A stretch of DNA of 64,000 nt, taken from NCBI GenBank assembly GCA_937995735.1, contig CALKIZ010000012.1:51404-115403 (forward strand), given 5' to 3'. Of this stretch, positions 1 through 64,000 are shown in pieces; position 1 is the stretch's first letter, and every line of letters starts with the position of its first letter. Below the pieces are notes generated by a model that was given only the letters and a program-made list of their open reading frames with translations, was not told the origin of the DNA and made no database searches. This DNA is from an uncultured Neomegalonema sp. (GTDB lineage Bacteria > Pseudomonadota > Alphaproteobacteria > Rhodobacterales > Rhodobacteraceae). The translations under genes and the position numbers were made by a program.

Positions 1-95
1 CGCGAGCCATACTTATTCGCATTGCGTTCGAGCAATTTCGGAAATGAATTCAAATTGTCAGGCAGCGCCGTTGATGGCGTTTGCGTGGTCGTCAC
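1..95 (-). CDS. AMP-dependent synthetase/ligase (acyl-CoA synthetase-like), N-terminal fragment running off the window
   Basis: Too short for the ORF track. Minus-strand GTG at 95-93 lies 6 nt after GGAGGA. The translation VTTTQTPSTALPDNLNSFPKLLERNANKYGSR resembles N-termini of AMP-binding ligases. It is divergent from the MerR gene. Confidence 0.35.
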   Translation of the reverse strand, partial: MTTTQTPSTALPDNLNSFPKLLERNANKYGS

Positions 96-296
96 GTTGT
101 ATCCTCCCCGTGCAACTCCGATCTTCGCCGGATGTCTGCGAATCAAAGTCTAGCCGAGATTCACCCACTTGTGTCATCCAAAAACAATCACAGACCGATT
201 ATTTACACGGTCAGATCAGAGAGACGCATCCGACTAAGCACTTACAGCGTCGGTAATTGTCGCACCTAATTGACTTTAACGTAAGATGCGTGAAGC

Positions 297-701
297 ATGA
301 TTTTGATGAGCAACGACACCTTCATTGGAATCACTGCACTCACGCAGGAATTCGGCGTGACGACACGGACTTTGCGTTTCTATGAGGATCGCAAACTGCT
401 TTCGCCGTTCCGACGTGGCCGCAAACGACTTTATCGGCCCCGTGACCGGATACGCCTGCGGCTTATTCTACGCGGTAAAAGGCTCGGTTTATCGCTGGAC
501 GAAATTGCTGAGATCATTGATCTTTATGACGAAACGTCAGGGCCACAAAAACAGATCGATAAATTGCTTGAGCGGATTGATGCGCGGCGGCAGGCATTGC
601 TATCTCAGCGTAAAGACATCGAAGATGCGCTGCGCGAACTGGCTACAGTAGAGGGCAAGGCAAAGGCTCATTTGACGACATTAAAAGTCGATGCAGAATA
701 A
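297..701 (+). CDS. MerR-family transcriptional regulator
   Basis: 134 aa. The N-terminal HTH (ITALTQEFGVTTRTLRFYEDRKLLSP) followed by a coiled-coil C-terminus is typical of MerR-family proteins. Confidence 0.85.
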   Translation: MILMSNDTFIGITALTQEFGVTTRTLRFYEDRKLLSPFRRGRKRLYRPRDRIRLRLILRGKRLGLSLDEIAEIIDLYDETSGPQKQIDKLLERIDARRQALLSQRKDIEDALRELATVEGKAKAHLTTLKVDAE

Positions 702-756
702 TCCTGCCTATTTACCCGCGTCGTAAAACCGCAAGACATGTCGGTATCCGCCTGTA

Positions 757-2103
757 GTGTTACGGGTGAACAGGAGTGACATCGTGGACAGCCCTTCGCA
801 TTATGCCGATACCCGAAAGATAACGCCCGGACTAAAGCCTGACGGCTCTCCTGATGACAATGACCGGATCGAAATCGGGCCGAGTCCGCTTGCCTTTGCC
901 GAATGGGAAGCGGCGGGCTTAACCGCCCCAAATCTCGACCGAATGCGCCGATTTCGTTGGGGGAAACTAGTCGCTGCGATCAATGCGCGCGGCTGGGGAG
1001 GGTTGCTGTTGTTTGATCCGCTCAACATCCGCTATGCGACTGATACAACCCATATGCAGCTCTGGAATACCCACAATCCGTTTCGCGCCACCTTTGTCGG
1101 AGCGGACGGTTATATGCTGATGTGGGAATATAAAGGTATCTCGTATCTCGCGGATTATAATCCGCTGGTCCGCGAAACGCGCGGCGGCGCGAGCATGTTC
1201 TATTTCTCAACCGGTGATTTCGGCGAGCAAATTGCCCATGATTTTGCCGGACAAATTGTCGACCTGCTGAACGAGCACGGCGGCGGCAATATGAAATGTG
1301 GCATCGACAAAATCATGCTGCACGGCGCGGATGCCTTGCGTGGCTTGGGCGTCGAGATCATGGACGGCGAGGAATGTACCGAGAAAACGCGAGCGGTGAA
1401 GGGCATCGACGAAATCAACGCGATGCGCTGCGCCATGCATTCCTGCGAAGCCTCAGTCGCCGCAATGGAAGCCGCCGTCGAACCCGGCATGACAGAAAAT
1501 GACGTTTGGGCCGTGCTGCACGCTGAGAACATCAAACGCGGAGGCGAATGGATTGAGACGCGCATCCTCTGTTCCGGTCCACGCACGAATCCTTGGTTTC
1601 AGGAATGTGGGCCGCGCGTTATCAGCGAAGGTGAATTGCTTGCCTTTGATACCGATTTGATCGGCTGTTACGGCCAATGCTGTGATATATCGCGAACATG
1701 GTTGGTTGGAGACGGTGACGCGACGCCAGAACAAAAGCGCCTTTACACCGAGGCCCATCGCCAAATCATCGATAATATGGCGCCGCTCGCACCGGGAAAA
1801 TCTTTCAAGGAGATCAGCTTTGGTGGACGCCCTATCCCCGAAGAATTTATTCCGCTGCGATACGGGTCCAAAATGCACGGCGTTGGCCTCTGCGATGAAT
1901 GGCCAAGCATCCGCTATGAGATGGATTGGCGCGCAGGCCAATACGATTACGAGTTAGAACCGGGGATGATGCTCTGCGTCGAAGCCTATGTCGGAGCGGT
2001 CGGCGGACACGAAGGCGTCAAACTCGAAGATCAGGTTTTGATTACCGAGGACGGTTTCGAAAACCTGACCACCTATCCTTGGGACGCGCGGTTGCTGGGC
2101 TGA
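757..2103 (+). CDS. dddP: M24 metallopeptidase-fold protein, DddP-like (candidate DMSP lyase)
   Basis: 448 aa ORF. The stretches DGSP.D.NR.EIGP..LAFAEW, FDPLNIRYATD.T.MQLWNTHNPFRA, GGEWIETR, GPR.NPWFQECGPR and KLEDQVLITEDG.ENLT match my recollection of DddP. An alternative GTG start at 784 has an AGGAG 7 nt upstream. Confidence 0.65.
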   Translation: MLRVNRSDIVDSPSHYADTRKITPGLKPDGSPDDNDRIEIGPSPLAFAEWEAAGLTAPNLDRMRRFRWGKLVAAINARGWGGLLLFDPLNIRYATDTTHMQLWNTHNPFRATFVGADGYMLMWEYKGISYLADYNPLVRETRGGASMFYFSTGDFGEQIAHDFAGQIVDLLNEHGGGNMKCGIDKIMLHGADALRGLGVEIMDGEECTEKTRAVKGIDEINAMRCAMHSCEASVAAMEAAVEPGMTENDVWAVLHAENIKRGGEWIETRILCSGPRTNPWFQECGPRVISEGELLAFDTDLIGCYGQCCDISRTWLVGDGDATPEQKRLYTEAHRQIIDNMAPLAPGKSFKEISFGGRPIPEEFIPLRYGSKMHGVGLCDEWPSIRYEMDWRAGQYDYELEPGMMLCVEAYVGAVGGHEGVKLEDQVLITEDGFENLTTYPWDARLLG

Positions 2104-3363
2104 TTAGAGCCAGCTGATCAGCAACGCCAACGCCGCCGATATGCCGAGGACGCTCGCAACGCTCCAATGCCTGATGAGCAACAGCCACCCGCTTACACAG
2201 GCAATCAGGACAACCCGCCAATCCAGCGTTAAAAGATCTGGAACCCAGAGGGTGAATGGACCTGTTTCTATCCGCGCAACCTCAGCAAAAAATACATGCA
2301 AAGCAAACCACAATGCGAGGTTCGCGATGCCCCCCACAACTGCTGCCGTAATCGCATTCAGCGCACCCCGAAGTCGTGGCTGCGCGTTGATCCATTCAAC
2401 GTAAGGGGCAGCGGCGAAAATCCACAAGAAACACGGTGCAAAAGTCGCCCACAGCGCAACGCAAGCTCCAGCAATGCCAAATGCAAGACCGCCAGCATTA
2501 TACGCCGCCGTATAACCAACAAACTCAGTCACAAGGATCAACGGTCCGGGGGTCGTTTCTGCCAAGCCCAGACCATCCATCATCTGACCCGCTTCAAGCC
2601 AACCATATCCCGTGACAACATCCTGCCCCATATAGGCAAGCACTGCATAAGCACCCCCAAACGTCACAACGGCCAATTTTGAAAAGAACCATCCCAGCGC
2701 GGTCAATAAATGATCCGGCCCTAAAGCTGTGGCAATGCCGACCAGCGGAACGATCCAAACCGCAAGCCAAATTCCGATTGTGCGGAGTGTGCTCTGAACT
2801 GTCGCCACCACAACTGGCGATGCCTCGCTCGTTGCGCTGCTCACGCGCCAGAATCCGAAGAGCGCCGCCGCCAAAATAATCAACGGAAATGGCAAGGCCA
2901 AAAAGAAGATACCAATAAAAGCTAGGACAGCGATCACCCACGCTGCCTTGCCGGTCAAAGCACGCTTTGCAATCCGCAATAATGCCTCGATGACGATAAC
3001 AAGCACCGCCGCCTTCACACCGAGAAACAGCGCGGCAATTATCGGTACTTCACCAAAACTCGCATAGATCATCGAAAGCACAAGAACGACGACGGCCCCC
3101 GGCAAGACGAATGCTAACCCGGCTGCAAGCCCGCCGCGCACCCCGTGCAACCGCCATCCAGCATATGTCGCCAATTGCATCGCTTCCGGTCCGGGCAACA
3201 ACATGCAAAAGCTCAGGGCATTGAGATATTGTTGCTCGGTCAGCCAACCGCGTTCTTCGACGACCTCACGATGCATCAAAGCGATTTGAGCTGCTGGCCC
3301 TCCGAAAGAAAGAACCCCGATCCGCAGCCAAACCCGTAGCGCCTCGATAAAGCTCGGCGTCAT
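2104..3363 (-). CDS. chrA: chromate transporter ChrA
   Basis: 419 aa polytopic protein. The N-terminus LRIGVLSFGGPAAQIALMHREVVEERGWL..FCMLLPGPEA is the ChrA signature, repeated in the second half (VTFGGAYAVLAYM). Confidence 0.9.
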   Translation of the reverse strand: MTPSFIEALRVWLRIGVLSFGGPAAQIALMHREVVEERGWLTEQQYLNALSFCMLLPGPEAMQLATYAGWRLHGVRGGLAAGLAFVLPGAVVVLVLSMIYASFGEVPIIAALFLGVKAAVLVIVIEALLRIAKRALTGKAAWVIAVLAFIGIFFLALPFPLIILAAALFGFWRVSSATSEASPVVVATVQSTLRTIGIWLAVWIVPLVGIATALGPDHLLTALGWFFSKLAVVTFGGAYAVLAYMGQDVVTGYGWLEAGQMMDGLGLAETTPGPLILVTEFVGYTAAYNAGGLAFGIAGACVALWATFAPCFLWIFAAAPYVEWINAQPRLRGALNAITAAVVGGIANLALWFALHVFFAEVARIETGPFTLWVPDLLTLDWRVVLIACVSGWLLLIRHWSVASVLGISAALALLISWL

Positions 3364-4178
3364 GAACGCCCCGCATTGGTTAGCCAGTCGTGGCTTTCAT
3401 CTGCGGCATCACGCACCCAACGATAAAGCGCATCATAAAGCTGCATTCCAGCCTCAAGCTGTTCAAGATCATCGCGGTACATACGTGACAAGCCAAGCGA
3501 AACAGCCAGCAATCCAGCAACCTCCGGCGCGAGGTCGTGGCGATTTGTGTCCGCCCCCCGGATAATTGTCGCAAGCCTGTCTAATACTGGAAGTGAGAGG
3601 CCAAATTCCTGCAAGAATGTATCAAAGCTACAGTTCTGGTCGCGGTGCGAAAATTTGACATCCTCGACATCGAACGGAGTCGCGGCAAACTTCTCAGCGA
3701 CGAGCATGACATCCTGAGGCGGGACGAACAAAAACCGAGCACGAGGATCTATAAAACGCCGGATCAACCACGGGCAGGCAATTCTATCGATTTTGGGACG
3801 ATGGCGTGTGACCCAGACGGTACGACCTTCGCTATCAAACGGCGGAAAAGTGGCTGCATCAATCATGGGCAAGCCAGCATCACGCCACGCAAATTGTCCT
3901 CCCGCAACAGTCTCGGCACGAAACCCATTCGCGCGCAAAATCGCCGCTGCGCCTTGCGAAATTTTACGGCCCTTTTGACAATAGACCGCGATAAGCCCGC
4001 CGCCAGACTTCAGAGGTAAAGTGTCCAAATCGGTGTGTGCATGACGGAAAGCGCCGGGGATCAGGCGCGGATCATCCTCGAAGTCTTCATCAATACGAAG
4101 ATCGACCAGTACCGGCGCAGAGGGTGTTCCGATTAAACGGCTGAGTTGAGCGGGAGTGATTTCATTGGGAGACGGCAT
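3360..4178 (-). CDS. rhodanese domain fused to a ChrB C-terminal-like chromate-resistance domain
   Basis: 272 aa. The N-terminal ~100 aa are rhodanese-like with a candidate active-site loop (CQKGRKIS). The C-terminal part (VWVTRHRPKIDRIACPWLIRRFIDP) resembles ChrB_C. A 4-nt overlap joins it to chrA. Confidence 0.65.
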   Translation of the reverse strand: MPSPNEITPAQLSRLIGTPSAPVLVDLRIDEDFEDDPRLIPGAFRHAHTDLDTLPLKSGGGLIAVYCQKGRKISQGAAAILRANGFRAETVAGGQFAWRDAGLPMIDAATFPPFDSEGRTVWVTRHRPKIDRIACPWLIRRFIDPRARFLFVPPQDVMLVAEKFAATPFDVEDVKFSHRDQNCSFDTFLQEFGLSLPVLDRLATIIRGADTNRHDLAPEVAGLLAVSLGLSRMYRDDLEQLEAGMQLYDALYRWVRDAADESHDWLTNAGRS

Positions 4179-4350
4179 GTAAATAGCATCCTCAAAGACC
4201 CATTAACGGGCGGTTGCGGGATGCGATACTTGAGCCGGAGCCTCACGGGGCGCTCGCGAACCCCATGCGATTAGATTGCCAGAACCAAAACAAAGGAGTC
4301 AATCCAATAGCAGAAAAATCACATCACCGCCCGCTCCGCAGGGCATCTCA

Positions 4351-4983
4351 TCATCCTATCTCGGGAAAGACAGATTCCGGGCGGTACGTGTCAAAGCTGG
4401 AAAGCGTTTGATTGTTACATTCCGTTTGCCAATGCGACCCCGGAACGACCGCGCTGAAACATTTATAGGCATCCCGATACTTCTGAGTGCGCTCATTTTC
4501 TTCGATTGCGACCGCGAGCAAACCGGCAACAACACCCTTTTGACGCTCTACCAAACGGATTGCGCCATCCATTGTTCCCCCCGTCTCAACCCATTGGTCA
4601 ACCAATAGAACGCGCGTACCGGGAGCAAATGCAGGCAATCGCATTTCCATGTCTTGTGTGCGGCCTGAGTAATTCGAGAAACTAACTTTGTCGGTATCCA
4701 CGCAAAGCTTACCGGCTTTTCGGATCGGCAAGAATCCCACACCAAGCTTTGCGGCAAGCGCCGATGCGAGAACAAATCCCATTGCGTCCAAGCCTGCAAC
4801 AACGTCACATTCACAGCCTTTCAGATCGGCAACCAAATCATCAAGCAGATCATGAAAAGCATTGTTGTTGATGTAGATTGATGTCGGGTCGAGCCATGCA
4901 AACTTGTCGCCTTTCGTGTTTGGCGACATCAATTTCAGATACCAGCGGTCATCTCGTGGTCCTTTGTCGGTTGGCGCAGTCAT
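4351..4983 (-). CDS. type I phosphoribosyltransferase-fold protein (APRT-like)
   Basis: 210 aa. It carries a PRPP-loop-like motif VLLVDQWVETGGT and has an APRT-like layout. It overlaps the upstream gene by 4 nt. Confidence 0.6.
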   Translation of the reverse strand: MTAPTDKGPRDDRWYLKLMSPNTKGDKFAWLDPTSIYINNNAFHDLLDDLVADLKGCECDVVAGLDAMGFVLASALAAKLGVGFLPIRKAGKLCVDTDKVSFSNYSGRTQDMEMRLPAFAPGTRVLLVDQWVETGGTMDGAIRLVERQKGVVAGLLAVAIEENERTQKYRDAYKCFSAVVPGSHWQTECNNQTLSSFDTYRPESVFPEIG

Positions 4984-5732
4984 CCCAGTCTTCCCTCTGC
5001 TCCGAGCTGGCGCGTTTTCGCCAACAGTTTCTTCAATAGATCGGTATCAATGTCGTAGAAATTACCCGGTTGACTGATCCCCGTTGCAACCATGAAACAA
5101 TCGACATGCGCATAACGATCGGCATTATCTGGAGTCACACCCGATGCGAGAGCCAGCGGTGTCGATCCGATGGCTTCACGAAAAATACTCACCTTAGTAT
5201 CATCTGCCTCTTCACCGGTTGCGATACCCGAAGTGGTAACAACATCCATCCACTCGGTTGCAATTCGTGCTGATTCTCCCAAATCCGCATCGGCAACAGG
5301 GCGTTGTTTCTTGAAGGCCGTGCCGCCAAAATAAAGCCCGGACCAGCCGCTTTCGACGCGGACACGCTGAATCTCCTCGGCCTCTTCTTGCGCTGAAACA
5401 CGCTCATCAATCCGCGCATCATCTGCCCAATAAGCATCCACAGAACACCCATCTGACTCAAGCCTGCCGAGTATCGGAAAGGCATCACGGCCAGTGACTG
5501 CCAAAAAGTTCAAGCCCATCCAAAGTGAAGGAAATTGCGCGCGCACATCGCGGATAATCGGTTCAAACTGGTCAATACCAAAGTCATGATTGATCAAAAA
5601 GCACCCTGCCGCACCCGCTTCCACTATTCCTTCTATGTTATGAATGGTGCGGGGTGTGTCGAGCACATGAATAACTGGGAGAACAACCGGCCCCGGCGAC
5701 TTAAAAAACTCGTGAAATTCGTCTCTGTTCAT
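4980..5732 (-). CDS. uncharacterised protein, possibly a BtpA/SgcQ-like TIM barrel
   Basis: 250 aa. The N-terminal VVLPVIHV...GAAGCFLINH pattern is reminiscent of BtpA-family proteins. The family call is weak. It is translationally coupled to the PRTase gene. Confidence 0.35.
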   Translation of the reverse strand: MNRDEFHEFFKSPGPVVLPVIHVLDTPRTIHNIEGIVEAGAAGCFLINHDFGIDQFEPIIRDVRAQFPSLWMGLNFLAVTGRDAFPILGRLESDGCSVDAYWADDARIDERVSAQEEAEEIQRVRVESGWSGLYFGGTAFKKQRPVADADLGESARIATEWMDVVTTSGIATGEEADDTKVSIFREAIGSTPLALASGVTPDNADRYAHVDCFMVATGISQPGNFYDIDTDLLKKLLAKTRQLGAEGRLG

Positions 5733-5890
5733 TTTTCAAGCATACCGCTGCCAATAATTCATGCAACATTACATAGGAATAGAGCTTGGCACAGGGTCAA
5801 TTCGCTGTCTAAGCTCATCGAAAGAGCGACTGGCAGGCTCAAGCCTTGCGGACAACCATAGCTCATAAAGTTACACGGGGAGAAAACGAC

Positions 5891-7027
5891 ATGACTAAAG
5901 GGACATCCGGCGAGACGCTCGCCCTCACAAAACGGACGCTGCTGCAAACCAGTGCTGCCGCTGTACTATCCGCGCCTTTCGTGAATCGCGCTTGGGCGGA
6001 TACCGTAGAGCTGAACATGCTCGGTTGGTATGGAACGGCAGAACCCGACATGGTTGGGGCTTTTGAAGAAGCAAACAATGTTAAGTTTGTTCCCAAGTAT
6101 TACGCTGGCGGTGACAACATGCTGGCCGCCCTCGCGCAGAACCCTCCGGGCACATTCGACATCATCCATACCGACGCCGAATATGCAAAACTGCTAATCG
6201 CAAACGAATTGGTCATGGAGCTGAACCCGGACGATTATCCGATGGATGATCTTCTCCACGAAGATTTCGCGAAGTTTGCCGGTCACTGGGATGATGACGG
6301 CAATCTCTTTTCACTGATCTCGCGCTTCGGACATCTTGGGGTGTCTTACAACAAAGATGCGTTGAGCGAAAAAGAAGCATCGAGTTACGACTCGTTCTGG
6401 ATGCCAAAGCTAAAAGGCAAAGTCGGACATTTTGACTGGCATCTGCCATCGCTCGGCCAGATGAGCTTGCTCGCAGGCAACGCTAATCCGTTTGATATTG
6501 ACGATGATGCATGGGAAGCGGTGCAAGAAAAAACCATGTCCCTGAAACCGCAAGTCGGTGGCTATTTCGACTTCGGCGGCACTTTTGCCGGACTGAAGAA
6601 CGGCGAGATGCTAGCAATGTGCGGCATCGGTGATTGGGTCACGGGCATTCTGGAACGCGACGGCGCGCCGGTGTCTTCCGTTGTACCGGAAGAAGGCGGC
6701 ATCCAATGGACTGAAAGCTATTCCATTGTGAAAACGTCTGAGAAAAAAGACATGGCGCTGAAATATCTCGCCTACACAATGTCTCCAGAAGGACAAGTGA
6801 AAACCGCTCAGATGCTTGGATATCCGGGGCATTGCGTGACCGGCGCTGGTCGTGCGCTGCTTCAGAAAGAAGACGAAGCAGAGGCGAAACGCTCGGGTCA
6901 AATTAAGGGCCATAAAAACGAGCCGATTGCCCTGATCGACGACGGGCGTATCTCTTACCGCGACATTCCGGTTCAACAAGATTTGGAAGACTGGAACGAT
7001 TTCTGGTCCGAATATAAGAACGCTTAA
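5891..7027 (+). CDS. ABC transporter periplasmic substrate-binding protein (PotD/PotF-like)
   Basis: I chose the ATG at 5891, inside the 5846 ORF. It has a signal-peptide-like N-terminus ending VNRAWA. It is followed by two permease genes and a PotA-like ATPase gene. Confidence 0.75.
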   Translation: MTKGTSGETLALTKRTLLQTSAAAVLSAPFVNRAWADTVELNMLGWYGTAEPDMVGAFEEANNVKFVPKYYAGGDNMLAALAQNPPGTFDIIHTDAEYAKLLIANELVMELNPDDYPMDDLLHEDFAKFAGHWDDDGNLFSLISRFGHLGVSYNKDALSEKEASSYDSFWMPKLKGKVGHFDWHLPSLGQMSLLAGNANPFDIDDDAWEAVQEKTMSLKPQVGGYFDFGGTFAGLKNGEMLAMCGIGDWVTGILERDGAPVSSVVPEEGGIQWTESYSIVKTSEKKDMALKYLAYTMSPEGQVKTAQMLGYPGHCVTGAGRALLQKEDEAEAKRSGQIKGHKNEPIALIDDGRISYRDIPVQQDLEDWNDFWSEYKNA

Positions 7028-7060
7028 TCCTGTGAATAACGAGAAAAGGCGGCGTCCTTG

Positions 7061-7906
7061 ATGCGCCGCCTGAATGCCTATGCCCTGACATTTCGTCTGC
7101 CAATCATCATTTGGCAGGCAATCTTTTTTATTGGCCCGCTGTTCTTCATGATCGCGATGTCATTCTTCCTCGTGAAGAATTATCGCATGGTCGAAGCGTT
7201 CGAGTTCAAGAACTGGGACAAAATGCTCTCCCGGAACTATGTGTGGGACAGCTATTGGTACACACTCGGGTTGGCCGCACTATCATCCGCAGTCGCTTCA
7301 CTGGTCGCGTTTCCCGCCGCATTCGCATTAGCATACCGGTCTTCTGAATCGGTCAGACGATGGGCCATCTTTCTGCTGATTATTCCATTTTTCACCAGTT
7401 ATCTGGTGCGGACATTTTCATGGTACGTGATCCTTGCCGAGTCCGGCGTAATTAATGCCGGATTGGGATATATTGGCCTCGGTCCCTACACGATGCTCAA
7501 CACGATGTTCGGGACGATTGTCGGATATATGACCCTGACATTGCCCTTGGTCGTTATTCTGCAAACAGTGTCGCTGGCGAGTGCGGACCGCTCGCTGATC
7601 CAAGCATCACAAAATCTGGGTTGCCCGCCATGGCGCACGATTTTTGCGGTTATATTACCCGCCGCAAAAACCGGATTGATCGTAGCCGCGCTTTTCGCGT
7701 TCATCTTGTCATTCGGCGACTTTGTTGCGCCCTATTACCTCGGTGGGTCTAAGCCACCGACCCTACCAATCTTAATCATTGATACGACAAAAGCCGGACA
7801 GCAATGGCCGCGCGCAGCCGTTGTTGCCGTGATCATGATGGTGACATTGTTTGTCGTTGCCTTCACCGCGATCTTTTTGGCCTATCGCAAGCGGGGGAGC
7901 AAATGA
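7061..7906 (+). CDS. ABC transporter permease (PotB-like)
   Basis: Six-TM protein of about 280 aa. The stop overlaps the next start (ATGA at 7903-7906). Confidence 0.8.
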   Translation: MRRLNAYALTFRLPIIIWQAIFFIGPLFFMIAMSFFLVKNYRMVEAFEFKNWDKMLSRNYVWDSYWYTLGLAALSSAVASLVAFPAAFALAYRSSESVRRWAIFLLIIPFFTSYLVRTFSWYVILAESGVINAGLGYIGLGPYTMLNTMFGTIVGYMTLTLPLVVILQTVSLASADRSLIQASQNLGCPPWRTIFAVILPAAKTGLIVAALFAFILSFGDFVAPYYLGGSKPPTLPILIIDTTKAGQQWPRAAVVAVIMMVTLFVVAFTAIFLAYRKRGSK

Positions 7907-8697
7907 GTATGCGAACCAGCGATTGGGCGCTGCGTGGATATGTGCTGTTGGTTTTTGTCTTCGTGTTCTCGCCCGTCGTGATGAGTATGATTTTCTCATT
8001 CAACTCGGATCGTTTTCCGACTATTCCTCTCGGCGGATTTACAACGCATTGGTATGAGACAATCTTTGCCGACGAAGATTTTTGGAAAGCCGCACAAAAC
8101 AGTTTGATTGTGTCTCTCTGTGCATCGCTGATCGCAACCTTCCTAGGGTTCTGCACTGCTTATTCCGACTATCGCTATACATTTCGCGGTCAAGGTGCGT
8201 ATCTCGGGATTATCTTGCTACCACCAACCATCCCATTGATCATCATGGCGCTTGCCATGCTCGCATGGTTCTCGAAAGTCGGCATATCGGGGCAAGTTTA
8301 TTCGATCATCTTTGCACACACCGTCCTTACTGCTCCCTTTGCCATGGCGATCATTAGATTGCGGCTCAACCAAATGGATGAAAGTTTAGAGGCCGCCGCT
8401 TGGAACCTTGGCGCAAGTGAATGGCGCGCAATGCGCGAAGTTATTCTTCCGTTTTGCTTACCCGCGATTGTCAGTTCGTTGTTTCTAACAGCCGCCGTTT
8501 CATTCGATGAATTTACGGTGGCTTGGTTTGTCTCTGGCTTGAATAAGACACTGCCAGTGCATGTGCTCGAAATCGTGCAAGGGACCATTGATCCACAAGT
8601 CAATGCAGTCGGGACATTAGTTTTTCTCGTCTCGATGACACTGGTGATCATAGCTCAACTCGCCATCTTCTTTCGACTGAACCGGAGTGCCAAATGA
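7903..8697 (+). CDS. ABC transporter permease (PotC-like)
   Basis: The in-frame ATG at 7903 (MSMRTSDWALRGYVLL...) avoids the out-of-frame overlap implied by the 7804 ORF start. It is a polytopic protein containing an EAA-like loop. Confidence 0.8.
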   Translation: MSMRTSDWALRGYVLLVFVFVFSPVVMSMIFSFNSDRFPTIPLGGFTTHWYETIFADEDFWKAAQNSLIVSLCASLIATFLGFCTAYSDYRYTFRGQGAYLGIILLPPTIPLIIMALAMLAWFSKVGISGQVYSIIFAHTVLTAPFAMAIIRLRLNQMDESLEAAAWNLGASEWRAMREVILPFCLPAIVSSLFLTAAVSFDEFTVAWFVSGLNKTLPVHVLEIVQGTIDPQVNAVGTLVFLVSMTLVIIAQLAIFFRLNRSAK

Positions 8698-9785
8698 ACG
8701 AACCATTGGTCGTACTAGATGGCGTGCAGAAAAATTTCGGTGATTTTTTCGCCGTGAAACGTGCCGATCTGACGATTGAGGCGGGCGAGTTCATTGCCAT
8801 TATGGGACCATCCGGGTGCGGAAAAACAACGACGTTGCGGATGCTTGCAGGGTTGGAAGCGCCGAGCGCTGGTGACATCCGCATCGGCGGCAAGCGCATG
8901 AACGACGTGCCTCCACATCAGCGCGACACCCCAATGGTCTGGCAAAGCCTCGCCCTGTTCCCGTTTCTCAATGTCCGAGAGAATGTCGAGTTCGGTTTAA
9001 AAATGCGCGGTGTGAGTACAGCCGAACGACGACGGCGAGCGTTTGATTGGATTGAACGCCTCGAGATTGGCGAGTTTGCCGAGCGCAATATTGAGACGCT
9101 TTCGGGCGGACAAAAACAGCGCGTCGCTCTTGCGCGCTCACTGATAACAGAACCACAATTATTGTTGCTTGATGAGCCGCTTTCGGCGCTCGACGCACAT
9201 CTCGTCATCCGTATGCAAGGGGTGTTGGCCCGCCTGCAAAGAGAGTTGGGGATTACATTTGTCTATGTGACCCACTCTCACTCAGAGGCTTTCGCGATGG
9301 CGGACCGCGTCGTGATCATGTCGCAAGGCGAAATCGCGCAAATCGGAAACCCGCGCGAGATTTATCGCACCCCCGCCAATCGCTTCGTTGCGGAGTTTGT
9401 GGGCCGCAATAACATTCTCACCGGCACAATAGAAAGCTCAGATACAGACCAAGTGACGATAAACTCTGTTATCGGCAATTTTTCTGCACCGACAGAGGGC
9501 ATTCACCAAGAACCGGGAAGCCTCGCAAGCATCGTCATTGCGGCGGATATGGTACGGATAACCCGCGAAGCCACCGATGCAGAAAACACTGTCGTAGCGA
9601 CGTTGATTTCAGAAGAGTTCGTCGGCTCTATCGTCACGCTATTTCTGGAGGCAGCGGACGGGACCGAGTTCAAAGTACAACTACAAGAACGCGCGTTAAC
9701 GGACCTTGATGTTCATGCTGGCGGTCAGTTTCATCTAAGCTGGGCAACAGCCGACGCACATCTTTTGCCGGAGAATAACGGATGA
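8694..9785 (+). CDS. ABC transporter ATP-binding protein (PotA-like, with C-terminal regulatory domain)
   Basis: Walker A GPSGCGKTT, signature LSGGQKQR and Walker B LLLLDEP are present. The C-terminal extension of about 120 aa resembles a TOBE domain. Confidence 0.9.
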   Translation: MNEPLVVLDGVQKNFGDFFAVKRADLTIEAGEFIAIMGPSGCGKTTTLRMLAGLEAPSAGDIRIGGKRMNDVPPHQRDTPMVWQSLALFPFLNVRENVEFGLKMRGVSTAERRRRAFDWIERLEIGEFAERNIETLSGGQKQRVALARSLITEPQLLLLDEPLSALDAHLVIRMQGVLARLQRELGITFVYVTHSHSEAFAMADRVVIMSQGEIAQIGNPREIYRTPANRFVAEFVGRNNILTGTIESSDTDQVTINSVIGNFSAPTEGIHQEPGSLASIVIAADMVRITREATDAENTVVATLISEEFVGSIVTLFLEAADGTEFKVQLQERALTDLDVHAGGQFHLSWATADAHLLPENNG

Positions 9786-10663
9786 TCCAGAACCCTATTC
9801 CTTGGCCGAACGGCGCACGATGCGCTTGCGCAATCACCTTCGATATGGACGCGGATAGCCTGATCCATATCGCAAGGCCGGAAGATTCGTTTGATCGGGT
9901 CTATCCGATTTCAATGGGGCGGTATGGCCCAACCGTAGCCATGCCACGCATTCTGGAAACCTATCGACGCTTAGAATTGAAGCAATCTTTCTTCATTCCC
10001 GGTTGGTGTCTCGACACCTATCCCGATGTGGTGGATTCAATCCTGAAAGGCGGCCATGAGATTGGTCATCATGGATGGATACACGAAGACCCCATCACGA
10101 CCAAAGGCGACGCTCAGGAAGTGGCTTTCGAGCGCGCTATGGATGCGCATAAACGTCACTGCGGAGCCGCACCTGTGGGATACCGTGCGCCCGTCTACAA
10201 TGTGACACAGCAAGTCATTGATCTGCTGATCAAACATAATTTCCGTTATGACAGTTCTTTGATGGCCGATGATATTCCTTATGAGATGCAGACCTCTGAT
10301 GGCTCGCTCTACGAGATGCCGGTGCATTGGGGTACCGATGACTGGCCACCTTTCGCCCATTATGACGAGATCGGGTACATGATGCCTGTACGCGGCCCAT
10401 CAGCAGGACTGGCCGGATTTTGGGAAGAGTTTGAGGCACAATATGAAGCCGGTGGTTTCTTTATGCTGATCGTGCACCCATTCCTGACGGGCCGGCTGGC
10501 GCGCTGGCGCTTGGTCGAACAATGGTTGGAAAAAACACTTGAAACCCGCGATGTCTGGTTCGCCCCTTTACGGGAAATCGCAGATCATCTGGACGGGCTT
10601 AAAGCGGATGGATTTACGCCTCGTGTAGAGCAACTACCCTATTATGCCGGACCACAGAGCTGA
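9782..10663 (+). CDS. polysaccharide deacetylase (NodB-fold) family protein
   Basis: 293 aa. It shows FDMDAD...H.W.HE-type NodB motifs (ITFDMDADS, GHEIGHHGWIHE) and is coupled to the ATPase gene by ATGA. Confidence 0.7.
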   Translation: MIQNPIPWPNGARCACAITFDMDADSLIHIARPEDSFDRVYPISMGRYGPTVAMPRILETYRRLELKQSFFIPGWCLDTYPDVVDSILKGGHEIGHHGWIHEDPITTKGDAQEVAFERAMDAHKRHCGAAPVGYRAPVYNVTQQVIDLLIKHNFRYDSSLMADDIPYEMQTSDGSLYEMPVHWGTDDWPPFAHYDEIGYMMPVRGPSAGLAGFWEEFEAQYEAGGFFMLIVHPFLTGRLARWRLVEQWLEKTLETRDVWFAPLREIADHLDGLKADGFTPRVEQLPYYAGPQS

Positions 10664-10693
10664 CAGAACCGGCAAGTATGCGCGCGTTTTCCA

Positions 10694-11413
10694 CTAACCC
10701 AAATCTTTCGGCGTATCATCCAAGTCAAGAGCATAACCGGCAGAGCGTACAGTGCGGATAGGGTTCCGCGCGCCCTCTTGATTCAAAGCCTTACGCAATC
10801 GTCCGATATGGACATCGACGGTGCGCTGATCAATTTCCAGGTTTCCCTCCCACACCCGTTCCATGAGTTGATCACGGCTCCACACCCTCCCCGGCCTGCT
10901 AATCAAGACATTCAATAAACGATATTCAGTGGGGCCAAGGTCCAGCGCGATACCATTTCGCCAAACGCGCATTTTTTGTGGGTCAATCGTGATGTCCCCA
11001 TATTCTATCGCACTGCCATCTGATCCCGGCTCTGTCCGCCGCAACATCGCACGAGCGCGGGCAAGCAACTCAGCAATCGAATAAGGCTTCACCAGATAAT
11101 CATCTGCGCCACTATCAAGGCCACGAACTTTATCAGCTTCCTCTCCGCGCGCCGTCAACATGAGGATGGGCGTTTCTTTCGTTTCAGGATAGCGCTTGAG
11201 CTGTTTACAAAGTTCAAGACCTGAAAGGCCGGGCATCATCCAATCAAGGATGATCAGGTGCGGGCTTTCTTCACGCGCGACCAGCAACCCCTCATCACCA
11301 TCGACGGCAGAAAATGTGCGATACCCTGCATCCTCGAGATTATAGAGCAGCATTTCACGCTGTGCCGCTTCGTCTTCAACGATCAATACTTTCAGGCCAT
11401 TCGCATTCGACAT
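10694..11413 (-). CDS. phoB: phosphate regulon response regulator PhoB
   Basis: It has a receiver domain (LIVEDE...DWMMPG..G) and an OmpR-type winged helix (VDVHIGRLRKAL). It is the last gene of the pst-phoU block. Confidence 0.9.
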   Translation of the reverse strand: MSNANGLKVLIVEDEAAQREMLLYNLEDAGYRTFSAVDGDEGLLVAREESPHLIILDWMMPGLSGLELCKQLKRYPETKETPILMLTARGEEADKVRGLDSGADDYLVKPYSIAELLARARAMLRRTEPGSDGSAIEYGDITIDPQKMRVWRNGIALDLGPTEYRLLNVLISRPGRVWSRDQLMERVWEGNLEIDQRTVDVHIGRLRKALNQEGARNPIRTVRSAGYALDLDDTPKDLG

Positions 11414-11417
11414 TATT

Positions 11418-12122
11418 CTATCCGGCGATTTGGCTCGTCATATCACTTTTTGGACGGTCGCTTTCGGGAATAGACCCTGTTTCGAGATAGTGAATTTGCT
11501 CAGCGATAGAGGTGACGTAATCACCCATTCGCTCCAAGTTTTTCGCAATGAACAGCATGTGCATACAGGGCGTGATATTACTCGAAGATTCCATCATGTA
11601 GGTGAGCAACTCACGGAACAGCGTGTTATGCATGTGATCGACTTCTTCATCGCGCAGCAACAACTCATCAGCCATCGCAATGTCTTTGGAGACATATGCG
11701 TTGAGGACATCTGCGACCATAACTTGGACGAGTTTACTCATACGGTTGATGGTTTTTTCCGCCGAGACAATGCGCGTTGCTTCGTTCAAAACAAGAGAGC
11801 GTTTCGCGATATTTTTCGCATAATCGCCGATGCGTTCCAGATTGCCCGATACTTTAAGCGCACAGACGACACTACGAAGGTCACGTGCCATCGGTTGCCG
11901 CAAAGCCAGCGTGCGCAAGGTCAACTCATTCACGCGCGTCTCTAACGCATCAACAGATTTATCGTCTTTGCGGACCTTCGCCGCGAGTTCCTCATCGCGA
12001 TTACAGAGTGCCTGCATACTTTCCATGATTTGCGTTTCGACAATCCCGCCCATTTCTAGAATGAGATTTTCAATCTGCGCGAGTTCTTCATCAAATGATT
12101 TGACGATATGAGCGTTTGACAT
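11418..12122 (-). CDS. phoU: phosphate signalling complex protein PhoU
   Basis: 234 aa with two PhoU repeats carrying E/D..RIGD motifs (LERIGDYAKNIA, LERMGDYVTSIA). Confidence 0.9.
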   Translation of the reverse strand: MSNAHIVKSFDEELAQIENLILEMGGIVETQIMESMQALCNRDEELAAKVRKDDKSVDALETRVNELTLRTLALRQPMARDLRSVVCALKVSGNLERIGDYAKNIAKRSLVLNEATRIVSAEKTINRMSKLVQVMVADVLNAYVSKDIAMADELLLRDEEVDHMHNTLFRELLTYMMESSSNITPCMHMLFIAKNLERMGDYVTSIAEQIHYLETGSIPESDRPKSDMTSQIAG

Positions 12123-12139
12123 GACCTGTGCCTTTGCGT

Positions 12140-12940
12140 TCAGCCGATGCGACCGGTGATGTAGTTTTGCGTCCGTTCGTCTACAGGAGACGAAAATATT
12201 TGCTCAGTGGAGCCGAATTCGACCAGCTCTCCAAGGTGGAAGAATGCAGTTTTCTGAGAAACACGTGCCGCTTGCTGCATTGAGTGTGTCACGATGATAA
12301 TCGTATAACTCTCACGCAACTCATCAATCAAAGTTTCAATGGTCGCCGTTGCAATCGGGTCCAATGCAGAACAAGGCTCATCCATTAAAATAACTTTGGG
12401 CTGAACCGCAATCGCCCGCGCGATACAAAGGCGCTGTTGCTGCCCCCCGGATAATCCTGTCCCCGGCTGATCCAAACGATTTTTCACCTCCTCCCACAAA
12501 CCAGCCCGTGTCAGACTCGTCTCAACAATCTCCTGCATCTCAGCCTTAGGTGACGCAAGGCCGTGGATTTTGGGGCCGTAAGCGATGTTGTCGAAGATTG
12601 ATTTCGGAAACGGATTCGGTTTTTGAAAAACCATACCGATCCGTTGGCGCAACGATACGACATCCACTTCTGAATCGTAGATGTCTTGACCCGAAAATTC
12701 AAACGAACCGCTGACACGGCAAATAGGGATCACATCATTCATACGATTAAAACAGCGGAGCAATGTGCTTTTGCCGCAGCCGGACGGCCCGATGAAAGCG
12801 GTCACAGCGTTGGGTTGAATATCGACATTCACATCGATGATCGCTTGTTTTTCAGCGTAGAAAACTTGCCCGTTCCGCACCTTTAAAATCGGTGTCGCAG
12901 GCTGTTCACTTGCTTCGTTCATTGCCAAACTTTCTACCAC
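12140..12940 (-). CDS. pstB: phosphate ABC transporter ATP-binding protein PstB
   Basis: Walker [24 protein letters not shown] and ILMDEP are present, and the gene sits in pst context. An alternative ATG start lies at 12922. Confidence 0.92.
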
Positions 12941-14211
12941 CGAATTTCCAGACGCCGCCGCAGATAAACGGCAGCAAGATTCATAATTACCAAGAAACCG
13001 AGCAAAACGAGAATCGCAGCAGACGTCTTTTCCATAAATCCCCGTTCAGGGCTGTCTGCCCAAAGAAAAATTTGTACTGGTAGCGCGGTTGCCGCTTCGG
13101 TCACACCGCCCGGAACATCCACAATAAACGCGACCATCCCGATCATAAGCAAAGGCGCGGTCTCGCCCAATGCTTGCGCCATCCCGATAATTGAACCCGT
13201 CAACATTCCCGGCATCGCAAGCGGGACGACGTGATGAAATGTTGTTTGAACTTTACTCGCCCCCAAACCAAACGCCGCTTCCCGAATTGATGGTGGCACA
13301 GCACGCAGCGATGATCTTGAAGCAATAATAATTGTGGGAAGGGTCATCAACGCTAGCACCATTCCACCTACCAATGGCGTCGAGCGCGGTAAGTTGAAAA
13401 CATTCAACAAGATCGCCAAGCCAAGCAGTCCATAAACAATCGACGGAACCGCCGCGAGGTTATTGATATTGACCTCGATAAATCTGTTGATACGGCCTTT
13501 TGCAGAAAATTCTTCGAGATAAACAGCCGCCAGAACACCAATAGGAAATGCCAACAGAAAACATATCAGAAGTGTCAATGCAGAACCGACAACAGCGCCC
13601 ATAATCCCGGCTTGCTCCGGTTCTCTCGAGTCGCCTCCCGTAAAGAACTGAGTGTTAAAGCGGCTCTCTATGCTTCCACTCGCCTTTAAGCTCTCAATCC
13701 AAGCGATTTGCTTATCATTCACGCGCCGTTGGCTTTCCTCCAATGATCCATCAATCGTGCCTTTCATATACTGATCGACATCACTGGATGCGCGCACCCA
13801 AAACGGATGAATGCCACCAACCAACGATGGATTAGCGGCGACTTGATCTCGAATGGAGTATTCGGCTGTGGAACTGATCAGTTTATAAAGCGACTTTTTA
13901 TCAGCTCGTTTTTTCGCATCAGGAAATTGCTCACGCAACGCCGATTTAAGCAGTTTTCCGTAACGAGCTTTGCGCAAGACTTCTGGATCGCGTGTCCCCT
14001 CAGGATCTAATTTTTCAGTGGGTAAATTGACTTCAATCTGCACAAAGGTTTGCTTGAACGCTGCGGTCCCACGCATGGTGATCGAACCGATCATAATCAG
14101 CAAAAAGCTCAAAGAAATCGCAATAGCAATCAGACCATACGCTCTAAATCGGGACTCGGCGCGGTGGCGCTTTGACCCTGCTGATTTCAGAATTATCGCG
14201 GACTCAGTCAT
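12934..14211 (-). CDS. pstA: phosphate ABC transporter permease PstA (long form with a large periplasmic loop)
   Basis: 425 aa. One N-terminal TM is followed by a soluble loop of about 180 aa and then a permease core. Its position lies between pstC and pstB. Confidence 0.88.
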
Positions 14212-15160
14212 ATTGTTCCTTGTAGCGATCCACGATGCGAAGGGCGACCACGTTCAGGCATAGTGTAATAACGAAAAGTAACAGACCCAGCGCAAAGGCT
14301 GAGAGGGTCTTAGCACTGTCAAATTCCTGATCGCCGGTCAGCAACGTGACGATCTGTACTGTAACTGTTGTCACCGCCTCCAAAGGATTGGCAGTTAACT
14401 TTGCGGCAAGGCCAGCGGCCATCACGACAATCATTGTCTCACCGATTGCCCGTGAAGTTGCCAACAGCAAGCTGCCTGCAATGCCTGGTGTTGCCGCCGG
14501 TAAAATGACTTGCTTGATCGTTTCGGCTTGTGTGGCCCCTAATCCATAAGAGGCATCGCGTAATGATTGCGGCACAGCATTGATGACATCATCAGACAAG
14601 GACGAGATTAAAGGAATGATCATTACGCCCATCGTCAATCCGGCTGCCAGAGCGCTTTCAGAGGATATTTCAAACCCCATACTCTCTCCTCCGTTTCGCA
14701 ACATGGGAGCAACAATCAATGCAGCGAAAAACCCGTAGACAACCGTGGGGATACCGGCGAGCAGCTCAAGCAATGGCTTTACAATGCCTCGGGTTCTTTC
14801 ATTGGCGTACTCGGCAAGATAGATGGCGGACATCAATCCCAGAGGCGTCGCGACAATCATCGCTATCGCACTGATGAGCAATGTACCAGCGATCAGAGGA
14901 ACTGCACCGAATGCTCCCGATGATCCCACCTGATCTGAACGCAGAGCTGTTTGCGGACTCCATTCAAGTCCAAACAGAAAATCCGTCAAAGGCACTTGTT
15001 GAAAAAACCGAAGCGCTTCAAATAGCAAAGAGGCAACAATTCCAATCGTCGTTGCCACCGCAACCAATGCACAGAAAATCAAAACGCAGCGCACTGCCAA
15101 TTCGACCAAACGGTTCTTTTGTCCGCGTGCAGCAATTGAAATGTCAGAAGAAACAGCCAA
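14204..15160 (-). CDS. pstC: phosphate ABC transporter permease PstC
   Basis: 318 aa polytopic permease. It overlaps pstA by 8 nt. Confidence 0.88.
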   Translation of the reverse strand: MAVSSDISIAARGQKNRLVELAVRCVLIFCALVAVATTIGIVASLLFEALRFFQQVPLTDFLFGLEWSPQTALRSDQVGSSGAFGAVPLIAGTLLISAIAMIVATPLGLMSAIYLAEYANERTRGIVKPLLELLAGIPTVVYGFFAALIVAPMLRNGGESMGFEISSESALAAGLTMGVMIIPLISSLSDDVINAVPQSLRDASYGLGATQAETIKQVILPAATPGIAGSLLLATSRAIGETMIVVMAAGLAAKLTANPLEAVTTVTVQIVTLLTGDQEFDSAKTLSAFALGLLLFVITLCLNVVALRIVDRYKEQYD

Positions 15161-15227
15161 GCGATTTCCCTTGATACAAGTCAGCCCGCCACGAGAGTGC
15201 GGCGGGCGGATGTGTTTCGTATGTCGA

Positions 15228-16271
15228 TTAAAGTTCTACAGGCGTGAGGTTCGTAACGGCATCAAGCACGTCTTCAACTTCTTCCTCCGTCAGCGGGATC
15301 AGACCTTTATCGCCAAGATAACCGTCTTCGCCGAAAGCATCTTCGCTGATAAATTCCTCAAGGAATTCCTCGATACCCGGAATGACACCGATATGGGCCT
15401 TTTTCACATAGACATAGAGAGAGCGCGAAATCGGGTAATTACCCTCCGCAATTTCGTCAAATTCAGGTTCGTTGCCTTCAACGATTGAACCCTGGATTTT
15501 ATCAGAGTTCTGATCGAGGAAGCTGAAACCAAAGATCCCAAACGCGGCGGGGTTTACTTCGAGTTTTTGAACGATCAGATTATCGTTCTCACCGGCTTCG
15601 ACAAACCCACCATCTTCCCGAATGGTATGGCATAGCGCCTTGTAAGCATTTTTATCAGACTTTTTGAGCGCCTTGATCCAGTCGATCTGTTTACAACCGC
15701 CTTCCATGGCAAGCTCTACGAAAGCATCGCGCGTGCCCGATGTTGGTGGCGGCCCAAGAACCTCGATTTTTACATCCGGCAGGTCAGGATTGACCTCTTT
15801 CCAGGACTTGTAAGCATTCGGTTTCGTCTTTCCCTCGCCTGCGGGAACGTCTTTAGCCAATGCGAGAAAAATATCTTTGCGGGTGAGTTCCATCACATCA
15901 GACTTGCGTGAATTCGCGAGGACGATCCCATCGTAACCAATCTTCACTTCAACAATCTCGTCTACACCATTCTTAGCACAAAGCTCGACTTCACTGGCTT
16001 TGATACGGCGCGATGCATTCGTGATGTCAGGAGTTTTCTCTCCAGTACCTGAACAAAATAGCTTCAAGCCACCGCCAGAGCCGGTTTGTTCTACAACCGG
16101 AGTTTTAAAATCTGTGTTTTTACCAAAGCGCTCTGCAACTGTTGTTGCAAAAGGAAAGACAGTCGAAGAACCAACAATCGTGATTTGATCGCGAGCATTT
16201 GCCGCTGTCGATGTCGCAAGAAGCGCAAACAAGGCAACGGAGACGCGGAGTTTCCCAAAAGTACGTGGCAT
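15228..16271 (-). CDS. pstS: phosphate-binding protein PstS
   Basis: I chose the ATG at 16271 (MPRTFGKLRVSVALFALLATSTAANA) because GAGGG lies 5 nt upstream. The longer track ORF would run into phoR and across the Pho box. The mature part (ITIVGSSTVFPF...GSGGG) is PstS/PBP-like. Confidence 0.85.
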   Translation of the reverse strand: MPRTFGKLRVSVALFALLATSTAANARDQITIVGSSTVFPFATTVAERFGKNTDFKTPVVEQTGSGGGLKLFCSGTGEKTPDITNASRRIKASEVELCAKNGVDEIVEVKIGYDGIVLANSRKSDVMELTRKDIFLALAKDVPAGEGKTKPNAYKSWKEVNPDLPDVKIEVLGPPPTSGTRDAFVELAMEGGCKQIDWIKALKKSDKNAYKALCHTIREDGGFVEAGENDNLIVQKLEVNPAAFGIFGFSFLDQNSDKIQGSIVEGNEPEFDEIAEGNYPISRSLYVYVKKAHIGVIPGIEEFLEEFISEDAFGEDGYLGDKGLIPLTEEEVEDVLDAVTNLTPVEL

Positions 16272-16342
16272 AAGACCCTCAATAGAGCTGTTCATCGTCA
16301 TTGTTGACAACACGAGACGTATCCTGTGCGCACAACGCTCAT

Positions 16343-16370
16343 ATGACAGTTTCACGACACTTATGTGACA
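16343..16370 (-). promoter_or_regulatory. Pho box: three TGTCAx direct repeats phased at 11 bp, upstream of pstS
   Basis: The minus strand reads TGTCACataagTGTCGTgaaacTGTCAT. The repeats start exactly 11 nt apart, 70-100 nt upstream of the pstS ATG. The element lies between the phoR stop codon (16390-16392) and the pstS start, inside the rejected N-terminal extension of the pstS track ORF. Confidence 0.7.
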
Positions 16371-16389
16371 CCACTTGCCGAGGCGGGGT

Positions 16390-17472
16390 TTATATCGGCA
16401 AACAGACAGTAAAAGTGCTGCCTTTTCCGACTTCACTCTCTATTTTGAGGCGGCCTCGGTGGTGTAGGATGATGTGTTTTACGATAGCCAAACCAAGGCC
16501 CGTTCCACCTTGACTGCGCGAACGGTGAGAATCGACGCGGTAAAATCGCTCAGTAAGCCGAGGCAAATGCTGCGGCGCGATACCATCCCCTATATCGGTA
16601 ACTCTGACTTCTACCGCAGGACCGGCAATGCCCACCGCACGCTGGCGTTTTGATAACTCCATCGCAACAACCGTTTTCGGCGCAGAATACTTGAGTGCGT
16701 TCTCGAGCAGGTTGCGAAAAACTTGCATTAATTCATCAGGATTTCCTGAGATTTCTTCGATAGGCTCAGACACAATCAAATCTATAGACTTCCCTTGTTC
16801 GCTTGCCTGATGTTCAAGAGCTTCTTGAACTTGCTTAGCGAGCGCAGTGATGTCCACGCGCGCATGTGGCACAGATCGCTCGTTCGCTTGAACCTTAGAC
16901 AAAGACAGCAGATCAGCAATCAAGCGAACCATTCGATCCGCCTCTTGTTCCATCAAGTCAAGAAACCGGACACGAGCTTTGGCATCGTCTTTAGCAGAGC
17001 CTTTCAATGTCTCGATGAAACCACTTATTGTCGATAATGGAGATCGCAGTTCATGGCTGACATTCGCAACAAAATCCGATCTCATCTCTTGAGCCAAAAG
17101 CACTTCGTTTATGTCGCGAAGGCTAATCAGCAATAAGTATTGACCGAGAGCGTCATCTTCAAACGGCGATACCTGAACGTCAAAGGGTCCATTTGCGGGT
17201 TCTCCAAAAACAATCGTTTGCTGCATCACTTCACGGCTTGCGAGCGCGGAGTCGATCAGTTCGATAAACTGCGGGTTACGGGTTAACTGAACAATATTTC
17301 TGCCTCGATTGTATTCACCAAACCGAACAGCAGCAGCGCGGTTCCCGAACACGACCTCGCGTAATTCGTTCAAGATCAGGACGGCTTCCTGAACAAAATC
17401 AAGGTGATCAAAGCGCTTTTCGACTATCACGGCACGTTCTCCGCTGTTTGCAAAATCGATATGCACGATCAA
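16390..17472 (-). CDS. phoR: phosphate regulon sensor histidine kinase PhoR (no transmembrane region)
   Basis: It has a PAS-like N-terminus, a DHp H-box (FVANVSHELRSPL) and a catalytic domain (GTGLGLAIVKHI). The reading frame closes at an in-frame TGA at 17548-17550, so no TM-encoding extension is possible. Confidence 0.85.
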   Translation of the reverse strand: MIVHIDFANSGERAVIVEKRFDHLDFVQEAVLILNELREVVFGNRAAAVRFGEYNRGRNIVQLTRNPQFIELIDSALASREVMQQTIVFGEPANGPFDVQVSPFEDDALGQYLLLISLRDINEVLLAQEMRSDFVANVSHELRSPLSTISGFIETLKGSAKDDAKARVRFLDLMEQEADRMVRLIADLLSLSKVQANERSVPHARVDITALAKQVQEALEHQASEQGKSIDLIVSEPIEEISGNPDELMQVFRNLLENALKYSAPKTVVAMELSKRQRAVGIAGPAVEVRVTDIGDGIAPQHLPRLTERFYRVDSHRSRSQGGTGLGLAIVKHIILHHRGRLKIESEVGKGSTFTVCLPI

Positions 17473-17559
17473 CAGGCATGAGTGAAAGCATTTTAAGAAA
17501 ATCCCGCAGTCTGTTGCAAAATTTGAAGATTTTTGAACATTGTACGTTCAATTTTGCTA

Positions 17560-17577
17560 TTGTCACATTGAAGTCAT
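17560..17577 (+). promoter_or_regulatory. Pho-box-like pair of direct repeats upstream of the repeat-protein gene
   Basis: TTGTCACattgAAGTCAT has two 7-mers 11 bp apart on the + strand. A TTTACT -10-like hexamer follows 9 nt downstream, then AGGAG and the ATG at 17620. Confidence 0.4.
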
Positions 17578-17619
17578 TTTTGTCCGTTTACTGACAGCCT
17601 CAAATTAGGAGTTCGAACC

Positions 17620-18729
17620 ATGCGCACTATCAAAGCTACTACTTTAGCCGTGTTGATTGCCGTACCCGGCGGCGTAAGCACTGTTTCAGCACAGCAAATC
17701 GATGCGACTCAAGCTATTGGCGGTGTCGTTGGTGCGGCTGCAGGCGGCCTTGTTGGCAACCAATTCGGCGGCGGCAGCGGCAGGACCGTCGCGACAATTG
17801 CCGGAGCGCTGGTTGGCGGCGTAGTCGGATCACAGGTCGCAAAGACCGTTGCGCCGAACTTCTATTCTGCCCAAGAGCCTTCCGGGTTCCAAACGCAGCA
17901 AGCGACCTATCAAACGCCATCAGCCTATCAAGGGCAAACTGCCTTCCAAACTCAGCAGACCGCCCTGCAAGCACCGGCTTCCTATCAGGGATTGACCACT
18001 TACCAGACAAGCCAGCCTACTTATCAAGCGCCATCTTCCTATCAAGGACAGACCGCTTTTGGGACGCAGCAAGCCGCTTATCAAGCACCGTCCACTTATC
18101 AGGGACAGACCGCTTTCGGAACGCAGCAAACCGCCTATCAAGCGCCGTCCTCCTATCAAGGACAGTCCGCTTTAGCTACGCAGCAAACCGCCTATCAAGC
18201 GCCATCTTCCTATCAAGGACAGACCGCTTTCGAAACGCAGCAAACTGCCTATCAAGCGCCGTCTTCCTATCAAGGACAGACCGCTTTCGAGGCGCAGCAA
18301 ACTGCCTATCAAGCGCCGTCGTCCTATCAAGGACAGACCGCTTTCGAGGCGCAGCAAACTGCCTATCAAGCGCCGTCTTCCTATCAAGGTCAGACCGCAT
18401 TCGAAACGCAGCAACCTACCTATCAAGCGCCGTCCAGCTATCAGGGACAAACTGCGTTCGGTACACAGCAACCTACCTATCAAGCGCCGTCTAGCTACCA
18501 AACACAGCAATCGGCTTTTTCTCAGGTTGAGCAGACGTATGCTACCCCAACATCGACGTACAATCAGTCGACAACTTATACGGCCCCGTCTGCACCATCC
18601 TATAACAGTTCATTTGCATCGGGTTCTGGTTCAACATATCAACCGGCAACTCGCCAAGTCGGAGCATATAGCAACAGTTCAGGTTCTACTTACGGTAGAT
18701 CAACAGCCGGGTCTTTCTACGGGAATTAA
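17620..18729 (+). CDS. secreted glycine-zipper protein with about 11 tandem 19-aa Q/Y/S/A/T-rich repeats
   Basis: It has a signal peptide (...VSTVSA|QQ) and a glycine zipper (GGVVGAAAGGLVGNQFGGGSGRTVATIAGALVGGVVG, of the 17-kDa antigen/SlyB type). Repeats of consensus TAFxTQQTAYQAPSSYQGQ follow. An AGGAG RBS precedes the gene and an intrinsic terminator follows it. Confidence 0.8.
   Translation: MRTIKATTLAVLIAVPGGVSTVSAQQIDATQAIGGVVGAAAGGLVGNQFGGGSGRTVATIAGALVGGVVGSQVAKTVAPNFYSAQEPSGFQTQQATYQTPSAYQGQTAFQTQQTALQAPASYQGLTTYQTSQPTYQAPSSYQGQTAFGTQQAAYQAPSTYQGQTAFGTQQTAYQAPSSYQGQSALATQQTAYQAPSSYQGQTAFETQQTAYQAPSSYQGQTAFEAQQTAYQAPSSYQGQTAFEAQQTAYQAPSSYQGQTAFETQQPTYQAPSSYQGQTAFGTQQPTYQAPSSYQTQQSAFSQVEQTYATPTSTYNQSTTYTAPSAPSYNSSFASGSGSTYQPATRQVGAYSNSSGSTYGRSTAGSFYGN
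17881..18510 (+). repeat. in-frame tandem repeat, 57-bp period, about 11 copies
   Basis: The unit cagcaaactgcctatcaagcgccgtcttcctatcaaggacagaccgctttcgaggcg recurs. The central copies (about 18170-18400) are almost identical at DNA level and the outer copies are degenerate. Confidence 0.9.
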
Positions 18730-18769
18730 GGCTGCCCTAACCTGACGGCTCTTTTGCAAAAATAATCAG

Positions 18770-18801
18770 GCCGCTATCATAATCGGATAGCGGCTTTTTT
18801 T
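18770..18801 (+). terminator. rho-independent terminator
   Basis: Stem GCCGCTATC/GATAGCGGC (9 bp, 7-nt loop) is followed by TTTTTTT, about 40 nt after the stop codon. Confidence 0.8.
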
Positions 18802-18857
18802 ATTGTCGAGAACATTGGGATTTCTAAACGTCTCTTGAGAACGGCTTACCCTAGAGA

Positions 18858-20021
18858 TCAATGCGCAGCGGGCCGTAAGTTCTCTGAATGGCTACTTGTA
18901 GTGCAGGTCAAAACACCAGCCATCTTCCAAAAAATAAGCGCCAAGACAAAACCGCCATACCCGTCAACGGCATAATGCCATCCAAGTAGAACCGATCCCA
19001 CCATAATCGCGGCAAAAAAGACCCACGCAGCGGCAGCTATAATCCAGTTCACACGGCTAGCATAAATTGCAATCAATGAGGCACTTGCAACATGCATGGA
19101 TGGAAATGCCGAGATACCCGCAGAGCCATTGCGCGCACCGGTATAGCCTTCCCACAACAATTCTTGCGTAGACAATGCCCATAATGGAACTGTTTCGGCG
19201 GCTTCGTAGAGGGAATTCATCATCGGCACATATTCAGCGCCATACCCGGCAAGTTCGTAAAATGCCGGACCAGCCGACGAGAAAATAATGGCGAGGAAAA
19301 ATCCACCGAATAACCAAGTCAGCGCGAAACTGACTAGATATTGCATATGCGCGCCTCGCCCGCGCATACCCGCAAGTAAGAGGCTGATGATAACGACGAC
19401 AAACCACGCATTATATATCAGATTGAATATACCCAAAATGGTAGGATGGTACATTAACGACCCAAACCACTCATGCGGTAACACTCCAAAGTGAAGTGCG
19501 ATATCCCAGTTCTTGAACGTTTCATCCCAAGCAAACGGGCTGATGATTGCAATCGCACCTTTCAACACGGAAAAGCCAGTTAAGAACAATGAAATCGAAA
19601 TCAACATATGAACTGAGTTCAGTATCGCTTCCCGGTCAAATATCTGTTTCGACCACTCAAGCAACGCTCCGCTAGCACTCACCGGTTTCTCTATCAATGC
19701 CATCCTCGCGAGCTTCCATCCAAGAACAATCGCGAGCACCAAAGTTAGCGAAATTCCGCAAAAATAAGTAAAGTTAATAACGACCCCAAAATCAGGCTTA
19801 TTTCCGCTAAAGTCAGAAACAGGAAACGAAAGCAAGAATGTAAATAACCCGAAGAAATAAAGCGTTATGTAATTCTTCGCAATACGAAGAGCATCCTCGA
19901 AAAACCGCAAACCTTCATTAGTACTTCCCGTATTTGCTATCGGATGGGTCAAGGTTAGCTCCTCACAAAGCATTGCCAATAAGGGCGCTGCCAACCGCAG
20001 CTCGAACCAGTGCAATATCAA
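18858..20021 (-). CDS. polytopic membrane protein with a PAP2_C / sphingomyelin-synthase-like C-terminal motif (paralogue 1)
   Basis: 387 aa with many TM segments. The C-terminal SAFPSMHVASA...GWHYAVDGYGG matches the S-x-H ... H-Y-x-x-D lipid-phosphate-transferase motifs. It is clearly homologous to 58976-60169. Confidence 0.6.
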   Translation of the reverse strand: MILHWFELRLAAPLLAMLCEELTLTHPIANTGSTNEGLRFFEDALRIAKNYITLYFFGLFTFLLSFPVSDFSGNKPDFGVVINFTYFCGISLTLVLAIVLGWKLARMALIEKPVSASGALLEWSKQIFDREAILNSVHMLISISLFLTGFSVLKGAIAIISPFAWDETFKNWDIALHFGVLPHEWFGSLMYHPTILGIFNLIYNAWFVVVIISLLLAGMRGRGAHMQYLVSFALTWLFGGFFLAIIFSSAGPAFYELAGYGAEYVPMMNSLYEAAETVPLWALSTQELLWEGYTGARNGSAGISAFPSMHVASASLIAIYASRVNWIIAAAAWVFFAAIMVGSVLLGWHYAVDGYGGFVLALIFWKMAGVLTCTTSSHSENLRPAAH

Positions 20022-20085
20022 TGTAAAAAGTTAAAATTTTAGAAGGCAGAACCTACAAAATCCTTCACAAACATTGGCAAAATGG

Positions 20086-20745
20086 CTATTTTTGCGCTGT
20101 CAGCGTCTCTTCTAACTCGGCAAAGTTCCTAACCAAAACATCTGCACCACTTTCCAAAAGAACGGCGTCAGAATGATATCCCCAAGTCACACCGATAGCA
20201 TGACATCCGAAAGACTTCGCCATCAGCATGTCATAGCTGGTATCCCCAATCATGATCATGCTATCCACTCCGGTCAGCCGAGCACAGTTTTCAAGCATTC
20301 CAGGGTGCGGTTTTGAAGGAGCGTCATCAGCGGACTGCGTTGCCACAAAATGCCCACGCAACCCTGACTGATCGAGCAAATGATCAAGGCCACGCCGCGC
20401 TTTTCCCGTTGCCACCGCCAGCAACTCACCCGAATTGTTAAGGCGATCCAAACAATCCCGCGCGCCATCATAAAATGTTGCGCTTTCATTAGGGTTGGCT
20501 TCACGCCACGCTATCGAAGATTGTCTGAATGTCCTGTCAATCACTGACAAAACTTCGCCGCTCTGCCCCGGCGCAAGCGCCGCCACTGCTTGAGGGACAG
20601 ATAGGCCGACAATCCCCCTAATAGCGTCGTCAGAGGGCGCGGGCAATTCCACTGCTGTGAACGCATCGCGCATTGCGTGGATAATCGCAGCTTGGCTATC
20701 GACCAGTGTCCCATCGCAATCGAAAACGATCAAGCGCAGGCTCAT
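20086..20745 (-). CDS. HAD-family hydrolase (phosphoglycolate phosphatase-like)
   Basis: Motif I FDCDGTLVDS, motif III K and motif IV GDTSYD are present. 219 aa. Confidence 0.75.
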   Translation of the reverse strand: MSLRLIVFDCDGTLVDSQAAIIHAMRDAFTAVELPAPSDDAIRGIVGLSVPQAVAALAPGQSGEVLSVIDRTFRQSSIAWREANPNESATFYDGARDCLDRLNNSGELLAVATGKARRGLDHLLDQSGLRGHFVATQSADDAPSKPHPGMLENCARLTGVDSMIMIGDTSYDMLMAKSFGCHAIGVTWGYHSDAVLLESGADVLVRNFAELEETLTAQK

Positions 20746-21770
20746 GCTTTCGGCTCCGGCAATAAATCTTCATCATCGCCCAGCGATAAATCCCAACCGA
20801 ATGTCTCCCACGAATGCCGCATATGTTCGGGCATCTCTGCGATAAGTTCGACGGTCCGCCCAGACCCATCAGGATGCGGTATAGCAATGTGCCGAGCATG
20901 TAAGTGCAACTTGTTACTGATCGAACCAGTCACACGGCGTTCGGCATCTTCACCTGATGGACCGTATTTCCCGTCGCCAATAATCGGACAATTAATCGCC
21001 GAGAGATGCGCCCGGAGTTGGTGCGTGCGTCCTGTTACGGGCCGCAGAGCCATCCATGACGCTCTCTTCGCCGCTGTTTCTACGACCGCATAATCCGTGA
21101 TTGAGCGTTTGGCATTCGGATGCTGCGCCATCTCGCGCGGTTCGATACAGATCATCTTCTCGCCCATCGGTCCGGGCAGTTTTTCCAACGCATAGGCCAC
21201 CGTGCCTTTCCGTACTTTTGGTACACCGACACAAGCCGCCCAGTAAAGCTTACGCGCCGCTTTCGAACGAAAAGCTCCCGTCAGCGCCCGCGCAGCCGCA
21301 CCGTGACGCGCCAGCACCAACAATCCTGATGTGTCTTTGTCAATACGGTGTACCAGCTTGGGCCTATCCCCCTCTCCGGCAAGTGCCCCGAGCATTCCGT
21401 CAATATGCCTCGACTGCCCAGTACCGCCTTGCACCGGGATACCGGGAGGCTTGTTCAGCGCGATCATATGATCATCCTCATAGATCACCATCGAGCGGAT
21501 CAGCTTAACATCGGCATCTGAGATATTCCGCATCGGTTTAGGCGGCGGTGCGTCACCATCAGGCACAGGAGGAACGCGCACCATCATATGCGCTTCAATC
21601 CGTGCGTTAGATTTTGCGCGGCCACCATCCAGCCGCACCTCGCCCTTACGCAGCATCTTTTCAATGCGTCCCTGGGTAAGCTGAGGAAACTTAGCCCGGA
21701 GCCAGCGGTCAATTCGCTGTCCGGCCTCCCCCGGTTCGACTTCTAGGTGTTGAACGCCGCTCATGGCCAT
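20742..21770 (-). CDS. rluC: RluA-family 23S rRNA pseudouridine synthase (RluC-like, with S4 domain)
   Basis: It has an N-terminal S4-like domain and the catalytic motif HRIDKDTSGLLVLA. Confidence 0.8.
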   Translation of the reverse strand: MAMSGVQHLEVEPGEAGQRIDRWLRAKFPQLTQGRIEKMLRKGEVRLDGGRAKSNARIEAHMMVRVPPVPDGDAPPPKPMRNISDADVKLIRSMVIYEDDHMIALNKPPGIPVQGGTGQSRHIDGMLGALAGEGDRPKLVHRIDKDTSGLLVLARHGAAARALTGAFRSKAARKLYWAACVGVPKVRKGTVAYALEKLPGPMGEKMICIEPREMAQHPNAKRSITDYAVVETAAKRASWMALRPVTGRTHQLRAHLSAINCPIIGDGKYGPSGEDAERRVTGSISNKLHLHARHIAIPHPDGSGRTVELIAEMPEHMRHSWETFGWDLSLGDDEDLLPEPKA

Positions 21771-22141
21771 ACCGCCCTTCCGAGCGCCAGCCCGCCAAAT
21801 AATGCAAGAATAGACAAAACTACCGACCCGCCGACATACAGCGTAGCGTGACCCATACGTCCATTTTCGATTAAATTCAAAGCATCAAGCGAGAATGCGG
21901 AGAAAGTCGTGAACCCGCCAAGCACACCTGTCATCAAAAAAGGCGCATAGGCTCCCCAAGTTCCGGGAAATCTATGCACCATCACCACCGCTGCGATACC
22001 CATAATCAGCGAGCCGAGCACATTCACAGCCATCGTGCCGACGGGAAATCCCGGCCCAAAAACGCGCAATGCCCAAACGCCAACACCATATCGGAGAGAT
22101 GCGCCGATTGCGCCGCCGAGAGCTACGGATAATACTGTCAT
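21761..22141 (-). CDS. crcB: fluoride ion channel CrcB/Fluc
   Basis: I chose the ATG at 22141 (MTVLSVALGGAIGASLRYGV...GTMAVNVLGS...GGFTTFSAFS), giving a typical ~126-aa CrcB. The longer track ORF would overlap the divergent dehydrogenase gene. Confidence 0.85.
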   Translation of the reverse strand: MTVLSVALGGAIGASLRYGVGVWALRVFGPGFPVGTMAVNVLGSLIMGIAAVVMVHRFPGTWGAYAPFLMTGVLGGFTTFSAFSLDALNLIENGRMGHATLYVGGSVVLSILALFGGLALGRAVWP

Positions 22142-22190
22142 TCTGCGCGTATACAGCGCCGCCCCCGTTACAGCAATCAAGAGGTTTCCT

Positions 22191-23270
22191 ATGCCGCGTA
22201 ATCCAATGAAAATCGCAACCATTCCCGGTGACGGTATTGGCAAGGAAACACTGCCGGAGGGTCTCAAAGTTTTAGACGCAGCAGCAAAACGCTTTGATCT
22301 CGCATTTGACTTTACCAAGCACGATTTTGCCTCCGCCGAGTTCTACACCGAGCATGGCGATATGATGCCACCGGATTGGAAAGAACGCCTGCAAGACAGC
22401 GATGCCATATTTTTTGGCGCTGTAGGATGGCCGGATGTCGTCCCCGATCACATTTCACTTTGGGGGTCGCTCATCAAGTTTCGCCGCGAGTTCGATCAAT
22501 ATGTCAATATGCGCCCTGCCCGCGCCATGCCGGGTGTTCCGTTACCCCTCGTCGGGCGCGGCCCCGGTGACATCGACATGGTTATTATTCGCGAGAACAC
22601 CGAGGGGGAGTATTCCTCGATTGGCGGAAAAATGTTTCCGGGAACCGACCGCGAGGTCGTGCTGCAAGAAACTGTCATGTCCCGCATCGGCGTTGATCGG
22701 ATACTGAGGTATGCGTTTGAACTTGCAGTAAAGCGTGGTGGCCATCTCACATCGGCAACTAAATCAAATGGCATATCAATAACAATGCCTTATTGGGATG
22801 AACGTGTTGCAGAGATGGCGGAAAAATATCCCAATGTAAAAGTCGATAAATTCCATATCGACATTCTCGTCGCACAATTTGTGCTGCATCCTGATTGGTT
22901 TGATGTGGTTGTTGCCTCAAATCTTTTTGGTGACATTCTCTCGGACCTTGGCCCCGCTTGTACAGGTACGATTGGCATCGCTCCATCGGGCAACATCAAT
23001 CCCGAAAGAAAGTTTCCCTCACTGTTCGAGCCTGTCCACGGATCTGCGCCGGATATTGCCGGTAAAGGCATCGCAAACCCTATCGGCCAGATTTGGGCCG
23101 GCGCTATGATGCTCGACCATCTTGAACAGCCCAAAGCGGCTTCGGCTATTGTCTCTGCAATCGAAGCCGTTCTGTCCGATCAATCCCTCAGAACTGCAGA
23201 TTTAGGCGGTAAAGCCGATACGAAGACCTGCGGGGCAGCAGTCGCTGATGCCATCCTAAGCGGGATTTAA
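22191..23270 (+). CDS. tartrate dehydrogenase/decarboxylase (D-malate dehydrogenase) of the isopropylmalate dehydrogenase family
   Basis: The ATG at 22191 follows GAGG. IPGDGIGKE, NLFGDILSDL and HGSAPDIAGKGIANP motifs are present, and the length is about 359 aa. Confidence 0.75.
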   Translation: MPRNPMKIATIPGDGIGKETLPEGLKVLDAAAKRFDLAFDFTKHDFASAEFYTEHGDMMPPDWKERLQDSDAIFFGAVGWPDVVPDHISLWGSLIKFRREFDQYVNMRPARAMPGVPLPLVGRGPGDIDMVIIRENTEGEYSSIGGKMFPGTDREVVLQETVMSRIGVDRILRYAFELAVKRGGHLTSATKSNGISITMPYWDERVAEMAEKYPNVKVDKFHIDILVAQFVLHPDWFDVVVASNLFGDILSDLGPACTGTIGIAPSGNINPERKFPSLFEPVHGSAPDIAGKGIANPIGQIWAGAMMLDHLEQPKAASAIVSAIEAVLSDQSLRTADLGGKADTKTCGAAVADAILSGI

Positions 23271-23400
23271 ATATCTCAAACGACACGCAAAATCGGAAGG
23301 CATTCACTCTTGGCATGGCTTCCGAATCAGGTTTTACGAAGCAAAGAGCTTCACACAAACTGACCCAGTATCTTAAAGTTAACTCAAGCGGCTATAAAGC

Positions 23401-23428
23401 AAAAAAGAGCGCGCCATGAGCACGCTCT
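23401..23428 (-). terminator. rho-independent terminator (minus strand)
   Basis: The minus strand reads AGAGCG-11 nt-CGCTCT followed by TTTTTT. It lies about 180 nt downstream of the 23607 gene end. Confidence 0.45.
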
Positions 23429-23606
23429 TCTCTCCTCCCAAGACTGGCTAACTTCCGCGCATCGCAACGCAACCAGAACTCGAACAGCGTCAGTTTTTAT
23501 CTGATCTATGGCAATGCCGAACCAAGGTGATTTCGGATCGGCATTTTATACACTTTGATATCGTTCAGGCGTCAAAACCATAGCAAAGATGTCATCATGG
23601 TAGTGC

Positions 23607-24011
23607 TCAGTAGGTTTGAAAAACCTCTACGCCCACAGGCGCGACAAGATCACCACTGATAATGGTTTCATAAACAATACCATCAATCGTCTCGGATATG
23701 ATCGTGTTGCCTGATTGGTCTGTTGGTAATCCGGTTTCATAGGAGGAGCCAAAACCCGCTTCATAAGCGACCGGTGTTTCTTCATATGCCTGATAAGCGG
23801 TTTCTTGCAGTGCATACACGTTAGCGGTTTCTTCGATCCCTACCGAATCAACGTACCCGTAGGCAGGAGACGGCACATACTCATTATAAAATTGAGACTG
23901 CGCGCTGTTGTCGTAAATACCATTATTCGTGTATGTCGTCTCGGCGGATAAGCCAAAAGGAACATTCGCTACAAAAAATGCAGCACTGAAAACTGATGCG
24001 ATTTTACGCAT
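23607..24011 (-). CDS. small secreted acidic Tyr/Glu/Thr-rich protein, unknown function
   Basis: 134 aa with a signal peptide (MRKIASVFSAAFFVANVPFGLSA|E). The mature part is rich in Y, E, T, S and A. Confidence 0.55.
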   Translation of the reverse strand: MRKIASVFSAAFFVANVPFGLSAETTYTNNGIYDNSAQSQFYNEYVPSPAYGYVDSVGIEETANVYALQETAYQAYEETPVAYEAGFGSSYETGLPTDQSGNTIISETIDGIVYETIISGDLVAPVGVEVFQTY

Positions 24012-24207
24012 GGGTTTACTCCGGGGATGGACGCTTGAGCCACGTCCGGTCGCGGTTCACCATGAACTGCAAAAGGGGCAATGCTCCTAAAACAATCATT
24101 AAGATCGCTCATTCCCGACATACGGTAAAATAGATGTCGGAAACGAACTCTCTATCGCCCAGGCAATCAATCAAATGCCCAACCGTATGTCTTTATCACC
24201 GGAAAAA

Positions 24208-25311
24208 TTAAACCGCGCCTTCCGACATGACCGCGAGAATGCGCGAGTCGCCTGACAAGCCAAGCGCTGTTCGATCCGCGTCACTGCACGTCATTAATGC
24301 CGCCAATCCCGCTGCACCGGAGGGCGAGCTTTCCAGCCCGGCCACCGCAAGCTGTGCAACCGCAGCCGCCGCCTCATCATCAGACAGCGTTACGAATGCA
24401 TCGGCTTCCCGTGCGAGGTATTCAAGCGCTACATGCGAGGAGTCTTTACAATCCAGCCGTCCCATAGTCGAAACTGGTCCCGGCGCTGTGACAGGTCCGC
24501 CCGCCTGCACACCCTCCAGCAAACAAGCCGCCGCATCAGGTTCGACAACGATAATTTTGGGATCGCCCCCCCACGCATCGCGCAAAGTCGCCGCGACCGC
24601 CGATGCCATACCGCCAACGCCCGCTTGCAAGAAAATATGCGTAGGGGCCTCCATCGCTTCGACCGTTTCAGCCGCGAGAACCGTGTAACCCTCCAGCACA
24701 GTCAAAGCCGGATCAACATATCCCGGCCATGTGGAATCTGAGATTAGCAAACCATCGGTACGCCCGGCCTGTTCCGCCGCCGCCATGCTTTCCTCGTAGA
24801 TCTCGCCAGCCCGAACCACTGTCGCGCCAATGCCTCTCAAACGCTCGGCAAAGCCTTCCGGCACAGATTCGCTGAGGTAGACGCTGGCTTTTACACCAAA
24901 AACCCGCGCTCCCGCAGCCACCGACAAGCCGTGATTTCCGGCGCTGGCGCATAATACGTGCAAATCACCGACGGCGGACTTTACCGCATCCGAGGTCAAT
25001 TCACTCGCAGGAACCGGGCGCCCGAGCGCAGCCTCCGCCGCTTCCTTGACCGCACAAGCTACCGCATAAGCGCCGCCCAGCGCCTTAAAGCTGCCCAGCC
25101 CCATGCGTTGCCGTTCATCCTTGATGCGAATACTCGCCACACCGAGCGCCCCAGCCAAATCAGCGCGATCTAACAATGGCGTTTCAGCGTGAACGGGACA
25201 GGCCGACAACATCGCCAGCACAGGATCAGCCACCGTGCGAAGAACACCCCGCGCTATCTCGACATCGGGCGATAGACCGGTCCCGCGCAGCGGATTCGAA
25301 ACGATTTTCAT
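24208..25311 (-). CDS. PLP-dependent enzyme of the Trp-synthase-beta fold, diaminopropionate ammonia-lyase-like
   Basis: KDERQRMGLGSFKALGGAY is a PLP-lysine motif typical of DAP ammonia-lyases. A glycine-rich loop GVGGMA is also present. Confidence 0.6.
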   Translation of the reverse strand: MKIVSNPLRGTGLSPDVEIARGVLRTVADPVLAMLSACPVHAETPLLDRADLAGALGVASIRIKDERQRMGLGSFKALGGAYAVACAVKEAAEAALGRPVPASELTSDAVKSAVGDLHVLCASAGNHGLSVAAGARVFGVKASVYLSESVPEGFAERLRGIGATVVRAGEIYEESMAAAEQAGRTDGLLISDSTWPGYVDPALTVLEGYTVLAAETVEAMEAPTHIFLQAGVGGMASAVAATLRDAWGGDPKIIVVEPDAAACLLEGVQAGGPVTAPGPVSTMGRLDCKDSSHVALEYLAREADAFVTLSDDEAAAAVAQLAVAGLESSPSGAAGLAALMTCSDADRTALGLSGDSRILAVMSEGAV

Positions 25312-25323
25312 AAGGGGTTATCT

Positions 25324-26130
25324 CTACTTATTGTCTTTGCGCCGACGAACTTCAGCAAAAACAGTCGGAGCATCCGTCCCCACCAAACCAACTGACCGCG
25401 CCACCGCTGCGGTATCCGCGCGGATAAAGGGGTTGGTTTTCTTTTCCAAACCCAGCAACGAAGGTGCAGTATATCTGCCCTGTTTTAGTGTTTCTGTTAC
25501 CTCGGCAATACGGGCCAGCAATTCAGGATTATCCGGCTCTATATCAAGTGAGAAATCACCGTTTGCTGCCGTATACTCATGGCCAAAGAAAACCGTTGTA
25601 TCATCAGGCAAAGCCTTCAACGCCGCCAACGATCCCCACATTTGCAAAGCCGTACCCTCGAACAAACGGCCACAGCCCATCGCGAATAGAGTATCACCGC
25701 TAAAGAGAACCTTTGGCCCCGGCATGTGATAAACGATGTGGCCAACAGTATGCCCCGGTGTATCGAAAATATCGACGGTATGGTCCCCAAAACGCCAAGG
25801 CTGACCTGCCGTTACTTCAATATCGAGCTTGGGTAACCGCACCGCATCCGCTTTTGCGCCAACAACTTTAACATTGCCGCGTGCTCGCAGCTTTTCGACA
25901 CCCTCCACATGATCCCCGTGATGGTGAGTCAGCAGGATGTGGGTCAAATCCCATTCTAAATAATCAAGTGCCGATTCGATTTGCGCGGCCTCGGGCGCAT
26001 CAATCGCAGCAACCAAACCGCTGTCTTTGTCCCGCGCCAGATACCCGTAATTGTCCGACCGGCAAGGAAAAGTCGCTATATCGAGCGCACCACATGCGGT
26101 CATTTTGATAATCTCGGCTGCATCCGCCAT
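25324..26130 (-). CDS. gloB: hydroxyacylglutathione hydrolase (glyoxalase II)
   Basis: It has the metallo-beta-lactamase motif THHHGDH, then GHT.GH and a C-terminal NPF...substrate-binding region. AAGGA lies 8 nt upstream of the ATG at 26130. Confidence 0.85.
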   Translation of the reverse strand: MADAAEIIKMTACGALDIATFPCRSDNYGYLARDKDSGLVAAIDAPEAAQIESALDYLEWDLTHILLTHHHGDHVEGVEKLRARGNVKVVGAKADAVRLPKLDIEVTAGQPWRFGDHTVDIFDTPGHTVGHIVYHMPGPKVLFSGDTLFAMGCGRLFEGTALQMWGSLAALKALPDDTTVFFGHEYTAANGDFSLDIEPDNPELLARIAEVTETLKQGRYTAPSLLGLEKKTNPFIRADTAAVARSVGLVGTDAPTVFAEVRRRKDNK

Positions 26131-26214
26131 TCTCGCGTCCTTTCGGGAGTATCGATTCTCTGCTTGATACTATTGCCTTGTACGTCCAATTGAACAGATG
26201 ATGATACCCACGCA

Positions 26215-26997
26215 ATGCAGGAGGCGATGCCAATGCATCTCGACATCGCGTCCCTTTGGGATTTTTACTACACGCATCATTTGGGTGCAGTCGCACAGCG
26301 GAATCTTCAACTCACATTGCGGGGCATATGGCCGGATGTAAAAGGAATGTCCGTCCTTGGATACGGATTCACTGCACCCTTTATGCGGCCTTTTGCGAAT
26401 GAAGCCGCGCGGACGCTCTGTTTTATGCCCGAAGTTCAAGGGGCCGGGGTTTGGCCGCGCGAAGGCCATAGCGCAACTGCGCTTGTTCGCCCCGGTGAGT
26501 TGCCTCTTCCGAACGGCTTTGTTGATCGATTGATTATTGCTCATGCAATCGAGGCGGAACCGCGCCTTGATGCCCTAATGGAAGAGATTTGGCGGATTCT
26601 CGCACCCGACGGGCGCGTCTTGATTATTGCTGCCAATCGAAGCGGGCTGTGGGCTAGAACGGACAACACCCCTTTCGGCATTGGCAGGCCCTATTCTGCA
26701 AGGCAACTCGACCGCCTGCTCCGTGATCATAATCTCACACCGGAAGCGCATAGCGGCGCGCTTTATTTTCCGCCCAGCGACCGCAGGTTTTGGCTTCGTA
26801 CTTCTGCAACCGCAGAGCGCTTCGGGCGACGTGTCGACGCACAACGTTTCGCGGGAGCTTTGCTTGTTGAAGCCTCAAAACAGGTCTTTGCCTTGCCTCG
26901 AAATGGCGTAAAAGCGAGAGCTGGCGGCTTGCTTGGCCCGATCAAAGGCCTCGCCCCCAAGCCAGTAAAGCCGGTTGGGGCATCAAACCGCGATTGA
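26215..26997 (+). CDS. class I SAM-dependent methyltransferase-like protein
   Basis: 260 aa and divergent from gloB, a common alphaproteobacterial arrangement as I recall. The motif evidence is weak. Confidence 0.5.
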   Translation: MQEAMPMHLDIASLWDFYYTHHLGAVAQRNLQLTLRGIWPDVKGMSVLGYGFTAPFMRPFANEAARTLCFMPEVQGAGVWPREGHSATALVRPGELPLPNGFVDRLIIAHAIEAEPRLDALMEEIWRILAPDGRVLIIAANRSGLWARTDNTPFGIGRPYSARQLDRLLRDHNLTPEAHSGALYFPPSDRRFWLRTSATAERFGRRVDAQRFAGALLVEASKQVFALPRNGVKARAGGLLGPIKGLAPKPVKPVGASNRD

Positions 26998-27046
26998 ATC
27001 CACGCGCCTGCCCGCCTAAAGCTGACGGGAAGCAAGGGACGGGCCT

Positions 27047-27928
27047 ATGACCGATACAGCACTGCCAACAGAAACCGAAGAACAACGGGCGACAAATCTC
27101 TCGGAAATCCGTGTCGGAATCGATTCGGTTGATGATCAGATTCATGCCTTGCTGTTACGCCGCGCTGAATTTGTAGAGCAAGTCGCCGCTACCAAACGCC
27201 TACCCGACGGAACATTGCCAAAAGGCGCATATCGCGCAGCCCGCGAAGCCTCAATAATGCGTCGCCTGCACGCACAGAACCGTTCTCCCCTGCCCTTCAG
27301 CATCGTTTTTACCTGTTGGCGAGAGATCATCGGCGGATTTACGGCAATGCAAAACCCTGTATCCATCTCGGTACATGCTTCACCTTCCAACGACATCCTC
27401 GACACCGCACGCGCGCATTTTGGTGCAGCGGCTCTAATCTCACCGCGCAAAACTTTCGAGAGTGTGGTCCAAGACATCGCGCAAGACGCCGGGACAATAG
27501 GCGTGGCATCAGCCCGATTTAAAGATAATGGACAAGATGCATGGTGGCTGACTTACATGGGCAACGACGGGCAATCACCTCGTGTTATCTCCGCCTTGCC
27601 CTTCTATGGAGACGAGATCACCGCATATTGTCTCAGTCTGGCCCCCATGGAAGAAAGTGGAGACGATGAGACACTCCTTGCCATACAATTCGACACGATT
27701 CAGAACAACGATGACATCGGCAAACGGCTAGACAGCGCGTCAATCGAAGCAGAGGTATTGCATATCTCCGGCAACACGGCGCTGATCAAAATTGTTGGCT
27801 TTCACGTTGAACAAGATGCCCCTGCGCATCAAACACTTGCAAAAGCACTCGATGTTCAAACGTCGCAAATTTCGGTTATTGGGGCTTATCCAACTCCGAT
27901 CCGCAAACTTTCCGACAAAGGGGAATGA
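27047..27928 (+). CDS. chorismate mutase (AroQ-type N-terminal domain) with a C-terminal domain of unclear function
   Basis: The N-terminus LSEIRVGIDSVDDQIHALLLRRAEFVEQVAATK is CM_2-like. The gene precedes hisC and tyrC. Confidence 0.7.
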   Translation: MTDTALPTETEEQRATNLSEIRVGIDSVDDQIHALLLRRAEFVEQVAATKRLPDGTLPKGAYRAAREASIMRRLHAQNRSPLPFSIVFTCWREIIGGFTAMQNPVSISVHASPSNDILDTARAHFGAAALISPRKTFESVVQDIAQDAGTIGVASARFKDNGQDAWWLTYMGNDGQSPRVISALPFYGDEITAYCLSLAPMEESGDDETLLAIQFDTIQNNDDIGKRLDSASIEAEVLHISGNTALIKIVGFHVEQDAPAHQTLAKALDVQTSQISVIGAYPTPIRKLSDKGE

Positions 27929-29016
27929 GCATGACTCCAGAACCAAAACCCGGTCTTATGCGGATATCTCCCTATGTTGGCGGTAAAGCAACAGTTGCTG
28001 GAGCAAACCGGATCGTCAAACTGTCCTCCAATGAAAATCCGCACGGGGCAAGCCCGCGTGCTGTTGAAGCATTTCGCGCCGCCGGTGAAAATCTCGCTCT
28101 CTATCCTGATGGCGGTGCAGTTGCGCTGACCCAAGCCATCGCGAACAGCGAGAACCTGAGCGCTGAGCGGATCATGGTCGGTTCAGGTTCCGACGAAATA
28201 CTATCGCTGCTCTGTCTTGCTTATGCCGGTCCCGGCGACGAAGTGCTGCACTCCGCGCACGGATTTCTGATGTATGCGATCTCAGCGAAAGCCGTCGGCG
28301 CTGATCCTATCGCGGCCCCGGAGAAAGACCTCCATGCCGATGTGGATGCGTTGCTGGAGGCAGCCAATGAGAAAACGAAACTCGTTTTCCTTGCGAACCC
28401 GAACAATCCGACCGGTACATTAATCCCAGATAGTGAAATCCGGCGGCTGCGCGAGGGGTTATCACCTCAAGCCTTGCTCGTGATTGATGCTGCCTATGCG
28501 GAATATGTGGAGCAGGATGATTACGATCCCGGCGTCGCCCTCGTCGAAGAACGCGATGACGTAATCATGACGCGCACTTTTTCAAAAATTCACGGCCTCG
28601 CCGCACTCCGCCTTGGGTGGTGCTATGGCCCGCCTGCCGTTATCGATGCTCTGCACCGCGCGCGTGGACCGTTCAACACATCCGCTCCGGCACAGGCGGC
28701 GGGAACAGCGGCGATTGAAGACACTGCATTCATAAAAGCAACTCGCGAAGACAATAAAACCCAGCGCGCCCGTGTCACAGAAGCGCTGACAGCGCTTGGC
28801 CTTTCCGTGACGCCTTCCCACGGCAATTTTGTGCTGGTCGAAACCGGTGAAGATGGCCCACATTCGGCAGCTAAAACAGACGAATATCTGCAAAGTCGCG
28901 GCATCCTCATTCGCCGGATGGATGGGTACGGTTTGCCCGGACACTTGCGTATTTCAATCGGAACGGCAGAAGAGAACGGGTTGCTCATTAATGCACTGCG
29001 GGAATTCTTAGCATGA
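27925..29016 (+). CDS. hisC: histidinol-phosphate / aromatic aminotransferase
   Basis: Class II aminotransferase with LSSNENP near the N-terminus and the PLP-lysine motif TFSKIHGLAALRLGW. Confidence 0.85.
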   Translation: MSMTPEPKPGLMRISPYVGGKATVAGANRIVKLSSNENPHGASPRAVEAFRAAGENLALYPDGGAVALTQAIANSENLSAERIMVGSGSDEILSLLCLAYAGPGDEVLHSAHGFLMYAISAKAVGADPIAAPEKDLHADVDALLEAANEKTKLVFLANPNNPTGTLIPDSEIRRLREGLSPQALLVIDAAYAEYVEQDDYDPGVALVEERDDVIMTRTFSKIHGLAALRLGWCYGPPAVIDALHRARGPFNTSAPAQAAGTAAIEDTAFIKATREDNKTQRARVTEALTALGLSVTPSHGNFVLVETGEDGPHSAAKTDEYLQSRGILIRRMDGYGLPGHLRISIGTAEENGLLINALREFLA

Positions 29017-29930
29017 TCCCTCGTCTCGCTCTTATTGGCCTTGGCCTAATCGGTTCATCGATTGCCCATGCAGCAAAGCGGGGCAATCTTGTCGGTGAAA
29101 TCGTCGGCTATGCCCGCTCACCCAAAACGCGCGAGACTGCCCTGGAAATCGGATTTATTGACCGAGCCTGCGACACCGCAGCAGAGGCAGTAAAAGACGC
29201 AGACCTCGTGATCCTTTGCACCCCCGTCGGAACGATAGAGGCCATAACCAAAGAAATCGCGCACTCACTTAAACAAGGGGCCATTCTGTCCGATGTAGGC
29301 TCAGTCAAAGCATCCGTTATCGCTCAAGCTCTGCCGCATCTTCCAAAAGGCGTCCATCTCGTTCCCGCTCACCCGGTTGCGGGAACTGAAAAGTCTGGCC
29401 CGACTTCCGGTTTTGCAACCCTCTTTGACAACCGCTGGTGTATCCTTACCCCCATCCCCGGCGGTGACCCTGATGCGCTGAAAACGGTGGAAGAGTTTTG
29501 GAAAGCGCTCGGCTCCAACGTCGATACGATGCCACCCGAACATCACGACCGTGTTCTGGCGGTGACGTCGCATATCCCTCACCTAATCGCCTATACGATA
29601 TGCGGAACAGCGAGTGATCTGGAAACCGTCACAGGCTCAGAAGTCATTAAATATTCTGCCGCCGGTTTCCGCGACTTTACCCGCATTGCCGCCTCTGATC
29701 CGACGATGTGGCGCGATGTGTTTCTGCACAACAAAGACGCAACGCTGGAAGTTCTAGGGCGACTGACCGAAGACATCTTTGCGCTGCAACGGGCCATCCG
29801 CAAAGAGGATGGCGAGATGTTATTCGATCAATTCACACGGACCCGTGCTATCCGGCGTAGCATCGTAGAAGCGGGACAAGATACGGACGCCGATAACTTC
29901 GGGCGTGATGGCGAAAAGAAAGACGATTGA
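29013..29930 (+). CDS. tyrC: prephenate/arogenate dehydrogenase
   Basis: It has a Rossmann N-terminus (IGLGLIGSSIA), a HP.AG motif and a SH.PH motif. Confidence 0.85.
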   Translation: MIPRLALIGLGLIGSSIAHAAKRGNLVGEIVGYARSPKTRETALEIGFIDRACDTAAEAVKDADLVILCTPVGTIEAITKEIAHSLKQGAILSDVGSVKASVIAQALPHLPKGVHLVPAHPVAGTEKSGPTSGFATLFDNRWCILTPIPGGDPDALKTVEEFWKALGSNVDTMPPEHHDRVLAVTSHIPHLIAYTICGTASDLETVTGSEVIKYSAAGFRDFTRIAASDPTMWRDVFLHNKDATLEVLGRLTEDIFALQRAIRKEDGEMLFDQFTRTRAIRRSIVEAGQDTDADNFGRDGEKKDD

Positions 29931-30799
29931 TGAATAAAGTCCGCGTCGCCTCCGTTCAATTAGAGCTGCAAACGCTTGAAACTGCCGACGCATTCTATGC
30001 TCGTATTGATGACTTCACACGCATCGCCACAGAATACGGATGTGCGTTTATCACTTTTCCAGAATGGTTTACGCTTCCCCTCCTCAGCATAGGTGAGCGC
30101 CTTGCTCCCGCACAGGCAATGGACGCGCTCGTTGATCACTTACCGGAATTCAAATCCCGGCTTTCCGAAATGGCTACCCGTTACGGTATCACGATCATCG
30201 GCGGCTCTACAGCAGAGCGCACAGAGGATGGGCTTTACAACACTTGCTTTGTGTTCCTGAAAAACGGCTCTATCCACCGCCAACCGAAAATCCACCCGAC
30301 ACCGGATGAAAAAGCGATCTGGAATATCGTCGGCGCATCCGAACTCGGTACAATCCCAACCGAGCACGGACCCATCGCCGTTCAAATCTGTTACGATTCC
30401 GAATTTCCGGAGCTAACCCGCAGACAAATTGATCTGGGCGCGCGGCTCTTATTTGTCCCTTACGCCACGGATGCGAGAACAGGTCACCTCAGAGTTAAAT
30501 ACTGCTGCCACGCACGAACAATAGAAAATCAAATTTACGTCGTTACCTCTGGAAACTGCGGCAGGGTTTCAGGTGTCGAGAATATCGACATCAGCTATGC
30601 TCAAAGCGCGATTATGACCCCCTGCGATCACCCCTTCGCGCGAGATGGGATTGCGAGCGAGGCAAGCGAAAACGTCGAACAACTCATTGTTGCCGATCTT
30701 GATCTCGATCTACTAGATTGGGCGAGAGCCAAAGGTGCAGTGCAAAACGTGAATGATCGACGAAAAGACCTTTATTCCGTCGAATGGCTAGGCTCGTAA
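29927..30799 (+). CDS. carbon-nitrogen hydrolase (nitrilase superfamily) protein
   Basis: It shows E...K...C triad context, with ICYDSEFPE containing the catalytic Cys. 290 aa. Confidence 0.75.
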   Translation: MMNKVRVASVQLELQTLETADAFYARIDDFTRIATEYGCAFITFPEWFTLPLLSIGERLAPAQAMDALVDHLPEFKSRLSEMATRYGITIIGGSTAERTEDGLYNTCFVFLKNGSIHRQPKIHPTPDEKAIWNIVGASELGTIPTEHGPIAVQICYDSEFPELTRRQIDLGARLLFVPYATDARTGHLRVKYCCHARTIENQIYVVTSGNCGRVSGVENIDISYAQSAIMTPCDHPFARDGIASEASENVEQLIVADLDLDLLDWARAKGAVQNVNDRRKDLYSVEWLGS

Positions 30800-30902
30800 C
30801 TTTTCATGGACAAGTCCGTTCAAACACCACTTAAATATTTGTCACATCGCTATTCAGGCGCTCAATTCGGATAAGAGTTCAGACGCTGATTTGGAGATCA
30901 AA

Positions 30903-32012
30903 ATGGCCACTGCACCGAACGATATACCAACAACGATGAATGCTTTCGTTCTGACAGAGCATGGTGATCTCGATGCTCTGAAGTTTCATACCGATTGGCC
31001 AGTCCCAACGCCCAACGATGATCAGGTTTTGATCAAGGTTAAGGCGTGCGGGCTAAACAACACGGACATTAATACCCGTACAGGCTGGTACTCAAAAGCC
31101 GTAACCGAAGCCACAAGTGGGGGCGGTTATGACAAGGTTGATGACGAAGACCCCACATGGGGCGGCGCACCGATCAGCTTTCCCCGTATTCAAGGAGCAG
31201 ATGTTTGCGGTGAAGTCGTTGCCGTTGGCAAGAACGCAGACGCCTCGCTCATAGGCAAACGTATCTTGACCGACAATTGGTTACGGGATTGGGCTGATCC
31301 AATGAACCGCGAAGAAACAGGATATTTCGGCAGCGAGTGCGACGGTGGTTACGCGCAGTATGCGGTTCTGGATCACCGCAATGTCGGACCGATTGAAAGC
31401 ACGCTTACGGATGCAGAGCTTGCAACTTTTTCCTGCAGCTCCACGACTGCCGAGGGAATGTTATCCCGTGCGAATGTCAGCAACAAAGACACTGTACTTG
31501 TGACAGGCGCATCTGGCGGCGTCGGCTCTGCCTTAGTGCAACTCGCAAAGCGACGCGGGGCGCGTGTTGTGGGCATGGCATCAGAAGCAAAGCACGCCGA
31601 TGTCTTAAAACTTGGCGCAGATGTAATGCTGCCCCGCTCGCCGGAAAATCTGCAATCAGCTTTGAAGCAAGCCATCGGGCAGGAAACAGTTACCGTTGTT
31701 GCAGATATTGTCGGCGGCCCGGCCTTCCCCTATTTGATTGAGGTGTTATCACGCGGCGGGCGTTATACTTGTTCTGGTGCGATTGCTGGCCCGATGGTCG
31801 ATCTCGATTTACGAACACTCTATCTCAACGATCTGACATTCACCGGATCAACAGTGATCGAGCCTCATATTTTTCATGATGTTGTTGGCTACATAGAGCG
31901 CGGTGAGATCAAACCGGTCCTTGCCGCGACGTATCCACTCGCAGACTTACAAAAAGCGCAGCAGGCATTCATCGACAAAAAGCACACGGGCAATATCGTC
32001 GTCATTCCGTAA
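30903..32012 (+). CDS. zinc-type alcohol dehydrogenase / quinone oxidoreductase (MDR superfamily)
   Basis: The ATG at 30903 lies 6 nt after GGAG. It has a GroES-like N-domain and the Rossmann motif VTGASGGVGSALVQLA. Confidence 0.75.
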   Translation: MATAPNDIPTTMNAFVLTEHGDLDALKFHTDWPVPTPNDDQVLIKVKACGLNNTDINTRTGWYSKAVTEATSGGGYDKVDDEDPTWGGAPISFPRIQGADVCGEVVAVGKNADASLIGKRILTDNWLRDWADPMNREETGYFGSECDGGYAQYAVLDHRNVGPIESTLTDAELATFSCSSTTAEGMLSRANVSNKDTVLVTGASGGVGSALVQLAKRRGARVVGMASEAKHADVLKLGADVMLPRSPENLQSALKQAIGQETVTVVADIVGGPAFPYLIEVLSRGGRYTCSGAIAGPMVDLDLRTLYLNDLTFTGSTVIEPHIFHDVVGYIERGEIKPVLAATYPLADLQKAQQAFIDKKHTGNIVVIP

Positions 32013-32042
32013 GTGCCGACCTCGTGGTTTGCGGTGCGATTG

Positions 32043-32072
32043 AGACACAAAACAATCGCACCACGAACCGCG
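32043..32072. terminator. 10-bp perfect hairpin between convergent genes
   Basis: GGTGCGATTG-10 nt-CAATCGCACC. There is no clear T-run. It may be a bidirectional terminator or an RNA-stabilising element. Confidence 0.4.
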
Positions 32073-32073
32073 C

Positions 32074-33324
32074 TTAACTTACAATCTGTGCAGTTTCGAC
32101 AACCGCATGGAACAACACTTCAGCGCCCGCCGTTGACCATTCTTTCGAAATGTCTTCGGCTTCGTTATGTGACAGCCCATCAACACATGGACACATCACC
32201 ATAGCGGTTGGGTACATGCGATTGATCCAACAGGCGTCATGGCCCGCACCGCTCACAATATTCCGGTGAGAATGGCCAAGGCGTTCGGCGGCATTCCGCA
32301 CAGCCGTTACACAGCCTTCGTCAAACTCAACCGGATCAAAGCCACCAACCTTTTCTAATTCAACCTCAAGGCCCATCTCGTCGCAAATCTTCTTTGCACC
32401 AACAGCTAAGCGCTGTTCCATATCTTCGATGGTTGCGAGGACCGGCGAACGAAAATCGACTGTGAAGACGGCTTTACCGGGAATCACGTTGCGCGAATTA
32501 GGATAGACATCGATGTGACCCGCCGCACCAACTGCATCCGGTTTATGTGACCACGCAATCTCATCTACGAGTTCCAAAATCCGAGCCATGCCAAGACCTG
32601 CATTCTTTCGCATCGGCATAGGTGTGGAGCCAGTGTGAGAATCCCGCCCTGTCACTGTTACTTGTGTCCAACTGAGGCCCTGCCCATGCGTCACAACGCC
32701 AATATCGACGCCTTCAGCCTCTAGTATCGGGCCTTGTTCGATATGAAGCTCAAAGAAAGCGTGCATTTTTCGCTCGCCGACTTCCTCTTCGCCGCGCCAG
32801 CCGATGCGTTTGAGCTCGTCACCGAATGTCAGCCCCGCCGCATCTGTCTTAGAATACGCTTCGTCTTGCGTGATGATCCCGGCAAAGACAGCCGATGCCA
32901 TCATAGCAGGAGCAAAGCGCGTGCCCTCTTCATTGGTCCAGTTCACCACAGCGATGGGATGTTTGGTCTTTATATCGAGGTCATTCAGCGTTCTTACGAT
33001 TTCTAATCCGCCCAAGACACCAAGCACACCGTCATAGCGGCCTCCGGTTGGTTGCGTATCAAGGTGCGAGCCGACCATGACCGGAAGGGCATCCGCATCC
33101 TGACCGGGGCGAACCGCGAACATGTTCCCCATCTGGTCAACGCCGATGGTGCAGCCCGCCTCTTCAGCCCATCGCTGAAACAACGCCCTGCCTTCACCAT
33201 CCTCATCTGTCACAGTCTGGCGGTTGGACCCCCCCGCCGCACCGGGACCAATCTTTGCAATTTCATGAATCGTATCCCACAGACGATCCCCGTTGATTCG
33301 AAGGTTTTCTCCTGATGCAGACAT
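32074..33324 (-). CDS. M20-family amidohydrolase (N-carbamoyl-L-amino-acid hydrolase / allantoate amidohydrolase / beta-ureidopropionase type)
   Basis: 416 aa with GSH.DT, NWTNEEG.RF and EQGP.LE motifs characteristic of this subfamily. Confidence 0.8.
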   Translation of the reverse strand: MSASGENLRINGDRLWDTIHEIAKIGPGAAGGSNRQTVTDEDGEGRALFQRWAEEAGCTIGVDQMGNMFAVRPGQDADALPVMVGSHLDTQPTGGRYDGVLGVLGGLEIVRTLNDLDIKTKHPIAVVNWTNEEGTRFAPAMMASAVFAGIITQDEAYSKTDAAGLTFGDELKRIGWRGEEEVGERKMHAFFELHIEQGPILEAEGVDIGVVTHGQGLSWTQVTVTGRDSHTGSTPMPMRKNAGLGMARILELVDEIAWSHKPDAVGAAGHIDVYPNSRNVIPGKAVFTVDFRSPVLATIEDMEQRLAVGAKKICDEMGLEVELEKVGGFDPVEFDEGCVTAVRNAAERLGHSHRNIVSGAGHDACWINRMYPTAMVMCPCVDGLSHNEAEDISKEWSTAGAEVLFHAVVETAQIVS

Positions 33325-33359
33325 ATAACTCCCCTAGGTCACCTTGACGCGCTCATATT

Positions 33360-33378
33360 TTGAGACTTATAGTCTCAA
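33360..33378. promoter_or_regulatory. 19-bp perfect palindrome in a divergent promoter region (candidate TetR operator)
   Basis: TTGAGACT-tat-AGTCTCAA lies between the amidohydrolase start (33324) and the TetR gene start. Confidence 0.5.
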
Positions 33379-33414
33379 TTCACCGAAAAACAGTCTTATT
33401 CTCTTGGCGAAAAG

Positions 33415-34113
33415 TTGAACAGGGCGCAGAATGCTGGTCAAGCCGAAACTAAGGACACTGTGTGGATGGCAGTAGCTGAAAACACACTGGCACGGGCCAC
33501 AAAAACCCGGCGCAAGACACGAATACAGCGCGAGAAGGAAAGCATAATCCTTGACGCGGCGCTTGACGTGTTCTCGACTCATGGATTTGCGGGAACGACG
33601 ATTGACAAAATCGCCGAAACTGCAGGCATGTCTAAACCGAACTTGCTCTACTATTTCGCATGTAAAGATGACGTCTATACTGCGTTACTCGATAAGCAAT
33701 TAGCGGATTGGCTTGTACCGCTTGAGGGAATTTGCGAGGCTGGCGATCCGCTTGAGGAATTGCGTGCTTACATAAGAAGAAAGTTAGAATTGTCGCGTCA
33801 AAGGCCCCGCGAATCAAGGCTTTTCGCTATGGAAATTATCCAGGGTGCGACGCGGATTAAAGCAGGATTATTTAAAGATTTACGGAAAGTCGTGGAAGAA
33901 AAGGCGTCTGTAATCCAAGGATGGGTAGATGCTGGCCGAATTACCGCAATTAATCCGACACATCTTATCTTTGCGATATGGGCCACGACACAGCACTACG
34001 CTGATTTCGATGTTCAAATCCGCGAAATCGACGATTCCGATGGCGATGAGTTATTTAAAACGGCAACCAAGTCGCTCGAAACGTTGTTGCTTGACGGTTT
34101 GAAAATCCGCTGA
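33415..34113 (+). CDS. TetR-family transcriptional regulator (RutR-like)
   Basis: The HTH region is ILDAALDVFSTHGFAGTTIDKIAETAGMSKPNLLYYF. An alternative ATG start lies at 33466. Confidence 0.85.
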   Translation: MNRAQNAGQAETKDTVWMAVAENTLARATKTRRKTRIQREKESIILDAALDVFSTHGFAGTTIDKIAETAGMSKPNLLYYFACKDDVYTALLDKQLADWLVPLEGICEAGDPLEELRAYIRRKLELSRQRPRESRLFAMEIIQGATRIKAGLFKDLRKVVEEKASVIQGWVDAGRITAINPTHLIFAIWATTQHYADFDVQIREIDDSDGDELFKTATKSLETLLLDGLKIR

Positions 34114-34302
34114 AACGACCAACGACTTTGAACTTACACTTTCACTAACGAACACTTCTACAAAGGTGTTCGTTCGCAACCCATTACACTCTTCCGATTG
34201 CACTGTGATTGAATCATTGCAATGCTTCCCTCCAAACAAGGGGAGTCGAATCCCCTGTCTCATTCGTCATGACGACGAACAGAGGGCAACAGGGAGAGAC
34301 AT

Positions 34303-35388
34303 ATGCTCATAGAAACAGTCAAACACGCTTTGATCGGTGCTGCCACAGCAACAGCACTCACCGCCACTGCTCATGCGGATATGGATTTATCCGGTAAAAC
34401 AATTGAATGGATCATTCCGTTCTCAGAATCCGGTGGATCGGCAAAATGGGCGAATTTTTATGCACCGTTATTGTCTGAGGCCCTCACCGGAGAGCCAACT
34501 GTAGTTGTCAAATTTATGCCCGGTGCAGGCTCAACCAAAGGCGCGAACCACTTTCAGGAAAATGTTGAAGCGGACGGCTTGACGATCTTTGGTTCTTCCG
34601 GATCGACTCAATTCCCTTACCTGCTTGGCGATCCCCGCGTTCGCTACGAGTATAATGATTGGAACGTCGTTTTAGCATCAGGCACGGGCGGGGTTGCATA
34701 TCTGCCGCCTGATCTTGCGAAAAAATATGACGGTGATGTTACGAACCTACGCGGTGAAGACTTCATCTACGGGTCGCAAGGTGCAACACGCCTTGACCTT
34801 GTGCCCCTCCTTGCGTGGGAAATGTTAGGACTGGAAGTCGAGCCGGTATTCGGCATTAAGGGGCGCGGCGATGGCCGTCTGATGTTCGAACGCGGTGAAG
34901 CAAATATCGACTATCAGACCTCCTCATCATACCTCAAAGGCGTTGTGCCTTTGGTGGAAGAGGGCAAAGCCGTTCCCATGATGACATGGGGAGCGCTGGG
35001 TGTGGATGGCGATATCATTCGTGATCCGACTTTCCCCGACATCCCGACCTTCAAAGAAGTCTGCGATGCCACTGTCGGCTGTCTGACTGAAGGCGAAAAA
35101 TGGGCTGCATGGAAAGCCTTTTTCATTGCTGGGTTCCCCGCACAAAAGATGGTTTTTCTTCCGAACGGCGCAACGGATGAGATGATTGAGACATACTCAA
35201 ACGCTTTCAAAAAAGTCCATGCCCGCGATGATTTTTCGGAAATCTCCAAAAAGCGCCTTGGGGTCTACCCTCAGATGACAGGTGCAACCGCCGATGCGGC
35301 CTTGAAAAGCGCTACGAATGTACCGGACAGTGCAAAGGCTTTCGTCGTGAATTGGCTCGAAGAAAGATACGGTGTGACGCTTAAGTAA
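34303..35388 (+). CDS. tripartite tricarboxylate transporter substrate-binding protein (TctC/Bug family)
   Basis: It has a signal peptide ending TAHA and a Bug-like pattern (PGAGSTKGANHF). It lies directly upstream of a TctA permease gene. Confidence 0.7.
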   Translation: MLIETVKHALIGAATATALTATAHADMDLSGKTIEWIIPFSESGGSAKWANFYAPLLSEALTGEPTVVVKFMPGAGSTKGANHFQENVEADGLTIFGSSGSTQFPYLLGDPRVRYEYNDWNVVLASGTGGVAYLPPDLAKKYDGDVTNLRGEDFIYGSQGATRLDLVPLLAWEMLGLEVEPVFGIKGRGDGRLMFERGEANIDYQTSSSYLKGVVPLVEEGKAVPMMTWGALGVDGDIIRDPTFPDIPTFKEVCDATVGCLTEGEKWAAWKAFFIAGFPAQKMVFLPNGATDEMIETYSNAFKKVHARDDFSEISKKRLGVYPQMTGATADAALKSATNVPDSAKAFVVNWLEERYGVTLK

Positions 35389-35504
35389 GTAAGCACAATC
35401 ACCAACTCCGGACTTGATCCGGGCCTTCCTCCCACGTAACGGAAGGCCCCGCATTGTGCTGCGTTTGTCCGGGACGGGAATAAAGAACGCGGCGGAGATC
35501 GACC

Positions 35505-37520
35505 ATGGACCTTCTCGCAACTGCCCTCCCCGCTCTCAGCGAAGCCTTTGCGCTGATCTTACAACCACAACAAATCGGTTTTTTGATCCTCGGCGTTTTG
35601 CTGGGCCTTTCAGTAGGAGTCTTCCCCGGATTGGGCGGGATTGCCGGATTGAGTCTTGTCCTGCCATTCGTCTTTGGTATGGAACCTGTCAGCGGCCTTG
35701 CGCTGATGATTGGGCTTGTGGCTGTTATCCCGACCTCGGATACGTTTGCCTCCGTCCTTATGGGTATCCCCGGTTCGTCCGCATCTCAAGCCACGGTGCT
35801 AGACGGCTTCCCGATGGCGAAAAAGGGCGAGGCCGCCCGAGCGCTTTCTGCCGCATTTATTTCTTCGTTATTCGGAGGGTTATTCGGTGCGTGTATCCTG
35901 ACATTCTTTATTCTGATCGCACGGCCTATCGTCTTGGCTTTCGGGTTGCCCGAAATGTTGATGATCACGATTTTGGGTCTGTCAATGGTTGCCATTCTTG
36001 CAGGCCGCTTACCACTCAAAGGACTCGCGGCAGCTTGCCTTGGCTTGATGGTCGGAACAATCGGGGAAGCCGACGCCGGCGGTTCTTTGCGCATGGCGAC
36101 CTATGACATTCCTTACCTTACGGATGGACTAAAACTGGTGATCGTAGGCTTGGGTATTTTCGCTGTCCCGGAAATTATCGCCCTGCTCCGTCAAGATCGT
36201 GCAATTGCCAAAGACGCAAAACTCGGTGCGGGATGGATCACAGGGATTGCGGATTGGTTTAAGAATATCTTCCTCTCGATCCGATGCGCTGTGATTGGTG
36301 TTATTGTCGGCGTTATCCCCGGCCTCGGCGGATCGGTTGTTGATTGGATTGCCTACGGCCACACGGTTCAGTCCGCGAAAGACAAATCGGGGTTCGGTAG
36401 CGGCGATGTACGCGGTGTCATCGGCCCTGAAAGCTCAAACAATGCCAAAGAAGGAGGCGGCCTCGTTCCAACATTGATCTTTGGCATCCCCGGTTCCGGT
36501 TCGATGGCGGTCTTTATCGGCGGCATGGCGCTGTTAGGGTATGACGCAGGACCGCAACTCATCACCAACGATCTCAATATTACTTACACAATAGTCTGGT
36601 CGCTAGCCTTGGCCAATGTGATCGGCGCAAGCCTTTGTATTGTTTTGTCACCCGGCATCGCCAAGTTAACGACGATCCGCTTTACTTTGCTCGCACCGTT
36701 CCTGTTCATGATGATTTCTTTTGCCGCATTTCAGTCACGGCAGTCCTTGGGTGACCTTGCTGCACTCTTTGCGATTGGTTTGCTCGGCATTATGCTCAGG
36801 CGCTTTGATTGGTCGCGCCCCGCTTTCCTGATCGGATTTGTTCTATCGTCACAGGCAGAAAATTATAGCTTCCAAGCCTATCAAGTTGCCGCCAGCAAAT
36901 TCCGGCGAGGTACAGATACCGGCCTCGAATACATCTTCACGCCGATCGTGCTAGTTTTATTGGTTGTCACAATTCTCTCGATCATCGTCGGGATTAAGCA
37001 AGCAAAACAGATCATGCCGGAAGGTCAAGTTCCTACGGGAGCAAAACGCGCGCCTTTGATTTTTGCATTGTTCATTCTGGTGTATTTTGCCATCAGCTTT
37101 TTTGATGCCTACAGCATCCGCATAACAACGGATCGCATCTTTCCGGTAAACATCTCAACGGTTGGCATCATCGCGACAGTGCTGGTGTTGATCCGTATGA
37201 TCCGTTCCGCCGAAGGCGATGGCATCTTCGCAGACCGCGAGTCTTCCGGCGAAGACGCCAACGCACCTCATGGACTTTGGTCTACCCTTGCGTGGTTTGC
37301 TTCGTTGTTGATCTTTGCATCACTGGTCGGCTTTATCATCGCGCTCGCGGTTTTCTTGTTAGCGTTCTTGTTGGTACGAGCGAGACTAACATTGCCGCGT
37401 GCTTCGCTCTTCACCGCGCTTGGAATCGGCTTCATGTGCGTAATGGCTGGTTCACTCAATCGCGACTTTCCGCCGGGATTGTTGCAGGAATACGTTAAGC
37501 TGCCATGGCCGCTGACATAA
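35505..37520 (+). CDS. tripartite tricarboxylate transporter permease TctA with a TctB-like C-terminal extension
   Basis: 671 aa. The first ~500 aa are TctA-like (GVFPGLGG...GIPGS repeats). The last ~170 aa add about 4 TM helices. No separate tctB ORF lies between tctC and tctA. Confidence 0.75.
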   Translation: MDLLATALPALSEAFALILQPQQIGFLILGVLLGLSVGVFPGLGGIAGLSLVLPFVFGMEPVSGLALMIGLVAVIPTSDTFASVLMGIPGSSASQATVLDGFPMAKKGEAARALSAAFISSLFGGLFGACILTFFILIARPIVLAFGLPEMLMITILGLSMVAILAGRLPLKGLAAACLGLMVGTIGEADAGGSLRMATYDIPYLTDGLKLVIVGLGIFAVPEIIALLRQDRAIAKDAKLGAGWITGIADWFKNIFLSIRCAVIGVIVGVIPGLGGSVVDWIAYGHTVQSAKDKSGFGSGDVRGVIGPESSNNAKEGGGLVPTLIFGIPGSGSMAVFIGGMALLGYDAGPQLITNDLNITYTIVWSLALANVIGASLCIVLSPGIAKLTTIRFTLLAPFLFMMISFAAFQSRQSLGDLAALFAIGLLGIMLRRFDWSRPAFLIGFVLSSQAENYSFQAYQVAASKFRRGTDTGLEYIFTPIVLVLLVVTILSIIVGIKQAKQIMPEGQVPTGAKRAPLIFALFILVYFAISFFDAYSIRITTDRIFPVNISTVGIIATVLVLIRMIRSAEGDGIFADRESSGEDANAPHGLWSTLAWFASLLIFASLVGFIIALAVFLLAFLLVRARLTLPRASLFTALGIGFMCVMAGSLNRDFPPGLLQEYVKLPWPLT

Positions 37521-37610
37521 CCATTGCTGCCCGCCTTTGATATAAAGTCTTCTTAAGCTAAACTGATGCCATGAAACCGTGGCATTCGAGACGGAACAGC
37601 GAAAAAAGAA

Positions 37611-38696
37611 ATGACACAAACCGCCATCCCATTCTTATTCATGCGCGGCGGTACGTCGCGGGGACCATTTTTCAACAGTGCGGATTTACCCTCAGACCGC
37701 GAGACTCTTTCCGAAGTTTTAATCGCTGCAATCGGATCGGGGCATCCGCTGAATATCGACGGCATCGGTGGCGGGGCGGCGGTAACTACAAAGACCGCCA
37801 TATTATCCAAATCAAAAGATGATTGGGCTGATATCGACTATCTCTTTGCTCAGATCAGCGTCGAAGATCGCAAAGTCGATTTCAAACCAACCTGCGGCAA
37901 TATTCTCGTCGGCGTCGGCCCTGCTGCTATTGAGATGGGCCTAGTCGAGCCAAAGGGCGATAAAACAGATGTCAAAATTCGTGCCGTCAACACAGGCGCA
38001 AAAGTCATTGCTACTATCGAGACTCCTGACGGCGTGACCTATGAGGGTGATACGATGATTGATGGCGTGCCGGGTTGCGCCGCACCGGTTGGCGTTACTT
38101 TCATGGACGTGGCAGGCTCGGTCACAGGATCAATGCTACCCACCGGCAATACTGTCGATACGATTCAAGGCATCGATGTGACATGTTTAGATGTTGCAAT
38201 GCCTGTCGTCATTGCCCGCGCCGAGGACTTCGGAAAAACCGGGTACGAAACAGCATCGGAACTTGATGAAGATGAAGCGTTTATGCGGCAAATGCTGGCC
38301 GTGCGTCTTGCCGCTGGTGAAGCGATGAGTATGGGCGATGTTACCGAGTCAGTTACACCCAAATTCGCGATTATCTCAAAGCCCCGCCAAGGTGGAGCCG
38401 TTACCGCTCGCTATTTCATGCCTTGGAAATGTCACCCCACGATGGCCGTCACAGGCGCACAATGCATAGCGTCCTGCGCATTGATGGGCGGAACCGTTGC
38501 GGAGGGATTAGTCAACAAGCCCGACGGTAATCCGGCTCAGATGATTATAGAACATCCCTGCGGCTCTATCGAGGTATTGGTGGATTACACCGTTATGCCG
38601 TTCTCAATTCGCAGTGCAGGATTAAACCGCACCGCCCGCAAGCTCGCTGCGGGCGATGTATTTGTACCTCAGGCGGTTTGGAACGGAGTGAAATAA
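37611..38696 (+). CDS. PrpF-family isomerase (2-methylaconitate isomerase / 4-oxalomesaconate tautomerase type)
   Basis: The N-terminus IPFLFMRGGTSRGPFF and the internal CGN motif are typical of the PrpF family. Confidence 0.8.
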   Translation: MTQTAIPFLFMRGGTSRGPFFNSADLPSDRETLSEVLIAAIGSGHPLNIDGIGGGAAVTTKTAILSKSKDDWADIDYLFAQISVEDRKVDFKPTCGNILVGVGPAAIEMGLVEPKGDKTDVKIRAVNTGAKVIATIETPDGVTYEGDTMIDGVPGCAAPVGVTFMDVAGSVTGSMLPTGNTVDTIQGIDVTCLDVAMPVVIARAEDFGKTGYETASELDEDEAFMRQMLAVRLAAGEAMSMGDVTESVTPKFAIISKPRQGGAVTARYFMPWKCHPTMAVTGAQCIASCALMGGTVAEGLVNKPDGNPAQMIIEHPCGSIEVLVDYTVMPFSIRSAGLNRTARKLAAGDVFVPQAVWNGVK

Positions 38697-38747
38697 AGCC
38701 TCAAAGGGCGCGACTTCAATTTCCCGCCGATTATTCAGCACTGCGTT

Positions 38748-39299
38748 CTAATCGCTTACCTGAACGCTTATCATTTCACCATTCAACTCGACCGGATTAA
38801 TGAAGGATTGAGCGTTCGGACTATGGGCAACTGCCTTGCGGTGTAGTTCCTCGAACTGTTCCGGCGTCGCGTCTCCGGCGGCGTGAATTTTATAATTGAT
38901 CTTCGGAAAACCAACCGTTGAATTCGTATTCAATCCCATGAAACCGCGCAGATCCAACTCGCCATCAAAGTCGATTTTTACAGATTCGAGCTGGATACCT
39001 TCAGCAGTAGCACCGGCGATAAAGGCGACCATCATGCAAGACCCAAGACCCGACAATAAAAGCTCCTGAGGATTTGGCCCGTGATTATTGCCCATCAACT
39101 GACGCGGTTCATCCACTTTCCAAGAGAACGAGCGGCTGACTTTATGCGGCCCGACCAGCATTGGCTTTGTCTGAGTGCACGACCGCGTGCCACTTTCCCA
39201 ATCAATCTCGATGCCGTAACTCATCATGCCCTCTTCGGGGTTTTCGGCAACTTCATTGACGAATTCGCTCAACGCGGCTGTTGGAATATTGTTACGCAT
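38748..39299 (-). CDS. OsmC-family protein
   Basis: 183 aa with OsmC-like topology and a conserved Cys context (LLLSGLGSCMM). Confidence 0.6.
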   Translation of the reverse strand: MRNNIPTAALSEFVNEVAENPEEGMMSYGIEIDWESGTRSCTQTKPMLVGPHKVSRSFSWKVDEPRQLMGNNHGPNPQELLLSGLGSCMMVAFIAGATAEGIQLESVKIDFDGELDLRGFMGLNTNSTVGFPKINYKIHAAGDATPEQFEELHRKAVAHSPNAQSFINPVELNGEMISVQVSD

Positions 39300-40614
39300 A
39301 TTTTGCTTCTTTCATGGGGGCAATATGTTCAAGGGCTTGGCCGAAATCGGCAATCAGATCATCTGCATCTTCGATGCCGACGGAGAGCCGGACACAGCCC
39401 GGATCGATTCCAATCTCAGCACGTTGCCGGGATGTCATGGTGGCCTGCGAAGAATTGAAAGGCAGACTGATCAAACTTTCAACTCCGCCAAGGCTTGTTG
39501 CCTGTTTCGGTAACTTCAAATGATCCAGCAAACGCAGCGCAGCCTCATCGCCGCCTTTCACGAAGAAAGTCACGTTGCCTGTGCCCATATCCATCAGTTT
39601 CTTGGCGAGCGCATGGTCCGGGTGGCTCGGCAGCATCGGGTAGAGCACCCGCTCAACATTCGGATGGCTTTCGAGAAATTCGGCCAATGCCGTCGCGCTC
39701 GCTTCATGCGCACGCATACGGATCGGCAATGTCTTTAAACCACGCTCTAAGAGGAAACAGGCATGGGGATCGAGCGACCCGCCATAGTTCAAAAGACGCG
39801 GCCAAATTTGATCAATCAACTTGCGCGGGCCGGCAGTCACGCCTGCAATCAAATCCGAATGACCATTGAGATATTTTGAGGCTGAGTGAATCACCAGATC
39901 AACCCCATGCTCCAACGGGCGCATGACCGGTGGCGGTGCAAAAGTTGAATCGACCACCAAACGAATGTTGTGCCGCTCCGCCATGTCCGCCAAACGCGGA
40001 ATATCCACTACCTTCAATACGGGATTGGTGATGACCTCAAAATAAAGCAATTGCGTGTTAGGCTGGATCGCCGCCTCAATCGCCTCAAGGTCATATGAAT
40101 CGACCAATGTGGCGGACATACCGAGCGTCGGAAATTCCTGATTGAAAAGATTATACGTGCCACCATAGAGGTCACTCGCGGCAACCACGTGCGCGCCTTT
40201 ATCAACCATCGCCAGAACCGTCGCAGTAATCGCGGCCATACCGGAGCTGAAAACAATCGCAGACTCAGCCCCTTCGAGCGCTGCTAGTTTCTCTTGCACA
40301 GCCCATTGCGACGGATTTCCGTAGCGGGTGTAGATAAAACGGTCCCGCGCATATCCGCCTTCGACCGAGTCGTATTGATCGTCATTCAGTACAAAAGTCG
40401 ATGTCTGATAGATCGGCGTACCAACCGCGCCTGTGCGCGGATCATCATTCGTGCCGGCATGAACGGCACGGGTGGACATACCCAACTCGTGCGCATGAGC
40501 GGTCCCAAAAAGCGGCCCAGTTTGCCGCTTTCGCTCCAGTTTATTCAACCACTTACCCGTCGTCAGAGATGGTCCTGCGCTATGCGCATCCCCGCGAATG
40601 TTTGATATGGACAC
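39292..40614 (-). CDS. Cys/Met-metabolism PLP-dependent enzyme (methionine gamma-lyase / cystathionine gamma-synthase family)
   Basis: The PLP-lysine motif HSASKYLNGHSD and the N-terminal TRAVHAG are present. The real start may be the ATG at 40479. Confidence 0.85.
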   Translation of the reverse strand: MSISNIRGDAHSAGPSLTTGKWLNKLERKRQTGPLFGTAHAHELGMSTRAVHAGTNDDPRTGAVGTPIYQTSTFVLNDDQYDSVEGGYARDRFIYTRYGNPSQWAVQEKLAALEGAESAIVFSSGMAAITATVLAMVDKGAHVVAASDLYGGTYNLFNQEFPTLGMSATLVDSYDLEAIEAAIQPNTQLLYFEVITNPVLKVVDIPRLADMAERHNIRLVVDSTFAPPPVMRPLEHGVDLVIHSASKYLNGHSDLIAGVTAGPRKLIDQIWPRLLNYGGSLDPHACFLLERGLKTLPIRMRAHEASATALAEFLESHPNVERVLYPMLPSHPDHALAKKLMDMGTGNVTFFVKGGDEAALRLLDHLKLPKQATSLGGVESLISLPFNSSQATMTSRQRAEIGIDPGCVRLSVGIEDADDLIADFGQALEHIAPMKEAKYA

Positions 40615-40730
40615 TTTAATCTCCGGTATTTTGTCGCGCGCATTAATGATGACTGAAAAATCATTATACGATAGCGTTAGGAGATTTTCATTGCTATTAT
40701 AACCTCAAATGAGGATATTATTAGCATATT

Positions 40731-41204
40731 ATGCCAAAAATTAACCCAATAGACGCAACTGACCGCAAGCTAATTAGAGCGTTGCAAAAGAATGGTCGCA
40801 TGACAAATCTCGACCTCGCCGCTGAGATTAATTTATCACCATCCCCTTGCTTGCGCAGACTCCGCAATCTTGAACAATCCGGTGCAATCAAAAGTTACGG
40901 CATTGAAGTGGATGCCGCCGCCTACGGCTTGCCCGTCACTGTATTTGTTCGCGTCACCCTAGAAAAACACACAGATAAAATAGTTAAAAAATTCGAAGAT
41001 GATATTCACGACATTCCCGAAGTATTGGAATGCTACATGCTGACAGGGCTATCGGATTATCTGTTACGTGTCGTTGTCGCAGATTTGGAAGATTACGAAC
41101 GTTTTATACGGCATCGTCTGCATCGTGTGAGCGGCGTTAGCTCCATAGACTCCAACCTCGTCTACAGCGTGGTGAAACGTACCCCCGTGTTCCCGGAACT
41201 GTGA
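40731..41204 (+). CDS. Lrp/AsnC-family transcriptional regulator
   Basis: 157 aa with DATDRKLIRALQKNGRMTNLDLAAEINLSPSPCLRRLRNLE and a RAM domain. It is divergent from the PLP enzyme gene. Confidence 0.9.
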   Translation: MPKINPIDATDRKLIRALQKNGRMTNLDLAAEINLSPSPCLRRLRNLEQSGAIKSYGIEVDAAAYGLPVTVFVRVTLEKHTDKIVKKFEDDIHDIPEVLECYMLTGLSDYLLRVVVADLEDYERFIRHRLHRVSGVSSIDSNLVYSVVKRTPVFPEL

Positions 41205-41331
41205 GGCTCAGTGGCCTACCCGAATTTAAGCTTTTCGATATATCCGATGGATTGCCGGGATTTAGAAAATGAAGAACATAACCAGCTACTGATCAACCGC
41301 GTGACATTTTTTGACAAGCAAGTGAGGCAAA

Positions 41332-42480
41332 ATGAATTCGAATACTGAAAGCGAAACCGGCCCCTCAAAAAAGCACTTCCGGTTCTTCGACAATCGCCAA
41401 AAATATCTCATGTTCGTCCATACGTGCAGCGAAAAAGATGTCGTTGCAAAGCGGGTGGGACAAGAGCTTGACCAAATTACGCCAACTCCACCAGCACTCA
41501 GGATTTTCGATGGCGGAATCGGAGACGGCACAGTTCTTTCAAAAGTTATGCGGGAAATGCATGGCCGTTTTCCAACGACACCTTTTTATATCTCAGGTAA
41601 AGAAATCAGCCTTGAAGACATCAGATTATCCTTGGAGAAAATGGCGGACCGTTTGTTCGAACATCCGGCAACAGTCATTGTCTTCACCAATATGTTTTAC
41701 GCCGAAGCCCCGTGGCTGACACCCCGCTCAGCTTCCGCTAAAGAAGACATGGTTTGGAAAGAGGTAGCTCTCAAAGGAACAACATCGCACGAATTTGACC
41801 AGCAGATCACCGACCTTCACGATTTTCTTGGCGAGAACTGGCAAGCAAAACATAGCGAAAAAACCGGCAATCCGATTTATGAAAAGCCTGTTGCGCTGGT
41901 GCTCTATCGTGAAGACCACAAGTTCTTGCTGCATGATGTCATCCCGAAAGAAGGCGAAGCAAAAGCGGACTTCGATCTTGTACTCGCATCGCAGCCTTAC
42001 CGTCTTCGTGTCCCGGTCGAGCAAAAAGTGCGAAACGTCGTCGCACCTCTGGTGCGCGCCCTCAAGTCTGGTGGACGTCTGCTTGGCATTCACTCCAGCG
42101 GCCAAGACCCCGGTATGGAACTGATCCAAAAAGTCTGGACCGATGACAATCCATTCGCCTCAACCCGCAACGATATTTTTGAAGCGGCCAAAAGCATCCT
42201 CGGCGATGAAGCGCCGAACTATGAGTATCATGATACAAGCGATGAAGAGGCAATTTTCCGATATCAAATGCATACGTTGCCGGTTGAAGTCGATGCAAAT
42301 ATTGGAACATCAACCCTCTACGCGGCTTGGAACGCTGCAATTTACGTTGCTCAGATTAGCGACGACCGGTTGGACCCGGAATTATTAGGCTCTTTATATT
42401 TGGAGGCGACAAAAGACGTCTTAAAAAGCAATGACGGCCTTTGGTTCAATGATGAGGCTTACGTGATTTCCAGAAAGTAA
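41332..42480 (+). CDS. hypothetical protein with a possible Rossmann/SAM-methyltransferase-like motif
   Basis: 382 aa. IFDGGIGDGTV resembles SAM-binding motif I. I recognise nothing else. Confidence 0.4.
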   Translation: MNSNTESETGPSKKHFRFFDNRQKYLMFVHTCSEKDVVAKRVGQELDQITPTPPALRIFDGGIGDGTVLSKVMREMHGRFPTTPFYISGKEISLEDIRLSLEKMADRLFEHPATVIVFTNMFYAEAPWLTPRSASAKEDMVWKEVALKGTTSHEFDQQITDLHDFLGENWQAKHSEKTGNPIYEKPVALVLYREDHKFLLHDVIPKEGEAKADFDLVLASQPYRLRVPVEQKVRNVVAPLVRALKSGGRLLGIHSSGQDPGMELIQKVWTDDNPFASTRNDIFEAAKSILGDEAPNYEYHDTSDEEAIFRYQMHTLPVEVDANIGTSTLYAAWNAAIYVAQISDDRLDPELLGSLYLEATKDVLKSNDGLWFNDEAYVISRK

Positions 42481-42595
42481 TCTCTTGTATAACGAGCGGT
42501 TTACACCATCCGGAAAATGACACTGACATTGAAGTGAGCATCTAACGCTGAGCTAACGCTTGAGGAAAACACCACTTGCGGATATTCAATGCCGC

Positions 42596-43315
42596 ATGTG
42601 GAGTTTTGCCAATCCGAATAAGTTCATGCGCGTGTCAGGCTATGTTCTGCCCGTGACCGCTACAATTGCGACCATCCTCTTTGTGGTGGGCGTTTATCAG
42701 GGGCTGTACGTCTTGCCACCTGAGCGGTTACAGGGCGACTCAGCCCGTATTATCCTCGTACACGTCCCTGCTGCCGCATTGTCGATCATGGTCTATGCTA
42801 TGATGTGTGTCAGCTCGCTTTTTGCTTTGATCTGGCGGCATCCTGTCGCCGACCTGAGTGCTAAAGCCGCAGCCCCTGTTGGAGCGGCCTTTACATTGCT
42901 GGCGCTAGTGACAGGGGCAATCTGGGGATACCCGACATGGGGAACATGGTGGGTCTGGGATGCGCGACTGACCTCCGAGCTGATTCTGTTTTTCTTCTAC
43001 ATCGGCTATATCGCTCTTTGGGATGCGTTTGACGACGAAAGCAAGGCTGCACCGGCGGCAGCAATCTTTTGCCTCGTCGGGTCGGTGTTTGCGGTGCTTG
43101 CGAAGTATTCCGTGCTTCTCTGGGAGACATTGCACCAACCGCCAAGCCTGACAATCGGCGGCGAGGAGAATGTCCATAATGCGTTCCACATTCCGCTGTT
43201 GATGATGATGGCGGCGTTCTTTTTGTATTTCCTGAGCGTCTGGCTCGTGAGAGTGCGGACTGAAATCCGCGCCCGGCGCGTGCGGGCAATCCGACTGGCG
43301 GCGGCACGCGAATGA
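42596..43315 (+). CDS. ccmC: heme exporter protein CcmC
   Basis: The start MWSFANPNKF is typical, and the tryptophan-rich WGTWWVWDARLTSE motif is present. The track ORF starts upstream at a TTG. Confidence 0.9.
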   Translation: MWSFANPNKFMRVSGYVLPVTATIATILFVVGVYQGLYVLPPERLQGDSARIILVHVPAAALSIMVYAMMCVSSLFALIWRHPVADLSAKAAAPVGAAFTLLALVTGAIWGYPTWGTWWVWDARLTSELILFFFYIGYIALWDAFDDESKAAPAAAIFCLVGSVFAVLAKYSVLLWETLHQPPSLTIGGEENVHNAFHIPLLMMMAAFFLYFLSVWLVRVRTEIRARRVRAIRLAAARE

Positions 43316-43488
43316 TCCCTGTTTATGAAGAGCAATACACATTTGCAATCTGGGCCTGCTACAGTGTGACAGCTTTCGTGCTGATCACAATGTTGGTCTA
43401 TAGCCTCTGGCGCTCGCGGGTGACCAAGCGGGAACTCGAAGCACTGGACGGAGCACGTCGCCGCGCTCCTGCGGAACCATCCAAATGA
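43312..43488 (+). CDS. ccmD: heme exporter protein CcmD (58 aa)
   Basis: Not in the ORF track. The translation is MIPVYEEQYTFAIWACYSVTAFVLITMLVYSLWRSRVTKRELEALDGARRRAPAEPSK, with one TM and a basic tail. ATGA overlaps occur at both ends (ccmC stop, ccmG start). Confidence 0.8.
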   Translation: MIPVYEEQYTFAIWACYSVTAFVLITMLVYSLWRSRVTKRELEALDGARRRAPAEPSK

Positions 43489-44015
43489 TGCGGTTTTTCC
43501 CATTGGTCGCGTTTATCGCTTTCGCAGCGGCTTTGTGGGTCGGGCTTTTTCGGGATGATAAAGAAACGCTGAGATCAGCCTTCCTCAATGAACCAGCGCC
43601 TGTATTCTCCGCACCGAAATTTAAAGCCGAGGATGAATTTGTCTCTCTGGCGGACTTTCGGGGCGGTGGTCCTGTCGTCCTGAATTTTTGGGCATCATGG
43701 TGCGGCCCTTGTATCGTTGAGCATCCCGAAATTACAAAAATATCAAAGCTCGACGGGGTGCGCGTTATCGGTATGAACTACAAAGATGAAGAAGCCGATG
43801 CACAACGGTTTCTTGATCGGTATGGCGACCCTTTCGCTGCCATCGGCGTAGACCCAAAAGGCCGCACCGCTATTGACTATGGTGTCGCCGCCCTGCCCGA
43901 AACGTTTGTTATCTCTGGCGATGGGCAAGTCATCTACAAGCATACCGGCCCGGTTAGGCCCGAAGATTACGACGAAAAAATTCGTCCCGCTATCGAAGCG
44001 GCGCGCGGTCAGTAG
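43485..44015 (+). CDS. ccmG: thiol:disulfide oxidoreductase CcmG/DsbE
   Basis: It has an N-terminal anchor, the thioredoxin motif WASWCGPC and the GVAALPETF motif. Confidence 0.9.
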   Translation: MMRFFPLVAFIAFAAALWVGLFRDDKETLRSAFLNEPAPVFSAPKFKAEDEFVSLADFRGGGPVVLNFWASWCGPCIVEHPEITKISKLDGVRVIGMNYKDEEADAQRFLDRYGDPFAAIGVDPKGRTAIDYGVAALPETFVISGDGQVIYKHTGPVRPEDYDEKIRPAIEAARGQ

Positions 44016-44045
44016 CTCCAATCAAGAGCGGTACGACCTACAAAC

Positions 44046-44453
44046 CTAACCCTTTGGCTCGCGGGCAAAGTCTTCATCGCTGACAGGTTCCATCCAATCA
44101 ATATGGACACCGTTGAGAGCCTCATGGATGGCGATGTGGCTCATAGCTGTCGTAGTTGATGCGCCATGCCAGTGTTTCTCGCCGGGGGGAATCCAAACCG
44201 TGTCTCCTTGGCGCAGAACCCGGACCGGCTCTCCCTCAGTCTGGAAGCGTCCTTCTCCCGCAATAACATAAAGCGTTTGTCCTAGCGGATGCGTATGCCA
44301 GTTTGTGCGTGCTCCGGCCTCAAAGGTCACACGAACCGAGCGCGCTCTTGCGGGTTCCGGGGCGTCATTAATCGGGTCAGCCCAAACCGTTCCTGTAAAG
44401 TAATCACTAGAAGCCATCTTACGGGGCCGTTCTTCGCTCTTATACAAAATCAT
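44046..44453 (-). CDS. cupin-domain protein
   Basis: The ATG at 44453 overlaps the alkB-like stop (ATGA). The cupin motifs are GARTNWHTHPLGQTLYV and GDTVWIPPGEKHWHGA. Confidence 0.7.
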   Translation of the reverse strand: MILYKSEERPRKMASSDYFTGTVWADPINDAPEPARARSVRVTFEAGARTNWHTHPLGQTLYVIAGEGRFQTEGEPVRVLRQGDTVWIPPGEKHWHGASTTTAMSHIAIHEALNGVHIDWMEPVSDEDFAREPKG

Positions 44454-45520
44454 ACTGTCACTTCCTCTGGATAGAACTGTGTTTGCCATGCGGCAAGTCT
44501 CGGTTGCATTATTTTGAAGTGGAGTGGCGGAATTAATGCAAGCAAAACCATCCACGGATACCCATAAGGAAGCTGTGGAGCCTCGGTTATCGGATAACTT
44601 TGCAGCGTTGGAAAGCGCTTACGCGGCTTATAATGATGATCCGAATGCCGCTGTAGATTGATGAGCAACCAGTTCGACGCCTGATGTCCGCTGTTCCAAG
44701 AATGGTGTGGTTGTGTAGGTTCATATTTCCCATTGGGGCGTCTGCGCCGCATCAATCCGTAATGCTCGATGTAATCCACAAGCTCGAGCAACAGAATCGC
44801 GACAATGGATTGAATGCTCAAAATCATAATGCCCATCCATCCACCGATAATCGCAGCAAAGCTCACAAAAAGGAAAGTCCAACCTGCATAGCGCAAAAAG
44901 GCATTATGCTTTGAGATCAAACCTACCCCTCGCCTTTTCAATTGATCTTGCTGGATATGCCAAGCCGAAACAGCCGTACCAATCAAAACGCGCGGTAAAA
45001 AACGATAGATCGTTTCGCCTGCTCTGGCCGTTGCCGGGTCTTCGGGCGTCGCGACATTGATGTGATGGCCATAGACGTGCTCAAGACACCAGTGTCCGTA
45101 GAAAGTCGAGCACATTAAAATTTCCGACAGCGTTCGCTCAAACTTATTTTGCTGGTGAGCCAACTCATGCGCGTAGGTAATTCCTATCCCGCCGGAAGAT
45201 ACACCGACGGCTACAGCCATTCCCACGATCTCCCAACAAGCGAGGTGGCCAAAGGTTGCAATCCAAATCAAACCAAAAATCATGACAAGCTGAACAGGAA
45301 CCCATAGCCATGTCAAAAGCCGATGCCAGTAAAGTTGGCTTGCATCGGTGTCAGAAGGAAGCCGTGCTTCATTCAGCTTCATCACACAATCTAAAGCAGG
45401 AACGAGAATAAAAGCGCTCGCAGGCGCTAACAATATCCAACCACCGCCCTGCCATGCACCAAGTGCCGCAAAAGGTAGAAACAAAAATGATATCGCAAAA
45501 GGTGCGGCATTCAAAAGCAT
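44450..45520 (-). CDS. alkB: AlkB-type integral-membrane alkane 1-monooxygenase (fatty-acid desaturase superfamily)
   Basis: The histidine boxes HELAHQ, EHVYGHH and LQRHSDHH, plus VDYIEHYGL, are present. It has multiple N-terminal TM helices. Confidence 0.8.
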   Translation of the reverse strand: MLLNAAPFAISFLFLPFAALGAWQGGGWILLAPASAFILVPALDCVMKLNEARLPSDTDASQLYWHRLLTWLWVPVQLVMIFGLIWIATFGHLACWEIVGMAVAVGVSSGGIGITYAHELAHQQNKFERTLSEILMCSTFYGHWCLEHVYGHHINVATPEDPATARAGETIYRFLPRVLIGTAVSAWHIQQDQLKRRGVGLISKHNAFLRYAGWTFLFVSFAAIIGGWMGIMILSIQSIVAILLLELVDYIEHYGLMRRRRPNGKYEPTQPHHSWNSGHQASNWLLINLQRHSDHHYKPRKRFPTLQSYPITEAPQLPYGYPWMVLLALIPPLHFKIMQPRLAAWQTQFYPEEVTV

Positions 45521-45661
45521 CTCAGACCTCCTACAGAGTGCCTTGCCTATCTACAGAGGCACGAGCCGCCACATCATCTTACGAATACGAAAGCTAGGCA
45601 GGCATTCGGCAATGATAGCGTTTCGGCGCGCTCACGTCATGATGCCGTTAGGTTGCCCTGC

Positions 45662-46087
45662 CTAAAGCTGGCCTTTCAGAGCTTCAAATCTCTTTCGCAT
45701 CAAACTACCCCGTGGCTTAAACGCTTCGATGTCGGCTCGATTCCCTTCGGCGCTTTCAACGACGATCATGCCGATCATGCCCACGGCAAAATGGGGGCGG
45801 GATTTGAACATATAAACGCCCGGAACGGAAACAGTGACCCTTGCTTCGGCATTCAGTGGCGCTTCCCAAGGCTCCGCACCGATTGGAACTATGATACTCG
45901 CGGCGGCATGACCACCATCCTCGGGTATGAATACGACAGTATCGCCTACTTTGGCCTGCACAATGGATGGCTCAAAAGCCATGCGTGTTCCATCACTGCC
46001 TTGGTTCAACATTCTAACGACATGCTCCGCAGCAAAAACGGGCGTACCTGACAGGCAAAGAGCAGCGGCAAGAAACAGCGATTTCAT
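45662..46087 (-). CDS. pseudoazurin-like cupredoxin lacking the copper-ligand cysteine
   Basis: It has a signal peptide ending VFA|AE and aligns by eye to pseudoazurin (HMLNKG..FEP...GDTV.FIP.DKGH.....Y..KCTPHY.MGM). Here the motif reads YMFKSRPHFAVGM, with Ser (TCC, plus-strand 45800-45802) in place of Cys. Confidence 0.65.
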   Translation of the reverse strand: MKSLFLAAALCLSGTPVFAAEHVVRMLNQGSDGTRMAFEPSIVQAKVGDTVVFIPEDGGHAAASIIVPIGAEPWEAPLNAEARVTVSVPGVYMFKSRPHFAVGMIGMIVVESAEGNRADIEAFKPRGSLMRKRFEALKGQL

Positions 46088-46279
46088 AGTTTGTCCTCAA
46101 GTTCGAATCAGGGTCCCCACATTGCGTCAGTCTTACACGAGGATTACGGCGAGAAAATCCACATGACAGTTGTTCACCATTAGTTGCTCAGCGGGTATGC
46201 ACTGCGTAGAATTTGAAGCACGGATTTCCCTTTCTCCAGAACAAGATTACAAAGAACATTCGTATACTAGGAGTTTGCT

Positions 46280-47260
46280 TTGGAAATTGAGAATGAAGGC
46301 TTGCTGGGCGCTTGGAATATCGCGGTTGATGGCGCGGCAACCCCTATCGGCTGGGATCAGCTTGATGACCCGATAGCGACCGGCGGCTGGCGGTGGATTC
46401 ATCTTCATCGTGATGCACCCAGATCTCAGGACTGGCTCATCGAAGGCGAAATTCCTCCCGATACGTTAGCCTCTGCATTGATGGCCGAAGACACCCGCCC
46501 GCGATATACGGAAATCGAGGGCAAAGGCCTGTTAATGCTGCGCGGGGTCAATCTGAATGACGGCGCGGAACCTGAGGATATGGTGTCCGTCCGCATGTTT
46601 ATCGACATCGAATGGATCGTGACTGTCTCCATGCGCCGCCTTGCGTCGGTCGATGCGATCATTGACGATGTGAGTGCAGGCAAAGCGCCGCTCTCGCCCG
46701 CCGCCTTCGTCGAAAGGTTGGTTCAAGAACTCCACCTCCGTATGGAGCCTGTATTGAATGAGTTGGAAGGCATCATCGACACGCATGAGATTCATGCACT
46801 TTGCGACAGCGAACCACCGGACGCGAATGCACGCGCTGCTTTTACCGATGCCCGCCAAGATGCCGTCATGCTGCGGCGCTACATCGCACCGCAAAGCGCA
46901 ACCTTGCGTCAGCTTTCGCACAAGCCCCCGCATTGGCTGCCCTCAGGTGAGTTGTTAGCGGAGGAAGCGGAAGCCTTTGAACGCATCGTCGAAGACCTCG
47001 ACAGCATCCGGGAACGCGCCGCTGTCCTGCGCGACGAAATGGCAGCTCGCATTGCGGAACGACAAAACTCTATCATGTTGGTTCTGTCCGTCGTGTCGGT
47101 GATCTTTTTGCCCATCGCCTTTGTTACCGGGTTGCTGGGCATGAATGTAGCCGGGATGCCTTTGACCGGAACACCGTTGGGTTTCCTGATTATCTGTGGA
47201 ATTCTAACGGTGATGGCGGGAACGTCAGCGTTATTGGTTTGGTGGCTTTTGAAACGATGA
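46280..47260 (+). CDS. zntB: CorA-family divalent metal transporter (ZntB-like)
   Basis: 326 aa with two C-terminal TM helices and a GMN motif (LLGMNVAGMP). Confidence 0.75.
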   Translation: MEIENEGLLGAWNIAVDGAATPIGWDQLDDPIATGGWRWIHLHRDAPRSQDWLIEGEIPPDTLASALMAEDTRPRYTEIEGKGLLMLRGVNLNDGAEPEDMVSVRMFIDIEWIVTVSMRRLASVDAIIDDVSAGKAPLSPAAFVERLVQELHLRMEPVLNELEGIIDTHEIHALCDSEPPDANARAAFTDARQDAVMLRRYIAPQSATLRQLSHKPPHWLPSGELLAEEAEAFERIVEDLDSIRERAAVLRDEMAARIAERQNSIMLVLSVVSVIFLPIAFVTGLLGMNVAGMPLTGTPLGFLIICGILTVMAGTSALLVWWLLKR

Positions 47261-48057
47261 ATGACCGGAGCGGAAACGTGAGCACGAAGTTTGTTTCGAC
47301 AATTCTTGGTGGATTGGCTGGATGCTTTCTGTCGACGACGTTGGCGGCGGCGGTTGAATGCGAGGGCGCGGATCGCTTTAAATGTCTGTCTGAATACGCA
47401 AACGCCGAACTCGACCGCCTCGAGCTGACGCCAAACAAAGATCAAGCTTCTTCATTCAACGCATTAAGCAGCTTTGATATGCTGTCCGACAAAGGCCCTG
47501 AAGAAACCGTTAAACAATGGGAAGCAGATGGCCTGCCCGTCTATGACCTGATCTTGACATTGCTTCTAGCCAACCGTGACAACGACGCGGAGAAAGCCGC
47601 CCTAGCCGCCGAGAAACCATTCTCCTTCGACGCCGACTCTAAAGCGCTGAAAGGCGAACAGGGACTTCAGCAAATGCGCGAAGACCTGAAGTCCTTTTAT
47701 CATGGCGAAGAGGATATGACCTATGCGCGCGCATGTGTCAGCGATGAGGCATTCAAAGATCTTATCGGTGGCGGTGCACAAATGCGGATCGGGGCCTGCC
47801 GCCTGCCCTACGATCCGGTTAACGTTCAACGCGCCTTCGCGATGATGCAACTTCTCAAAGGTGTAACCAGAGACCAAGCTGTCGAGGCAGCGATGCAATA
47901 CGCCTATCGCGTTCCGTCATGCGCTGTCGCGAGTGCAATTATCGAAATTGCCCCAACAGCCACGGCATTGGGTAGCGACAAATCTACCGCCGCTTGGAAA
48001 GTGTTGGACATGGCAACAATATGCGCCGCCGAGATGCTCACGGCACAAGAGCTATAG
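47257..48057 (+). CDS. hypothetical exported Cys-containing helical protein
   Basis: The ATG at 47257 overlaps the zntB stop (ATGA). It has an N-terminal hydrophobic segment (FVSTILGGLAGCFLSTTLAAA). I recognise no family. Confidence 0.5.
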   Translation: MNDRSGNVSTKFVSTILGGLAGCFLSTTLAAAVECEGADRFKCLSEYANAELDRLELTPNKDQASSFNALSSFDMLSDKGPEETVKQWEADGLPVYDLILTLLLANRDNDAEKAALAAEKPFSFDADSKALKGEQGLQQMREDLKSFYHGEEDMTYARACVSDEAFKDLIGGGAQMRIGACRLPYDPVNVQRAFAMMQLLKGVTRDQAVEAAMQYAYRVPSCAVASAIIEIAPTATALGSDKSTAAWKVLDMATICAAEMLTAQEL

Positions 48058-48212
48058 GGTGCGCCCGGCCTCCACTCGCGATTAACGTATCGGTGACAAT
48101 TAACCACGTATGATCGCGCTAAAGGTTTATGCAACGCAATGGCTCTTGATGCAGCGCAGCATTTCGGGCATGGGAGCGGAAACTTCTCCCACAAATTCCC
48201 GGAGCTTTCCCG

Positions 48213-50036
48213 ATGGACCTGCGAAATATCGCGATCATCGCCCACGTTGACCACGGCAAGACAACCCTCGTCGACGAACTTTTAAAACAGTCCGGGTCGT
48301 TTCGCACGAACCAAGCCGTTGCTGAAAGAGCAATGGACTCCAACGACTTAGAGCGTGAACGCGGAATTACCATTCTCGCGAAATGTACATCGGTTGAGTA
48401 CGAGGGCGACCGGATCAACATCGTTGACACGCCCGGTCACGCAGACTTTGGCGGAGAGGTCGAGCGCATTCTCTCTATGGTCGATGGTGTCGTATTGCTG
48501 GTCGATGCTGCCGAAGGGCCAATGCCCCAGACGAAATTTGTGACCTCAAAGGCGCTCGCACTCGGTCTGAAGCCTATCGTCGTGCTCAACAAAGTAGACA
48601 AGAACGACGCTGAACCCGACCGAGCTCTGGACGAGGTATTTGATCTCTTTGCCAATCTCGGGGCCAGCGACGAACAGCTCGATTTCCCTGTGCTCTATGC
48701 ATCAGGCCGCAGCGGTTGGGCTTCGGAGTCTCTTGACGGGGCGAGAGACAGCCTGATCCCGCTTTTCAAACTGGTCATGGCGCATGTCTCCCCTCCCGAG
48801 CAGATCAAGCACGCAAGTGAACCTTTCCGCATGTTGGCCACGACGCTTGGCTCTGATCCATTTATCGGACGAATTCTCACGGGCCGCGTCGAAACCGGAA
48901 CCTTAAAGACCGGTGCGAATATCAAAGCGCTCTCGGTTGACGGGTCAGAGATTGAGCGATTCCGTGTCACCAAAATCCTTGCCTTCCGTGGCCTCAGCCA
49001 ACAGCCGATTGATGAGGCGCAGGCCGGTGACATTGTTGCCCTCGCTGGCATGTCAAAAGCGACCGTCGCGGATACGCTTTGCGATGTTGCCGTTACGGAT
49101 GCCCTCGAAGCACAGCCGATTGACCCGCCGACAATCACGGTAACTTTTGGCATTAATACTAGCCCCTTAGCCGGGCGCGACGGCAAAAAAGTTCAATCGC
49201 GGGTCATCCGTGACCGGCTTATGCGCGAAGCTGAATCGAATGTCGCGATCAAGATCGGCGATACGCCGGGCGGTGAAGCATTCGAAGTCGCCGGGCGCGG
49301 CGAATTGCAGATGGGCGTCTTGATCGAAACCATGCGCCGCGAAGGGTTCGAGCTGTCAATCTCCCGCCCCCGCGTGTTGTTCCGCGAAGAAGGCGGCAAA
49401 ACACTCGAACCGATGGAAGAAGTCACCATTGACGTTGACGAACAATATTCCGGCGTTGTCGTGGAGAAACTCGCACAGCGCAAAGGCGATGTTGTCGAGA
49501 TGAAATCCGCCGGCGCAGGCAAGACAAGGATTATCGCTCATGCTCCGGCACGAGGTCTGATCGGATACCACGGAGAATTTTTGACCGATACCCGAGGAAC
49601 AGGCGTCATGAACCGGGTCTTCCATGACTGGGCTGAATTCCGGGGCGCAATTCAGGGCCGCCGCGCGGGTGTCTTAATTGCAATGAATCAGGGAGACTCG
49701 GTTCCATTTGCGCTCTTCAATCTGGAAGATCGCGGAAAACTGTTCATCGGGTCCGGCGAGCAAGTCTATGAGGGGATGATCATCGGCGAACATTCCCGTG
49801 GAAATGATCTGGAAGTAAATCCGCTCAAAGGCAAAAAACTTACAAACATCCGGGCTTCCGGCAAGGATGAAGCTGTCGTTTTGACAACGCCCATTCGGAT
49901 GTCGCTTGAACAGGCCATCGCCTATATCGATGATGATGAATTGGTTGAAGTCACCCCCAATCATATCCGCCTTCGCAAGCGCCACCTCGACCCTCATGAA
50001 CGCAAGCGACAATCCCGTACTGCCGCATCCGCATGA
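48213..50036 (+). CDS. typA: translational GTPase TypA/BipA
   Basis: [27 protein letters not shown] and NKVD motifs are present, with an EF-G-like domain order. 607 aa. Confidence 0.95.
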
Positions 50037-50054
50037 GGTTAAAAACCCTGTGAT

Positions 50055-50076
50055 TGAGTCGCAATTTGCGACTCTT
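50055..50076 (+). terminator. rho-independent terminator after typA
   Basis: GAGTCGCA-att-TGCGACTC is followed by a T-rich tract (tttctcgtacttttt). Confidence 0.6.
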
Positions 50077-50271
50077 TCTCGTACTTTTTGCGGCATTCAT
50101 GCAACTTAATAGTGTTAAATTCACGATTTAACTCTGATTAAGCTGCGGAATTTTCGTGATTTTCTTAGTCTCGCCTATACAAGTAACGTATTTGTTAACT
50201 TTTGGCGCATTCATTGCTTATGATTAACCGCGCGTTAACCAGGAGCGCAGCGAACAAAGGATGCGAGACTT

Positions 50272-50676
50272 ATGAAACATCATGTTGACGTCCATGTAGG
50301 GCAACGCATTCGACGTCGCCGCTGGATGGTTGGAATGACTCAACAGCAACTTGGAGAAGCTGTTGGAATTAAGTTTCAGCAAATTCAAAAATATGAAACG
50401 GGCATGAACCGAGTTTCGGCAAGTCGCCTTTATGAAATATCGAAGGCACTTGATGTACCTGTGGCTTTCTTCTTCGACGCTGTTGATGAACCAGCGAATG
50501 AAAATGAAGCAACGAGTCAGGTCGCAGATTTGGTCATTGATAAATCGGAAGCACCTGCCGCCGATTTGTTCACTGACAAAGAAGCTCTTGAACTCATCCG
50601 CTGTTATTTCAGGCTCCCGGAAGAACCTCGTAAACGGTTGTTCGAACTGACACGCTCGCTGACCAAAGCAGCTTAA
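50272..50676 (+). CDS. XRE-family helix-turn-helix transcriptional regulator
   Basis: The HTH region is VGQRIRRRRWMVGMTQQQLGEAVGIKFQQIQKYETGMNRVSASRLYEISKAL. 134 aa. Confidence 0.85.
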   Translation: MKHHVDVHVGQRIRRRRWMVGMTQQQLGEAVGIKFQQIQKYETGMNRVSASRLYEISKALDVPVAFFFDAVDEPANENEATSQVADLVIDKSEAPAADLFTDKEALELIRCYFRLPEEPRKRLFELTRSLTKAA

Positions 50677-50806
50677 GCGGCACGCTCCACAAAATAACCG
50701 AAATGATTTTAGGTCGGCTTTTTGATGGGATTGTAAAGTAGAGTTGCGTAGACTCTCTGCATTGTGTTGAGTAGCGTTTGTAGCAGAGACGAAAGCAGGC
50801 CGCTTG

Positions 50807-51625
50807 ATGAATACTGAATCGCCAAACCTTGCGACTGATCTTGATGTCGCAGTGGCTTTGGCCGACGCCGCCAGAGTATGCGCTTTAAAATACTTCCGAT
50901 CTGAAAGCTTGCATATCGACAATAAGCTCCTCGCGGATGGCGCTTTTGATCCTGTGACGGTTGCTGACCGCAACGTCGAAAAAGAAATCCGTACAATCCT
51001 CGCACAAGCCCGCCCCGATGATGGCGTTCTCGGCGAAGAGGATAGCGATACAATCGGATCATCCGGGCGCAGTTGGGTCATCGATCCGATAGACGGAACA
51101 CGCGCCTTTATGTGCGGTTTGCCGACGTGGGGAGTTTTGATTGCACTGAATAACAATGGCCGTCCTTTTCTCGGTGTGATGGATCAACCCTTCACGAGAG
51201 AACGGTACATAGGCGTTGTCGAAGAAAAGTCATCGACCGCGCGCTACCAGCACAATGGCATTGAATATGCTATCAGCACCCGGCACTGCAAAACCGTCAC
51301 CGATGCCGTAATGTGCTCGACCGCACCCGATGCCTTTGGCAGTGCTGAAGACATTAAAGCCTTCTCGCGTTTATCATCGCACACACGGCTGACCAGATAC
51401 GGGACCGACTGTTACGGCTATGCGATGCTGGCGCGAGGCCATGTTGATCTCGTGGTGGAGTCCGGCCTGCAAGCCTATGACATTCAGGCAATGATGCCGA
51501 TTGTAGAAGCCGCAGGCGGTATCATCACAAACTGGCAAGGCGGCGATTGCTCCCAAGGCGGACAGGTCATCGCCGCCGGAAGCGCAACACTGCATCAAGA
51601 AGCGATGGCGATACTGGCGGGTTGA
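50807..51625 (+). CDS. inositol monophosphatase-family protein (histidinol-phosphatase HisN-like)
   Basis: GEE...WVIDPIDGTRAF and the WD...G-type motifs of the IMPase fold are present. Confidence 0.75.
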   Translation: MNTESPNLATDLDVAVALADAARVCALKYFRSESLHIDNKLLADGAFDPVTVADRNVEKEIRTILAQARPDDGVLGEEDSDTIGSSGRSWVIDPIDGTRAFMCGLPTWGVLIALNNNGRPFLGVMDQPFTRERYIGVVEEKSSTARYQHNGIEYAISTRHCKTVTDAVMCSTAPDAFGSAEDIKAFSRLSSHTRLTRYGTDCYGYAMLARGHVDLVVESGLQAYDIQAMMPIVEAAGGIITNWQGGDCSQGGQVIAAGSATLHQEAMAILAG

Positions 51626-51626
51626 C

Positions 51627-52298
51627 TTATCGCAACGCCAAGCGAAGTGCCGCCGCTGCGACCAGCGGGCAAAGCGGCAAACAAGCCAGCGTAATCGCAC
51701 CCAGCAACATCAGATAGGGCGATGCATCCAATCCACTCGCCGCAGCATTCCCCGCCAAGGCCCCCAAGACCAGAGTCGGCACATAGAGCGGCAACACCAG
51801 CACGGCTGTCAAAACGCCGCCGCGTCTCATCCCCGACGTCAGCGCCGCACCGATCGCTCCAATCATACTCAGCGATGGCGTTCCAAGCGCAAGCGACGCG
51901 ATCATCGCAACATAAGCCTCACCGGGCATATTCAACGTAATCGCCATCAACGGTGCAGCGATCAGTAGCGGCAACCCTGTCGTCAACCAATGAGCCAAAC
52001 ATTTCGCCAGCACAGTCACTTCGAGCGGCAGCGGCGACAGCGCGAGCAAGTCCATCGACCCGTCTTCGACATCTGCCTGAAACAATCGATCCAATGTCAG
52101 CATACAGGCGAGAAGCGCAGCAATCCAAAGCATCCCCGGCGCGATGACCCCGAGCAAATCCGGCTTCGGCCCAACGCCAAACGGAACCAACACCGCTGCG
52201 ATCACAAAAAAAGCAACCCCCAGCGCACCGCCGCCCCCCGTGCGTAAAGCAAGCGCTAAATCGCGGCGCACCATCGTCCAAAATGCACCCATCACCAA
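51627..52298 (-). CDS. ccmB: heme exporter permease CcmB
   Basis: 223 aa with six TM helices. It overlaps ccmA by 7 nt. Confidence 0.85.
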   Translation of the reverse strand: MVMGAFWTMVRRDLALALRTGGGGALGVAFFVIAAVLVPFGVGPKPDLLGVIAPGMLWIAALLACMLTLDRLFQADVEDGSMDLLALSPLPLEVTVLAKCLAHWLTTGLPLLIAAPLMAITLNMPGEAYVAMIASLALGTPSLSMIGAIGAALTSGMRRGGVLTAVLVLPLYVPTLVLGALAGNAAASGLDASPYLMLLGAITLACLPLCPLVAAAALRLALR

Positions 52299-52966
52299 GC
52301 ATCGCCCGAGAGCACGAGATCATCCGCGTTCATAATCCCCTCTTTCGGCTTGGCAACAAAGGCCGCCGGATCGAGAGTTTTCGCGGACGGAATTGCCAAG
52401 TCAATATGTGTTGCCGCGACGACAATCCCTCCGCTCTCACAACGCTGCCGCGCCAATGCCGCGACACGTGCTGACGATTCCGCATCCAGCGAGACAGTCG
52501 GTTCATCCAGCAGCCAAAGAGGACGATCAATCAAGGCCAGCCGCGACAACCCAAGGCGTCGCCTCTGACCCGCCGATAAAGTGCGGACATGATGGTCGGC
52601 GAGTTTCTCAAGGCCAAGCGCCGCCACCGCTATCGGCACATTGTCGCGCGGCGCTCCGTAAATTTGCGCCCAGAATGTCAGAGTCTCACTCACCGTCAAC
52701 GCGGGCTTCACCGCATCAAGGTGGCCGGTGTAAAGCAGATGCGATTGAAACTCCGCGCGATCTTCTTTCAGCGATACAGCGCCAAATCTTGCATCGCCTT
52801 CATCAGCGCGAAGGAGGCCCGCCAATATACGCAGCAAAGTCGATTTCCCTGCACCATTCGGCCCGGCAAGTATCAACGCTTCACCAGCGTCGACCCCAAC
52901 ACCCAGTTCAGCAAACACCGTGCGCCCTGCGCGGACACACCGCAAATTCTCGATATTCAAATTCAT
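52292..52966 (-). CDS. ccmA: heme ABC exporter ATP-binding protein CcmA
   Basis: Walker A GPNGAGKST, LSAGQRRRLGLSR and WLLDEP are present. About 210-224 aa. Confidence 0.85.
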   Translation of the reverse strand: MNLNIENLRCVRAGRTVFAELGVGVDAGEALILAGPNGAGKSTLLRILAGLLRADEGDARFGAVSLKEDRAEFQSHLLYTGHLDAVKPALTVSETLTFWAQIYGAPRDNVPIAVAALGLEKLADHHVRTLSAGQRRRLGLSRLALIDRPLWLLDEPTVSLDAESSARVAALARQRCESGGIVVAATHIDLAIPSAKTLDPAAFVAKPKEGIMNADDLVLSGDAW

Positions 52967-53192
52967 ATCGCTTGCTTATCGAAGGTAATCCGATGCGTGA
53001 AGCCCTATGCGTTCATGTCACAGGCACGTGCACGCCATACAGCTTGGATCCGCAAAACCAATATGCATAAAAATTAGGACTTAAATTTTTTTTGAGTAAA
53101 TTTTCAGCAATAATTCTTACCCGAAAAATAAAAACTCTAATGAATTTCAAAATACCCCATTATTTTCAATGCAATAAAGAGCATCAAATAAA

Positions 53193-53208
53193 TGGCACGT
53201 CTTTTGAA
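53193..53208 (+). promoter_or_regulatory. sigma-54 (-24/-12) promoter candidate for glnK-amtB
   Basis: TGGCACgtcttTTGAa compares with the consensus TGGCAC-N5-TTGCW. It lies about 65 nt upstream of the glnK GTG, in an AT-rich 300-bp intergenic region. Confidence 0.5.
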
Positions 53209-53257
53209 ATGTTAATCTTTGCGGGGCGGTATACATGCCCCGCGTTCGATAAGATGA

Positions 53258-53611
<354 letters not shown>

Positions 53612-53658
53612 TTAATTCTACCCTACTATCAAATGACGATCCAAGAGGGACTGCTAAG

Positions 53659-55029
53659 ATGAACAAGTCAACCTTTGTCGGCGGAGTAGCGGCACTATCG
53701 CTATTCACCTTACCTGCTTTCGCACAAGACGCCTCAGACGCAATACATGGGGACTCCGTTTTCGTTTTCAATACCCTGCTGTTCTTGATCGGAGGTTTTC
53801 TGGTCATGTGGATGGCGGCGGGCTTTGCGATGCTTGAGGCCGGTTTGGTCCGCAGCAAAAACGTCTCCATGCAATGCACGAAAAATATCGCCCTCTTCTC
53901 GCTTGCGGGGATCATGTTCACGCTTGTCGGATATAACGTCCTCTATCCCGGCGATGGCAATTGGTTGATCGAGGGGTGGGTTGGTGACCCATCGGTCAAA
54001 GATATCAAGTTGCTGGATGCTGATGGCAATCCGACAGTCGCGGCGGGTGACGGGTATTCGTCCGGCTCGGATTTCTTCTTTCAGTTAATGTTCTGCGCAG
54101 CAACCGCTTCAATCGTGTCGGGTACACTGGCGGAACGGATAAAGCTCTGGCCGTTTTTAATCTTCACTGCAATCCTCACGGGATTGATCTATCCAATCGT
54201 CGCGTCATGGCAATGGGGTGGCGGCGTCCTGTCCGCAGCCGGCTTCTCGGATTTCGCAGGCTCGACTCTGGTTCACTCCGTAGGCGGTTGGGCGGCTCTA
54301 GCAGGTGCGATTTTGTTGGGCGCTCGGAGCGGAAAATTCCGCGATGGCCAAGTCCATCCGATGCCGGGGTCTTCGATGCCATTGGCCACGCTCGGTACAT
54401 TTATTCTGTGGCTCGGTTGGTTTGGTTTCAACGGCGGCTCACAGCTTGCGCTTGGATCGGTCAGCGATGCAGATGCAGTCAGTCAGATCTTCGCAAACAC
54501 CAACATAGCAGCCTCCGGCGGCGCATTGGCTGCAATGATCCTCACGCAAATACTCTACGGTAAAGTCGATTTGACGATGGTGCTGAACGGCGCGCTGGCC
54601 GGGCTTGTCTCCATCACCGCCGAACCACTCGCGCCCACAATGATCGAGTCTATGCTGATCGGCGCAGTTGGCGGCGTAATTGTTGTCTTCGCGGTTCCTA
54701 TGCTCGACAGAATGCGCATTGACGATGTTGTCGGCGCAATCCCTGTTCACTTGCTTGCGGGCATCTGGGGCACGATTGCCGTTGCCTTCAACACTCAGAC
54801 CGAAGGCCCGGATGGTATCCGTAGCGTAAGCGAACAAATTTCTATCCAACTTTACGGCATCGGGCTTGTTGGCCTCTTCACATTCGTGGCCAGTTTTGCA
54901 TTATGGATGGTGTTGAAATTGTTGTTCGGAATCCGCGTCAGCGAGGAAGACGAATACATCGGGCTGGATGCCGCTGAAATCGGCATCGAAGCCTATCCCG
55001 AGTTCGGAAAAGGATCGCAGTCCCTCTGA
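53659..55029 (+). CDS. amtB: ammonium transporter AmtB
   Basis: The ATG at 53659 follows AGAGGGA. It has a signal peptide ending AFAQD and the Amt signature regions (AGFAMLEAG, DFAGS..VH..GG). Confidence 0.9.
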   Translation: MNKSTFVGGVAALSLFTLPAFAQDASDAIHGDSVFVFNTLLFLIGGFLVMWMAAGFAMLEAGLVRSKNVSMQCTKNIALFSLAGIMFTLVGYNVLYPGDGNWLIEGWVGDPSVKDIKLLDADGNPTVAAGDGYSSGSDFFFQLMFCAATASIVSGTLAERIKLWPFLIFTAILTGLIYPIVASWQWGGGVLSAAGFSDFAGSTLVHSVGGWAALAGAILLGARSGKFRDGQVHPMPGSSMPLATLGTFILWLGWFGFNGGSQLALGSVSDADAVSQIFANTNIAASGGALAAMILTQILYGKVDLTMVLNGALAGLVSITAEPLAPTMIESMLIGAVGGVIVVFAVPMLDRMRIDDVVGAIPVHLLAGIWGTIAVAFNTQTEGPDGIRSVSEQISIQLYGIGLVGLFTFVASFALWMVLKLLFGIRVSEEDEYIGLDAAEIGIEAYPEFGKGSQSL

Positions 55030-55045
55030 TCCTTTTCCGTTCTAG

Positions 55046-55082
55046 CCCGCTTCCGGTTGGTCCACTGCCAATCGGAAGCGGG
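55046..55082. terminator. 10-bp perfect hairpin between convergent amtB and the GcvT-like gene
   Basis: CCCGCTTCCG-17 nt-CGGAAGCGGG. There is no strong T-run. Confidence 0.4.
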
Positions 55083-55124
55083 GTATCCCTTCAGGACTTT
55101 GTGACGCCTCACGGCGACCCATTG

Positions 55125-56270
55125 TCACCCGCCTGACGCAATCTTTTTCTTTGGATCAAAGAACGGTTTTTCCACAACACGCGCCCGCACCGTACCCGAT
55201 GGCATCTCGACCTCAAGGTCAGTCCCCACATCAGCGCCTTCAACAGATACCATCGCAAGAGCAATGTTCTGTTCCAGACGCGGTGAGTAAATCGCTGATG
55301 TCACCTTGCCAATCACCACGCCATTCAGACTCACCGGCCAAAATGTTGTGTTCGGCCCGGACAACCGCTCGCCCTCAATCCGCAAGCCAATCTGCTTACG
55401 GGTCACGCCTTCCGCGCGAATGCGCGTCAAAGCATCTTTGCCGATAAAATCAGCATCCATATCGAGATCAACCAACCTGTCCATCCCCAATTCAAAAGGA
55501 TTGGTCCCAATATCCATATCTGCATGATACGACAGCATACCCCCTTCGATACGACGGATCGACGAGGTATGTCCGGGCTTCAGACCAAACGGCGCTCCGG
55601 CTTCCATGATCTTATCCCACAGCTCGCCGCCCCGTGACCCGTCTTGCAAATAGAGTTCATACCCCAGCTCGCTGGACCACCCTGTGCGCGAGACAATCAG
55701 CGGAATACCATCCAACTCTACTTCGCGCAGCCAGTAATACCGCAAGTCGGAAATACTCTCCCCGAACAACGCCTTCATCACCTCGCCGGATTTCGGTCCT
55801 TGCAGTTGAAGGGGCGAGACATCGGGTTCGCGGATCGTCACATCCAGACCGGCATGAACCGCCACACCTTGCGCCCAGAACAAAACATCGCTGTCTGCCA
55901 GCGAAATCCAAAAATGGTTTTCACCGAGGCGCAATAAAATCGGGTCGTTGAGAATCCCGCCCTCAGCGTTTGTGATCAGGATATATTTGCATTGTCCCAC
56001 TGCCAGCTTTGACAGATCACGCGAGGTCAACGTTTGAACGAACTTTGCGGCATCGGGACCGGTAATTTCGACCTGCCGTTCAACAGCGACATCACAGAGA
56101 ATCGCATCATTGACGAGGTTCCAGAAGTTCTGCTCCGGGTCGCCAAAATCGCGCGGTATATACATATGATTGTAGACGGAAAACGCTGTCGCCCCCCAGC
56201 GCACCGTGGCATCGAAGTAAGGCGATTTTCGAATTTGTGTTCCGAAACCAAATTTATCTGCATCGGTCAT
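55125..56270 (-). CDS. GcvT-family aminomethyltransferase (DmdA-like / demethylase-type)
   Basis: 381 aa. CDVAVERQVEITGPDA, ILNDP, DVSPLQLQGPKS and SRTGWSSELGYELY are typical of tetrahydrofolate-dependent GcvT-fold demethylases. Substrate cannot be assigned from the sequence. Confidence 0.7.
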   Translation of the reverse strand: MTDADKFGFGTQIRKSPYFDATVRWGATAFSVYNHMYIPRDFGDPEQNFWNLVNDAILCDVAVERQVEITGPDAAKFVQTLTSRDLSKLAVGQCKYILITNAEGGILNDPILLRLGENHFWISLADSDVLFWAQGVAVHAGLDVTIREPDVSPLQLQGPKSGEVMKALFGESISDLRYYWLREVELDGIPLIVSRTGWSSELGYELYLQDGSRGGELWDKIMEAGAPFGLKPGHTSSIRRIEGGMLSYHADMDIGTNPFELGMDRLVDLDMDADFIGKDALTRIRAEGVTRKQIGLRIEGERLSGPNTTFWPVSLNGVVIGKVTSAIYSPRLEQNIALAMVSVEGADVGTDLEVEMPSGTVRARVVEKPFFDPKKKIASGG

Positions 56271-56335
56271 GTGACTGCTTTCTGTAAAAGCTTAGGCGGT
56301 CTGAGCAGAATCCACACCGCCCACCCCAAAAGCTG

Positions 56336-57925
56336 TCACGTCATAATCATATCGGCGGCCTTCTCTGCGATCATTACCGTCGCTGCATTCGTATTTCCCG
56401 ACACGAGGCGCGGCATGATTGACGCATCGACAACACGTAAGCCATCGACGCCATTCACCTTTAAATCAGGCGAGAGCACATCGTCCTCATTCGGTCCCAT
56501 CGCGCACGTGCAAGTCGGGTGATAGATCGTCGTCCCGAACGCGCGGCAATACTCGAGCAGCGCCTCATCGCTCTCGGCTTCCGGTCCCGGTATCTTTTCG
56601 CCGTCCGAGAATTCCGCCATAGGTTCGGCGTTTAGAATCTCCCGCAAGCGCCTCAGCGCCGCAACGCTCGTATCGCGGTCATAATCGGTTGAGAGATAAT
56701 TCGCTCTAATCTCAGGCGGGCGTGCGGGGTCATCGGAAACGATATGCACACTCCCCCGGCTTTCAGGGCGCAGCAAACAGATCGACGCCGTATAGCCGGA
56801 GAACGTGTGCAAAGCATCACCCATTTTATCAACGCTGAAAGTCAGAAAATGCACCTGCGTATCCGGCGTCTCCGCCTCGGGACGCGCTTTGAAAAATGCC
56901 GTCCCGTATCCAGCCGCCACCGCCAGCGGTCCCCGTCGCCGCAACAGAAATTTCAGCCCCATGCCGATGCGCCCACGCAAGCTGTGATACTGATCGTTCA
57001 CAGTAACCGGTTGCTTACATTTCATCACAATGCGCGCCTGCAAGTGATCCTGTAAATTCTCGCCAACCTTTGGACTGTCATGCAGCACAGAGATGCCCTG
57101 CCCGGACAGCCGCGCGCCATCCCCGATGCCGGACAACTCCAGCAGTTGCGGCGAGTTAATTGCTCCCCCGGACAAGATCACCTCGCCCCGAGCAAAAGCC
57201 CGGCGCGTTTCATCCCCTTGCCGATATTCGACCCCGACCGCGCGCTTGCCCTCAAACAAAATCCGCGTCGCAAAAGCCTCAGTTTCGACCTTCAGATTGG
57301 TGCGGGATTTCGCCGGGCGCAGATAGCCCTTCGCCGTACTCCAGCGCCAACCATTACGCATGGTGTTCTGGAAATAACCGACACCCTCTTGGTTTTCACC
57401 ATTGAAGTCGGGATTAAAAGGCAGACCCACGCTTTCGCCCGCCTTCACAAAAGCATCCACGAGCGGGCTGGTATCGCGGGCTTCGGATACCGCAAGCGGC
57501 CCGCCCGTCCCATGCCAATCATCGCCGCTGCGCTCCTGATCTTCGGCACGGATAAAATACGGAAGCACATCATCGAAGGACCATCCCGTACAGCCAAGCT
57601 GACGCCAAACATCAAAGTCCCGTTGCTGACCCCGAATATAGATCAAGCCATTGATCGAGCTTGACCCGCCCAACACTTTGCCGCGCGGCTGCACAATTCG
57701 CCGCCCGTTCAATTCCGGTTCAGGCTCGGTCTGATACAGCCAGTTCACGCGCTCGTCAGAGAACAGTTTCGCATAACCAATTGGAATATGAATCCAAGGA
57801 TTCCAGTCTTTCGGCCCCGCTTCCAGCAACAACACCGAATCCGTCCCGCTGGCCGACAATCGGTTCGCCAAAACACAGCCAGCCGACCCCGCACCCACAA
57901 TGATATAATCAAATGAATCGCTCAT
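56336..57925 (-). CDS. GMC-family FAD oxidoreductase (choline dehydrogenase-like)
   Basis: The N-terminal FAD motif is DYIIVGAGSAGCVLANRLS. GMC signature regions and a C-terminal active-site H are present. 529 aa. Confidence 0.85.
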   Translation of the reverse strand: MSDSFDYIIVGAGSAGCVLANRLSASGTDSVLLLEAGPKDWNPWIHIPIGYAKLFSDERVNWLYQTEPEPELNGRRIVQPRGKVLGGSSSINGLIYIRGQQRDFDVWRQLGCTGWSFDDVLPYFIRAEDQERSGDDWHGTGGPLAVSEARDTSPLVDAFVKAGESVGLPFNPDFNGENQEGVGYFQNTMRNGWRWSTAKGYLRPAKSRTNLKVETEAFATRILFEGKRAVGVEYRQGDETRRAFARGEVILSGGAINSPQLLELSGIGDGARLSGQGISVLHDSPKVGENLQDHLQARIVMKCKQPVTVNDQYHSLRGRIGMGLKFLLRRRGPLAVAAGYGTAFFKARPEAETPDTQVHFLTFSVDKMGDALHTFSGYTASICLLRPESRGSVHIVSDDPARPPEIRANYLSTDYDRDTSVAALRRLREILNAEPMAEFSDGEKIPGPEAESDEALLEYCRAFGTTIYHPTCTCAMGPNEDDVLSPDLKVNGVDGLRVVDASIMPRLVSGNTNAATVMIAEKAADMIMT

Positions 57926-57981
57926 ACAGCGACCCTATCGCGTGTTAGAATTTAGTCGAACAGATTCCACGGTGAACCGCC

Positions 57982-58008
57982 CCCATGCGTCCTCGCGTGG
58001 GAGTTTTT
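57982..58008 (+). terminator. orphan intrinsic-terminator-like hairpin on the + strand
   Basis: CCCATGCG-tcct-CGCGTGGG (8 bp including one G-U pair) is followed by agTTTTT. No + strand gene lies upstream. Confidence 0.35.
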
Positions 58009-58028
58009 GAGAGTGAGGTTTTCGGGTT

Positions 58029-58778
58029 TCAAGCCTTATCCGGCGGGCGCGGTTCCTGCGGGCACGGTTCCTGCCGGACAAGGCAATGACAATCCCATAG
58101 AATTTCATCGACCTTGTGGAGATGCTTTCGCCGGTATCCCGGCGGCAAGCCCATGCGCAGCGGCGGAACGCTTTTCGGCCCCGGCGCAGCGGCCTTGCGT
58201 TTCGCCACTTCGCGGACATAGCGCTGGGCTTGCTTGGGCATGTCTTCAAGCGCCAGTTTCAGCGCCAAGAGACGACGGCAAAGCGCCTTTGCCGACACCT
58301 CATCCTCCGGCGTCAAAACTGCTTTGGGTTCCGACCACAGGATAAAAGCAGGCGCGCCGTCAAATGTCCCGATCCGCACTTGAATGTGAGGATCGGTAGA
58401 ACCACCCGCCTTGGGCTTCCGGCGCGGCTTTCGGCGGTTCGGGTGCAGTTCAGGGAAGTATTTGCGCGGATCAATCAAACAAAATTGCGGCGCACGCGAC
58501 CCGCGCTTTTCGCCTGTGCCTTTATTCTTGGCGCGCTTCCGCTCGGGCGGAGCAACATACTCCGGCACATCCATATCCCGCGCCACGACAGCAATAATCC
58601 GCCGCGCCGCCGATTCCGCAGGGCGCAAAATCAGCAAGACCGCATTGCGCACATGCCGTGGCAGCTTGTCGATAATCGCTGCGTCGTGACCCATTCCCGC
58701 CGACACAAACAACCCCGCCACAATGCGCAACAGCGCAAGGCGGTAGTTTTCAGTCATACGGTCAAAGCTCCAGGTCAT
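58029..58778 (-). CDS. hypothetical protein with a basic Arg/Lys/Pro-rich centre
   Basis: 249 aa with plausible composition. The antisense 231-aa ORF is Arg-rich junk. I recognise no family. Confidence 0.5.
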   Translation of the reverse strand: MTWSFDRMTENYRLALLRIVAGLFVSAGMGHDAAIIDKLPRHVRNAVLLILRPAESAARRIIAVVARDMDVPEYVAPPERKRAKNKGTGEKRGSRAPQFCLIDPRKYFPELHPNRRKPRRKPKAGGSTDPHIQVRIGTFDGAPAFILWSEPKAVLTPEDEVSAKALCRRLLALKLALEDMPKQAQRYVREVAKRKAAAPGPKSVPPLRMGLPPGYRRKHLHKVDEILWDCHCLVRQEPCPQEPRPPDKA

Positions 58779-58975
58779 GGTGTCTTTCTGTTAAATAGAA
58801 AAAGAACATAATAAAAACATTTGATATTTTCAAGAGGTAAAATTTCTTTCCGCAAATCCGGCTTCGGAACAACATAAGCACGAACACAAAGGTATTACGC
58901 GACGGTGGTGCAAAATCTCAACTCAGACTATCAAACCGGTCGGACCTTAAGCAATAAAGGGGATTTTAAGCATAT

Positions 58976-60169
58976 GTGCCTAGATCGATTTATGACGTGT
59001 TTTGTCTTTATCGAAAGAAGGGGCAATCACATCCTTCATCATCTGAGGTTTATGTGGCCTATTCCGACACGACAACGGCAAAGCATCCTTCAGTTCTTGC
59101 GGCAGCTTTTCTTCATCACTTATATGAACAGTTTCGCCAAAATTTAGTCCTGACTTGCCTTTGTGTTTTGTTGATCGCGGGCACATATCTGGCTGCGGTC
59201 ATCCTGCAGCTCGGATTTGAACATAGTGTAACCGGCTATATACAGCGGGCGCTCTTTTACATTACGCCAATCGTATTTTCGATCTTTGTCCTCCGGCGTA
59301 TTATTTACGTCGGCTTCGTTCAAAAACCTCCGGTTATTATGACCGTTGTATTGCGCGATATCGGCACGGCAATGACCCAGCCCGAACGCTATGCGCGAAT
59401 GATATGGTTGCTACTCGTTCCAACAATAGGGTTTATTGCCTTCGTAAACCTTAAGGTCTATATTCCTGAAATCATTCCTTTTTATGCAGATGACTTTCTT
59501 ATCAATCTCGAGCGGACGCTTCATTTCGGCACACTGCCCCAAGACTGGCTCGCATTTATTCTGGACATTCCCAGTTTAGTAAGCGCGATCGATTTTTCTT
59601 ATAAGCTCTGGTATATTATCGCTTTTGTGATGTGGGGATGGGCAGCTTTGGGTGCTGAGGATGCAGGATGGCGCCGTCAGTATATTCTCAGCCTGATGCT
59701 CTGTTGGAGTATCTGCGGGATGTTGCTCGCAACATTAATGGCATCCGTCGGGCCGGTATTTTATGATGCGCTGGTTTCCCCCGGAGGTCCCTACGTGGCT
59801 CATATGGCAAAGCTCGGCGAGATCAATGCAACCTATCCATTGATGGCCGTCGAAATTCAAACCAAAATGACCGAGCTATATCTGAACGAACCACCTTCAG
59901 GACGTATTGGTATTTCCGCAATGCCGAGCCTGCACAACACTCTGGCGGTCTTATTCGCAATCGCAGGATATCGCATACACCGCCTTATCGGACATGCCCT
60001 TGCAGTATACGCGGCATTGATCTTTATCGGCTCCATTGTTCTCGGATGGCATTATGCGTTAGACGGTTATGCCGGTCTGATCCTGGCGATTGGCATGTGG
60101 AAGCTGGCCGGTTGGTTGCTAAAAGTGCAGGACAGGGTTCTTAAAATAGACCCGGCTTCGACACTTTAG
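58976..60169 (+). CDS. polytopic membrane protein with a PAP2_C / sphingomyelin-synthase-like motif (paralogue 2)
   Basis: 397 aa. SAMPSLHNTLA...GWHYALDGYAG is alignable along the C-terminal ~250 aa with 18858-20021. The start codon (GTG at 58976) is uncertain. Confidence 0.6.
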   Translation: MPRSIYDVFCLYRKKGQSHPSSSEVYVAYSDTTTAKHPSVLAAAFLHHLYEQFRQNLVLTCLCVLLIAGTYLAAVILQLGFEHSVTGYIQRALFYITPIVFSIFVLRRIIYVGFVQKPPVIMTVVLRDIGTAMTQPERYARMIWLLLVPTIGFIAFVNLKVYIPEIIPFYADDFLINLERTLHFGTLPQDWLAFILDIPSLVSAIDFSYKLWYIIAFVMWGWAALGAEDAGWRRQYILSLMLCWSICGMLLATLMASVGPVFYDALVSPGGPYVAHMAKLGEINATYPLMAVEIQTKMTELYLNEPPSGRIGISAMPSLHNTLAVLFAIAGYRIHRLIGHALAVYAALIFIGSIVLGWHYALDGYAGLILAIGMWKLAGWLLKVQDRVLKIDPASTL

Positions 60170-60239
60170 TAAAAACAGCGGGCGAAGGTGGTGACGCTGC
60201 GATGGCGCGCCACGTAAACCTGCGCTATAGAGCGCCTTT

Positions 60240-61205
60240 ATGAACAACGCGCCCGATTCTCCCTTCGCACACCGGCATTTGCTGGGCATCGAAGAACTTT
60301 CGCCCCAAGATATCACTGCTATTTTGGACCGTGCCGACGATTACGTCGATATGAACCGCGAGGCCCGCAAGAAACGCGACACGCTCAAGGGCCTGACGCA
60401 GATCAACCTGTTTTTCGAGCCATCCACCCGCACCCAAGCCAGTTTTGAACTTGCCGGAAAGCGCCTCGGGGCCGATGTGATGAACATGTCGGTAAAATCT
60501 TCGAGCGTCACCAAGGGCGAGACGCTGATTGACACCGCGATGACCCTCAACGCCATGCACCCCGATCTGTTGATCGTGCGCCATGGCGAAAGCGGCGCGG
60601 TTAATCTGCTCGCGCAAAAGGTCAACTGCTCGGTCTTGAATGCCGGAGACGGACGCCGCGAGCACCCGACGCAAGCCCTGCTCGATGCCCTGACCATCCG
60701 CCGCCGCAAAGGCCGCCTGCACAGGCTCAATGTCGCGATTTGCGGAGACATTCTGCATTCCCGCGTCGCGCGCTCAAACATTCATCTGCTCAACAAAATG
60801 GAAAGCCGCGTCCGCGTCATCGCCCCGCCAACCCTCCTCCCCGCCGGGATCGAGCAATTCGGCGCGGAAGTCTTCCATGACATGCGGAAGGGACTAGAGG
60901 GCTGTGACGTCGTGATGATGCTACGCCTGCAACAAGAGCGCATGGCGGGCAGTTTCATCCCCTCCACCCGCGAATACTTCCACCGCTACGGGCTGGATGA
61001 AGACAAAATGAAAGGCGCAAAAGAAGACGCCATCATCATGCACCCCGGCCCCATGAACCGGGGGGTAGAAATCGACAGCGACCTTGCAGACGACCTCACC
61101 CGCTCTGTGATCGGCGAACAAGTAGAAATGGGCGTCGCCGTACGCATGGCCGTGCTGGAACTCCTCGCCCGCAACGTAACCAACGAGATCGCGGGGGTAG
61201 CTTGA
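60240..61205 (+). CDS. pyrB: aspartate carbamoyltransferase catalytic subunit
   Basis: STRTQASFE, the HP.Q context ([10 protein letters not shown]) and HPGP motifs are present. 321 aa. Confidence 0.95.
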
Positions 61206-61376
61206 TCAGATCGTCGATAACAGTTATGCTATATAATAGCATTGAAGGAGCGTACCATGTCTGACACAGCAGGCCACGCCACCGTAACACTCGGTGCGAC
61301 CAAAGAAATTGCGAAGCGGCTCGTAACTGAAGGCAAATATGAAAGTGTATCCGAAGCCTGCCGCGCCGGATTGAGA
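61097..61376 (+). repeat. left arm of the 754-nt tandem duplication, copy A (pyrB 3' tail, promoter, parD 5' half)
   Basis: It matches 61851-62130 at an offset of exactly 754 nt, with about ten mismatches counted by eye. The 51-nt spacer 61206-61256 is identical to 61960-62010. Confidence 0.9.
61202..61242 (+). promoter_or_regulatory. parDE-1 promoter candidate with a 17-bp perfect palindrome (candidate ParD operator)
   Basis: TTGATC (61202-61207), a 17-nt spacer and TATGCT (61225-61230). The palindrome ATGCTAT-ata-ATAGCAT at 61226-61242 overlaps the -10 hexamer and an internal TATAAT. Confidence 0.5.
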
Positions 61377-61505
61377 CGCATTGAGACTGAAGAAAAGCTA
61401 ATCGACCGTCTCGTTGCTTTGGGTAAAGAAGGTATGGCGGGCGGTATCGCCAAGGATTTCGACATAGACGCATTTATTGAAGAGACGGACACTTTTGAAC
61501 TGTGA
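61257..61505 (+). CDS. parD: type II antitoxin ParD (ribbon-helix-helix), copy 1
   Basis: The ATG at 61257 lies 6 nt after GAAGGAG. The 82-aa product has ATVTLGATKEIAKRLVTEGKYESVSEACRAGLRR...DFDIDAFIEE, matching the ParD-antitoxin pattern (..ITLG....F......G.Y.S.SEV.R..LR.LE). A GTGA overlap joins it to parE. Confidence 0.85.
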   Translation: MSDTAGHATVTLGATKEIAKRLVTEGKYESVSEACRAGLRRIETEEKLIDRLVALGKEGMAGGIAKDFDIDAFIEETDTFEL

Positions 61506-61810
61506 AGTTGGAATGGTCTGAAACCGCAAGAATGGATCTGGAAGAAATCAGGCGATACTCGACAATCCGATGGGGCCGCGACATTGCTAAACAGTATCTC
61601 AAAGACTTACGGGCAGCAGCGAAAGCATTAGCGGAAGACCCACGTCGAGCAAGACCCTTGCGTGCGCCTTGGGGATACACGACCGCACGATCTCATGTTT
61701 TGATTTGTTTTGAAGATCAACGAGATAATGTTCTAACAATTGCGCGTGTTCTGCATGGTGCAAGAGACATTGAGCGACATTTACCACGCGATATGAGAAA
61801 CTTGAAATGA
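61502..61810 (+). CDS. parE: type II toxin ParE (RelE/ParE superfamily), copy 1
   Basis: 102 aa. W...A..DL.EI..YS..RWG...A..Y...L and ARVLHGARD match the ParE pattern. The stop overlaps the ATG of the junction ORF. Confidence 0.85.
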   Translation: MKLEWSETARMDLEEIRRYSTIRWGRDIAKQYLKDLRAAAKALAEDPRRARPLRAPWGYTTARSHVLICFEDQRDNVLTIARVLHGARDIERHLPRDMRNLK

Positions 61811-61959
61811 CCCGTCTCGCCCTCACCAATGCCCATTGCGATAACACCGTCACCCGCTCGGTGATCGGCGGACAAGTAGAAATGGGCGTCGCCGTACGCA
61901 TGGCCGTGCTGGAACTCCTCGCCCGCAACGTAACCAACGAAATCGCGGGGGTGGCTTGA
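61807..61959 (+). pseudogene. duplication-junction ORF: pyrC' 5' fragment (10 codons) fused in frame to a pyrB 3' fragment (about 35 codons)
   Basis: The translation is [50 protein letters not shown]. The first 30 nt match 62561-62590 and the remainder matches 61097-61205. It has 50 codons plus a stop. Confidence 0.85.
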
Positions 61960-62130
61960 TCAGATCGTCGATAACAGTTATGCTATATAATAGCATTGAA
62001 GGAGCGTACCATGTCTGACAACGCAGGCCACGCAACCGTAACACTCGGTGCGACCAAAGAAATTGCGAAGCGGCTCGTAACTGAAGGCAAGTACGAAAGT
62101 GTATCCGAAGCCTGCCGAGCCGGATTACGC
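61851..62130 (+). repeat. left arm of the 754-nt tandem duplication, copy B
   Basis: See 61097-61376. It is the same sequence at an offset of 754 nt. Confidence 0.9.
61956..61996 (+). promoter_or_regulatory. parDE-2 promoter candidate with the identical 17-bp palindrome
   Basis: An identical copy of 61202-61242, with the palindrome at 61980-61996. Confidence 0.5.
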
Positions 62131-62259
62131 AGGCTGGAAATTGAAGCCAAAATGTCTGACAGGTTGTTCGAGATGGCCGAACAGGGATGGAAGTCCGGTA
62201 TTCTGGAAGATTTTGACATTGATGCCTTTGTTGAAGAAACAGCGGCGGTCAAAATTTGA
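62011..62259 (+). CDS. parD: type II antitoxin ParD, copy 2 (divergent C-terminal half)
   Basis: The RBS and ATG are in the same position as copy 1. The first 41 aa differ from copy 1 at one residue (T4N). The remaining 41 aa are only about half identical. Confidence 0.85.
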   Translation: MSDNAGHATVTLGATKEIAKRLVTEGKYESVSEACRAGLRRLEIEAKMSDRLFEMAEQGWKSGILEDFDIDAFVEETAAVKI

Positions 62260-62564
62260 AGCCGTTCTGGACGGCTGAGGCAATAAGTGACCTCACCGAC
62301 ATTCGGCGTTTTTCGATCCAACGGTGGGGCCGCGACGTTGCCATGCGCTATATGGCCGACCTACGGGACTCTGCGCGGCTTCTGGCGGATGATCCGAGGC
62401 GCGCCCGATATTTTCGTGGCCCCTACTCTTTATTCAGAGTGCGTTCACACGTACTGGTGATCCGTTGGGACGACGACAATGCCCGTCTCGCGGTTGTTCG
62501 CGTATTGCACAGTTCAATGGATATGACCCGCCACCTACCCAACACCCCGAAAGACTCAGAATGA
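62256..62564 (+). CDS. parE: type II toxin ParE, copy 2 (divergent)
   Basis: 102 aa with a TTG start overlapping the parD2 stop. It is collinear with copy 1 without gaps, but only about half the residues are identical. The stop overlaps the pyrC' ATG. Confidence 0.8.
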   Translation: MKPFWTAEAISDLTDIRRFSIQRWGRDVAMRYMADLRDSARLLADDPRRARYFRGPYSLFRVRSHVLVIRWDDDNARLAVVRVLHSSMDMTRHLPNTPKDSE

Positions 62565-63844
62565 CCCGCCTTGCCCTCACCAATGCTCATCTCATCGACC
62601 CGGCCACGGGGTTAGACGCGCCCGGCGGGGTGTTGGTTCAGAACGGCATGATTGCCGATGCCGGAGAGCGGTTGTTTAATGACGGCCTGCCGGAAGGCGC
62701 AGAAATTGTCGATTGCCAAGGCAAAATCCTCGCCCCCGGTCTTGTCGATTTCAACGTCTCCATCGGCGAACCCGGCGCGCGCCACAAAGAGAGCTTCCGC
62801 TCCGGCGGCGAGGCGGCGGCCAAGGGTGGCGTCACCACAATCATCACACAGCCGAACACCGACCCGCCACTGGATGAGCCTGCAATCCTCGAATTCGTCC
62901 TCCGCCGCGCCCAAGCCGCTTCAGCGGTTCGCGTTCTGCCCACCGCGACGCTGACCAAAGCCGCCAAGGGCAAGGAGATGACCGAGTACCGCTTTCTCCT
63001 CGATGCGGGTGCAGTGGCGCTGACCGATGGTGAGAACGCCATTGCCGACCCGGTGGTGTTCCGCCGTTGTCTTGAATACGCGGCCTCCGTCGATGCGCTG
63101 GTCTGCCATCATCCGCAAGAGCCGCATTTCTCGGCGCTGGGCTGTGCGACCGAGGGACTCTTTGCCTCTCTGCGCGGCCTGCCGGAAATCCCCGCCGAAG
63201 CGGAAGCCATTATGCTGACCCGCGACATCCGCATCGCGGCCCTTACCGGCGTCCGCTATCACGCGGCGCAAGTCTCAACAGCAGAAAGCCTCAGCGTGAT
63301 CCGCCGCGCAAAAGAAGCCGGAGCCAATGTCACATGCTCCATCGCTGTGCCACATTTCTCGCTGAACGAGTTCGACATCGCGGACTTCCGCACCTTCCTG
63401 AAAGTCTGCCCGCCTCTGCGCAGCGAAGACGACCGCGCGGCCATGGAAGAAGCCCTAGCCGACGGCCTTATCGACGTCATCACCTCGGCCCATTGTCCAC
63501 AGGATGAGGAATCGAAACGCCTCCCCTTCGCGCAAGCCGCCGCAGGCGGTGTCGGGCTGGAAACCCTCCTCCCTGTTACGCTCGACCTGCATCACCGGGC
63601 TGGCATCAAACTCACCACCTTGTTCGAGCGTCTGTCCCTGACCCCCGCCCGCATTGTGGGGCTGAACGCAGGGCATCTCGGCAAAGGCGCATTGGCGGAC
63701 CTGATTTTATTCGACCCCCACGCACCGTGGATCGTGGACCGCAAAGACCTGATTTCAAAATCCAAGAACTCCCCCTTCCATGAGCGCCGCGTTCAAGGCA
63801 AAGTGCTGGGAACATGGGTCGAAGGAAAGCGGGTATGGGGATGA
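62561..63844 (+). CDS. pyrC: dihydroorotase-like protein with degenerate active-site motifs (PyrC'-type)
   Basis: The ATG at 62561 gives MTRLALTNAHLIDPATG. It has a DHOase fold, but the D-x-H-x-H metal motif reads LVDFNVSIGEPG and the ..DH.P. motif reads ITSAHCPQ. The track ORF start at 62465 lies inside parE2. Confidence 0.8.
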   Translation: MTRLALTNAHLIDPATGLDAPGGVLVQNGMIADAGERLFNDGLPEGAEIVDCQGKILAPGLVDFNVSIGEPGARHKESFRSGGEAAAKGGVTTIITQPNTDPPLDEPAILEFVLRRAQAASAVRVLPTATLTKAAKGKEMTEYRFLLDAGAVALTDGENAIADPVVFRRCLEYAASVDALVCHHPQEPHFSALGCATEGLFASLRGLPEIPAEAEAIMLTRDIRIAALTGVRYHAAQVSTAESLSVIRRAKEAGANVTCSIAVPHFSLNEFDIADFRTFLKVCPPLRSEDDRAAMEEALADGLIDVITSAHCPQDEESKRLPFAQAAAGGVGLETLLPVTLDLHHRAGIKLTTLFERLSLTPARIVGLNAGHLGKGALADLILFDPHAPWIVDRKDLISKSKNSPFHERRVQGKVLGTWVEGKRVWG

Positions 63845-63868
63845 TCAATACCTACGCAGGATGGCGTT

Positions 63869-63926
63869 CCCTCCCCTCTCGGGGGAGGGTCAGGGTGGGG
63901 GGCGGTTGCCTCGCGAGGCAATCGCC
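63869..63926 (+). other. two adjacent GC-rich hairpins between pyrC' and the next gene
   Basis: CCCTCCCC-tctcg-GGGGAGGG lies at 63869-63889. GGCGgTTGCCTCG/CGAGGCAAtCGCC lies at 63901-63926, ends directly at an ATG and contains the only GAGG upstream of that ATG. Confidence 0.6.
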
Positions 63927-64000
63927 ATGAGAGGTTATCTCCCCGATCTAATCGCCTTCACCCAAGGCTGGCCATATCTGCTGGCCGCTCTCGCTTTCGG
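63927..64000 (+). CDS. start of a membrane protein, possibly PlsY (glycerol-3-phosphate acyltransferase), truncated by the window end
   Basis: The fragment is MRGYLPDLIAFTQGWPYLLAALAFG.... I recall pyrB-pyrC-plsY synteny in Alphaproteobacteria. The fragment is too short to confirm this. Confidence 0.3.
   Translation, partial: MRGYLPDLIAFTQGWPYLLAALAF

Follow-up and report, generated by a model that had tools for sequence, protein, structure and literature searches.

Within the window, by which we mean the whole 64,000-nucleotide stretch of DNA analysed here, one gene raises the question of what an exported protein can do with a long tail of tandem Gln- and Tyr-rich units, and whether such a tail is a selected part of the protein or a by-product of repeat expansion.

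The gene and its exported hairpin

The coding sequence occupies positions 17620..18729 of the forward strand (369 aa plus stop) and is backed by the list of open reading frames, by syntenic orthologues and by pN/pS values well below 1 in every part. The gene is real and expressed-looking, and its host is an uncultured marine Neomegalonema-like alphaproteobacterium (Rhodobacterales). Its product consists, in order, of a Sec-type signal peptide, a PF05433 hairpin, eleven in-frame 19-aa units and a degenerate Tyr-rich end. A ribosome-binding site, AGGAG (17607..17611, forward strand), lies 8 nt 5' of the ATG and is identical at 3/3 orthologous loci, and an intrinsic terminator (18768..18803, forward strand) combines an 11-bp stem, a 7-nt loop and a T7 run at -17.6 kcal/mol (z -5.45); in the L001 orthologue the stem is kept and the loop changed (-23.8 kcal/mol). 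Among the runs searched for the gene, it was found in no RNA run. Long opposite-strand reading frames within the array (for example 18172-18510, or 242 aa in L001) were dismissed as by-products of a stop-free repeat rather than genes.

Read from the sequence, residues 1-24 (17620..17691, forward strand) form a Sec-type signal peptide, MRTIKATTLAVLIAVPGGVSTVSA, with n, h and c regions of MRTIK, ATTLAVLIAV and PGGVSTVSA and a predicted cleavage after VSA, before QQ. Between the three orthologues the signal peptides differ by conservative changes in the h region only, and mature residues 25-75 are invariant. We looked for a lipobox in the signal peptide, which ends VSA/QQ, and found none; the protein has no Cys, His or Trp in its whole 369 aa. 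As judged from these features the repeat protein is not a lipoprotein, and because it has no lipobox the Lol route, by which SlyB reaches the outer membrane, is closed to it.

Behind the signal peptide, residues 33-73 (17716..17838, forward strand) form a glycine-zipper helical hairpin of the 2TM type that is invariant in three species. Its match to PF05433 (Rick_17kDa_Anti) spans model positions 1-42 of 43 at E 7.5e-10 and, with 39 bits, clears the cut-off of 24.2; residues 19-75 align with the SlyB hairpin of PDB 7ojf (residues 48-104 of 155; E 3e-7, phmmer). Two Gly/Ala-rich GxxxG helices are joined by a short Gly-rich loop (AIGGVVGAAAGGLVGNQF-GGGSGR-TVATIAGALVGGVVGSQVA); in the AlphaFold2 model, of low confidence here, the helices span residues 29-48 and 54-81, and they are only moderately hydrophobic (mean Kyte-Doolittle 1.2-1.5). 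The preliminary description had proposed a signal peptide, a glycine zipper of the SlyB/17-kDa-antigen type, a ribosome-binding site of the gene's own and a strong terminator, and all four were borne out. It had also called the protein secreted, which holds for Sec export, as read from the signal peptide, but not for an external location: since a membrane hairpin leaves both of its termini on the side from which it came, the most likely place for the tail is the periplasm, and an external adhesin is less likely.

Beyond the hairpin, homology searches returned little. A HMMER search of 1.84 billion representative proteins gave 1439 matches (best 69 bits), all of them restricted to the hairpin or due to chance low complexity. 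When the whole protein was put to a word-indexed search of 5.8 billion proteins, only four weak glycine-zipper matches emerged, and the C-terminal 73 residues alone matched nothing in the same collection. The negatives of these searches undercount: the 1.84-billion collection contains neither the window protein nor either orthologue, and looking up the exact window protein likewise gave no record. Two scans of JGI metagenomes, queried with the protein itself and with an alignment respectively, found nothing. Tyr/Gln/Pro-rich segments directly after glycine zippers do recur in other bacteria.

The repeat tail and its evolution

Residues 88-296 (17881..18507, forward strand) comprise eleven tandem units of 57 bp or 19 aa with the consensus TAF(E/Q/G)TQQ(T/P)(A/T)YQAPSSYQGQ. 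Tandem Repeats Finder reports a period of 57 bp and 10.6 copies at 17887-18492 (81% matches, no indels, score 671). Each unit divides into three sub-repeats of 7+6+6 residues of the pattern (T/S)(A/S)(F/Y)Q.., the third residue being aromatic in every one, so that the aromatics are evenly spaced in a background of Q, S, T, A, P and G. Their spacing of 6-7 residues has a standard deviation of 2.06 against 5.71 at random, and none of 10,000 shuffles was as regular. The array is followed by a degenerate, non-periodic Tyr/Ser/Thr-rich C-terminal end of 73 aa (18508..18726, forward strand), which carries (S/T)xY motifs every 4-10 residues and closes with GSFYGN. By composition the tail is 21.9% Q, 28.8% S+T, 15% Y+F and 2.8% charged, which places it among prion-like, FET-type domains as a compositional class and not a homologous family.

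Syntenic orthologues are present in two other species-level lineages of the Neomegalonema-like clade, L001 (439 aa) and L002/L007 (401 aa), at 83-90% nucleotide identity and in the same gene slot (kinase <-> gene -> PAP2 <- HAD). A scan of GTDB species genomes yielded L001 only, and L002 was reached by synteny via homologues of the PAP2 gene; three further PAP2 homologues (L003, L004 and L005) lie in another gene neighbourhood without the repeat gene, and the contig of a fourth, L006, is too short to reveal its neighbours. Further divergent variants of the gene occur in a sequencing run from another study. Unit number is 11 in the window and 12 and 14 in the orthologues of 401 and 439 aa, and it shifts by in-frame gain or loss of 57-bp units or of three-unit blocks; the first units are positional orthologues, and the central units were duplicated separately in each lineage. 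Within the window array, central units 5, 7, 8 and 9 share 89-96% DNA identity and the edge units 60-77%, and exact repeats inside the array reach 56 bp at most.

The protein sequence of the tail has been held against substantial synonymous change. Between species, pN and pS are 0.040 and 0.439 for the N-terminal part and 0.114 and 0.537 for the C-terminal end, and among units pN/pS is 0.17-0.29 at a synonymous divergence of about 0.4-0.57. Over the 37 units of the three species, Q11, P13 and Y16 never vary, and F3, T5, Q6, Q7, Y10, S14, S15, Q17, G18 and Q19 each persist in 33 or more; for the Ser at position 15, TCN as well as AGY codons are in use. The repeat tail, 288-358 residues long across species, is under purifying selection.

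These results confirm several earlier claims and temper others. Tandem-repeat finding and an in-register parse both give the proposed 11 or so units of 19 residues, the near identity of central units holds for the four named above, the supposed copy-number variation is real between species-level relatives, and the composition is prion-like as suggested, being uncharged, polar, rich in Q, S, G and T and evenly set with aromatics. A recent expansion applies to a few central units only, as the array as a whole is old and held by selection. The statement that charged and large aliphatic residues are absent is nearly correct: the 288 tail residues include 6 E, 2 R and 5 L/V. The composition is less unusual for bacteria than had been thought, given that comparable stretches follow glycine zippers in unrelated bacteria.

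Gene neighbourhood and possible phosphate control

The repeat gene adjoins phoR-pstSC, from which it diverges, and its neighbours encode a histidine kinase, a PAP2 enzyme and a HAD hydrolase. Between the divergent genes lies a Pho-box-like direct repeat, TTGTCAC-ATTG-AAGTCAT (17560..17577, forward strand), which points towards the repeat gene and sets TGTCAY hexamers at an 11-bp phase, as in the triple array 5' of pstS. A sigma-70-like promoter for the phoR-like kinase gene, GTGACA-16-TACAAT (17566-17539, minus strand), overlaps it, such that the first half-site doubles as the kinase -35 element. This first half is invariant in three species and the second differs in its last 2 nt. The intergenic region as a whole is 92-94% identical across species, against a synonymous divergence of about 0.44-0.54. 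A loose pattern matches this site alone in the window, although the pattern was derived from the site itself and the test is circular. Judging by these sequence features, a shortage of phosphate may switch the repeat gene on, its product serving to stabilise the envelope.

The preliminary description also pointed to a second Tyr-rich secreted protein at 23607-24011. There is an open reading frame at that place, encoding an acidic product with no family match, and it is absent from the syntenic site in L001, the only one of the two orthologous loci that reaches that far; nothing ties it to the repeat gene.

Readings of the tail and comparison with known systems

The reading that we prefer, at a probability of roughly 45%, is that of a membrane-anchored hairpin bearing a periplasmic, self-associating low-complexity tail, possibly Pho-regulated, whose localisation, assembly and regulation we infer. 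After export the hairpin would insert and oligomerise in an envelope membrane; the SlyB parallel makes the outer membrane the likeliest one, and both hairpin termini would then stay periplasmic. The tail, to go by its composition alone, would act as a multivalent self-associating domain, and together such tails could make a cohesive layer, gel-like or rich in beta structure, beneath the membrane, with unit number setting reach and valence. Phosphate limitation may induce the gene through the Pho-box-like repeat, and the product would stabilise the envelope. Several points weigh against this reading, namely the closed Lol route, the moderate hydrophobicity of the hairpin helices, the second Pho-box-like half-site, which is not conserved, and the double role of the first as the kinase -35. 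A bolder version, which we regard as improbable, has SlyB-like hairpin rings from which FET- or FG-like tails would hang, giving a phosphate-starvation-switched periplasmic gel or selective phase under patches of outer membrane.

The tail could also be a passive spacer, since several relatives use a Tyr/Gln/Pro-rich stretch merely as a linker to a C-terminal Cys-containing domain. It would then be a disordered brush without specific self-association, an expanded form of such a linker that is not followed by the 17-kDa-antigen domain. The closest relatives of the hairpin are indeed built as hairpin, linker and then PF16998 or a Cys-containing domain, some with long Y/Q/P-rich linkers (e.g. P0096 and P0011), and unit number changes freely between species. 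A spacer should, however, tolerate substitutions, yet about 11 of the 19 positions are nearly invariant over 37 units at a synonymous divergence of about 0.5, and the non-repeat C-terminal 73 residues are conserved too, which makes this explanation doubtful. An extracellular adhesive or matrix protein, released or surface-exposed and possibly Tyr cross-linked or Ser/Thr O-glycosylated, would suit a tail rich in Tyr, Gln, Ser and Thr, a marine organism and the kind of copy-number variation typical of surface proteins. We consider this role a poor prospect, as the membrane hairpin holds both ends on the side of entry, no secretion-system, sortase-type or beta-barrel signal and no dedicated neighbour gene was found, and no tyrosinase or peroxidase gene lies among the adjacent genes (the rest of the window was scanned for composition only).

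An ordered tail is the other structural alternative. The repeats could fold as a beta-solenoid or a rod resembling functional amyloid, to which each unit would contribute a single 19-residue rung, with the aromatics at positions 3, 10 and 16 one to a side and with Gln ladders; at about 0.48 nm per unit the rod would measure 5-7 nm for 11-14 units. The 7+6+6 sub-repeats with one aromatic each would fit a triangular coil, the invariant or nearly invariant P13 and G18 would fit its corners, and curli subunits likewise vary widely in repeat number (PMC10192328). Both AlphaFold2 runs modelled beta structure that recurs every 19 residues; the repeats scored pLDDT 55-68 as part of the whole protein and 64.2 (pTM 0.51) when modelled by themselves, and the sole Foldseek neighbours were left-handed beta-helices of 18 residues per turn. 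AlphaFold2 is, however, documented to yield unrealistic beta-solenoids for near-perfect repeats (PMC11795689), and with confidence below 70 we rejected these models as evidence. The Foldseek matches were all at E >= 0.013 (best 0.013-0.023) with TM <= 0.23 and an rmsd of about 12 A, almost no aliphatics are available for a core (5 in 288 tail residues), the repeat region had no Curlin_rpt or Hexapep match in Pfam even at E <= 10, and curli-type secretion genes are absent nearby. A solenoid is accordingly unlikely in our estimation. Curli, hexapeptide-repeat, ice-binding and sorting-signal readings were set aside, with no family match, no TxT motif and no C-terminal hydrophobic segment. Lastly, the array or its copy number might be an assembly artefact, or the region a decaying, non-functional low-complexity expansion. 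Short-read Logan contigs at k=31 break within the array between 18051 and 18414 in every run, so that the exact central-unit count lacks independent support there, and the run that holds best is probably the source sample and hence not independent. Against this, in each of three separate assemblies the array stays in frame between the same flanks and its first units are orthologous by position, the 56-bp limit on exact repeats means that longer k-mers can resolve the array, and low pN/pS is accompanied by conservation of the ribosome-binding site, promoter region and terminator. Artefact or decay is therefore very improbable.

What the locus means depends on the tail. Glycine-zipper envelope proteins such as SlyB and YfgH have been recognised only recently as ring-forming stabilisers of the outer membrane, and many non-lipoprotein relatives outside Enterobacteria are unstudied. 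The repeat gene is a very regular case of a cross-phylum theme in which a glycine-zipper hairpin is followed by a Tyr/Gln-rich low-complexity segment; in this gene the segment is clearly selected, and its valence varies naturally (11, 12 or 14 units). If the tail self-associates, it would offer a natural model for aromatic "stickers" in the periplasm, where neither ATP nor chaperone-driven remodelling is available, and could reveal how tail length tunes envelope architecture. Were rings and condensing tails both real, the product would be a membrane-anchored condensate of prion-like domains within the periplasm of a bacterium, with a 57-bp repeat counter fixing its size. If the tail is a passive spacer, this is an ordinary lineage-specific envelope protein.

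Among known systems, SlyB and YfgH are glycine-zipper rings that stabilise the outer membrane and are induced by envelope stress (PMC13067283; bioRxiv 10.64898/2025.12.22.696046), and SlyB forms ring-shaped transmembrane oligomers that steady this membrane under two-component-system control (PMC13067283). With SlyB/Pcp and YfgH (PF05433; PDB 7ojf, 7ojg) the repeat protein shares the GxxxG-rich two-helix hairpin, aligned to SlyB 48-104, and its gene adjoins a two-component kinase gene. In contrast to these lipoproteins it has neither lipobox nor Cys, only the hairpin aligns, the SlyB C-terminal domain is missing, and the protein is 2-3 times longer and bears a repeat tail of 290-360 residues that SlyB lacks. 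The best hairpin matches in the 1.84-billion-protein search were the 17-kDa antigen (PF05433 plus PF16998) and E. coli YcfJ (NF008437), and several such relatives (P0096, P0011, P0088, P0059 and P0033) carry a Tyr/Gln/Pro-rich segment right after the hairpin. The repeat protein differs from them in having no PF16998 (none at E <= 0.1; P0010 and P0013 have it) and no Cys pair, it reaches only 54 bits against the cut-off of 99 of the NCBIfam equivalog for YcfJ in a hairpin-only match, and their low-complexity part is short and non-periodic where here it is a selected 19-aa tandem array.

Assignment to the left-handed beta-helix (hexapeptide-repeat) fold fails on non-significant Foldseek matches, the missing Hexapep match and low model confidence. 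CsgA is likewise exported, with Gln-rich repeats of about 19-23 residues whose number varies widely between species, but the repeat protein has no Curlin_rpt match, no N-psi-psi-Q aliphatic core motif and no csgBEFG-like neighbours, and is predicted to be tethered by its hairpin. In composition the tail resembles the FET-type prion-like domains of FUS and EWSR1, the latter with degenerate SYGQQS-type hexapeptide repeats: it bears hardly any charge, Q, S, T, G, A and P abound in it, and Tyr or Phe recurs every 6-7 residues (SSYQGQ, TAYQAP, TAFETQQ). Unlike these domains, the repeat protein is bacterial, exported, predicted to be membrane-anchored, unrelated by descent and, with its 19-aa period, far more regular.

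The repeat gene and the reality of its array

The repeat gene (17620-18729, +) encodes a 369-residue protein in which 11 units of 19 residues lie in register over residues 88-296 (nt 17881-18507, +), followed by a non-periodic Tyr/Ser/Thr-rich end of 73 residues on the same strand, so that the ORF with about 11 units proposed in the preliminary description is real. The ribosome-binding site and strong terminator attributed to the gene were likewise recovered as AGGAG, 8 nt upstream of the ATG, and as an intrinsic terminator 3' of the stop codon with an 11-bp stem and T7 run (-17.6 kcal/mol, z -5.45). As read from the sequence, the N-terminus, MRTIKATTLAVLIAVPGGVSTVSA followed by QQ, has the three-part layout (n-, h- and c-regions) expected of a Sec signal peptide that is cleaved, which bears out the claim of secretion as far as Sec export. 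The suggested SlyB/17-kDa-antigen-type glycine zipper also held, since PF05433 (glycine zipper 2TM) matches residues 33-73 (E 7.5e-10, 39 bits; cut-off 24.2) and the E. coli SlyB hairpin (PDB 7ojf residues 48-104) aligns to residues 19-75 (E 3e-7).

Tandem Repeats Finder returned 17887-18492 as the sole array (period 57, 10.6 copies, 81% matches, 0 indels, score 671), and it is highly improbable that this array is an artefact of assembly. Logan k=31 contigs of X1, the best-matching sequencing run, which probably derives from the source sample, are identical to the window but break within the array at 18051-18414, a break that favours an artefact and leaves the central-unit count without independent support. 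Against this, the longest exact repeat inside the array is 56 bp and can therefore be resolved by k-mers >57, two other assemblies (L001 and L002/L007) carry in-frame arrays between the same flanks, and the coding signal is strong, with pN well below pS. Two further runs, X2 and X3, contain several co-occurring gene variants of differing depth over 17400-18900 (82-99% identity); their short-read contigs all terminate within the array, and the apparent skips, 346-380 bases long, may reflect either shorter alleles or misalignment of the repeat. Stop-free, Arg/Leu/Ser-rich ORFs on the opposite strand (window 18172-18510, -, 112 aa; L001 8373-9101, -, 242 aa) are by-products of the repeat that risk being miscalled as genes.

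Orthologues, selection and repeat turnover

Scanning one genome per GTDB species yielded a single orthologue, at L001 (CALKBI010000012.1, an uncultured Neomegalonema sp. MAG; Rhodobacterales, family Neomegalonemataceae), a locus ~89.5% identical to the window across 17 kb. A third orthologue, L002/L007 (ENA ERZ6863655; DNA 83-87% identical to the window), was found via contigs of PAP2-neighbour homologues, and the gene slot is the same in all three, reading pstC<pstS<phoR-like kinase <-> gene -> PAP2 <- HAD <- rluC in L001. The L001 protein has 439 aa with 14 canonical units and one degenerate, and the L002/L007 protein 401 aa with 12 units and one degenerate; the 38 residues separating these two equal 2 units, and the 70 residues separating the window protein from L001 equal 3 units plus a 13-residue indel. 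The suspected copy-number variation is thus borne out between species at 11, 12 and 14 units in the window, L002/L007 and L001, respectively. Contigs of X3 (an aquatic metagenome from another study) and of minor strains in X2 cover the N- and C-terminal parts at ~82-89% identity, so further variants exist. Large protein searches returned no additional family member, and the family is rare among indexed sequences; these negatives are weak because the collection behind two of the searches misses all three known proteins.

Between the window and L001, pN and pS were 0.040 and 0.439 for the N-terminal 87 codons and 0.114 and 0.537 for the C-terminal 73-74 codons, while units compared within and between genomes gave pS of 0.39-0.57 and pN of 0.09-0.15 (ratio 0.17-0.29). 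Mature residues 25-75 do not differ among the three species. Across their 37 units, Q11, P13 and Y16 are invariant, F3, T5, Q6, Q7, Y10, S14, S15, Q17, G18 and Q19 each occur in 33-36, and positions 4, 8 and 9 vary. This conservation, together with the use of both TCN and AGY codons for Ser15, shows that selection maintains the peptide itself, beyond the mere DNA repeat. Three units of the L007 orthologue (2305-3510, P0275) have Lys at position 7 (ETQK), where Gln is conserved elsewhere; two of them share 98% identity and hence are a recent duplicate that adds positive charge to an otherwise uncharged tail.

Central window units 5, 7, 8 and 9 share 89-96% DNA identity, compared to 60-77% for edge units. 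Units 1 and 2 have positional orthologues in all three arrays and unit 3 in L001 and L002 (first units W1/L1/B1 of the window, L001 and L002/L007, 84-89% identical; third units B3/L3, 95%), whereas the closest match of a central unit is a nearby unit of the same array (W7-W9 95-96%, B4-B8 98%, L8-L11 95%). The array is therefore old, and its middle part has gained and lost units separately in each lineage by duplication and loss; the recent expansion described earlier applies to a few central units and not to the array as a whole. In the L001 array (8288-9061), a 171-bp, three-unit super-period scores 902 versus 766 for period 57, showing that three-unit blocks were duplicated there, in contrast to the window, where near-identity is between single units.

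Upstream region and neighbouring genes

The 148-bp region that separates the repeat gene from the divergently oriented phoR-like kinase gene (window 17473-17619; L001 7854-8000; L007 2116-2304) is 92-94% identical in three species whose synonymous divergence is ~0.44-0.54. Such conservation implies dense regulatory information shared by the two genes. A 7-nt patch near 17596-17602 is the sole part free to vary. The region contains a candidate Pho-box-like site, TTGTCAC-ATTG-AAGTCAT (17560-17577), with two hexamers in 11-bp phase. Our yardstick for this site was a textbook Pho-box, the TGTCAC/TGTCGT/TGTCAT triple array in exact 11-bp phase (16343-16370, -) between the phoR-like gene end and pstS; the candidate hexamers point to the repeat gene as the triple array points to pstS. 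The second half-site is AGTCGC in the other two species. The first is invariant in all three and shares sequence with the -35 element of a sigma-70-like promoter that would serve the kinase gene. Judged from these motifs, PhoB control of the repeat gene is plausible.

Relatives of the PAP2_3 neighbour (18858-20021, -) are of two kinds: those of L001 and L002 share synteny with the repeat gene, and the others adjoin an acyltransferase-3 gene in L003 and L005 or precede lepA in L004, consistent with two PAP2 paralogues within the window. The second Tyr-rich secreted protein noted previously exists as a small, acidic 134-aa ORF in the ORF list (23607-24011, -) with a signal-peptide-like start, and no link to the repeat gene was found. 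Neither Pfam nor NCBIfam contains a family that it matches, and L001 lacks it at the corresponding site, where tartrate-dehydrogenase-like and PLP-enzyme genes lie ~70 bp apart, which indicates lineage-specific insertion or loss.

Tail properties, possible mechanism and known relatives

Residues 82-369 comprise Q 21.9%, T 14.9%, A 14.6%, S 13.9%, Y 10.8%, G 7.3%, P 6.6% and F 4.2%; with charge limited to 6 E and 2 R, and with 5 aliphatic residues in all, the reported lack of charged or large aliphatic residues is nearly, not strictly, true. Each unit resolves into three sub-repeats of 6-7 residues, TAFETQQ/TAYQAP/SSYQGQ, following the pattern (T/S)(A/S)(F/Y)Q.., and the aromatic third position of each places an aromatic every 6-7 residues along the array. 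Aromatic spacing (sd 2.06 vs 5.71 random) was equally regular in 0/10,000 shuffles, and remains at 4-10 residues in the non-repeat C-terminal end.

Collectively, these data show that the protein is conserved and exported, that its hairpin is of the SlyB type, and that its repeat tail is under selection and varies in length. Our overall reading, at a probability of roughly 45%, is a membrane hairpin with a periplasmic self-associating tail. Following Sec export and cleavage, the hairpin would insert into and oligomerise in an envelope membrane, with both termini remaining periplasmic. SlyB itself inserts and oligomerises in the outer membrane, where its rings stabilise stressed membrane patches (PMC13067283), and SlyB-like action has been proposed for YfgH (bioRxiv 10.64898/2025.12.22.696046). 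Oligomerisation would cluster the tails, whose regularly spaced aromatics may self-associate into a gel-like or beta-rich layer, with unit number setting tail valence and reach; CsgF is a precedent for condensate behaviour in an envelope protein (PMC10133297).

A folded beta-solenoid or amyloid rod would account for the 19-residue beta period that AlphaFold2 predicted for the repeats alone (pLDDT 64.2, pTM 0.51; alignment of shifted orthologous arrays), and the full-protein model (mean pLDDT 48.9) combined a helical hairpin at 29-48 and 54-81 with periodic beta in the repeats. However, AlphaFold2 is documented to yield unrealistic beta-solenoids from near-perfect repeats (PMC11795689), so the solenoid counts here as a competing hypothesis rather than evidence, and Foldseek found no significant neighbour, all matches being left-handed beta-helices (E >= 0.013, TM <= 0.23); we regard such a fold as unlikely. 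Similarly unlikely is a tail acting as a passive spacer, an idea that draws on P0096 and P0011, database proteins in which a Tyr/Gln/Pro-rich stretch joins the hairpin to a Cys-containing C-terminal domain, but that sits poorly with a peptide maintained across 37 units (pN/pS 0.17-0.29). An extracellular adhesin is more doubtful still, as no secretion or curli-type genes adjoin the repeat gene.

Regarding known families, Cys, His and Trp are absent from the whole protein and, without Cys, there is no lipobox, ruling out a SlyB-, YfgH- or OsmB-type lipoprotein; the YcfJ model was also rejected (54 bits vs cut-off 99). PF16998 of 17-kDa-antigen-type proteins is absent, although P0010 and P0013, the nearest relatives by hairpin, have it. 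No Pfam model, curlin and hexapeptide repeats included, matches the repeat region at E <= 10. Among the 154 best glycine-zipper matches, a ranking biased to Q/Y-rich proteins because the query's own tail adds to the score, 13 have at least 35% Q+Y in the 40-residue window just past the hairpin. Tyr/Gln/Pro-rich post-hairpin segments occur in the unrelated glycine-zipper proteins P0033 (QYQPQY...), P0088, P0059, P0096 and P0011, and the combination is a recurring, seemingly unnamed and unstudied architecture, of which the window protein is an unusually regular, expanded and new form. In the regular aromatics of its low-complexity tract the tail follows the sticker-and-spacer pattern known from FET-type prion-like domains, and its sub-repeats recall the degenerate hexapeptide repeats of EWSR1.

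What the first reader, a model, noticed from the sequence alone, without database searches (positions are those of the whole stretch)
61097..62590. Exact 754-nt tandem duplication places two parDE toxin-antitoxin modules inside the pyrB-pyrC' junction
Positions 61097-61376 recur at 61851-62130, an offset of 754 nt. I count about ten mismatches, and the 51-nt spacer between the pyrB stop and the parD start is identical. The first 30 nt of the dihydroorotase-like gene (62561-62590, ATGACCCGCCTTGCCCTCACCAATGCTCAT) recur at 61807-61836 (ATGACCCGTCTCGCCCTCACCAATGCCCAT) at the same offset. The repeated unit is therefore [pyrB 3' tail - promoter - parD - parE - pyrC' 5' head]. In both copies the parE stop overlaps the (pseudo)pyrC' ATG. 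The TA module is thus wired into a biosynthetic operon rather than sitting on a mobile element, and no integrase or IS is nearby. Two origins fit. One is unequal crossing-over. The other is Campbell-type integration of a circularised fragment carrying an allelic locus, in which case the pyrC'-head/pyrB-tail joint is the circle junction.
Basis: seen in the sequence. Interest (0 to 1): 0.8.

Follow-up and report, generated by a model that had tools for sequence, protein, structure and literature searches.

The report
Stacked parDE alleles in pyrB–pyrC′ slot
Two different versions of a ParD–ParE toxin–antitoxin gene pair sit head to tail between two pyrimidine-synthesis genes; they share one control region and antitoxin front half but have very different toxin-facing parts, and they look like the product of recombination at a gene-swapping hot spot rather than a simple duplication.

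Summary
The repeat is real. It is not an exact duplication, because the unit is a mosaic. The pyrB tail, the 51-nt leader and parD codons 1-38 are 96% identical between copies (10 mismatches in 277 nt). parD codons 39-82 are 55% identical and parE 52% identical in DNA (46% in protein). The 30-nt pyrC′ head is 27/30.

The two intact, selectively constrained ParD/ParE modules (T1, T2) therefore share one promoter, one palindromic operator and one DNA-binding half of ParD. Their toxin-binding half and toxin are deeply diverged.

Relatives show that the pyrB–pyrC′ junction is a variable cargo slot. It holds T2 alone (L090), T1 next to the real pyrC′ (L081), unrelated genes X or Y (L099, L102, L101), a parDE scar (L101), VapBC (L036) or nothing (L100 and 130 of 151 surveyed loci).

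Best reading: two alleles of one slot were stacked by one-sided recombination. That event left a 50-codon pyrC′-head::pyrB-tail relic ORF as the joint. Simple unequal crossing-over alone does not explain the mosaic. An assembly artefact is unlikely but not excluded without spanning reads.

This is a new variant of a known kind, of moderate interest.

The parts
60240..61205 (+). pyrB, the aspartate carbamoyltransferase catalytic chain (321 aa). Its last 110 nt form the left end of repeat arm A.
   Evidence: Pfam OTCace_N and OTCace. It is identical to database protein P0168, which lies on a 118,456-nt contig.
61096..61372 (+). Repeat arm A: pyrB tail, 51-nt leader and parD1 codons 1-38.
   Evidence: 267/277 identical to 61850-62126. 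The longest exact runs are 69, 67 and 56 nt.
61202..61250 (+). Control region of module 1. Proposed -35 TTGATC at 61202-61207, overlapping the pyrB stop codon. Proposed -10 TATGCT at 61225-61230. Palindrome ATGCTAT-ATA-ATAGCAT at 61226-61242. RBS AAGGAG at 61245-61250.
   Evidence: The palindrome TATGCTA-N5-TAGCAT, with its spacing to the RBS, is conserved upstream of the ParD homologues in L090 and L081 and in the unrelated-context locus L082. L088 carries a diverged version, TATGCTG-N5-CAGCA. The consensus promoter scan did not reach its 9/12 threshold here, so the promoter hexamers are inferred.
61257..61505 (+). parD1, the type-1 (T1) antitoxin, 82 aa.
   Evidence: PF03693, E=2.6e-11. Best solved relative is Caulobacter ParD1, 3KXE. 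88% identical to the ParD of L081.
61502..61810 (+). parE1, the type-1 toxin, 102 aa. Its GTG start overlaps the parD1 stop (GTGA). Its stop overlaps the ATG of the relic ORF.
   Evidence: PF05016, E=9e-15. PDB relatives 8C24 and 3KXE, both ParE1. 75% identical to P0001 of L081.
61807..61959 (+). Relic fusion ORF of 50 codons, which is the duplication joint. It consists of a pyrC′ head copy (61807-61836), a 13-nt filler TGCGATAACACCG (61837-61849) and a pyrB tail copy (61850-61959).
   Evidence: Head 27/30 and tail 106/110 identical to the real genes; filler 5/13. The tail copy carries E->G at a residue that is Glu in all 22 PyrB homologues read. No Pfam hit.
61850..62126 (+). Repeat arm B: relic pyrB tail, 51-nt leader and parD2 codons 1-38.
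   Evidence: As for arm A.
61956..62004 (+). Control region of module 2, base-for-base identical to that of module 1. Palindrome at 61980-61996.
   Evidence: Spacer 51/51 identical. The palindrome occurs only twice in the 64-kb window, at 61226 and 61980.
62011..62259 (+). parD2, the type-2 (T2) antitoxin, 82 aa.
   Evidence: PF03693, E=6e-11. 93% identical to the ParD of L090. It differs from ParD1 at 1 of the first 41 residues and at 21 of the last 41.
62256..62564 (+). parE2, the type-2 toxin, 102 aa. Its TTG start overlaps the parD2 stop (TTGA). Its stop overlaps the pyrC′ ATG (ATGA).
   Evidence: PF05016, E=1.3e-13. Identical to P0033, 81% to P0034 of L090, and 46% to ParE1.
62561..63844 (+). 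pyrC′, a dihydroorotase-like protein (427 aa) that lacks the metal ligands.
   Evidence: Aligned end to end with Aquifex DHOase 3D6N (E=2e-86). The HxH motif reads N-V-S and the ligand Asp reads Ala.

Best explanation
WHAT IT IS (shown). Two complete type II ParD–ParE toxin–antitoxin operons lie head to tail, co-directional, between pyrB and the gene for its inactive dihydoorotase-like partner, pyrC′. Each has its own leader with a conserved palindrome placed just upstream of the RBS. In each, parD and parE overlap by 4 nt, and the parE stop overlaps an ATG. For module 2 that ATG is the real pyrC′ start. For module 1 it starts a 50-codon relic made of 30 nt of pyrC′ head, 13 nt of filler and 110 nt of pyrB tail.

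The copies are a mosaic. The pyrB tail, the leader and ParD residues 1-41 are essentially the same. ParD residues 42-82 and ParE are about 50% diverged.

HOW IT WORKS (inferred from family knowledge). The N-terminal half of ParD is the ribbon-helix-helix DNA-binding and dimerisation half. The C-terminal half holds all the toxin contacts. Both ParDs should therefore bind both identical operators, and possibly form mixed dimers, so the two modules would be co-repressed. Each ParD is expected to neutralise mainly its own ParE. Read-through from pyrB plus the two parD promoters would feed pyrC′, and the ATGA overlap would couple pyrC′ translation to parE2.

HOW IT AROSE (inferred from comparisons). 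T1 and T2 are old alternative alleles of the cargo carried in a hypervariable pyrB–pyrC′ slot. A fragment carrying one allele, probably T1 with its pyrB tail and the first 30 nt of pyrC′, came from a strain a few percent diverged. It recombined homologously on the pyrB side and joined illegitimately, with filler, 110 nt before the resident pyrB stop. This could have happened by homology-facilitated illegitimate recombination or by a Campbell-type crossover of a circularised fragment. The result stacked the incoming module upstream of the resident T2 instead of replacing it. Keeping the resident module may be favoured because deleting a toxin–antitoxin pair is self-punishing. That last point is speculation.
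For: Mosaic structure:
- The identity profile shows sharp edges at about 61096, 61372 and 61806.
- Synonymous divergence between copies A and B is 0.11 in the pyrB tail and 0.18 in the parD N-terminal part. That is at or below the window-versus-L102 level for pyrB and pyrC′ (0.26 and 0.22). In the parD C-terminal part and parE it is saturated, with pS 0.81-0.93.

Both modules are functional-looking:
- The ORFs are intact and have the same lengths as in relatives.
- For the T2 genes dN/dS against the L090 orthologues is 0.02 (parD C-terminal half) and 0.19 (parE). The parD N-terminal part gives 0.04-0.10. For the T1 parD C-terminal half and parE against L081, synonymous sites are saturated, so no ratio could be computed.

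Allelic status:
- L090 has the real pyrB (69 codons visible), then T2, then the real pyrC′.
- L081 has T1 followed by at least 290 nt of the real pyrC′.
- The parD N-terminal part tracks the host rather than the type. Window copy A (T1) is 87.7% identical to L090 (T2), whereas window copy B (T2) is 84.2% identical to L090.

Slot variability:
- L102 is 94.6% identical in both flanks and carries an unrelated AT-rich 178-aa gene.
- L099 carries gene X.
- L101 carries Y plus a parD-T2/parE scar that begins with 13 nt of pyrC′ head.
- L100 is empty.
- L036 carries VapBC.
- 130 of 151 surveyed loci have a gap of 100 nt or less.

[quoted passage not shown] There is also homology to 3KXE.

Operator conservation.

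Direction clues, which are weak: the relic tail B differs from the L102 pyrB tail at 2/105 sites and tail A at 4/105. The real pyrC′ head is 29/30 identical to L102 and the head copy 27/30.

Precedent for one-sided recombination that stacks toxin/immunity cassettes: PMC5361080.

Reality of the joint: the joint contains unique sequence. An independent Logan assembly of run ERR9287617 gives a contig 100% identical to 62061-64000. It starts exactly 30 nt before the first copy-specific base (62091), as expected at a k=31 branch when both arms are present in the reads.
Against: - No relative with the same T1–joint–T2 arrangement was found, and none with a T1-only locus at about 95% identity, so the donor is hypothetical.
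- The clues to which copy is the incomer rest on 2-3 nucleotides.
- Gene conversion between old tandem copies could also produce 96%-identical flanks.
- L081 shows only 30 nt of pyrB tail, so a further module upstream of its T1 cannot be excluded.
- Cross-repression, insulation and translational coupling are all untested.
- The consensus promoter scan did not call the proposed promoter.
- The source contig is probably a metagenome assembly, and I could not map reads across 61000-62700.
Confidence: 0.58

Rival explanations
1. This is an old tandem duplication formed in place by unequal crossing-over of one parDE module. The toxin and the antitoxin C-terminal half then diverged under selection for insulation. 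Gene conversion kept the pyrB tail, the leader and the parD N-terminal half homogeneous. Relatives with one module lost the other.
For: - The period is exactly 754 nt and both modules have identical gene lengths.
- New ParDE paralogues commonly arise by operon duplication and then become insulated (PMC7669267).
- Recombination between the 277-nt arms would delete T1 and give exactly the L090 structure.
- Conversion tracts would naturally stop where homology ends.
Against: - It needs reciprocal losses. L081 keeps T1 next to the real pyrC′, which requires a deletion through a 30-nt repeat. L081 also retains a remnant of gene X upstream of T1 that the window lacks.
- The closest relative, L102, has neither module.
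- No second tandem locus was found.
- The head copy and the tail copy differ from the resident sequences about as much as a conspecific strain would.
Confidence: 0.22
2. This is a recent duplication in place of a single module, giving two identical copies. The core of one copy was later replaced by the other allele, through ordinary homologous recombination with foreign DNA using the conserved flanks.
For: It yields the same end product. Allelic exchange of the core between conserved flanks is implied by the parD N-terminal half tracking the host rather than the type.
Against: It needs two rare events where one suffices. For copy 1 the right-hand homology would be only the 30-nt head. It is not distinguishable from the main explanation with the data in hand.
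Confidence: 0.14
3. This is an assembly artefact. Two co-occurring strains, each with one allele, were wrongly joined into a tandem.
For: - Related single-module and other-cargo loci occur in metagenomes that appear to belong to the same sample series, judging by their neighbouring ERZ accession numbers (L090 and L101 from ERZ6863811, L102 from ERZ6864144).
- The arms share exact runs of 56-69 nt.
Against: - The joint (parE1 end, head copy with 3 private variants, 13-nt unique filler, tail copy with private variants) cannot be built from two single-module genomes. Its k-mers must exist in the reads.
- Copy-specific variants occur every 69 nt or less.
- A mis-join inside an arm could at most swap which core follows the joint. 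It could not remove the second module.
Confidence: 0.05

Closest known systems
Chromosomal ParD–ParE type II toxin–antitoxin modules, such as Caulobacter ParD1/ParE1 (PDB 3KXE) and the Mesorhizobium opportunistum ParD2/E2 and ParD3/E3 paralogues
   Same: The Pfam families match. The antitoxin-then-toxin order with a 4-nt overlap matches. There is a palindrome upstream. The N-terminal DNA-binding half and C-terminal toxin-binding half of ParD match. Multiple paralogues occur in one genome.
   Different: The two modules are adjacent and share a base-identical leader and a near-identical ParD N-terminal half, while the toxin-facing parts are about 50% diverged. They sit inside an essential biosynthetic operon with start/stop overlaps to its genes. 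The subfamily is rare: 73 cluster representatives at E<=1e-3 among 1.84 billion, and no ParE match in 72,556 plasmids.
C-terminal displacement and orphan arrays at Rhs, CDI and T6SS effector–immunity loci (PMC5361080)
   Same: There is a constant 5′ part and a variable 3′ part with a cognate partner gene. Alleles are exchanged horizontally. The older cassette is pushed downstream rather than lost. The proposed mechanism is one homologous anchor plus an illegitimate end.
   Different: Here both stacked cassettes are complete and keep their own promoter, and the proteins belong to a toxin–antitoxin pair rather than a secreted toxin with its immunity protein. A truncated 'orphan' is seen only in the relative L101.
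Tandem duplication by unequal crossing-over
   Same: Head-to-tail units with a novel joint (a downstream point fused to an upstream point) and an exact period.
   Different: The copies are not uniformly similar. The joint carries 13 nt of filler rather than a clean (micro)homology crossover.
Class A aspartate carbamoyltransferase with an inactive dihydroorotase-like subunit (the Pseudomonas aeruginosa ATCase–pDHO complex, PMC7053772)
   Same: PyrC′ lacks the metal ligands. pyrB and pyrC′ are normally adjacent or overlapping, in 130 of 151 loci.
   Different: In this lineage the two genes are separated by cargo, and the ATGA overlap has been transferred to the last cargo gene.

Membership tests
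ParD/ParE type II toxin–antitoxin system | The antitoxin matches the ParD family and the toxin matches the ParE family above the curated thresholds. | tested here: met
   PF03693 scores 44.2 and 43.0 bits (cut-off 21). PF05016 scores 55.4 and 51.7 bits (cut-off 23). The PDB ParD1/ParE1 relatives agree.
ParD/ParE type II toxin–antitoxin system | A bicistronic operon with the antitoxin first and the genes overlapping or abutting. | tested here: met
   GTGA overlap at 61502-61505 and TTGA overlap at 62256-62259.
ParD/ParE type II toxin–antitoxin system | An autoregulatory operator bound by the antitoxin. | tested here: inconclusive
   A palindrome in the same position is conserved upstream of the ParD homologues in L090, L081 and L082, with a diverged version in L088. 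Binding cannot be tested with these tools.
ParD/ParE type II toxin–antitoxin system | The toxin is toxic and is neutralised by its cognate antitoxin. | not testable with these tools
   The only evidence is indirect. The ORFs are intact. dN/dS against the L090 orthologues is 0.02-0.19 for the T2 genes. For the T1 core against L081, synonymous sites are saturated and no ratio could be computed.
Simple tandem duplication (unequal crossing-over of one module) | Head-to-tail repeat units with a novel joint. | tested here: met
   The offset is 754 nt throughout. The joint lies at 61836/61850 with 13 nt of filler.
Simple tandem duplication (unequal crossing-over of one module) | The copies diverge uniformly along the unit. 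| tested here: not met
   96% identity in 61096-61372 against 52% in 61373-61806. dS is 0.11-0.18 in the flanks and saturated in the core.
Mobile element (IS, integrative island, integron cassette) | An integrase, transposase or recombinase gene nearby. | tested here: not met
   The ORFs at 44-58 kb are housekeeping families; two of the ten scanned have no Pfam hit. The 249-aa ORF at 58029-58778 also has no Pfam hit. The downstream genes are plsY, DUF938 and dprA. No tRNA gene lies in the window.
Mobile element (IS, integrative island, integron cassette) | Terminal inverted repeats or att-type repeats bounding the insert. | tested here: not met
   No inverted-repeat pair brackets a module. The only direct repeats are the gene-derived arms.
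Allelic cargo of a recombination hot spot flanked by core genes | Different, unrelated cargo lies between the same conserved flanks in close relatives. | tested here: met
   T2 in L090, T1 in L081, X in L099, Y in L102, Y plus a scar in L101, and an empty slot in L100.
Displacement-type cassette array (Rhs, CDI, T6SS-like) | A constant 5′ segment shared by the alleles, with a variable 3′ segment plus a partner gene. | tested here: met
   The parD N-terminal part is 75-95% identical across the types and tracks the host. The parD C-terminal part and parE are 52-61% identical between the types.
Displacement-type cassette array (Rhs, CDI, T6SS-like) | The displaced downstream copies are 5′-truncated orphans. 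| tested here: not met
   In the window both modules are complete. A truncated remnant exists only in L101.
ATCase with an inactive DHOase-like subunit (PyrC′) | The DHOase homologue lacks its metal-binding residues. | tested here: met
   Against 3D6N, D-I-H-V-H aligns with D-F-N-V-S, and T-D-H-A-P aligns with S-A-H-C-P.

The most novel reading that the evidence does not exclude
The pyrB–pyrC′ junction in this alphaproteobacterial lineage may work as a cassette bay for toxin–antitoxin alleles built on a 'constant front, variable back' plan. The constant front is one promoter/operator and the ParD DNA-binding half. The variable back is the interchangeable toxin-binding half plus toxin. Because a resident module cannot be deleted without releasing its toxin, incoming alleles would be fixed only when they stack rather than replace. 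That would make this tandem a natural pair of co-regulated but mutually insulated modules, and a toxin–antitoxin counterpart of Rhs/CDI/T6SS displacement arrays.
Probability: 0.22. Interest if true: 0.65.

Novelty: new variant of a known kind. Interest (0 to 1): 0.45.

Why it matters
If the structure is real, it offers three things.

1. It is a ready-made natural experiment on toxin–antitoxin specificity. The two ParD proteins have the same DNA-binding half and the same operator but different toxin-binding halves. Transcriptional cross-talk and protein-level insulation can therefore be separated cleanly.

2. It is an example of an accessory-gene hot spot inside an operon whose two products form one enzyme complex. 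Every cargo gene inherits the start/stop overlap with pyrC′, so the cost of interrupting translational coupling can be measured.

3. It provides sequence-level footprints of how cargo is stacked or swapped without any mobility gene: the joint with its filler, the scar in L101 and the X remnant in L081.

None of this overturns current views of toxin–antitoxin biology.

Tried and rejected
- Exact-protein look-ups of ParD1 and ParD2 found nothing. ParE1 is absent from the protein collection, with a best hit of 75%, although ParE2 and PyrB of the same contig are present.
- The species-representative genome scan gave no relative closer than 78% in PyrB.
- The first metagenome scan, with a ParD alignment, matched patterns but confirmed no relative. 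The second scan, with a PyrB C-terminal query, gave only distant loci, at most 86%.
- I asked whether the 13-nt filler and the 'CDNTV' residues come from a diverged pyrB allele. None of the 22 PyrB homologues read has this motif, so I rejected that idea.
- I considered that the pyrC′ head is a fixed attachment site used twice, in the window and in L101. I rejected it. The L101 head copy is exact for only 13 nt and then runs into parD, so the two joints differ.
- A plasmid origin has no support: there is no tblastn match for either ParE in PLSDB.
- No Rfam family matches in 58000-64000.
- The divergence profile along pyrB against L102 shows no clear import boundary.
- The representative-library search with ParD1 found a small family with many truncated entries, and nothing that bears on the slot.

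Full report

Yes, with one correction. The repeat finder reports a direct repeat, 61096-61392 vs 61850-62146, with a start-to-start spacing of 754 nt and 94% identity. A second arm, 61795-61836 vs 62549-62590, has the same spacing.

An ungapped comparison at offset 754 shows a sharply bounded mosaic:
- pyrB tail, 106/110
- 51-nt leader, 51/51
- parD codons 1-40, 111/120
- rest of parD, 72/129
- parE, 161/309
- pyrC′ head, 27/30
- the next 13 nt, 5/13

In 61096-61372 there are 10 mismatches in 277 nt. The central 434 nt are 52% identical and the whole unit is 70% identical. Random 277-nt pairs in this window average 25% identity, with a maximum of 34%.

So the period is exact and there are no indels, but the copies are not duplicates of each other. 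The divergent core was missed.

**2. What the parts are**

- Pfam confirms two ParD antitoxins (PF03693) and two ParE toxins (PF05016), PyrB, and an amidohydrolase.
- The closest solved structures are Caulobacter ParD1/ParE1 (3KXE) and other ParDE complexes.
- The downstream gene aligns end to end with Aquifex dihydroorotase, but the HxH metal ligands read N-V-S and the ligand Asp is Ala. It is therefore the inactive PyrC′ type, which in Pseudomonas is a required structural partner of the PyrB enzyme (PMC7053772, abstract).
- parD and parE overlap by 4 nt in both modules (GTGA, TTGA). Each parE stop overlaps an ATG (ATGA).
- After parE1 that ATG opens a 50-codon ORF, 61807-61959. It is an in-frame fusion of 10 pyrC′ codons, 13 nt of filler and the last 110 nt (36 codons and the stop) of pyrB.
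- This tail copy carries E->G at a position that is Glu in all 22 PyrB homologues I read. None of those homologues has the filler-encoded 'CDNTV'. The ORF is a relic joint, not a gene with a family.

**3. Control region**

The 51-nt leader holds the palindrome ATGCTAT-ATA-ATAGCAT, at 61226-61242 and again at 61980-61996. These are the only two occurrences in the window. The palindrome ends a few bases upstream of the AAGGAG ribosome-binding site.

The same palindrome (TATGCTA-N5-TAGCAT) with the same spacing precedes the ParD homologues in L090, L081 and L082. L088 carries a diverged version, TATGCTG-N5-CAGCA. L082 and L088 lie in unrelated genomic contexts.

A conserved TTGAxC-17 nt-TATGCT arrangement can be read as a promoter whose -10 lies in the left arm of the palindrome and whose -35 overlaps the pyrB stop codon. 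The consensus scan did not reach its threshold there, so the promoter is an inference and the operator is a conserved-sequence inference.

**4. The breakpoint coincides with a domain boundary**

ParD1 and ParD2 differ at 1 of the first 41 residues and at 21 of the last 41. ParE1 and ParE2 are 46% identical.

The two modules thus share their DNA-facing half and differ in their toxin-facing half. Shared repression with separate neutralisation follows from family knowledge. It is not shown here.

**5. Both modules look alive**

- The gene lengths equal those of relatives.
- Against the L090 orthologues, dN/dS is 0.02 for the T2 parD C-terminal half and 0.19 for T2 parE. The parD N-terminal part gives 0.04-0.10. 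For the T1 parD C-terminal half and parE against L081, synonymous sites are saturated and no ratio could be computed.
- Synonymous divergence between the two copies is 0.11 in the pyrB tail and 0.18 in the parD N-terminal part. For comparison, the window and its closest relative L102 differ by 0.26 (pyrB) and 0.22 (pyrC′).
- In the core the synonymous sites are saturated, with pS 0.81-0.93.

**6. Relatives**

The pyrB–pyrC′ junction is normally tight. Of 151 alphaproteobacterial loci that have both genes, 130 have 100 nt or less between them. Near relatives of the window are different.

| Locus | Similarity to the window | Content of the slot |
|---|---|---|
| L090 | 83-86% nt | Real pyrB, leader, T2 parDE, real pyrC′ |
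| L081 | about 76% nt | T1 parDE followed by real pyrC′; first ~28 codons of cargo gene X survive between the pyrB stop and the parD promoter |
| L099 | PyrB 96% aa | Gene X intact, a 177-aa membrane protein, with overlaps at both ends |
| L102 | 94.6% nt in both flanks | Unrelated AT-rich 178-aa gene Y, again with overlaps at both ends |
| L101 | PyrB 92.5% aa | Y, then a 53-codon scar (13 nt of pyrC′ head, the C-terminal half of a T2-like parD, the last codons of parE), then pyrC′ |
| L100 | PyrB 93% aa | Empty; pyrB and pyrC′ overlap |
| L091-L098 | PyrB 96% aa | pyrB is not followed by pyrC′ at all |
| L036 | distant, Stellaceae | VapBC pair |
| Rhodobacterales loci | PyrB 74-76% aa | 0.6-1.7 kb of other genes |

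Segment by segment, the parD N-terminal part and the leader diverge like the host genes, not like the allele type. For example, window copy A (T1) is 87.7% identical to L090 (T2). Each core type is conserved within its type (T2 80-83% to L090, T1 68-74% to L081) and about 52-56% identical between types.

T1 and T2 therefore behave as old alternative alleles sitting between recombining, conserved flanks.

**7. How the tandem arose**

A plain unequal crossover of one module predicts uniform similarity. That was tested and is not met.

One event explains everything. DNA from a strain a few percent diverged, carrying the other allele, paired homologously on the pyrB side. Its far end lay 30 nt into pyrC′ and joined illegitimately, with 13 nt of filler, 110 nt before the resident pyrB stop. 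A Campbell-type crossover of a circularised fragment gives the same product.

Weak clues suggest that T2 and the real pyrC′ are resident, and that T1, tail A and the head copy came in:
- The relic tail B differs from the L102 pyrB tail at 2/105 sites, tail A at 4/105.
- The real head is 29/30 identical to L102, the head copy 27/30.

The L101 scar looks like a second, independent one-sided event in the same slot.

I add one speculation. Replacing a resident toxin–antitoxin pair outright would release its toxin, so stacking events may be the ones that survive.

**8. Rival explanations**

- An old duplication in place, with divergence of the interface and gene conversion of the 5′ arm, remains possible (about 0.2). 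It needs reciprocal losses and does not account for the X remnant in L081 or for the absence of both modules from L102.
- A recent duplication followed by replacement of one core needs two events.
- An assembly chimera is unlikely. The joint contains private variants and a unique filler that two single-module genomes cannot supply. An independent k=31 assembly of run ERR9287617 yields a contig identical to 62061-64000 that begins exactly 30 nt before the first copy-specific base, which is the signature of a repeat branch in the reads. I could not map reads, so this stays a caveat.

**9. Mobility**

No integrase, transposase or tRNA gene is nearby. No inverted repeats bracket the modules. Neither ParE has a plasmid homologue in PLSDB.

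The modules are about 50% G+C against 58-65% in pyrB and pyrC′, which is consistent with acquired cargo. The ParD subfamily is small: 73 cluster representatives at E<=1e-3 among 1.84 billion proteins.

**10. Verdict**

This is a real feature, correctly located but mis-described as exact. It consists of two stacked alleles of a ParDE toxin–antitoxin module in a variable slot inside the pyrB–pyrC′ operon.

It is a new variant of known kinds: chromosomal ParDE paralogues, core-gene-flanked hot spots and displacement-type cassette stacking. I found no paper linking parDE with pyrB.

Interest is moderate. It makes a neat natural system for separating operator sharing from toxin specificity, and for studying cargo exchange without mobility genes. 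It is not a new mechanism.

Noticed in passing
window 58850-60170: An AT-rich stretch (42-48% G+C against 56-65% around it) carries a PAP2-family gene (58976-60169) just upstream of pyrB. The stretch is absent from L091, L099 and the closest relative L102, so the upstream side of pyrB is also a variable spot.
   Followed up: partly
L036 6021-6682: A Stellaceae genome carries a VapB (PF07704) and VapC (PIN) toxin–antitoxin pair in the same pyrB–pyrC′ slot. The VapC stop overlaps the pyrC′ start. This is an independent toxin–antitoxin insertion at the same junction.
   Followed up: partly
L101 2256-2417: A 53-codon scar ORF consists of 13 nt of pyrC′ head fused to the C-terminal half of a type-2-like parD and the last codons of parE. 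It lies downstream of cargo gene Y. This is evidence of toxin loss and of a second stacking event in the slot.
   Followed up: yes
L081 30-150: The first ~28 codons of cargo gene X (intact in L099) survive between the pyrB stop and the parD promoter. In that lineage the parDE module therefore replaced most of X.
   Followed up: partly
window 61837-61849 and 61215-61222: The 13-nt filler at the joint (TGCGATAACACCG) shares the 8-mer CGATAACA with the parD leader. The chance expectation is about 0.07. It may be a template-switch trace or a coincidence.
   Followed up: no
L091-L098, L104, L105: In some close relatives (PyrB 96% identical for L091-L098) pyrB is not followed by pyrC′ at all. In L091 a convergent RNase J-like gene starts 49 nt after the pyrB stop. 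The junction is also a synteny breakpoint.
   Followed up: no
L099 5966-6499; L002, L004, L007, L008, L108: Cargo gene X is a membrane protein of about 170-195 aa with a conserved N-terminal W-x-G-R-P motif and a sub-threshold bPH_2 hit. It recurs in the pyrB–pyrC′ slot across Rhodobacterales and the window's relatives. Its function is unknown.
   Followed up: partly
P0042, P0043 (PyrB homologues of 437 and 443 aa): Two database PyrB entries contain an internal repeat of about 115 residues. They are probably assembly or gene-calling artefacts on contigs of about 2 kb.
   Followed up: no
P0179, P0187, P0190, P0205, P0235, P0241: Several database entries in the type-1-like ParD subfamily are N-terminally truncated or frameshifted fragments of 48-60 aa. 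This suggests frequent decay of this antitoxin family.
   Followed up: no
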